Source: a virus
Taxonomy: Duplodnaviria > Caudoviricetes
DNA: 24,792 nt
IMG/VR virus record: IMGVR_UViG_3300014613_000678
Coordinates: 1-24,792 of that record
Direction: 5' to 3' (one strand)
In this document: positions 1-24,792 of the stretch, one piece after another
Numbering within the stretch: the stretch's first letter is position 1
Layout: every line of letters starts with the position of its first letter
Program-made: the position numbers and the translations under genes
Notes under the pieces: model-generated
What the model saw: only the letters and a program-made list of their open reading frames with translations
Databases searched by the model: none
What the model was told of the DNA's origin: nothing

Positions 1-8
1 GAAAAGTG

Positions 9-89
9 ATGTGGTGGATCTTGCCTGTTTATAATCTAATTTGCGTTTTCATTCTCGTTTTGTTATTCAGTTATTGGGGTGCGCGGTGA
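9..89 (+). CDS. 26-aa hydrophobic micropeptide (MWWILPVYNLICVFILVLLFSYWGAR)
   Basis: Hand-translated and below the ORF-track cutoff. Single TM-like segment. Its TGA overlaps GTG at 86 of the next ORF (GTGA). Confidence 0.4.
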   Translation: MWWILPVYNLICVFILVLLFSYWGAR

Positions 90-280
90 GGTGGATTCGG
101 AATATGTCCTGGTTTAAGCGCAGGCGTTTGAAGCGGTTATTGAAGATTCAGATTCGTTTGATTGAGATATATCGGGAAACTGGTTGCTTTGATAACGAGT
201 TGAGGAGTATGGAACATAACATTAAGATAGAAATCGATCGGTTAAGGAAAGATCTTCGGTATCGGGGGCATGATGTTTAA
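86..280 (+). CDS. hypothetical basic phage protein
   Basis: ORF 41..280. The start is more likely GTG 86 (coupled to the upstream stop) or ATG 104. Overlaps the next gene. Confidence 0.55.
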   Translation: MRWIRNMSWFKRRRLKRLLKIQIRLIEIYRETGCFDNELRSMEHNIKIEIDRLRKDLRYRGHDV

Positions 281-653
281 GTACGCCAAGGGCAAGGGTT
301 TTAGTGGCACGGAGGATCATCGTTTGGACAAGATAGATCAGGGGGACGTGTTTGACATGCTGGTGGATCGTTTGGACGAGGAGTTGGGTAAGGACTTATA
401 CCCGGATACCAAGACTTTGAAAAGGGCGGCGGCCGCGGTGCGTTTGCACCAGATCACAATGGGATATCGCGCGGCTTTATGTGCGCATGATTTAAAGCAA
501 CTGGAATATTGGGGGGGCAAGATCGAGGAATTTTGCGTATCCAAACCGAGTGGGATACCCGAGAGTGTCGGCAAAGGTATAGACATGCTCATGGAGATAG
601 TTGCTCAGCAGTTGGGTGAGAGGCGTCGGCAGGAGATTACAGGAGGAGAATAA
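270..653 (+). CDS. hypothetical helical phage protein (small terminase subunit possible but unsupported)
   Basis: 127-aa ORF in the operon direction, coupled on both sides. No recognisable motif. Confidence 0.7.
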   Translation: MMFKYAKGKGFSGTEDHRLDKIDQGDVFDMLVDRLDEELGKDLYPDTKTLKRAAAAVRLHQITMGYRAALCAHDLKQLEYWGGKIEEFCVSKPSGIPESVGKGIDMLMEIVAQQLGERRRQEITGGE

Positions 654-682
654 TGGCAACTATTGATGAAGGAATAATTTAA
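653..682 (+). CDS. 9-aa mini-ORF MATIDEGII
   Basis: AGGAGG at 641-646, ATG at 653 overlapping the upstream TAA, and stop at 680-682 just before the tRNA-like element. Confidence 0.3.
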   Translation: MATIDEGII

Positions 683-683
683 T

Positions 684-757
684 GGGGTCGGGGGCGGTCG
701 GGAATCGCAATCCGAAAGGATATGAAGCAGGTTCGACTCCTGTCTTGGACTCCACCA
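684..757 (+). ncRNA. tRNA-like cloverleaf RNA with Ala identity elements and no anticodon loop
   Basis: Acceptor GGGGTC/GACTCC with G3.U wobble, discriminator A and encoded CCA. D-like stem GCGGT/ATCGC. ATCC-GAAA-GGAT in place of the anticodon arm. T arm GCAGG-TTCGACT-CCTGT. Confidence 0.7.
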
Positions 758-768
758 AAAGAGCGAGG

Positions 769-963
769 ATAGCGGGACTCATTGAGGACTACGAGAAAAA
801 GTATAAACGTGGGAACGTACGGGTGAAAATTCACTTGGACGGCACCTATGAGGTGCAGATACGGAACACTTATATCCCGATTATTGAACCGCGTTTTCCG
901 GTTCAGTTCAATAACCAATGGTCTATAAGGATGAAGTTTAAACCAGAGGATGAATATGTTTAG
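769..963 (+). CDS. hypothetical protein (start uncertain)
   Basis: 3' part of ORF 682..963. The 5' part coincides with the tRNA-like RNA, so the true start is probably downstream (ATA 769, ATT 781 or GTG 823). Confidence 0.4.
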   Translation: MAGLIEDYEKKYKRGNVRVKIHLDGTYEVQIRNTYIPIIEPRFPVQFNNQWSIRMKFKPEDEYV

Positions 964-1162
964 ATACGAATGTGACGGCTGCGACGAAATCATTTACAGC
1001 GAACCGCCTATTACCCTAACCGGCTACGGCCCCGAATGGATAACCCATTTCCATTCCCGTTCATGTTTTGAACGCTGGATAGGGCCTCAACTGTACTCGA
1101 AAGGTGAGGGTGATAACGTCAAGCCGCCCAAGATCCCATGTGTGCCTCTGAGTCAGCAATGA
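950..1162 (+). CDS. small putative zinc-binding protein
   Basis: CDGC ... HFHSRSC pattern typical of small phage Zn-finger proteins. GAGGA upstream of ATG 956. Confidence 0.6.
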   Translation: MNMFRYECDGCDEIIYSEPPITLTGYGPEWITHFHSRSCFERWIGPQLYSKGEGDNVKPPKIPCVPLSQQ

Positions 1163-1308
1163 GAAGCATATTACTCAAGGTTTGGTTTATAATAAATGCC
1201 TTTGTGCTTTTAGGAATTGCGATAGAGCAGAACTACACATCTTATGAGCATGAATGCGTTTTGAACTTGTTGTACGAGAGAATATTTAATGAAAAACCTA
1301 TTGCTTAA
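1159..1308 (+). CDS. 49-aa membrane micropeptide, paralog A
   Basis: Hand-translated MRSILLKVWFIINAFVLLGIAIEQNYTSYEHECVLNLLYERIFNEKPIA. ATGA overlap with the upstream stop. Gapless similarity to the next ORF. Confidence 0.65.
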   Translation: MRSILLKVWFIINAFVLLGIAIEQNYTSYEHECVLNLLYERIFNEKPIA

Positions 1309-1444
1309 TATCTGGTTCTTACTGAATGTGCCGATGGTGCTGGCCGTGGCGATTTGGAAAGGATCTTCTTCGACGGAACTGGACAGCGCACTTGGCAAGT
1401 TGTGTGACGAAGTTTGGAGGAAAACCTATCGAAGCAGCAGTTAA
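1289..1444 (+). CDS. 51-aa membrane micropeptide, paralog B
   Basis: Hand-translated MKNLLLNIWFLLNVPMVLAVAIWKGSSSTELDSALGKLCDEVWRKTYRSSS. 13 of the first 43 residues are identical to paralog A. Confidence 0.65.
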   Translation: MKNLLLNIWFLLNVPMVLAVAIWKGSSSTELDSALGKLCDEVWRKTYRSSS

Positions 1445-2273
1445 GAAATCAAGGGCCGATAAAGTCCAGTTAATAAATGGAACCGGTTTTCCCCTTCCAT
1501 CGGTTGTCGAGTTCAACATATGGGGTGACTGCAACCGTGCCTGCTCGTTTTGTCCCGTATCCACCAAGTATTATGACAGGCGCCCGGGTGGCATGGACTT
1601 CAACCTGTACGCGCAAATCATATACGAACTCATGCACCTGAAATTTAACGGCATGATATTGTTCTCTGCATTTTCCGAGCCGCTCTTGAACCCCACTATA
1701 GTTCAGTTCGTAAGACTCGCCAGAAACTTCCTGCCCTGCCACATCGAGATAAACACCAACGGGGATGCCATCAGGAAATGCCCGGATATACTGCATAACC
1801 TGTTCAAGTCCGGCCTGAATACCGTATCTATAAGTCTATACAGTAACCGTAACGGGCCAAAAGGAGGATTTGACGATCTGATAGAAATGTATTCGCCGGA
1901 TGAAATAAAAATACGCCGGCGGTATTATTCCGAAATGGAAAAGGATTTCGGTACGATACTGTCCAACCGCGGGGGCATATTCTTTTCAGATAAGCGTTTG
2001 CCCCTGAATCGCCAATGTTTCTACCCGTTTTATCAAATCACGATCGACATGGACGGGGACATGCTGTTGTGTCCTCACGACTGGCGCAAGATGCACGTAG
2101 TGGGCAACCTGAAAATGTCCACATTGCGGGAATTATGGACCGGGTCGGAAATGGAACTTACGCGGGCGTTATTGGCGGATAAGAAAAGAGATTTCGAGCC
2201 GTGCGTGTTGTGCGACGTGGACGGCACGCTCATGGGCGAGGGGCATTATAACAGGTGGATGGGTGGAGATTGA
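1428..2273 (+). CDS. radical SAM protein with C-terminal SPASM/twitch domain
   Basis: CxxxCxxC (CNRACSFC), FSEPLL, INTNG, ISLY, and SPASM-like CFYPF...DGDMLLC..DW...VGNL...PCVLCD. The ORF track start is 1326, but that overlaps paralog B. GGAGG at 1416-1420 points to ATC 1428; GTG 1404 is the alternative. Confidence 0.9.
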   Translation: MEAAVKKSRADKVQLINGTGFPLPSVVEFNIWGDCNRACSFCPVSTKYYDRRPGGMDFNLYAQIIYELMHLKFNGMILFSAFSEPLLNPTIVQFVRLARNFLPCHIEINTNGDAIRKCPDILHNLFKSGLNTVSISLYSNRNGPKGGFDDLIEMYSPDEIKIRRRYYSEMEKDFGTILSNRGGIFFSDKRLPLNRQCFYPFYQITIDMDGDMLLCPHDWRKMHVVGNLKMSTLRELWTGSEMELTRALLADKKRDFEPCVLCDVDGTLMGEGHYNRWMGGD

Positions 2274-2276
2274 ACC

Positions 2277-2939
2277 ATGAAAACCGCACTCATAACAGGC
2301 GCATCGGGCGGCATCGGGTTGGCAACCACACATCTGTTTCTCGAGCATGGGTACAGGGTGCTAGCGCATTATAACTCATCTCAAAACCAGTTGCCACTCG
2401 AATCGGATACATTAATTCATTTAGAATCTAATTTTGCCAATAACATGAACCCGGACTATTTCTTTCGGTGGGCAATAAAGCATTTTGGGATAATAGACGT
2501 GCTGGTAAACAGTGCTGGAACACATTGTTTAAATTACGATTATGTCATGGACATGAATCTTCGCGTACCGTTTATTTTGTCCAAGATTGCCATGACTCAC
2601 ATGAAAGAACACGGGGCCGGGTCGATTATAAACATATCGTCTATCGGGGTTAAATACGGTGGCAACCCGGAATTTGTTGTTTACACCATGAGTAAGGCGG
2701 CTCTCGAGGCCATGACGATTTGCCTCGCCAAGGAAGGCGCGCCCAATGTAAGGGTGAATGCGATCAGGGCAGGTATTACCAATACGAACTTTAAGTTTCA
2801 TGACGAAAAACGAATTTATATGGTGCCCATGAAGCGCATGGCGGACCCAAAAGAAATTGCCGAAGCCATTTATTTTCTCGCATCGGACAAGGCTTCTTAT
2901 ATCACCGGGTCTATCCTAACCGTGGCGGGAGGGGAATAA
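2277..2939 (+). CDS. short-chain dehydrogenase/reductase (SDR, FabG-like fold)
   Basis: ITGASGGIG (TGxxxGIG), DVLVNSAG, INISS, catalytic YTMSK (YxxxK), VRVNAI, ASYITG. Confidence 0.93.
   Translation: MKTALITGASGGIGLATTHLFLEHGYRVLAHYNSSQNQLPLESDTLIHLESNFANNMNPDYFFRWAIKHFGIIDVLVNSAGTHCLNYDYVMDMNLRVPFILSKIAMTHMKEHGAGSIINISSIGVKYGGNPEFVVYTMSKAALEAMTICLAKEGAPNVRVNAIRAGITNTNFKFHDEKRIYMVPMKRMADPKEIAEAIYFLASDKASYITGSILTVAGGE
2918..2939 (+). repeat. 22-bp direct repeat, copy 1 (AACCGTGGCGGGAGGGGAATAA)
   Basis: Exact match to 3336-3357. Forms the 3' end of the SDR gene. Confidence 0.95.
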
Positions 2940-2956
2940 AACCAAATTGTGTTAAA

Positions 2957-3331
2957 ATGACAAATTACCAAGAAAAATTTTATAAAGAATTACATTATAC
3001 TTTTATAACCTTTTGCGTTATATTTTTTGCAATAGTCTCAATTTTTGCGCTTTCACATATGTTAACAGTTATAGATTGGGAATATTCGATAGAAAGCGGT
3101 TGGACATGGGGAACTGAAGAAGAATGGATAAAATTACAAGCCGATTATAATGGAAAGTATGGAAAGAATGGATGGCGAGGTAGTTTTATTCCGAGAAGTA
3201 GGGCTGATGGGAATGATTGTATCGAAACTTTTGTTCCCGAAAGAATTACACTTTTTAGAGCTATGTATCTTAATTACGATCAATGGTCACTTAAAACGAT
3301 TATGATAGGTTCTGATAGATATATGGGGTAA
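2957..3331 (+). CDS. AT-rich inserted gene, N-terminally membrane-anchored hypothetical protein
   Basis: 124 aa with one hydrophobic segment (FITFCVIFFAIVSIFAL). Visibly more AT-rich than its flanks and bracketed by the 22-bp repeats. Confidence 0.75.
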   Translation: MTNYQEKFYKELHYTFITFCVIFFAIVSIFALSHMLTVIDWEYSIESGWTWGTEEEWIKLQADYNGKYGKNGWRGSFIPRSRADGNDCIETFVPERITLFRAMYLNYDQWSLKTIMIGSDRYMG

Positions 3332-3335
3332 ACAA

Positions 3336-3357
3336 AACCGTGGCGGGAGGGGAATAA
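3336..3357 (+). repeat. 22-bp direct repeat, copy 2
   Basis: Exact match to 2918-2939. Contains GGAGG (3346-3350) and ATA (3354) in frame with the terminase. Confidence 0.95.
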
Positions 3358-4973
3358 CGGATACCAAAGACAAGGTTAGCGAACTCTTAACATGCGGGTC
3401 GGACTTCTCGTATTGGTTGGCTAACTACGCGTATATCGAGGATAAGGTGCAGGGCGGGGCGATTAAGTTCAAGCTGTGGCCGAGCCAGTTACGCATCCTG
3501 CCCCTGTTCCTGTCCGCGGTCTATATATTCATCCTGAAAGCCAGACAGTTAGGTTTAACCTGGCTTACGGCTGCATACTGCCTGTGGTGCGCAATCTTTA
3601 ACCAGAATTACGAGGTGGTGGTAATATCGGCTAACGAGATGCTGGCAATTAAGTTCCTGGACCGCGTGAAGTTCATATTCGATAAATTACCCGACTGGAT
3701 GAAACCGCATGTGTATAAACGTACCACACAGCTCATGCACTTCGGGATCGAAGAGAAAGACACCAAAGGCAATATGCTTATAAACGGTCTAAACAGTATT
3801 ATCCAGAGCTTAACCACAACTCCCAAGGGCGCGCAGTCCATGACGGTTAATCTGTTAGTTTTGGACGAAGCTGCTCTGATAGAAAACATCAAGTCCATCT
3901 GGCGCTCATCCAAACCCGGGGTGGACTCCGCACAAGGCAGAATCATTGTTATATCGAACGCCATCAAGGACGGTATCGGTTGGCCCTGGTTCCGGCAGAA
4001 CTTTACCAAAGCGGTCAGAGGATTGGCTGGAAAGATCCAATACTTGTTCATGTCCTGGATGGATCACCCTAATCGAGGCCCGGACTTCATCACGCAGCAA
4101 AAACTCGAGGGCATGGATGACGACGATATATCCATGCACTATCCGGCAACCGTGGATGAAGCCATAGAGGCCCTGACAGGATCGTATTTCGGCAAGGTGC
4201 TGATACGTCATAAGGACTTTAAGCAGGGGAAACGTGGGTATCTGGAATACAATGACGAAGGCGGTATGAGGTTTGTCGAGAAAAACAATGGGTTAATGGA
4301 GGTTTGGGAAGAACCGGATGGTGAGGGTTGGCGCAACCGTTATTGTATATTCTCGGATGTGGCCGAAGGACTCGGCCTGTCAGAATCGGTTGCTTACATA
4401 TTCGACCGGGCGGAAAACAGGTTTATCGTTAAGTCTTCCAGCAGCAAAATAGACGCTGACCTGTGGGCACTGGAACTCATTATGCTGGCCCATTGGTGCG
4501 GGGATACACCCATGATAGCGCCTGAACGAAGCGGTGCGGGTCAGTCTACCATATTCAGACTAAGACGCGAAAAATACCCGCGTATATACCGTGACCGCAA
4601 GGAAGACCGTACGAAAAAGCGCGTGGGGTCTAATTACGGGTGGACGGAATCCAGAGATAATAAGCGTCTGTTGTCAAATGCGCTCCGGGCGTACCTGCGG
4701 GACAGTAAAGAGTCCGTACCGGATGGGCAGTTAATCGACCAATGTTCGACATATATCCGTCACCCAGACGGGCATTTAGGCAAGGAAGACGAGACGAAAA
4801 AAGATGATTGCGTGATTGCCGCCGGGGGGTGTATGATATTGCACAGCACGTTACCGGACGCTGAGCAACTTTGGGATACAAAAGATAGGTACATAATAAC
4901 AGCCATCGGCAGGAACATCACCCGAATGCCCTGGGGATCGACAGGTTCGACCAGAGATCCCTGGGTGGAATAA
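3354..4973 (+). CDS. terL: terminase large subunit (ATPase plus RNase H-like nuclease)
   Basis: Adenine-binding LWPSQ, Walker A LKARQLGLT, Walker B LLVLDEAA, coupling ISN, nuclease acidic motifs FSDVAEG and DDCVIA. The ORF track start is TTG 3417, but the frame is open upstream and encodes the typical ELLTCGSDFSYWLANY N-terminal helix. Confidence 0.95.
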   Translation: MTDTKDKVSELLTCGSDFSYWLANYAYIEDKVQGGAIKFKLWPSQLRILPLFLSAVYIFILKARQLGLTWLTAAYCLWCAIFNQNYEVVVISANEMLAIKFLDRVKFIFDKLPDWMKPHVYKRTTQLMHFGIEEKDTKGNMLINGLNSIIQSLTTTPKGAQSMTVNLLVLDEAALIENIKSIWRSSKPGVDSAQGRIIVISNAIKDGIGWPWFRQNFTKAVRGLAGKIQYLFMSWMDHPNRGPDFITQQKLEGMDDDDISMHYPATVDEAIEALTGSYFGKVLIRHKDFKQGKRGYLEYNDEGGMRFVEKNNGLMEVWEEPDGEGWRNRYCIFSDVAEGLGLSESVAYIFDRAENRFIVKSSSSKIDADLWALELIMLAHWCGDTPMIAPERSGAGQSTIFRLRREKYPRIYRDRKEDRTKKRVGSNYGWTESRDNKRLLSNALRAYLRDSKESVPDGQLIDQCSTYIRHPDGHLGKEDETKKDDCVIAAGGCMILHSTLPDAEQLWDTKDRYIITAIGRNITRMPWGSTGSTRDPWVE

Positions 4974-4987
4974 AGGAGAAACCCATA

Positions 4988-5206
4988 ATGACGAAAAATT
5001 TTATATTAATTCTTTGTTGTTTATTTTTGGCTTCTTGTACCATTTCGAGCACCAGGTGGCATGAAACTGAATATCAAACAAAAAGTGGTATCCCTGTAGT
5101 GATAAAGACTACAACCACATTAAAATTTGGTTTTGGCGTAGACAAAGAGGAAAAATCAGAATTTGTAGATATTTATACCGAAAAATTCTATGAACAAGGA
5201 GATTAA
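4988..5206 (+). CDS. small putative lipoprotein (AT-rich)
   Basis: Signal peptide with lipobox LASC. AAGGAG RBS. Confidence 0.7.
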   Translation: MTKNFILILCCLFLASCTISSTRWHETEYQTKSGIPVVIKTTTTLKFGFGVDKEEKSEFVDIYTEKFYEQGD

Positions 5207-5207
5207 A

Positions 5208-5531
5208 ATGAAGAAGGAAAAACCAGTATTGAAATTAAAAGGCGGACTTATCTTAACCGGGAAAGAAAATATGCCGCGTCCGGGCAAGGCGACTTTTCGC
5301 ATTCAAGGCATGGCGGATGGTGCCGGCAAAATCCTCATGGAACGCGAATTATCCATACGTTCCGATATGTTACCTGAGGTCTTGACAAGCAAGCATATTT
5401 ATGGTACGGTCGAGGTTACTTTTTTTGAAACAGTCCCGAACAATACCGTATATGAAGCTGCCGTGGCTGCCGAAGCCTCACGCCGAACCCGCATCCCTAA
5501 ATCGACCAAGAAAAAAGCTCGTGCCAATTAG
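5208..5531 (+). CDS. hypothetical protein
   Basis: ORF 5190..5531. AAGGAG precedes ATG 5208. Basic N- and C-termini. Confidence 0.65.
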   Translation: MKKEKPVLKLKGGLILTGKENMPRPGKATFRIQGMADGAGKILMERELSIRSDMLPEVLTSKHIYGTVEVTFFETVPNNTVYEAAVAAEASRRTRIPKSTKKKARAN

Positions 5532-6069
5532 CACCGACGAACTAGGTTATAAAGCCTACGTCCTGAACGAATGGATCGAGGATGTGAATAACTGGGTGAT
5601 TCATTTGGATGGCAAAGACTATACGCGTTATGATCCTAAAGAAGTGGCACGCATGAAGATGGACAGGTTCATGTACGAAAACCTGGTGGCTATCGGGCGG
5701 GTCGTATTCAAAGGATTTGGCAAGATTTACAAGGAGTTAATGATAACGTCCGATAAATACAAGTTGAGCGAAATACCCGGCGAGTTAATTGCTAAGGTGC
5801 TGACTGCGTTTTTCTCCCCACCGGATCAGGACGGCATGACACCCCGGACAGCGGTTGCGTTCGGCAACCATATAATCTGGGAAGCCAAGTGGTGGCCTCC
5901 GGGCGATTACGTTAAGCAATTGGTCGAGAAGCGTAACTTCATGACTCTGCCTGAGTTTCAGGTATGGGCGCACATTATTGACGACAAGTTCCACGAAGTC
6001 GGGGGCGGCAATAACGTCCCGAATTACATCACGCACAAACCATTTTCACAGGTACCGAAAGGAGATTAA
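5521..6069 (+). CDS. hypothetical protein
   Basis: ORF 5401..6069. GTG 5521 gives a short coupled overlap with the upstream gene rather than a 131-nt overlap. Confidence 0.7.
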   Translation: MPISTDELGYKAYVLNEWIEDVNNWVIHLDGKDYTRYDPKEVARMKMDRFMYENLVAIGRVVFKGFGKIYKELMITSDKYKLSEIPGELIAKVLTAFFSPPDQDGMTPRTAVAFGNHIIWEAKWWPPGDYVKQLVEKRNFMTLPEFQVWAHIIDDKFHEVGGGNNVPNYITHKPFSQVPKGD

Positions 6070-6071
6070 TC

Positions 6072-6134
6072 ATGCCGTGTGGCAGCAAAGGTAAAGGAAA
6101 AGGCAAGGGTAAGGGTAAAGGGAAGGGTAAATAA
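6072..6134 (+). CDS. 20-aa Lys-Gly repeat micropeptide MPCGSKGKGKGKGKGKGKGK
   Basis: AAGGAG RBS. Exactly fills the gap to the portal ATG. All four Gly codons and both Lys codons are used. Confidence 0.75.
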   Translation: MPCGSKGKGKGKGKGKGKGK

Positions 6135-8120
6135 ATGCCTGAAAACGAAACATTAGAACTAATTTACCAACGGTTCGATAAAGCCAAAGACGCCCAGGCA
6201 CGCAAGAGCTTCGAGACCGATATGGAAATATCCAAGCGGGCGTTCAAGGGCCATCCGTTCAGCGACACGCAAGAAACCAGTATGAAAGACTCCGGCTTGC
6301 CGGTTGTCAAGGTATCCCGCGGTACAACCAACGCCCTTCGGTTTGCATCCATCCTGACAGCCTCTCGACCGGAACTAAAAGCGGTTGCGAAAGGGCGCGG
6401 GGACGGTGGCGTGGCGACCCTTATAAGCAGGGCGTACCAGAAAGTATGGGAGCAGAACCGGGCGGGCAAGATTAACTTCCGCGTGGTGTTAGCGCTTGTG
6501 CGGGAAGGTCTGAGCCATTTCAATGTGAAGACCGAACGGTACGGGTTGGCCGGGGACGTGCGTATCAAGATATCCAAGCTGGACGCCAAGAAAGTTGTTT
6601 ACGACCCTGAAACGTCCGAGGACAACCTGGAAGACTGGCGCTATCGCATAGTTTACCGAGCCATATCCAAGGAAGAGGCGAAAGACTTATACAAACTGAC
6701 AGATGAAGAACTTTATTACGAAACTGTCGTTAAACCGGAAGATGATGATAGCGCGGGCGACCATGATAGCAAACATGGCGGAAGTTATGATGATGCCCCG
6801 GGTGGGCAGAAGAAAGAAACTAAGCGTATCGTGTGGGAGCTGGAATATTGGGCAAAGCGCAAATATAAGGTAAAATACCTGCTTGATATGGACACGCTTC
6901 AATCCATACCGCTTGCGTCCGAACCCACCAAAGCGGAAAAGGAAGCGCTGCTTCAGTCCGACCGTTACAAGGAAATCACGGTAATCGAGTGCGACCTGAA
7001 ATACTGTCTGGTATGCGGGAAGAAAATCGTGGTTGATGTGAACAATCCGCACGGCAAAGACCAGTTATCCGAGCCTGTAGATCCTATTGTGGATGTGGTG
7101 AACATACCCATCGGGGAAACGTACCCGCGCGGCAATATGTTCTTTGCGGACGGCCCCCTGCAGGAGATATCAAAGCGCCGTGCCCAGTCAATCGCGGTGG
7201 TGTCGGCCACACTTGGCAGCCCCATTCTTGTGAAAAAGGGTTCTGGTGTGGATTTACAAGCGTGGCGTAAGAACCTCTCTAGGCCACGTGAAATCCTTGA
7301 AGCTGATTGGGATGACCCCGGTGACAAACCCAGTACGATCTATCAGAACATCCCGGATATGTCACGTATATTCATGCTGGAAGATCGTGCACACAGGGAC
7401 CTGGACGATGTGTTCAACCTGTCCCCGGTTTTAAAGGGAGAGGCCGAAACAGGGCGCATGTCCGGCAGACTGGCGTCCATGTTGCGCGAGTTCGGCATGG
7501 AAGGTAACTCGTACCTGCTGGCATCTATGGAAGAAGCCTTCCGGCGCCTGGGTGTGTGCATAGTCGTAATGGCTCTTAATGAATGGCCGTTTCATTATTG
7601 GCAACGCTTGGTCGAAGATGAGGATATGGACGAGCAGGGCAAGCCATTACCCAGTATCGTAACCGCATTGAAAAAACTGGAAGCCAAGGACGTGTCTATC
7701 ATAGATTACGATATTGGGATACGTTCAGGCTCTTCGCTGCCTTCGAGCAGGATGGCTCGCCTGGATTTCGCAGTTGAACTCTCACGCGAACCTGTCCATC
7801 CGGATGCTGTGTATGATGTGGAAGCGGTTCTGGCGTATATAGACGATCCGCAGGCAGAGGGCGTTTTAAGGCGCAGGGGTAAATTGAAACAAGCCATGAA
7901 CCAGATGCAGCAGATGGGTGGTGAGATGGAGAACATGGCGAAACAACTTGACAGCATGACCGCTGATATGCAACAGAAAGATGAAGAGCTTGACAAAATT
8001 AAGATTCAGCACGTGGAGGATATGGGCAAGCAGAAATGGCGTTACGAAATCACACTTGAAAAACTAAATCTACGGTTAGCGGCCATGAGGGAAAAGAAAC
8101 AGCAGGCGAAGTCGAAATGA
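6135..8120 (+). CDS. portal protein, P22-like with C-terminal coiled-coil barrel
   Basis: 661 aa, positioned between terL and scaffold/capsid. P22-type features: VVYDP, GPLQEISKRRAQ, LKGE...SGR, YDIGI..G.S.PSSR, and a Q/M-rich helical tail. Confidence 0.88.
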   Translation: MPENETLELIYQRFDKAKDAQARKSFETDMEISKRAFKGHPFSDTQETSMKDSGLPVVKVSRGTTNALRFASILTASRPELKAVAKGRGDGGVATLISRAYQKVWEQNRAGKINFRVVLALVREGLSHFNVKTERYGLAGDVRIKISKLDAKKVVYDPETSEDNLEDWRYRIVYRAISKEEAKDLYKLTDEELYYETVVKPEDDDSAGDHDSKHGGSYDDAPGGQKKETKRIVWELEYWAKRKYKVKYLLDMDTLQSIPLASEPTKAEKEALLQSDRYKEITVIECDLKYCLVCGKKIVVDVNNPHGKDQLSEPVDPIVDVVNIPIGETYPRGNMFFADGPLQEISKRRAQSIAVVSATLGSPILVKKGSGVDLQAWRKNLSRPREILEADWDDPGDKPSTIYQNIPDMSRIFMLEDRAHRDLDDVFNLSPVLKGEAETGRMSGRLASMLREFGMEGNSYLLASMEEAFRRLGVCIVVMALNEWPFHYWQRLVEDEDMDEQGKPLPSIVTALKKLEAKDVSIIDYDIGIRSGSSLPSSRMARLDFAVELSREPVHPDAVYDVEAVLAYIDDPQAEGVLRRRGKLKQAMNQMQQMGGEMENMAKQLDSMTADMQQKDEELDKIKIQHVEDMGKQKWRYEITLEKLNLRLAAMREKKQQAKSK

Positions 8121-8221
8121 ACGAAGACACGCGGATATGGGTAAGGATTTTGGAACGCACAGCTAACTTCTTTGCGTCGCTTTTAAAGAAATGGAGGGAA
8201 GGCAAAATAGAAGATATATAA
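8117..8221 (+). CDS. 34-aa amphipathic helical micropeptide
   Basis: Hand-translated MNEDTRIWVRILERTANFFASLLKKWREGKIEDI. ATGA overlap with the portal stop. Confidence 0.55.
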   Translation: MNEDTRIWVRILERTANFFASLLKKWREGKIEDI

Positions 8222-8266
8222 CACCTGATACCTCCATCTGAACGTATCAGGAAAGCCAGAAACGCT

Positions 8267-8310
8267 AAAGCCTCTCTGGAATCGAAATTTGATTCTGGGA
8301 GGCTTTTTTT
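8267..8310 (+). terminator. intrinsic terminator-like hairpin
   Basis: GCCTCTC(T)GGAATC / GATTCTGGGAGGC stem followed by 7 T and preceded by AAA. Confidence 0.7.
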
Positions 8311-8351
8311 ATTAACCGGCGACCGTCCGCCGATAACAGACGAGGTGAAGA

Positions 8352-9251
8352 ATGGCAGAGGAAAACATAGCACTCGAAACAGACGAAGACCGGGACTTAA
8401 CTCCCGAACAGGAAGCGGAGATGTTAGGGGAGGAACTGGAACCTTCGAAGACCCCCGACGAGGAATCCGCTGACAAAGAAACCGACACAGACACGGCTAA
8501 ACCGGATGAGACCGTGCTAAAACCAAAAGAATCCGAGACCGAACCACCGGCACAGTTCACGCAAGAACAAGTTGAGGCCATGATTCAAGATCGCCTTACG
8601 CGTAATCAGCGGGAACTACAGGAATCAAACCAGCAACTACAGGAACGATTAGCAGCTCTGGAAAAGGACAGCACGAGCACGCAGTCTGAAGCGCAGGATT
8701 TGGGCACGCTATTTGGCGACCCGAAGTGGGCCGGATGGACACTGGAAGCCCTGAAAGAACAAGGTCATGAGGAACATTATCATTTGGCACTTGGCAGATT
8801 AGGGGCGTTACAGGAAAGCACGAAATGGAAGTCCGAGCAGGAAAACCGCCGGCAACAGGAGGCGATGGAAAAAGCGTTTCAGGAGGATATGAATGCGATT
8901 AAAGAAGTCGAGCCGACCTATTTTGATGCAGTCACTGGGAAGCCAAACGAGACCTTTAAGGTCTTGACCGATTGGGCGGAGAAGAATCAGGTGTTTAACC
9001 TGTCTTTGGCGCACAAGCTGAAGAACTTCGACGCGCTGATTGCAAATGCCGGAAAGGCCGCTGTAACTCAATATATCGAGCAGGCGTCTAAAAGTTCGCT
9101 GCAAAGAATCTCCGAGCAGAAGGATGCTGTCAGTACGAAAAGCATTAGTTCAATGGACGACAAGGCTTTAACCGAATCATACGTGAGCGCACGTGATGCC
9201 GAACAGGAAACCGCGATCGAGAAGGAAATGGAAAAGCGGGGTTTGTTATAA
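8352..9251 (+). CDS. capsid scaffolding protein
   Basis: Acidic disordered N-terminus, FTQEQVEAMIQDRL motif and coiled coils. Lies between portal and capsid. GAGGTG RBS. Confidence 0.8.
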   Translation: MAEENIALETDEDRDLTPEQEAEMLGEELEPSKTPDEESADKETDTDTAKPDETVLKPKESETEPPAQFTQEQVEAMIQDRLTRNQRELQESNQQLQERLAALEKDSTSTQSEAQDLGTLFGDPKWAGWTLEALKEQGHEEHYHLALGRLGALQESTKWKSEQENRRQQEAMEKAFQEDMNAIKEVEPTYFDAVTGKPNETFKVLTDWAEKNQVFNLSLAHKLKNFDALIANAGKAAVTQYIEQASKSSLQRISEQKDAVSTKSISSMDDKALTESYVSARDAEQETAIEKEMEKRGLL

Positions 9252-9256
9252 TCGTT

Positions 9257-9282
9257 CCCTGAATATGTTTATATTCGGAGGG
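9257..9282 (+). promoter_or_regulatory. hairpin overlapping the major capsid RBS
   Basis: CCCTGAATAT-GTTT-ATATTCGGAGGG. The 3' arm includes GGAGGG (9277-9282). Confidence 0.5.
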
Positions 9283-9290
9283 TAATAAAA

Positions 9291-10292
9291 ATGGCTGTAA
9301 CAGCATTTGCAACCGGCGACACGCTGACCGAAAAAGCGTGGAGCAAAAAGGTAATAAAACTCGGTATGGACCGTTCATATTTTGAACAGAACGGCTATGT
9401 CGGGGAAGACAAAAACAACATCATCATTCGATATACCGAGCTGGACAAACGCAAGGGGGACGTGATTTATCTCCCGGCATCCGGGGAACTCACCGGGGGC
9501 GGCGTATCCGGCGATTCGATTATGGAGGACAACGAGGAAGCGCTCCCGACTTATGACGAGAGTGTGACCATAGACCAGATCCGTAACGCGGTTCGTATTG
9601 AGGGCGCAATGACCGAGCAGCGCACATCAATCGAGTTGCGGCGTATCGCACGGGACGCGCTGGCCGATTGGCTGGCTAACAAAATCACCGAAGATACGTT
9701 TAGCGCGTTAAACGGGTCTCCTACTCGCGCATTATTCGGTGGGGACGCGACCACCAAGGCCACCATTGAGGCCGGTGACTACATGACCACCACGCTTTTA
9801 AGCAAGGCTTCCACGATTGCCGAAAAGAACACCCCGGAACTCAAACCGGTCACAAAGGGCGGTGCCCAGGTGTTCGTGTGTGTGTGCGCACCGGATTCAG
9901 CGTATGACCTTAAAGTGTCAGACTCCGTGTGGGGTCAGGCGCAACGTGAGGCCATGCCGCGCGGTTCAACCAATAATCTGTTCAAAAACGCCTACGGCAT
10001 GTGGGACGGTGTGGTGATTCAGAAACATAAATATATCACCGTATCATCCGTGTTTGGAGCCAGCGCCAACCTGACCGGGTCTGAAAATCTATTCTTAGGC
10101 CGTGGTTCCGGTGCATGGGCTTTTGCCAAAAACAAGTTCTGGAAAGAAAAAACTTTTGACTACGCGAACTCCCCAGGGGTATGTATCGGAGCGATTTATG
10201 GCGTTATCAAACTGGTTTTCAATTCCGAGGACAACGGTGTGATTTCTATTGTCACGTATCGCACCAATAACGCTGAAGCTACTTACGCATAA
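9291..10292 (+). CDS. major capsid protein, N4-gp56/DUF4043-like (HK97 fold)
   Basis: EL.K.KGD.I...L.G.GV.GD..MEDNEE.L......V.IDQ.R.AV...G.M.EQRT...LR..AR..L.DW pattern, plus G.WDGV and E.FDY.N. Follows the scaffold. Confidence 0.92.
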   Translation: MAVTAFATGDTLTEKAWSKKVIKLGMDRSYFEQNGYVGEDKNNIIIRYTELDKRKGDVIYLPASGELTGGGVSGDSIMEDNEEALPTYDESVTIDQIRNAVRIEGAMTEQRTSIELRRIARDALADWLANKITEDTFSALNGSPTRALFGGDATTKATIEAGDYMTTTLLSKASTIAEKNTPELKPVTKGGAQVFVCVCAPDSAYDLKVSDSVWGQAQREAMPRGSTNNLFKNAYGMWDGVVIQKHKYITVSSVFGASANLTGSENLFLGRGSGAWAFAKNKFWKEKTFDYANSPGVCIGAIYGVIKLVFNSEDNGVISIVTYRTNNAEATYA

Positions 10293-10316
10293 ACAGCGTG
10301 AAGGAGATACTAACCC

Positions 10317-11096
10317 ATGACTGAAGAAAAAATAGATGATATGGTAGAGACCAAGGCGCCGGGTGTACTGTCCATTGACGATGTTGCTGACCAGTACGAT
10401 CCGAACACCACTGTGCAGATGGAACGGGCGGCTCAAAACCCGTTTGCTGGTTATCCGATCAAGATAATCGAAGCACGTTATTATCCGCGAGACCCCCAAC
10501 TGGACGCAATGAGCCTGAACGATTTGTTGCAATATTGCACCAGAAACGAGTTATTTCATCGTGAATGGATTGTTCAGAGGGGTTTATTGCCTAACAGCAA
10601 GGATCAACATGAGCGGGTAATCGGTATTAAAACCGACTGGAAGAAGGAGAAAATCCTACAGTATATTGACCGGAGGCAGACGCACAGGTTTCCCAGTCAT
10701 CATCTTGTATTTTGTAATTTGCCACCCACAAAACCGGGATTACCCAGAATATTCCCTGTTAAGAGCTGGATCACAAGGCGTTTTCGTAGTGTTTGGTTTG
10801 ACTTGGCCTGGCCGTTGCCTACCCCGGAAGATCCATATCGGATAGGCGACCCGTTTAAATGTGCAATCGTGGATGATGATTCCATGAGGGCGCAGATGTT
10901 TTTCATGCGGGAACCACGCACGGGCAAGGTTGTTATGCGCACCATGACAAAAGGTGTGCCCACGTATCATTTGCTGGCAGGTGACGGGCCGATATCGTTA
11001 CCGATTCTAAGGCGTATATTTACAAACGGCACTAAGGGCAGCGCGGACTTACAGCTTTGGGGAAAAGAATTCGGGGGAATACCGGATTTAGATTAA
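10317..11096 (+). CDS. hypothetical head-associated protein, possible HeH/Rho-N-like helical motif
   Basis: 259 aa directly after the capsid gene with AAGGAG RBS. LDAMSLNDLLQYC...KKEKILQYI resembles helix-extension-helix motifs (weak). Confidence 0.65.
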   Translation: MTEEKIDDMVETKAPGVLSIDDVADQYDPNTTVQMERAAQNPFAGYPIKIIEARYYPRDPQLDAMSLNDLLQYCTRNELFHREWIVQRGLLPNSKDQHERVIGIKTDWKKEKILQYIDRRQTHRFPSHHLVFCNLPPTKPGLPRIFPVKSWITRRFRSVWFDLAWPLPTPEDPYRIGDPFKCAIVDDDSMRAQMFFMREPRTGKVVMRTMTKGVPTYHLLAGDGPISLPILRRIFTNGTKGSADLQLWGKEFGGIPDLD

Positions 11097-11109
11097 ATTA
11101 GAGGTGATA

Positions 11110-11613
11110 ATGGCCTCATACGCAAATATAAATCCCACCGGGATGAAAGAAGACGATATTATACAGTTATTGTATGAAATCGGGTATCAGGTGCAAAATA
11201 ACGTAAACGGCGAGGAAGCGGCCGCAACGGACTTCACAATTACTGTTGTCAACCGCGCACTCAGCATGGTTGGGGCAGGTGATTACGTTAAGGTGCTTCG
11301 CCCGAACGGGTTTAACTGGGCGTATGCCGTGCAATACCTGTATGAAATCGTGAAATACATGGTCGCAAGCGTTACCAATGCGACCGAGGCGGACTGGAAC
11401 GGGCAAATCGCCAACCTATATCTTACCATGACCGGGGGCACCACTACCCGTAATTGGTTCATGTACCCGAACGGTGTGGCGCAGGGCGAGTTTTGTAACA
11501 CTCTGTACCAAATTGTAGAGTGCATGATAGACGATGTGACAGGTCCGGACAAAACCAGCTTCACCCTGGACGTAATGGACAAATCCGGCAACATAGCTGG
11601 TGTATCCGGCTAA
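11110..11613 (+). CDS. putative virion structural protein with three internal repeats
   Basis: GAGGTG then ATG 11110. Three P[TN]G-x9-LY[EQ]I units. Confidence 0.7.
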   Translation: MASYANINPTGMKEDDIIQLLYEIGYQVQNNVNGEEAAATDFTITVVNRALSMVGAGDYVKVLRPNGFNWAYAVQYLYEIVKYMVASVTNATEADWNGQIANLYLTMTGGTTTRNWFMYPNGVAQGEFCNTLYQIVECMIDDVTGPDKTSFTLDVMDKSGNIAGVSG

Positions 11614-11641
11614 CTAACTTTTTTTTCGGAGGTTTGAAAAA

Positions 11642-12454
11642 ATGTTTAAGAAACTTTTAACTTTTATCGCTGTAATCGCAATCGTGTTCGTGCTTGTTAT
11701 GCCTGCGCCTGCCGATGCAGCTTTGCGGCATTATAAACTTTACGTCTATAAGGCCATTACGACTCAAGCCTTGTTCGATGTGAACCGGGCAACCCGCTTA
11801 ACCGATGACGTGTATTACAGTGTGTATCGGTACCATGCGACAACCCCGAGCGCAACTCGCGAAACCCTGTATTCCGATAAGGCGGGTACGGCCTTGGCCA
11901 GTAACCCGTGGGTGTTGGAAAGCGTGTTTGACGATACCGGCACAATTGATTTTTACTGTGACCCAAACGAGACTAGCGACAAAACAGTTAAGATACTCGT
12001 CATTGACGCAGCGAACGGCAAATCAACATGGGCGGACGTGGCTTTTGACAAGGATCACACTGTTATAATCGATGAGCGTCCCGGCGTGACACACCTGCTG
12101 ACATTACCATTGTCAAGTACTTGCGTGTCAGGAACTTCGTGGGGCGGTGCGGCTAATAATAGTGATGCTGTAGATACCGGGATTGATTTCCCTCTGCAAA
12201 CGGCTATTTTTGACGCATTTGTGAACGTAACCACAGCATCGGCTTCTGCGAGCACACTAGATTCCGGGTACTTAGCTTCAAGCACGGCATTTATATCAGG
12301 GCAAGAGACTTTTACTGTTGGTCTACAGCATGACACTGTGTTTGATACCGCGTTTCAGTTCATTACAACGGACAGCACGTATCAAAGTATTTATTACACA
12401 TGGTCAACGGACAGTGTGGACGGCTGGTTGAATTTCATTCACACTAATTATTAA
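11642..12454 (+). CDS. signal-peptide-bearing, Ser/Thr-rich putative capsid decoration/spike protein
   Basis: MFKK + hydrophobic core + APADA cleavage site. TLYSDKAGT...NP...GTIDFY and DAFVNVTTA...LDSG resemble phage head-binding and cement beta-domains. Confidence 0.7.
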   Translation: MFKKLLTFIAVIAIVFVLVMPAPADAALRHYKLYVYKAITTQALFDVNRATRLTDDVYYSVYRYHATTPSATRETLYSDKAGTALASNPWVLESVFDDTGTIDFYCDPNETSDKTVKILVIDAANGKSTWADVAFDKDHTVIIDERPGVTHLLTLPLSSTCVSGTSWGGAANNSDAVDTGIDFPLQTAIFDAFVNVTTASASASTLDSGYLASSTAFISGQETFTVGLQHDTVFDTAFQFITTDSTYQSIYYTWSTDSVDGWLNFIHTNY

Positions 12455-12462
12455 CCAATTAT

Positions 12463-13545
12463 ATGCGTTTAGCTTGGGCCATATTTCCCATTTCGCTCAC
12501 CCTGATCTATGCGGGTATGCAGCGAAATGGGAATACGGCAATACTTCTGGTGACGGCAAGCGTCGTTTTAGCCTATTACCTGAAGGATCATTGGGTGAGA
12601 GCATGGTTTTTGTGGCAGATAGTTTTAGCTGTTTTGATGTACTCGATTCTAATTGCGTTTCCGTGTCAATACACCATGAGACTGCACATGAACGCAATGG
12701 ATTTCATGGTGAAACTATCCGCCGGCATTATAATATTCATAGCTGCCACAGAAATATGTATCTCTAAGCACAGGTATATTTTTAATGTGTTTTGTATCTT
12801 CGTATTGTTTGAATGTCTGGTTTTTATGTTTCAGCAATACAACCTTGACATCGAGCAGATAAGCGCAACGGTAATCGGTGCTACAATGAGAGACATCCCT
12901 CGGGCGGGCACATTGGGCAACAAGAATTTCTTTGCTGCAATTCTGGCAATTACCATGCCAATGTTTTTCAGAAAGAAGTGGTGCTGGTTTCTACCGATAA
13001 TTATTCTGGTGTTGTTTCTTCAGCAAACCACCGGGGGGATCGTTGCTGCGACAGTGGCGATTGCGTATTTTCTGCTGAAATCTAAACAATTCAGGATAGA
13101 AACAAAGGCTTTGATATTTGCTTCTCTGGCGTTTGGTTTTGTCGTATTCGTGCAGTTTTTCGACACGATTGCCCTGGATGATTTCAGGCGTTACACATGG
13201 TGGGATATATTGCGCAGTATGCCTCAATGGATTTACCTTGGAAACGGACCCGGATCGTATCCTATCTGGGGTGGTGCTGAGCATGTCCATAACGATTATT
13301 TTGAAGCGTTTTTTGAGGGTGGTATAGTTTCAATGGTAATTATCACCGGATATTTAATCTCTATTCTTTACAATGCCTACCACCAGAAATCTCAGGTGGG
13401 CATTATCCTCTCCGCATGTGTTCTTGCCTTGTGCGCGAATGCACTTGTCAATTACCCGCTACACTTAGCTCCGAGCGGTTTCATAGCCGCTTTTTTATTA
13501 GGGATGGCTTACAGATGGCGGACTACCTTACGTATGCTAACATAA
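12463..13545 (+). CDS. O-antigen ligase / O-oligosaccharyltransferase family (Wzy_C) polytopic membrane protein
   Basis: About 10-12 hydrophobic segments. GTLGNKNFFAA, R...W, GNGPGSY, HVHNDYFEAFFEGG (H-x-H-N motif) and NYPLH. Confidence 0.88.
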   Translation: MRLAWAIFPISLTLIYAGMQRNGNTAILLVTASVVLAYYLKDHWVRAWFLWQIVLAVLMYSILIAFPCQYTMRLHMNAMDFMVKLSAGIIIFIAATEICISKHRYIFNVFCIFVLFECLVFMFQQYNLDIEQISATVIGATMRDIPRAGTLGNKNFFAAILAITMPMFFRKKWCWFLPIIILVLFLQQTTGGIVAATVAIAYFLLKSKQFRIETKALIFASLAFGFVVFVQFFDTIALDDFRRYTWWDILRSMPQWIYLGNGPGSYPIWGGAEHVHNDYFEAFFEGGIVSMVIITGYLISILYNAYHQKSQVGIILSACVLALCANALVNYPLHLAPSGFIAAFLLGMAYRWRTTLRMLT

Positions 13546-14219
13546 AATCACAGGTTCAGGCGTTAATTGACGACAGTGACACAGCAATTGCCAGTATAAT
13601 CGACAGTGTCATAAATAACGTCTATTTGGGCGATATCATAGGCGAGTTTCGTAAAGGGCGCTCCGTACCCCCCTGGATGGTGGCTTATGATGCTTCATTG
13701 GACACCACAGCGGCTACGCGCACAACCCTTGTTAATACACTTGGTGTGAATATCGAACGCATAATATCTGTGTCTGTGGATAATCAGCCCTGCCTGCCTA
13801 TCACGCCTGAAGAACTCGAATTGCATACCAAAGCTGGATTTGGCAACCCGAGTCCGTCATTTTGGTGGGATACGGGCAGCACAATGCGCCCTACCAGGTA
13901 TCGGCATAGAAAGCAGTACACTCTTGCAACAGGCGGAGAAACCGACACTTTTGAATGGTTTCCGATACCTGACACGGCTTATGACATCCGGTATTGGTAC
14001 GAGAAACGCGTATCCGTATTATCAGGCACTACCGTACCGGACTTACCGACGTGGGCGCACCGTACCATCATATATGGCACTTTAATTCAGCTTGCCATGT
14101 TCGATGTGAAAGTGAAGGCAGGTCCGTGGGCAGTCCTGTACGAGCAGGGTCTTGAACAGTTACGGGGATATTCCAATAATTTTGTCTTAGGCGGGCATGT
14201 GGAGCCTTTCGGGATATGA
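13515..14219 (+). CDS. head-tail adaptor / tail tubular protein A-like
   Basis: ORF 13416..14219, likely start ATG 13515 (MADYLTYANIKSQV). Motifs WFPIPDTAY, PDLP.WAH..I.YG. Precedes the nozzle. Confidence 0.75.
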   Translation: MADYLTYANIKSQVQALIDDSDTAIASIIDSVINNVYLGDIIGEFRKGRSVPPWMVAYDASLDTTAATRTTLVNTLGVNIERIISVSVDNQPCLPITPEELELHTKAGFGNPSPSFWWDTGSTMRPTRYRHRKQYTLATGGETDTFEWFPIPDTAYDIRYWYEKRVSVLSGTTVPDLPTWAHRTIIYGTLIQLAMFDVKVKAGPWAVLYEQGLEQLRGYSNNFVLGGHVEPFGI

Positions 14220-15820
14220 GACGACCGAACCAAAGAGCAAGGCAGAAAATGTACGCACTGGCTGGTGTTGACGCCATGCGTCCTCAGTTTGTCGGCCCGA
14301 ACACTTTCATCGGGGGCCGGAATGTGGATTGGGCGGAGGATATGGCAAGCGGCAAGAAGGAAGGGGGCGTACTACCATCACAGTGCATCATACTGGAAAA
14401 CTTCGATATCGACTCACAAGGCATACTGACCGGGCGCAAGGGTACTACGAAGATGAACTCTACCGCTGTCAATTCAGGTGCGCAGATTCATTCCATATAT
14501 CGGTATCGACAGGCATCCACAACCACGAATTATTTCATCGTTCAGTGTGGCACCAAAGTCTACACGATGGTATTGGCAACCGGGGCGGTTACTGAGATAG
14601 CTACCGGGCTGGCCCAGGTACCTCTTAAATGGGTTACATGGAACGATAAGGCATATGGTGCGAACGGCACGGGTATTTACAAATATTGCCCGACAGACGG
14701 CACGCCCTGGCAGCAAGTGCAGAGTATAGACGCTCAAACCCCTGATGCAAACGATATTACGGTATTTCAGGACGTAATGTTTGCCGCGCAAAACGGCACT
14801 TCTTTCCCTTCCAGGGTTTTCTGGTCTGACGAGTTTGATGGTGAGGCGTGGGATGATACCACGAATTTCAGGCGGGTGCGCGAGCGGGACGGGCAGGAAA
14901 TCATGTCTCTCGAAGCGCTTGGAGGCCGTGTGTTATGCCTGAAGGACAAATCCGCATGGTTCCTGTATGGCTCGTCTATATACAGTTTTGCGGAAGAGCT
15001 CATCAGTGATGAGATAGGTCAGATAGGACGCATGGCGTCTGCAGGGCATGAGGGCAAAAAGTTTTTCCAGAGCAATCGCGGCATCGAGTATTTCGACCCA
15101 AGCACGCCGAAGCAGTTCAATAATATCGCACGGGGCACGTGCCAGAAGGAAATCATGGCATATTCCCGCTCGGTACGCAATAACGCCGTAATGTGCTACT
15201 GGCCGCTGTATAACCGCTTATTGGTGTCATATCCGGGCGCCACCATCCCGACCGTGTACGTGTTTTTCCTGAACCATCCTCAGATGGAAGAGGACGGTAA
15301 TATATGGTTCCCGCACACGATCTATACCGGCATAACCGTAACGGCTATGTGTGTCACATCCGCATCCGGGGACGCGCAGGAGCTATACTGGGCCACAGAC
15401 GGCGGGTTCGTGTATAAATACGACCAGAACTATCAGGATGCCGGCGTTAATATCACCGGGTCTATGAAATGGGGCTTTACCGATTGCATGTCGCCTACAT
15501 TGGTTAAGAACTTTTCGCGGTGCTACGTGCCTGCTCGAATTACCGGCACTATGAATATCACCCTGGACGTGGATTTCTCCGCCACCACGCAGCAGAAAAC
15601 CACTACGACCTATTTGCCGACAGGTACGGGCGTGTTCGGTACGGGTGTGTTTGGAACTGCGGTTTTTGGCGGGGCGTATGTACTTAATCGGAGCGTCCGA
15701 TACACCAGGATGAATGGTATAAAAGCGGCTATTCTTATTCAGGTGTCCTATGGTGATAGAGTTGAGATACACCCATTCCGCTTGGAATATTACCCAAAAG
15801 AACGAGTGAGGTTTCCATGA
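14216..15820 (+). CDS. tail nozzle / tubular protein B-like (P22 gp10-like beta-propeller)
   Basis: LENFDIDSQG.L..RKG N-terminus, RVFWSD, beta-rich composition, KNFSR, and a C-terminal TGVFG-type triple repeat. ATGA coupling at both ends. Confidence 0.8.
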   Translation: MRRPNQRARQKMYALAGVDAMRPQFVGPNTFIGGRNVDWAEDMASGKKEGGVLPSQCIILENFDIDSQGILTGRKGTTKMNSTAVNSGAQIHSIYRYRQASTTTNYFIVQCGTKVYTMVLATGAVTEIATGLAQVPLKWVTWNDKAYGANGTGIYKYCPTDGTPWQQVQSIDAQTPDANDITVFQDVMFAAQNGTSFPSRVFWSDEFDGEAWDDTTNFRRVRERDGQEIMSLEALGGRVLCLKDKSAWFLYGSSIYSFAEELISDEIGQIGRMASAGHEGKKFFQSNRGIEYFDPSTPKQFNNIARGTCQKEIMAYSRSVRNNAVMCYWPLYNRLLVSYPGATIPTVYVFFLNHPQMEEDGNIWFPHTIYTGITVTAMCVTSASGDAQELYWATDGGFVYKYDQNYQDAGVNITGSMKWGFTDCMSPTLVKNFSRCYVPARITGTMNITLDVDFSATTQQKTTTTYLPTGTGVFGTGVFGTAVFGGAYVLNRSVRYTRMNGIKAAILIQVSYGDRVEIHPFRLEYYPKERVRFP

Positions 15821-16986
15821 GAAAACGAGATACGATTTCCATAATTCTAACAGTATTTATCGGCGTGATAATTACGAGTCTTATCAGTTACGGCGCTTTG
15901 ACCAAGACGCATACATTTACGACCGGGCAGGTTATATCCGCAAGCCAGATGAATACGAACTTTGACGACTTGTTTAACGCTATCGGCACGCAGGAGTTCA
16001 CCGAGGATAACGCCTTAACAGATGATGAGACCGTGACGAGTTCCCTGGACGCTGTTGACCAGGCCATAGGCGACCAGACATTTACGAATCAATATTATGT
16101 TACCGATGCCGATGACCTTTCCGATTGTGTTCAGAACCTCGACAACCAGATAAAAACCGTTGACGGAAATGTCTATACCGCGACCACTGACCAGTTGATA
16201 AATAAGCGTATAACACGGGCGAAGTTTGGGTGGAGCGATATAACTCGCGTATCAATTGATGCAGCAGCTTATTTTGTCAATATCACCACCGATCGTATAG
16301 CATTCTGGGACTCTCAACTTGTGTTCATATTCGGCCCGACTGGAAGCAATGCTTCGAGTTCGGCATTAACTGCCGCTGCGTGGCAATACCTCTATCTGGA
16401 CGGTTCCAGTATTGAAGCCCTAAAGGTTGGCAACCCGCTAACCGCTGCCAACTTTATCAACTCCACAGTTGCGCCTGCAAAATTAACTACATCACCCGAT
16501 GGATGGTATTGTGACGCTTCTACAAAGACAAGCGGGGCATTCGAAACTTACGATAGATGTATAATGGCGGTTACAACCGACGCATCAAGTAACATAATCG
16601 GATTCTATCACGATGCTGATAAAATGACTTATGCGAGTGGGTTAAGCACTAAAGTTGCAACTGAGGATGGTTATGTCGGTTTGTCTACTGCGCCGCGTTT
16701 GGTGACATTTATAGCCCCTGTGTTCGTTAATTTAGTTGATGCGACATTCACATTCAGAAAAACGCTTAATGATGTAGATACATTTTATTATTATACTACC
16801 GATCCTCAAATAAATTCAGTCGGTCATATATTGGGTCATTCTTTTTTACAAGTACACCCGAATGTTAATCAGCTCACAGTTGTATGTGATAGTTCTCAAA
16901 AGATAAATGTTAGTGCCAGTGTAAGCACACCTTACACTCGCATAGGTGTATCAACCGACGGGTGGCGGTTTCCGTTAGGAATGTAA
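15817..16986 (+). CDS. tail fibre/spike protein with N-terminal signal or anchor sequence
   Basis: After a 26-aa signal-like leader comes TFTTGQVISASQMNTNFDDL (typical virion-anchoring start), two tandem stalk repeats (AIG.Q.FT...LD), and a beta-rich tip. Confidence 0.75.
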   Translation: MRKRDTISIILTVFIGVIITSLISYGALTKTHTFTTGQVISASQMNTNFDDLFNAIGTQEFTEDNALTDDETVTSSLDAVDQAIGDQTFTNQYYVTDADDLSDCVQNLDNQIKTVDGNVYTATTDQLINKRITRAKFGWSDITRVSIDAAAYFVNITTDRIAFWDSQLVFIFGPTGSNASSSALTAAAWQYLYLDGSSIEALKVGNPLTAANFINSTVAPAKLTTSPDGWYCDASTKTSGAFETYDRCIMAVTTDASSNIIGFYHDADKMTYASGLSTKVATEDGYVGLSTAPRLVTFIAPVFVNLVDATFTFRKTLNDVDTFYYYTTDPQINSVGHILGHSFLQVHPNVNQLTVVCDSSQKINVSASVSTPYTRIGVSTDGWRFPLGM

Positions 16987-17229
16987 ATGGCAAAGAACCA
17001 GTTAATAAAAAAGACCAGCCGAATACAGGATGCTGAGATCGAGCGCCAGTTTGATAACATCATAGACGCTATGACCCTGTTCCCGTTTATCGGCATGTTC
17101 AGCACGGACCCAACAACAACCGGGTGGGGTATAGCCAACATTTGTTGGTGGGTAAATACCGGCACATCAACGGCGATTCGTATCAAGTATTGGAACGGTG
17201 CTGCCGTTAAAACAGTTTCGGAGGATTAA
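16987..17229 (+). CDS. small tail-associated protein
   Basis: 80 aa, abutting the fibre gene. Helix EIERQFDNI plus WWVNT...KYWNG fibre-like motif. Confidence 0.65.
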   Translation: MAKNQLIKKTSRIQDAEIERQFDNIIDAMTLFPFIGMFSTDPTTTGWGIANICWWVNTGTSTAIRIKYWNGAAVKTVSED

Positions 17230-17232
17230 AAA

Positions 17233-17925
17233 ATGGTGCTTCAGGCTTTATTAGCAGCATTACCAGCGGCAGCATCGGTAGCGGGCGGCGCAATGTCTAT
17301 GTTTGGTGGCAAGAAAGGGGGAAGCCAGAGCGCTTATGGACCTATTAGCAGGGACACATTGGCTGAGTATTTTCAGAAAGCCGTTCGATCCGCTGACGAA
17401 CACGACCCAAAAGGCGTTGCGGACATGCCCGAATGGGATTGGGAACGCCTGACCGGCGGAGACTATAACCGGCTCGAGGAACAATTATATCAAGGTCCGG
17501 CAAACCGAATTATCCAGGAGAGGGAAATTGCGCGAGCAAAGTTCCGGGACAACCTGCGCAAATTAGGTATCGCCGACGAACCGGCGGGCATGGCGCTTGA
17601 AACTCAGAACATAACCGACCCGTATGGCCGACAATTGACTGATGCTGCCAGTCAAGCAGCAACTACGCGATATGGGCTTCAGAGTCAGGAATTAGAAAAA
17701 ATGAACCCTGCCAAGATGGAATACGGATGGAATAAATACGCTGCTCCGCGTGATTTCTGGCTAAACAAGATGAAAATGTTTTATGCCGGTATGAGCCAGC
17801 AAGGTTCAAGCTCAACAGCGGGCACACCACCTGACTACGCAGAGCTAGGCAAGCAATTAGGGCTTGGCCTAAACACTGGTATTAAAGCTCTGGGGTCTGG
17901 AAGCTCTGGAATTAAGTACACATAA
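17233..17925 (+). CDS. putative DNA ejection (internal virion) protein, P22 gp7-like
   Basis: Ala/Gly-rich hydrophobic N-terminus, helical body and Gly-rich C-terminus. First of three ejection-position genes. Confidence 0.65.
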   Translation: MVLQALLAALPAAASVAGGAMSMFGGKKGGSQSAYGPISRDTLAEYFQKAVRSADEHDPKGVADMPEWDWERLTGGDYNRLEEQLYQGPANRIIQEREIARAKFRDNLRKLGIADEPAGMALETQNITDPYGRQLTDAASQAATTRYGLQSQELEKMNPAKMEYGWNKYAAPRDFWLNKMKMFYAGMSQQGSSSTAGTPPDYAELGKQLGLGLNTGIKALGSGSSGIKYT

Positions 17926-17935
17926 GGAGATTAAC

Positions 17936-19276
17936 GTGGACGAATACGAACGATACGCAGAGAGGATAGAGAACGAATTTCAGGGTAGAAAGCCACTTCC
18001 TCCTATTCTGAAGCAAATCTTGATGGATGCGCTTTTGAAATCCTCCGCTGGTCAGAACGTGCAGATACCAAATCCGTATAAGGAATTATACGGTGAAGGT
18101 CCACCGCGTCCGTTGTCTCCTGAAGAGCAGGCTTCGGAACCGAGTCGATTACCTCCGATAGCCGATATGCTACGCCGCCAGAAGTTAGAAACTATGGTGC
18201 CGGATACAATGGGCGGATATGGGCAGATGATGGGGGGTCTGGAAGCTGCCCAGAAGGTAGTCCCGGATGTGATACAGGCCGGAGCGGGTACAAGTTTATT
18301 AAATAAAGGAGAAACCGAACCTTTCTACACAACACCGTTTAAACCGACAGAACCAAGGGAAATTAAACCGTGGCAAACCCCTGAAGGAAATATAGTTAAT
18401 ATTCCAAACAACGAGCCTCCGCCCCCTGGATCAGTACCGTATTCCAAACCAGGCACTCCACCTGTGCCACGCGCATTAAAATCATGGAAAACATCCCAAG
18501 GAAGCGTAATCCATCTTCCCAATAACGAGTTGCCGCCTCCCGGGTCAGTACCGTATGAATCTACAAAAATACCTACAACAAAAGAAGAGCGTTCAACCAC
18601 TCAAAGAATAGCTGCTCTGCCTAAAATCAAGGAACTTGATCCAAATGATGCCTATGGACGTGGGTGGAAAATGAATGATGACGGAACAGTGTTCACGCAA
18701 CTTGACACTGGTGCGCCTGTCAGGTTGCCCGATTTCGATCAGAAAATGGGTAAACGTGGCATGATACGGGCTGTTTTGGAGGCTGGTGAGCAGTTGGATG
18801 ACGCTGGGAAAGTGTGGGATTTATTACAAGCCCCAGAAGTTGCTTCGACATTGCGCGCCGCTGCTGATGCCGGATTTTGGGATTTAGCATATGGAACATG
18901 GTCAAATAAAATAGGTGAATGGCTCCAAAGGAAAGGAATCGCCAAGAACTCGAAAACCACAGAAGCTATAATCCGAATGGGTCGGTTGGCTTCTGTTGAT
19001 AGGAAATTGTTTTTAGGAACGGCAGTTAGCGTGTCTGAATTAAAATCAATTCAAACATGGATTCCGGCGCCAGGGGATAGTTATGATCTAATGGTTTCAA
19101 AAATTAAGGTTGCAGTTGCAGAAGGTAAGGAGGTTTTCAATCGTTTTCTTGACACTTACAAAGATACTGCGAATATGTCCCCGTTTTATAAAGCATTTGG
19201 TATATCAAGATTTGAAAGCGGTGGTGATTTAAAAAACCTGTCAAATGAAGAACTTTTGAAAAGATTGGGTAAATAA
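17936..19276 (+). CDS. putative DNA ejection protein with Pro-rich tandem repeat
   Basis: AAGGAG plus GTG start. Pro-rich N-half and helical C-half. Synteny with podovirus ejection genes. Confidence 0.65.
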   Translation: MDEYERYAERIENEFQGRKPLPPILKQILMDALLKSSAGQNVQIPNPYKELYGEGPPRPLSPEEQASEPSRLPPIADMLRRQKLETMVPDTMGGYGQMMGGLEAAQKVVPDVIQAGAGTSLLNKGETEPFYTTPFKPTEPREIKPWQTPEGNIVNIPNNEPPPPGSVPYSKPGTPPVPRALKSWKTSQGSVIHLPNNELPPPGSVPYESTKIPTTKEERSTTQRIAALPKIKELDPNDAYGRGWKMNDDGTVFTQLDTGAPVRLPDFDQKMGKRGMIRAVLEAGEQLDDAGKVWDLLQAPEVASTLRAAADAGFWDLAYGTWSNKIGEWLQRKGIAKNSKTTEAIIRMGRLASVDRKLFLGTAVSVSELKSIQTWIPAPGDSYDLMVSKIKVAVAEGKEVFNRFLDTYKDTANMSPFYKAFGISRFESGGDLKNLSNEELLKRLGK

Positions 19277-21831
19277 TGCCGACACAGATAGAATTAATGG
19301 CGGAAGCAAATCGCAGGGGTATTTTGCCAGAAGATAAAAAACCGTTATTTGACGAAGCTGTTAAACGCGGTTTGATAGACCATTCGGGTAAACTAAACTT
19401 ACAGGCTCCTGAAGGCGAGATGAGCTTCAAACAGGACTTTCCGGTTTCCCGTGCTGTATCCCGATTTACAAGACCGCTATTAGAAATAGGTGGTTTAATT
19501 GGTGGTGGTATGGCAGGTGCGCCTGCTGCGCCTCAAACCCTCGGTATTAGTTCGGTTGCAGGGGCCGGGTTAGGGTATGCAGGAGGGGCCGCAATCGCTG
19601 ATGAACTGGACGCTTTTCTTAAACTTACCGAACGCAAGGATTGGGAACAGCAATATGCTAAAGGGGCTGGAGATATCGCAAAGGGCGCAATGTACGAAAT
19701 GGGCGGGCAGTTAGTAGGTAGCGCACTTACATACGGTGGAAAGAAGTTGGGCGATTTTTTTGGCTGGCTCAAAAGCAAGTTTCCAAGTATGAGTGACGCT
19801 GCGATTCTAAGCAGGGCACGTGAGGAATTAGAGGTTATACGTGCCGTTACGCCTGAGATGGAGAAAACGGCTAAAGATACAACAGGTATGTTAAAGCGCC
19901 TGGAAGTTAAAACGCCCCCAACATTCGCACAGCAAACCGGCAGTCGCAAGGCGGCGGCTTATGAACAGGCGGTAAGTGCGCAGGATAAAGAGGCACAGGC
20001 GGTCCTTTTTGCCCAGGATGCGCAGATAAGAAAAGAAGGACTTGGAACAGTCAACGAAATGCTCGAAACGGGAAAGACAGTTGATGACTTGGTTTCCGGT
20101 GTTGTGAAGCAAAAGCAGGCTATGGAAAACCAGGCGTTACAGGCTGCCAAAAGTGCTGATAAATTAACAACACCATTGTTTACCGTCCCGACACCACAAG
20201 CAACCGGAAAGGCTATTGAGGAAACGCTTCAGGCGACCAAGACTACCCAGAAAGGATTGATGGAAGCCGAATATGCTCAAATACCCGAAGGAATACAATT
20301 AAGCGGGGCACCATTAAAAACAAGTATTAGCGGCATCGCCAAGGATTATAAGTTGAAAGGTGGCGGACCCGATACATTGCCCACACCCATTATAAAACAA
20401 ATCAACAAGGGTTTAAAAGATGGCGAGGGGAATGTAACATTCGATCAATTGCGTGATTGGCGGTCACAAATAGGCCAGGAAATAAGGGACAATATAACCG
20501 GAGCTAACCCGAACCTAAAACTTGTTCGTCGGTTAAAACAACTGGGAAATGGTGTTGATGACTCGATGGATCAGATGTATAAACTCGGGAAAGGTCAGGA
20601 AACGGTTATTGCTCAATACCGGCGGGCCTCTGATTTATATAGAGAGTATGTCAAGACATTCAGGAAGGGAACTGTAGGGGAGGTTCTGCAACCGGGAGAT
20701 TTAAGCACGGGCGGCAAGGTAGCTTATTCCGAAATCCCTAACAGGTTTTTCCGCACCGGCAAGATGGATGTGGCAGATGATCTTATAAATGCCGTCGGGA
20801 AAGCAAACGCAGGCAAATTAATAGATGATTTCGCATCGTTTGATTTGGTAATAAAAGCCGGTAAAGACGGATTGATGAAAACTAAAATAGCCTCTGATTG
20901 GTTATTTAAAAATAAGACCGTGCTTGATAAATACGGGCTGTATGACAAGTATGCTAAAATCGTTAAATCAAACAAGATTTCCGATGATATTGCCGGAGAA
21001 TTAACGGCATATACGAAATCCATTGCGACAAGGGTGCTTGAAGCCGATGTGGATAAAGTCATATTGAAAGTATTTTCGGGCGAAGGTGCTATTAACAGTG
21101 CAGCAACCATGCGTGATTTGTTGAGTCTGTCGGGAGTAAGGGGAAACCCGGCAGCTATACGAGGGCTGAAAAGCTCGTTTAAAGATTTTCTTTTAAAACA
21201 AGCTGAAGTAGATAAAGTTGACGCATTACAAAACCCTGTGCATAGCATACATACATTCGGTAAATTAATAAATAAATACCTACCCGCTATGCGGGTTCTT
21301 TATAAAGGAGAGATGGATAAAATAAAAGCCTTGCAAGACTATCATTCGCTTTTAAGAATGTTGAGTAGAAACAAGAACGTTACCTATGCAGGCGGTTCCC
21401 CGACAGTAGAAAAAGCCACCGGGACAGCTCAAAAAGTCAGATCGGAAATTCTGGAACGATTTGCGCAACTTGGTGCAATTAGGCTTGGCAAGGGTTGGAT
21501 TTACAGCGCATCCCGAAATCTCGCAAGGTCTTTACTGAGTGCGCCTGAGAAATTCACCCGGGAACAAATAGATATTCTACTCAAAGAAGCCATATTCAAC
21601 CCGGATGTGGCTAAAACCGTTATGGAAGCTACAAAACCTTTAACTGGCAAAATGAGTTTGAAAGTTTTTTATAAGAGGCCGGAGGCGGGAGGAAAAGCAG
21701 TTGATTATCTCCCCCCTGCTATGAGGTTAAACAAAAAAACCGGCGAGATAGAGGAGTTGGGCCGTAGCATGAAATATCATTTGCTCACAATGGGGGCATA
21801 TAGCACCGCAGAAATGTTAGAGGAAGACTAA
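19276..21831 (+). CDS. large putative DNA ejection protein, P22 gp16-like position
   Basis: 851 aa. GGLIGGGMAG...GAGLGYAGG membrane-insertion segment, TFAQQTGS and TFDQLRDWRSQIG motifs, all-helical character. Confidence 0.72.
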   Translation: MPTQIELMAEANRRGILPEDKKPLFDEAVKRGLIDHSGKLNLQAPEGEMSFKQDFPVSRAVSRFTRPLLEIGGLIGGGMAGAPAAPQTLGISSVAGAGLGYAGGAAIADELDAFLKLTERKDWEQQYAKGAGDIAKGAMYEMGGQLVGSALTYGGKKLGDFFGWLKSKFPSMSDAAILSRAREELEVIRAVTPEMEKTAKDTTGMLKRLEVKTPPTFAQQTGSRKAAAYEQAVSAQDKEAQAVLFAQDAQIRKEGLGTVNEMLETGKTVDDLVSGVVKQKQAMENQALQAAKSADKLTTPLFTVPTPQATGKAIEETLQATKTTQKGLMEAEYAQIPEGIQLSGAPLKTSISGIAKDYKLKGGGPDTLPTPIIKQINKGLKDGEGNVTFDQLRDWRSQIGQEIRDNITGANPNLKLVRRLKQLGNGVDDSMDQMYKLGKGQETVIAQYRRASDLYREYVKTFRKGTVGEVLQPGDLSTGGKVAYSEIPNRFFRTGKMDVADDLINAVGKANAGKLIDDFASFDLVIKAGKDGLMKTKIASDWLFKNKTVLDKYGLYDKYAKIVKSNKISDDIAGELTAYTKSIATRVLEADVDKVILKVFSGEGAINSAATMRDLLSLSGVRGNPAAIRGLKSSFKDFLLKQAEVDKVDALQNPVHSIHTFGKLINKYLPAMRVLYKGEMDKIKALQDYHSLLRMLSRNKNVTYAGGSPTVEKATGTAQKVRSEILERFAQLGAIRLGKGWIYSASRNLARSLLSAPEKFTREQIDILLKEAIFNPDVAKTVMEATKPLTGKMSLKVFYKRPEAGGKAVDYLPPAMRLNKKTGEIEELGRSMKYHLLTMGAYSTAEMLEED

Positions 21832-21851
21832 TATATAACCGGAGGTAAACC

Positions 21852-22208
21852 ATGAAGAAAACCATCGCAATTTTCACCTTGATACTCTTACTCGTAACAA
21901 TGTCCTGGGCGGGGGATGTACGGCAGTCGGCGCAGTTCGGCAAGGATATGTGTGTGGCGACCGGGGACGGCTTGTTCCACGGCATCATCGTTATGACGGA
22001 CGGGACGTATTATGCATCTGTAGATATTTACGATAATACGGCTACCAGTGGTGCAAAGTTGATCCCGACATGGGATATATCGACAAACAGCACTGACCGG
22101 AGCAGGACTTTAAGTATTAATCCGCCTGCCAGATATTATAAGGGCGTGTATGTTGATATCACCACGTCTGGAACCATTAAGTATATGGTTTATAAAGAAG
22201 ATAGATAA
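21852..22208 (+). CDS. signal-peptide-bearing small beta-sandwich virion-type protein
   Basis: MKK + hydrophobic core + SWA cleavage site. G.FHGIIV.TDG......IYDNT..SG...KGVYVDI pattern common in phage structural modules. GGAGGT RBS. Confidence 0.7.
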   Translation: MKKTIAIFTLILLLVTMSWAGDVRQSAQFGKDMCVATGDGLFHGIIVMTDGTYYASVDIYDNTATSGAKLIPTWDISTNSTDRSRTLSINPPARYYKGVYVDITTSGTIKYMVYKEDR

Positions 22209-22219
22209 GGAGGCCCGTA

Positions 22220-24019
22220 ATGAAGAAACTATTTTTGTTGATATTATGTTTGATTATCGCGTCTCCTGTTTGTGCCGGGCCTTCAATTAGTGGCGGCGGG
22301 TCGTTTTATGGTGGACAACTTGGACTTGACACTTACATGAGCAACGCTGCTGGCCCAACATTGCTGAATGAAGCAGCCACGGCGACCAATCCGACATTGG
22401 TGCCTAATAAGGCAGATGGGGATTCGGGACCTGCCTGGGCATCAGCCGACATGCCCAATGTAGTTGCCGGTGCCAAAGAGGCCCAACGATGGGTCGAATT
22501 TAACGACGGCGCTTCCAAAATTGCCAACTTCCTGGGGTTGACCCAAGAGGACTCGGTGACGGATGGTGAAACAAACGGCACGACCTTATTGCAATCAGAC
22601 GGAGCGGCGGGGGACAACTTCGTCACGACCTGCACCGTGGGCGATTGGGTGCTTATCTATGGCGGAACTACCGCTGCGGATTACGGGGTCTATCAAATTG
22701 TCACAATTATAGATGATGATAATTTGGTATTGGATACTGCTCTAACTGGAACCAACTCCGATGTGGATTTCTATGTTCTTTCGCCTGATACATCAACGGT
22801 ATATGCTCCTGATTTGAATGTTAATGGCAACGTCGGCATCGGAACGACGAGTCCAAGTTATCCTTTAGAAATTCTTACTCCAGCTTCAGGTCATCAAGCC
22901 ATGTACGTATCTAACACTGTCCCTACTACTGGTGACAATTTAGAGTATAGTTTAATTTCAGCGTCTCCTTCGACAAAAAGTACCGGTGGTCAAAAATGGA
23001 ATGTATTTTCTGCAGGAGGGCCAGTTTTAGATAATGGAATAGCAGAATTTACAAGTTTTAACGCAGCGCCATCTCCAACAGGAGCTTATAATATAGCAAG
23101 TTGGATTGGCTTAAATACACAACCACTCTTGCTTAATGGTAGAACCTATACCAGCGCTTACGGAGTTAAAGCTGACACGCCTCACATGGTTGGTGGAACG
23201 GGGACAATAACTACATACTACGGATTATTTATAGGCGATCCTGCTGACAATGCTGGTCCCGTTACCATAACAAACCCCTGGGGTGTTTATGTAGATGGAA
23301 CGTTGAATTCTTATTTTGGTGGCAATTTAGATGTGAGTGGTGAAATCAATAGCCGAGCTTATTATTGGGTTGACGAGTTTGATCAGGGCAACGCCACAGA
23401 CCAAGTTGATGCGGTGGGGGCGAATGCAGCCTTCTGGACTGTAGGCGGCCTCAACGAAAACGCAATGGCGGATTTTGCTAACGGTGTTGGTGGAACGCTC
23501 ACGCTGACCACAGCGGGCGGTGCCGACAATGACAGCACCTCTATTATTAGTGAACCGATATTTGCCACAGATAGCAATCCAGTCGTCGAGTTCAGATTCA
23601 AGATCGACAACATAGTGGATGCGATTGCGATGGTGGGACTTACCACGGCGGCGGCGCAAGAAATGTCGGGTACGCCATGCACCGATTGTATTATGGTAGG
23701 GTTACAAGAGGAAAATGGGGTCTCAGCCGATGCTGTCATAATTGGAACGAACGATAGCGATTCCGCTGGAATGACCTACCAGGACACCCTGATTAACGTG
23801 GTCAATGATACCTGGGTTAAAGTCAAATTCGACATAACCGACACGGAGCAGCCGAGGGTTTGGGTCAACGACACAGAGATTGCAGCGGGACAAATTACCG
23901 GCACGGTAAAGGCAACTCAAACGCTCATGATCTACGCTCATGTGCAGGCTTTGATAGGAACCCCAATCACGCGAGTAATGACTATTGATTATATAAAAGT
24001 GTGGAGTGACAGAGGATAA
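22220..24019 (+). CDS. signal-peptide-bearing tail fibre / receptor-binding protein
   Basis: MKK + hydrophobic core + VCA cleavage site. Fibre motifs P...D.DSG.....D....VAGA.E..R and GNVGIGTTSP. C-terminal lectin-like beta domain ending TIDYIKVW. Confidence 0.75.
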   Translation: MKKLFLLILCLIIASPVCAGPSISGGGSFYGGQLGLDTYMSNAAGPTLLNEAATATNPTLVPNKADGDSGPAWASADMPNVVAGAKEAQRWVEFNDGASKIANFLGLTQEDSVTDGETNGTTLLQSDGAAGDNFVTTCTVGDWVLIYGGTTAADYGVYQIVTIIDDDNLVLDTALTGTNSDVDFYVLSPDTSTVYAPDLNVNGNVGIGTTSPSYPLEILTPASGHQAMYVSNTVPTTGDNLEYSLISASPSTKSTGGQKWNVFSAGGPVLDNGIAEFTSFNAAPSPTGAYNIASWIGLNTQPLLLNGRTYTSAYGVKADTPHMVGGTGTITTYYGLFIGDPADNAGPVTITNPWGVYVDGTLNSYFGGNLDVSGEINSRAYYWVDEFDQGNATDQVDAVGANAAFWTVGGLNENAMADFANGVGGTLTLTTAGGADNDSTSIISEPIFATDSNPVVEFRFKIDNIVDAIAMVGLTTAAAQEMSGTPCTDCIMVGLQEENGVSADAVIIGTNDSDSAGMTYQDTLINVVNDTWVKVKFDITDTEQPRVWVNDTEIAAGQITGTVKATQTLMIYAHVQALIGTPITRVMTIDYIKVWSDRG

Positions 24020-24042
24020 TTTAAAATATAAGGAGATTTAAA

Positions 24043-24087
24043 ATGAAACGGCTATCTACAAATCAAGAAATGAAGGGTTTTAAATGA
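24043..24087 (+). CDS. 14-aa mini-ORF MKRLSTNQEMKGFK
   Basis: AAGGAG RBS at 24030-24035. Its TGA overlaps the ATG of the next gene. Confidence 0.35.
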   Translation: MKRLSTNQEMKGFK

Positions 24088-24410
24088 GTAGAATTATCAC
24101 GATATTCATGGCGATATTACTCACGTCATGCGTCACGATCGGCCCAAATGTCAAAGCTGACTGTAAATCAAAGGCAATTTACACCGCAGCAGCGTTTCAT
24201 GATGCCGGTTATCCGGTCCGGCTTGCCAGGGGTTTGACACAAGGTGGAGAGGGGCACATTGAAACACAGGCTCGCATCCGGGGTTTTTGGCGCTGGATTG
24301 ATTTCAACCTCGGTTGGTCGGACACGGGGCCAAAAGACTTTAAAATACTTTATTATTACACATTACAAGAAGCATTTGACCTTTTTTATGGAAACCGAAC
24401 CAAAAATTGA
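24084..24410 (+). CDS. lipoprotein with transglutaminase-like (Cys-His-Asp) core
   Basis: Lipobox LTSC, then DCKSKA...GYPVRL..G...GHI......W.WID, matching the spacing of the transglutaminase-like superfamily. Confidence 0.65.
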   Translation: MSRIITIFMAILLTSCVTIGPNVKADCKSKAIYTAAAFHDAGYPVRLARGLTQGGEGHIETQARIRGFWRWIDFNLGWSDTGPKDFKILYYYTLQEAFDLFYGNRTKN

Positions 24411-24552
24411 CCCTAACACAGGCATTTGTCCGGCGGGGGGGTTCCACAAATCCGAATGGATTGAATCGGATAGCGGGGATATTCGCATCAAAGTATGTGG
24501 CAAATGCGCCACGATATTTGAATGGCATCAGGATAAAAGTAGAAATTGCTAA
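24388..24552 (+). CDS. small putative zinc-ribbon protein
   Basis: 3' part of ORF 24244..24552 from ATG 24388: CPAGGFH...CGKC. Confidence 0.45.
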   Translation: METEPKIDPNTGICPAGGFHKSEWIESDSGDIRIKVCGKCATIFEWHQDKSRNC

Positions 24553-24617
24553 GCGAAAGTTCGAGTATCCTTGGTTTCTGGGCGGTGGGCATGGCAGGAT
24601 AGCGGGTAAAGACAATC

Positions 24618-24792
24618 ATGCTGCTAACTTCTCAGTCTAAGGTTATTGAAGTTGACTTTGACGAAAGGCGGAAGGTGCCCATGAATATAATAAATGGAAA
24701 TTGCGGAGGCAGTCACGTTATCCCCCCAGAACCTTGTGATTGGGCTGATTGGGGGCAAGATACGTGTTTGCGATGCATAAATGGGGAATGTA
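24618..24792 (+). CDS. Cys-rich hypothetical protein, truncated by the window end
   Basis: Open frame from ATG 24618 (MLLTSQSKVIEVDFDERRKVPMNIINGNCGG...CDW..WG..TCLRC..GEC) to the edge. Confidence 0.4.
   Translation, partial: MLLTSQSKVIEVDFDERRKVPMNIINGNCGGSHVIPPEPCDWADWGQDTCLRCINGEC

Follow-up and report, generated by a model that had tools for sequence, protein, structure and literature searches.

A phage-encoded, anticodon-less putative alanine-acceptor RNA that resembles the TLD of tmRNA and has a stretched acceptor helix

Next to the likely small terminase gene of a phage lies a 74-nt unit (positions 684 to 757) that carries the marks for charging with alanine and has no anticodon, which raises the question of what such an RNA is and what it could do for the phage. 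The window, by which we mean the whole stretch of DNA analysed, is a 24.8-kb virus record (24,792 nt) that is ~61% complete, and the analysed runs containing it are groundwater or unlabelled metagenomes. Having neither an anticodon nor a tag frame, the element does not decode and does not tag. The reading that we prefer, with a probability of about 0.42, is a message-less phage offshoot of the tRNA-like domain (TLD) of tmRNA, the ribosome-rescue RNA of bacteria, with a lengthened acceptor, which would serve, once alanylated, as a dead-end sink for the host rescue protein SmpB.

Anatomy of the element and its genomic setting

The features of the locus, in positions of the window, are as follows.

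270..653, + strand: likely terminase small subunit; in L296 a 32% identical homologue immediately precedes the large terminase
653..682, + strand: 9-codon mini-ORF, overlapping the stop of ORF 270-653
678..683, + strand: AU-rich 5' leader, also in the second copy
682..963, + strand: 93-codon orphan ORF that overlaps the element and shows no conservation there
684..757, + strand: anticodon-less Ala-acceptor RNA, TLD-like, with stretched acceptor helix; 74 nt, second copy known
684..693, + strand: acceptor 5' strand with G1, G2 and G3 (= 686)
684-695, + strand: imperfect tandem hexamer; 684-689 are surplus relative to TLD-only RNAs
694..708, + strand: D region, either a 4-bp D stem with a 7-nt loop or an open tmRNA-type D loop
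701-707, + strand: GGAAUCG motif, inside the D region
709..723, + strand: GAAA-capped hairpin in place of an anticodon arm or of tmRNA helix P2
724..726, + strand: connector GAA ahead of the T stem
727..743, + strand: T arm, 5 bp, UUCGACU loop
744..757, + strand: acceptor 3' strand with U751 of G3.U70, discriminator A754 and encoded CCA (755-757)
1326..2939, + strand: accessory genes for radical SAM/SPASM and SDR proteins, placed between the two terminase genes
3417..4973, + strand: terminase large subunit, followed by a P22-like portal (6135-8120) and the major capsid (9291-10292)

The element begins 1 nt past the stop of the mini-ORF and is the first item of an accessory stretch of ~2.7 kb between the two terminase genes, which holds the radical SAM/SPASM and SDR genes and small orphans. 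ORF 270-653 matched no family in Pfam, PHROGs or NCBIfam and is called the likely small terminase because its homologue adjoins the large terminase in L296; the radical SAM/SPASM and SDR pair matched no named subfamily at its cut-off. An exact 22-nt direct repeat (2918-2939 and 3336-3357) at the end of the SDR gene flanks ORF 2957-3331 and is the footprint of a cassette insertion. Promoter and terminator scans gave scores no higher than shuffles. The window contains no SmpB gene, integrase matches were absent from it in Pfam and PHROGs (in a record ~61% complete), and searches of 32 window proteins against Pfam and PHROGs and of 26 against NCBIfam recognised no tRNA-dependent or alanine-using transferase.

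The lower part of the acceptor is formed by G684-C753, G685-C752, G686.U751, G687-C750, U688-A749 and C689-G748. Past a G690xG747 mismatch it continues with G691.U746, G692.U745 and G693-C744 to a total of 10 bp, which together with the 5-bp T stem (727-731/739-743) gives a 15-bp branch. The variable loop has 5 nt, the D stem would pair 694-697 with 705-708, and the hairpin pairs 710-713 with 718-721 and can be extended to 709-723 with A722 bulged. Bases 745-747 are a 3-nt insert relative to both TLD-only RNAs and tRNA-Ala, and the surplus 5' bases 684-689 furnish the longer acceptor as well as the 5' strand of the D stem. The leader contains the mini-ORF stop (680-682), and its last two bases open the ATG at 682. 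The original prediction, a 74-nt four-arm cloverleaf, was right in its parts (G1-C, G2-C, G3.U, A, CCA, T arm and GAAA hairpin are present as described), while the four-arm fold itself is one of two or three plausible folds. The acceptor can indeed be extended as had been proposed, though 10 bp is the better drawing than 9 bp with a bulge: the cloverleaf with the 10-bp acceptor is more stable (−25.6 kcal/mol) than the one with 9 bp and G747 bulged (−21.8 kcal/mol). A descriptor combining the T arm, the alanine marks, six paired acceptor bases and CCA occurs once in the window and in 0/2000 order-1 Markov windows; the bare T arm occurs in 779/2000.

For the isolated element, ViennaRNA prefers a rod (−29.3 kcal/mol; shuffle z −2.14), and in the context 640-800 an upstream-paired fold wins, with the acceptor stem at P=0.01. 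These predictions weaken the cloverleaf without refuting it, since the same program loses the T arm in 72/824 ordinary tRNAs. The D stem, which would mask U705-G707, wins over the open loop by 3.7 kcal/mol, and a true TLD-only member, L426, is likewise predicted with a D stem. A 7-bp acceptor is possible only with a 3-nt bulge (−14.7 versus −21.9 kcal/mol). Two other registers were considered and rejected. The one that starts at 687, with a U discriminator and the first CCA, is less stable (−18.2 versus −25.6 kcal/mol), and the second copy keeps the last CCA. Furthermore, among 329 G-starting phage tRNAs the leader bases at −2/−1 are AT in 122 and GG in 3, which favours 684 over 687 as +1 and makes the ATG at 682 the expected by-product of a tRNA-type leader. 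The register from 690 reaches only −9.6 kcal/mol as a present fold and is likely the ancestral register. In the predicted precursor, the RBS of the mini-ORF (640-645) can pair with the 3' strand of the T stem (737-742), and this pairing could couple translation to folding or be due to chance.

Relationship to tmRNA and tRNA-Ala

Two detectors suggested with the original prediction gave little: ARAGORN called 0 genes in the window, and Rfam returned nothing over 1-4000. At E values up to 10, Rfam over 660-790 gave a single family, tmRNA (RF00023, positions 690-757), at 4 bits (E 5.6) against a cut-off of 47; in this alignment 17 nt stand for 326 model positions, and there is no tag frame and there are no pseudoknots. 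Rfam mt-tmRNA had no match over 1-4000 or 660-790.

A better yardstick came from an IMG/VR pattern scan for short alanine acceptors with a normal 7/5 branch, which gave 104 loci, 12 of them tested against Rfam. Ten of the 12 are 62-82-nt units scoring 41-73 bits on RF00023, all from uncultured phages: L417:234-300 (+), L426:1501-1564 (−), L429:1501-1567 (−), L432:650-718 (−), L438:366-427 (−), L456:1501-1568 (−), L461:1501-1567 (−), L464:1480-1561 (+), L475:1501-1570 (+) and L482:37-102 (−). The other two were left out of this TLD set, L423 because it belongs to the end of a complete tmRNA and L427 because Rfam had no match for it. BLAST of two of the units against cultured phages found no record covering 80%. 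In L417, L429 and L461 an upstream ORF enters the RNA, and a 239-codon ORF begins 7-8 nt past the CCA. Nine units were aligned and modelled, with L464 and the RNA of Mycobacterium phage DS6A held out. In the nine, covariation is seen in the acceptor, P2 and T stems, with 20 cells changed on both sides (0/500 shuffles), and the acceptor has 7 bp in 9/9, against 10 bp (one mismatch) in the element.

Aligned with MAFFT, the element is in register with the TLD-only RNAs from 690 on, apart from the insert 745-747, and has six extra bases at its 5' end. The motif GGAnUCG plus connector A is present in the window, in 4/11 TLD-only RNAs and in 1/826 ARAGORN tRNAs, and a looser form in 9/11 and 11/826, respectively, in a test that was framed after the match had been seen and with a TLD set chosen partly by the motif. 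At 703, 705, 706, 707 and 725 the element carries A, U, C, G and A, positions that we take to correspond to A15, U17, C18, G19 and A334 of tmRNA. These tmRNA bases are the ones reported as contacts of E. coli SmpB (PMC8363625), and the letters are the same. Two positions invariant in the TLD-only alignment are changed, with C708 in place of A and A726 in place of C; the connector is GAC or CAC in 11/11 TLD-only RNAs and GAA in the element.

Model scores do not decide the matter. On the TLD-only model the element reaches 28.1 bits; the two held-out TLD-only RNAs score 55.7 and 53.2, and five tRNA-Ala controls lie at 23.5-33.1. On the tRNA-Ala model, which aligns it end to end from 684 with the full D stem included, it reaches 32.3 bits; here six held-out tRNA-Ala score 44.6-59.1, and five TLD-only RNAs lie at 34.8-46.6. 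By score, the element is placed in neither family. The motif evidence points to a tmRNA ancestry, and judged by its letters the element looks more like a tmRNA TLD than like tRNA-Ala. The name given to it at the outset, a tRNA-Ala mimic, thus undersells the tmRNA motifs, and the 15-bp branch departs from tRNA and tmRNA alike.

A second copy and the search for relatives

A 164-nt contig of metatranscriptome run X7 matches 678-757 without gaps and then continues with 84 unrelated bases. In the same run, 170 unrelated bases lead into 678-707 on a further contig, and yet another one follows the window's own upstream sequence as far as 707. The independent DNA run X6 has the window's letters across 702-904. 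The second copy is identical in 77/80 bases, its identity stops at the last A of the CCA, and its flanks differ from those of the window. The replacement of the anticodon arm (4 bp plus GAAA) is seen in it as well. Its three changes are A709G, C712T and G719A: C712-G719 becomes U-A, a compensatory change, and 709-723 is still paired, as G.U, so none of the three differences breaks a pair. Three random changes in 80 bases would touch both sides of one of the 22 pairs with a probability of 0.021. The compensated pair does not choose between cloverleaf, open-D form and rod, because the hairpin is common to all three. The earlier impression that the hairpin is "selected rather than decayed" gains one compensatory and one pairing-neutral change from a second copy that counts as a single event; as its contigs stem from an RNA run, they carry no readable RNA ends or expression, and the absence of cover beyond 757 in run X7 has no evidential weight. 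The hairpin was also considered as the leftover of a type II variable arm (match to a T5-like tRNA-Asn, E 0.04); the tmRNA motif speaks against this, as does the distance of 5 nt that separates the hairpin from the T stem.

Relatives with a long acceptor were sought by exact patterns or a one-sequence model, by which diverged relatives can be missed. An exact-pattern scan of IMG/VR listed at least 120 loci from 27/64 parts, and no long-acceptor relative was among them; the 57 listed loci of the 10-nt gap class were mostly ordinary tRNAs with discriminator U plus CCACCA. A second IMG/VR pattern listed at least 120 loci from 2/64 parts, mostly type II tRNA variable arms and no relative, and three others gave 53, 18 and 40 loci, again with no long-acceptor relative. 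Of the 8 loci in metagenome contigs, 6 were chance matches and the others were L334 and L329, the latter being the window's own record; all 25 loci in GTDB genomes were chance, and blastn against phages and plasmids found no long-acceptor relative. Among relatives of the terminase, the element was present in 0/8 in a single-protein terminase scan, the 16 terminase-relative loci held no long-acceptor relative, and in whole records the one-sequence model found it in 0/5 and the TLD-only model gave matches in 2/5, neither of which is this element.

Several other units came to light in these searches. L334:336-410 (−) also lacks an anticodon and shares the 10+5 spacing, and its 9-bp acceptor comes with G3.U70 and ACCA; it is built from a tandem duplicate with two T-loop motifs, adjoins a REP-like hairpin and is probably unrelated to the element. 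L229:287-341 (−), L427:1501-1563 (+) and L321:1001-1073 (+) are short tRNA-like units that combine a GNRA-capped hairpin with a T arm and show no recognisable anticodon arm. Phage tRNA-Ala(UGC) with one extra, bulged base in the acceptor 3' strand is recurrent (L004, L012, L013, L017, L035, L043, L058, L063, L076, L077 and L100). The terminase relative G004 has a lone tmRNA 3' end (L509:1501-1537, −) near a tyrosine-integrase-like ORF (1965-3053, −), likely an attachment site at ssrA. By this lone 3' end beside an integrase-like gene, the lineage does meet tmRNA genes, and the finding hints at bacterial hosts and at tmRNA ends being within reach.

Possible function, rival explanations and comparison with known systems

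AlaRS is reported to need only G3.U70, A73 and neighbouring pairs and to charge mini- and microhelices (PMC9976931). In tmRNA, G3.U70 is described as invariant, and the deformed D arm binds SmpB (PMC3985003). That the RNA is chargeable with alanine and unable to decode, as originally proposed, fits the sequence and the identity rules of AlaRS. In our model, the + strand transcript of the terminase region would include the element. RNase P would cut between U683 and G684, as the leader statistics suggest; such a cut would spare the upstream stop and fall within the ATG of the orphan frame. Trimming at the other end would stop at the encoded CCA (757), where the second copy ends as well. The host AlaRS could then charge the RNA via G3.U70 and A73, and SmpB may bind the elbow of D loop and connector, where the contact bases are kept. 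The acceptor/T branch is given as 12 bp in tRNA and tmRNA and 13 bp in tRNA-Sec, and one extra acceptor pair in tRNA-Sec is reported to lower EF-Tu binding ~100-fold (PMC7609411); a 15-bp branch would likely weaken EF-Tu delivery and A-site fit. The RNA of phage DS6A, little more than a TLD, is reported to inhibit tmRNA, perhaps by titrating SmpB (PMC4131195, PMC11915505), and here too infection might be accompanied by reduced trans-translation tagging. Among the three ideas put forward with the original prediction, a tmRNA-like domain is thus the favoured one; for an alanine donor, no alanine-using transferase was recognised in the window.

It is imaginable that the RNA works independently of SmpB, as a four-arm cloverleaf that is charged with alanine and serves as a decoy for AlaRS, EF-Tu or defence proteins that sense or cut tRNA, or as an alanine carrier for a non-ribosomal transferase. 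The advantage of the D stem over the open loop (3.7 kcal/mol) supports this, the tRNA-Ala model aligns the element end to end with a full D stem (32.3 bits), the surplus 5' bases yield both the longer acceptor and the D-stem 5' strand, and the GNRA cap leaves no anticodon loop to cut. However, the tmRNA-type motif is found in only 1/826 tRNAs, the U8/A9 linker is absent, no tRNA-dependent transferase was recognised among the proteins of this ~61% complete record, and the literature search returned no title on such a decoy, so that we consider it unlikely. Decay is the next reading to be weighed: a TLD-only tmRNA gene whose 7/5 geometry was broken by a 6-base duplication and a 3-base insertion, leaving an inert RNA. 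The tandem hexamer 684-695, the insert 745-747, the G.G mismatch and the loss of two invariant bases are in line with this, as are the rod and upstream-paired folds of ViennaRNA and the existence of only one other copy (77/80 identical), with none in terminase relatives. Yet duplication and insert are complementary and produce a longer, stabler helix (−25.6 versus −9.6 kcal/mol for the 690 register), the three differences of the second copy break no pair and compensate one, and the unit was retained while both flanks were exchanged; an inert relic likewise appears unlikely to us.

Two further readings take the RNA as a means to another end or as incidental. As a cis-acting processing signal of the kind known from plant mitochondrial t-elements, it would cut the small-terminase message from the accessory genes, and charging would be incidental. 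Its place suits such a role, as it follows a stop codon by 1 nt where the likely small terminase gives way to a variable cassette. An open frame appears to end at the same place upstream of the second copy, and the flanks are exchangeable; moreover, cleavage at 684 would divide the start codon (ATG) of frame 682-963. On the other side, G3.U70, A73 and the SmpB motif are all needless for processing, the small terminase of L296 runs into the large terminase without such an element, and a 15-bp branch does not fit the length that RNase P usually measures. Arabidopsis t-elements, in the available part of the source, have no encoded CCA and are not aminoacylated (PMC11658184). We regard a mere processing signal as improbable. 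Finally, the fold might be incidental to the start of a protein gene, 682-963, or to the remnant of an attachment site in a host tRNA or tmRNA gene. The chain of stop-start overlaps (270-653, 653-682, 682-963) and the likely use of tmRNA 3' ends as attachment sites in this lineage speak for it. The original prediction had named conservation of frame 682-963 as a protein as evidence against an RNA, and the search came out negative: the sole candidate homologue (1/1) was the frame itself, with no usable Atlas match, all three differences of the second copy (3/3) alter an amino acid, and the frame diverges past 757. Furthermore, the descriptor occurred in 0/2000 random windows, and both the 5' and the 3' half are present in a window that has no integrase match. 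The protein-gene or attachment-site reading is therefore largely refuted and highly improbable.

The preferred reading, an SmpB sink, would extend a mode of interference for which the accessible papers rest on one phage RNA, that of DS6A. The 2025 tmRNA database, in its accessible part, has 9 standard no-CDS genes and 79 phage sequences among 97,179 (PMC11915505), so that the 10 TLD-only units in uncultured phages are about as many as those 9, with possible overlap. The literature search, mainly of open-access papers, found no phage RNA with a stretched acceptor; the supplementary tables of PMC11915505 may bear on this. It is tempting to go further and to assume that phages widely use message-less tmRNA domains against host ribosome rescue, and that here a duplication and a matching insertion lengthened the acceptor by 3 bp, giving an alanylated, SmpB-holding, ribosome-excluded RNA missed by every standard tRNA/tmRNA detector; this wider picture is doubtful. 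If the element is inert, it is a curiosity; if it is a working SmpB trap, it is an RNA anti-trans-translation factor that standard tRNA/tmRNA detectors miss. Since a 74-nt RNA is cheap to make, the question is directly testable, and the RNA would also probe how far a longer acceptor arm is compatible with AlaRS, RNase P, EF-Tu and SmpB.

Among known RNAs, bacterial and phage tRNA-Ala shares G1-C72, G2-C71, G3.U70, A73, CCA and the T arm with the element, as well as a possible 4-bp D stem with a GG loop and the 5-nt variable loop; the element differs in having no 5-bp anticodon stem with a 7-nt loop, no U8/N9 linker, a 10-bp acceptor and no ARAGORN call. Allo-tRNAs (8/4, 9/3) and tRNA-Sec also have a lengthened acceptor, and some allo-tRNAs carry G3:U70 and are reported to accept alanine (PMC5389517, PMC7609411). 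As described, however, their branch measures 12 or 13 bp, they carry an anticodon and a long variable arm, and they are translation-capable (PMC5389517, PMC7609411), and those with G3:U70 retain the 12-bp branch and the anticodon (PMC5389517), whereas the element has 15 bp, no anticodon and no long variable arm. Plant mitochondrial t-elements are, like it, tRNA-like units at a gene border that could direct cuts by RNase P and RNase Z (PMC11658184); in contrast to them, it has an encoded CCA and the full alanine set. Phage T5 RNA2 (L121:505-629), annotated as "tRNA-like stable RNA with unknown functions", is similar in the T arm and the first bases of the acceptor 3' strand (22/24, E 6, not significant) and, by inspection, likewise has an acceptor of more than 7 bp (8 bp), but it has 125 nt and no G3.U70. 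An attP at a tRNA or tmRNA gene is a 3' fragment next to an integrase, whereas the element has both halves and no integrase match.

The closest parallels lie among message-less tmRNAs. The CDS-less tmRNAs of jakobid and oomycete mitochondria and of Mallomonadaceae plastids are described as alanine-acceptor TLDs without a message, ~65-75 nt long (PMC3985003, PMC11915505); according to the accessible parts of these sources, they are mostly permuted and are thought to act with SmpB, not against it. The DS6A RNA is phage-encoded and short like the element, with G3.U70, A73, a T arm, no anticodon and no tag frame, and in both a short helix replaces the message domain, next to a tmRNA-type D-loop motif and a connector A. 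It has 83 nt (L364:28478-28560), a 7/5 branch, intact UCGA and CAC, and 43.2 bits on RF00023; in the element the branch is 10/5, the two motifs read UCGC and GAA, a D stem is possible, the GNRA-capped helix has 4-5 bp, and the score is 4 bits. In sum, the element departs from the TLD-only tmRNAs in the 7-bp acceptor, in two invariant bases and in model score, and is no member of them, but it may, in our tentative view, work like them as a sink for SmpB, and it adds a form with a 15-bp acceptor/T branch.
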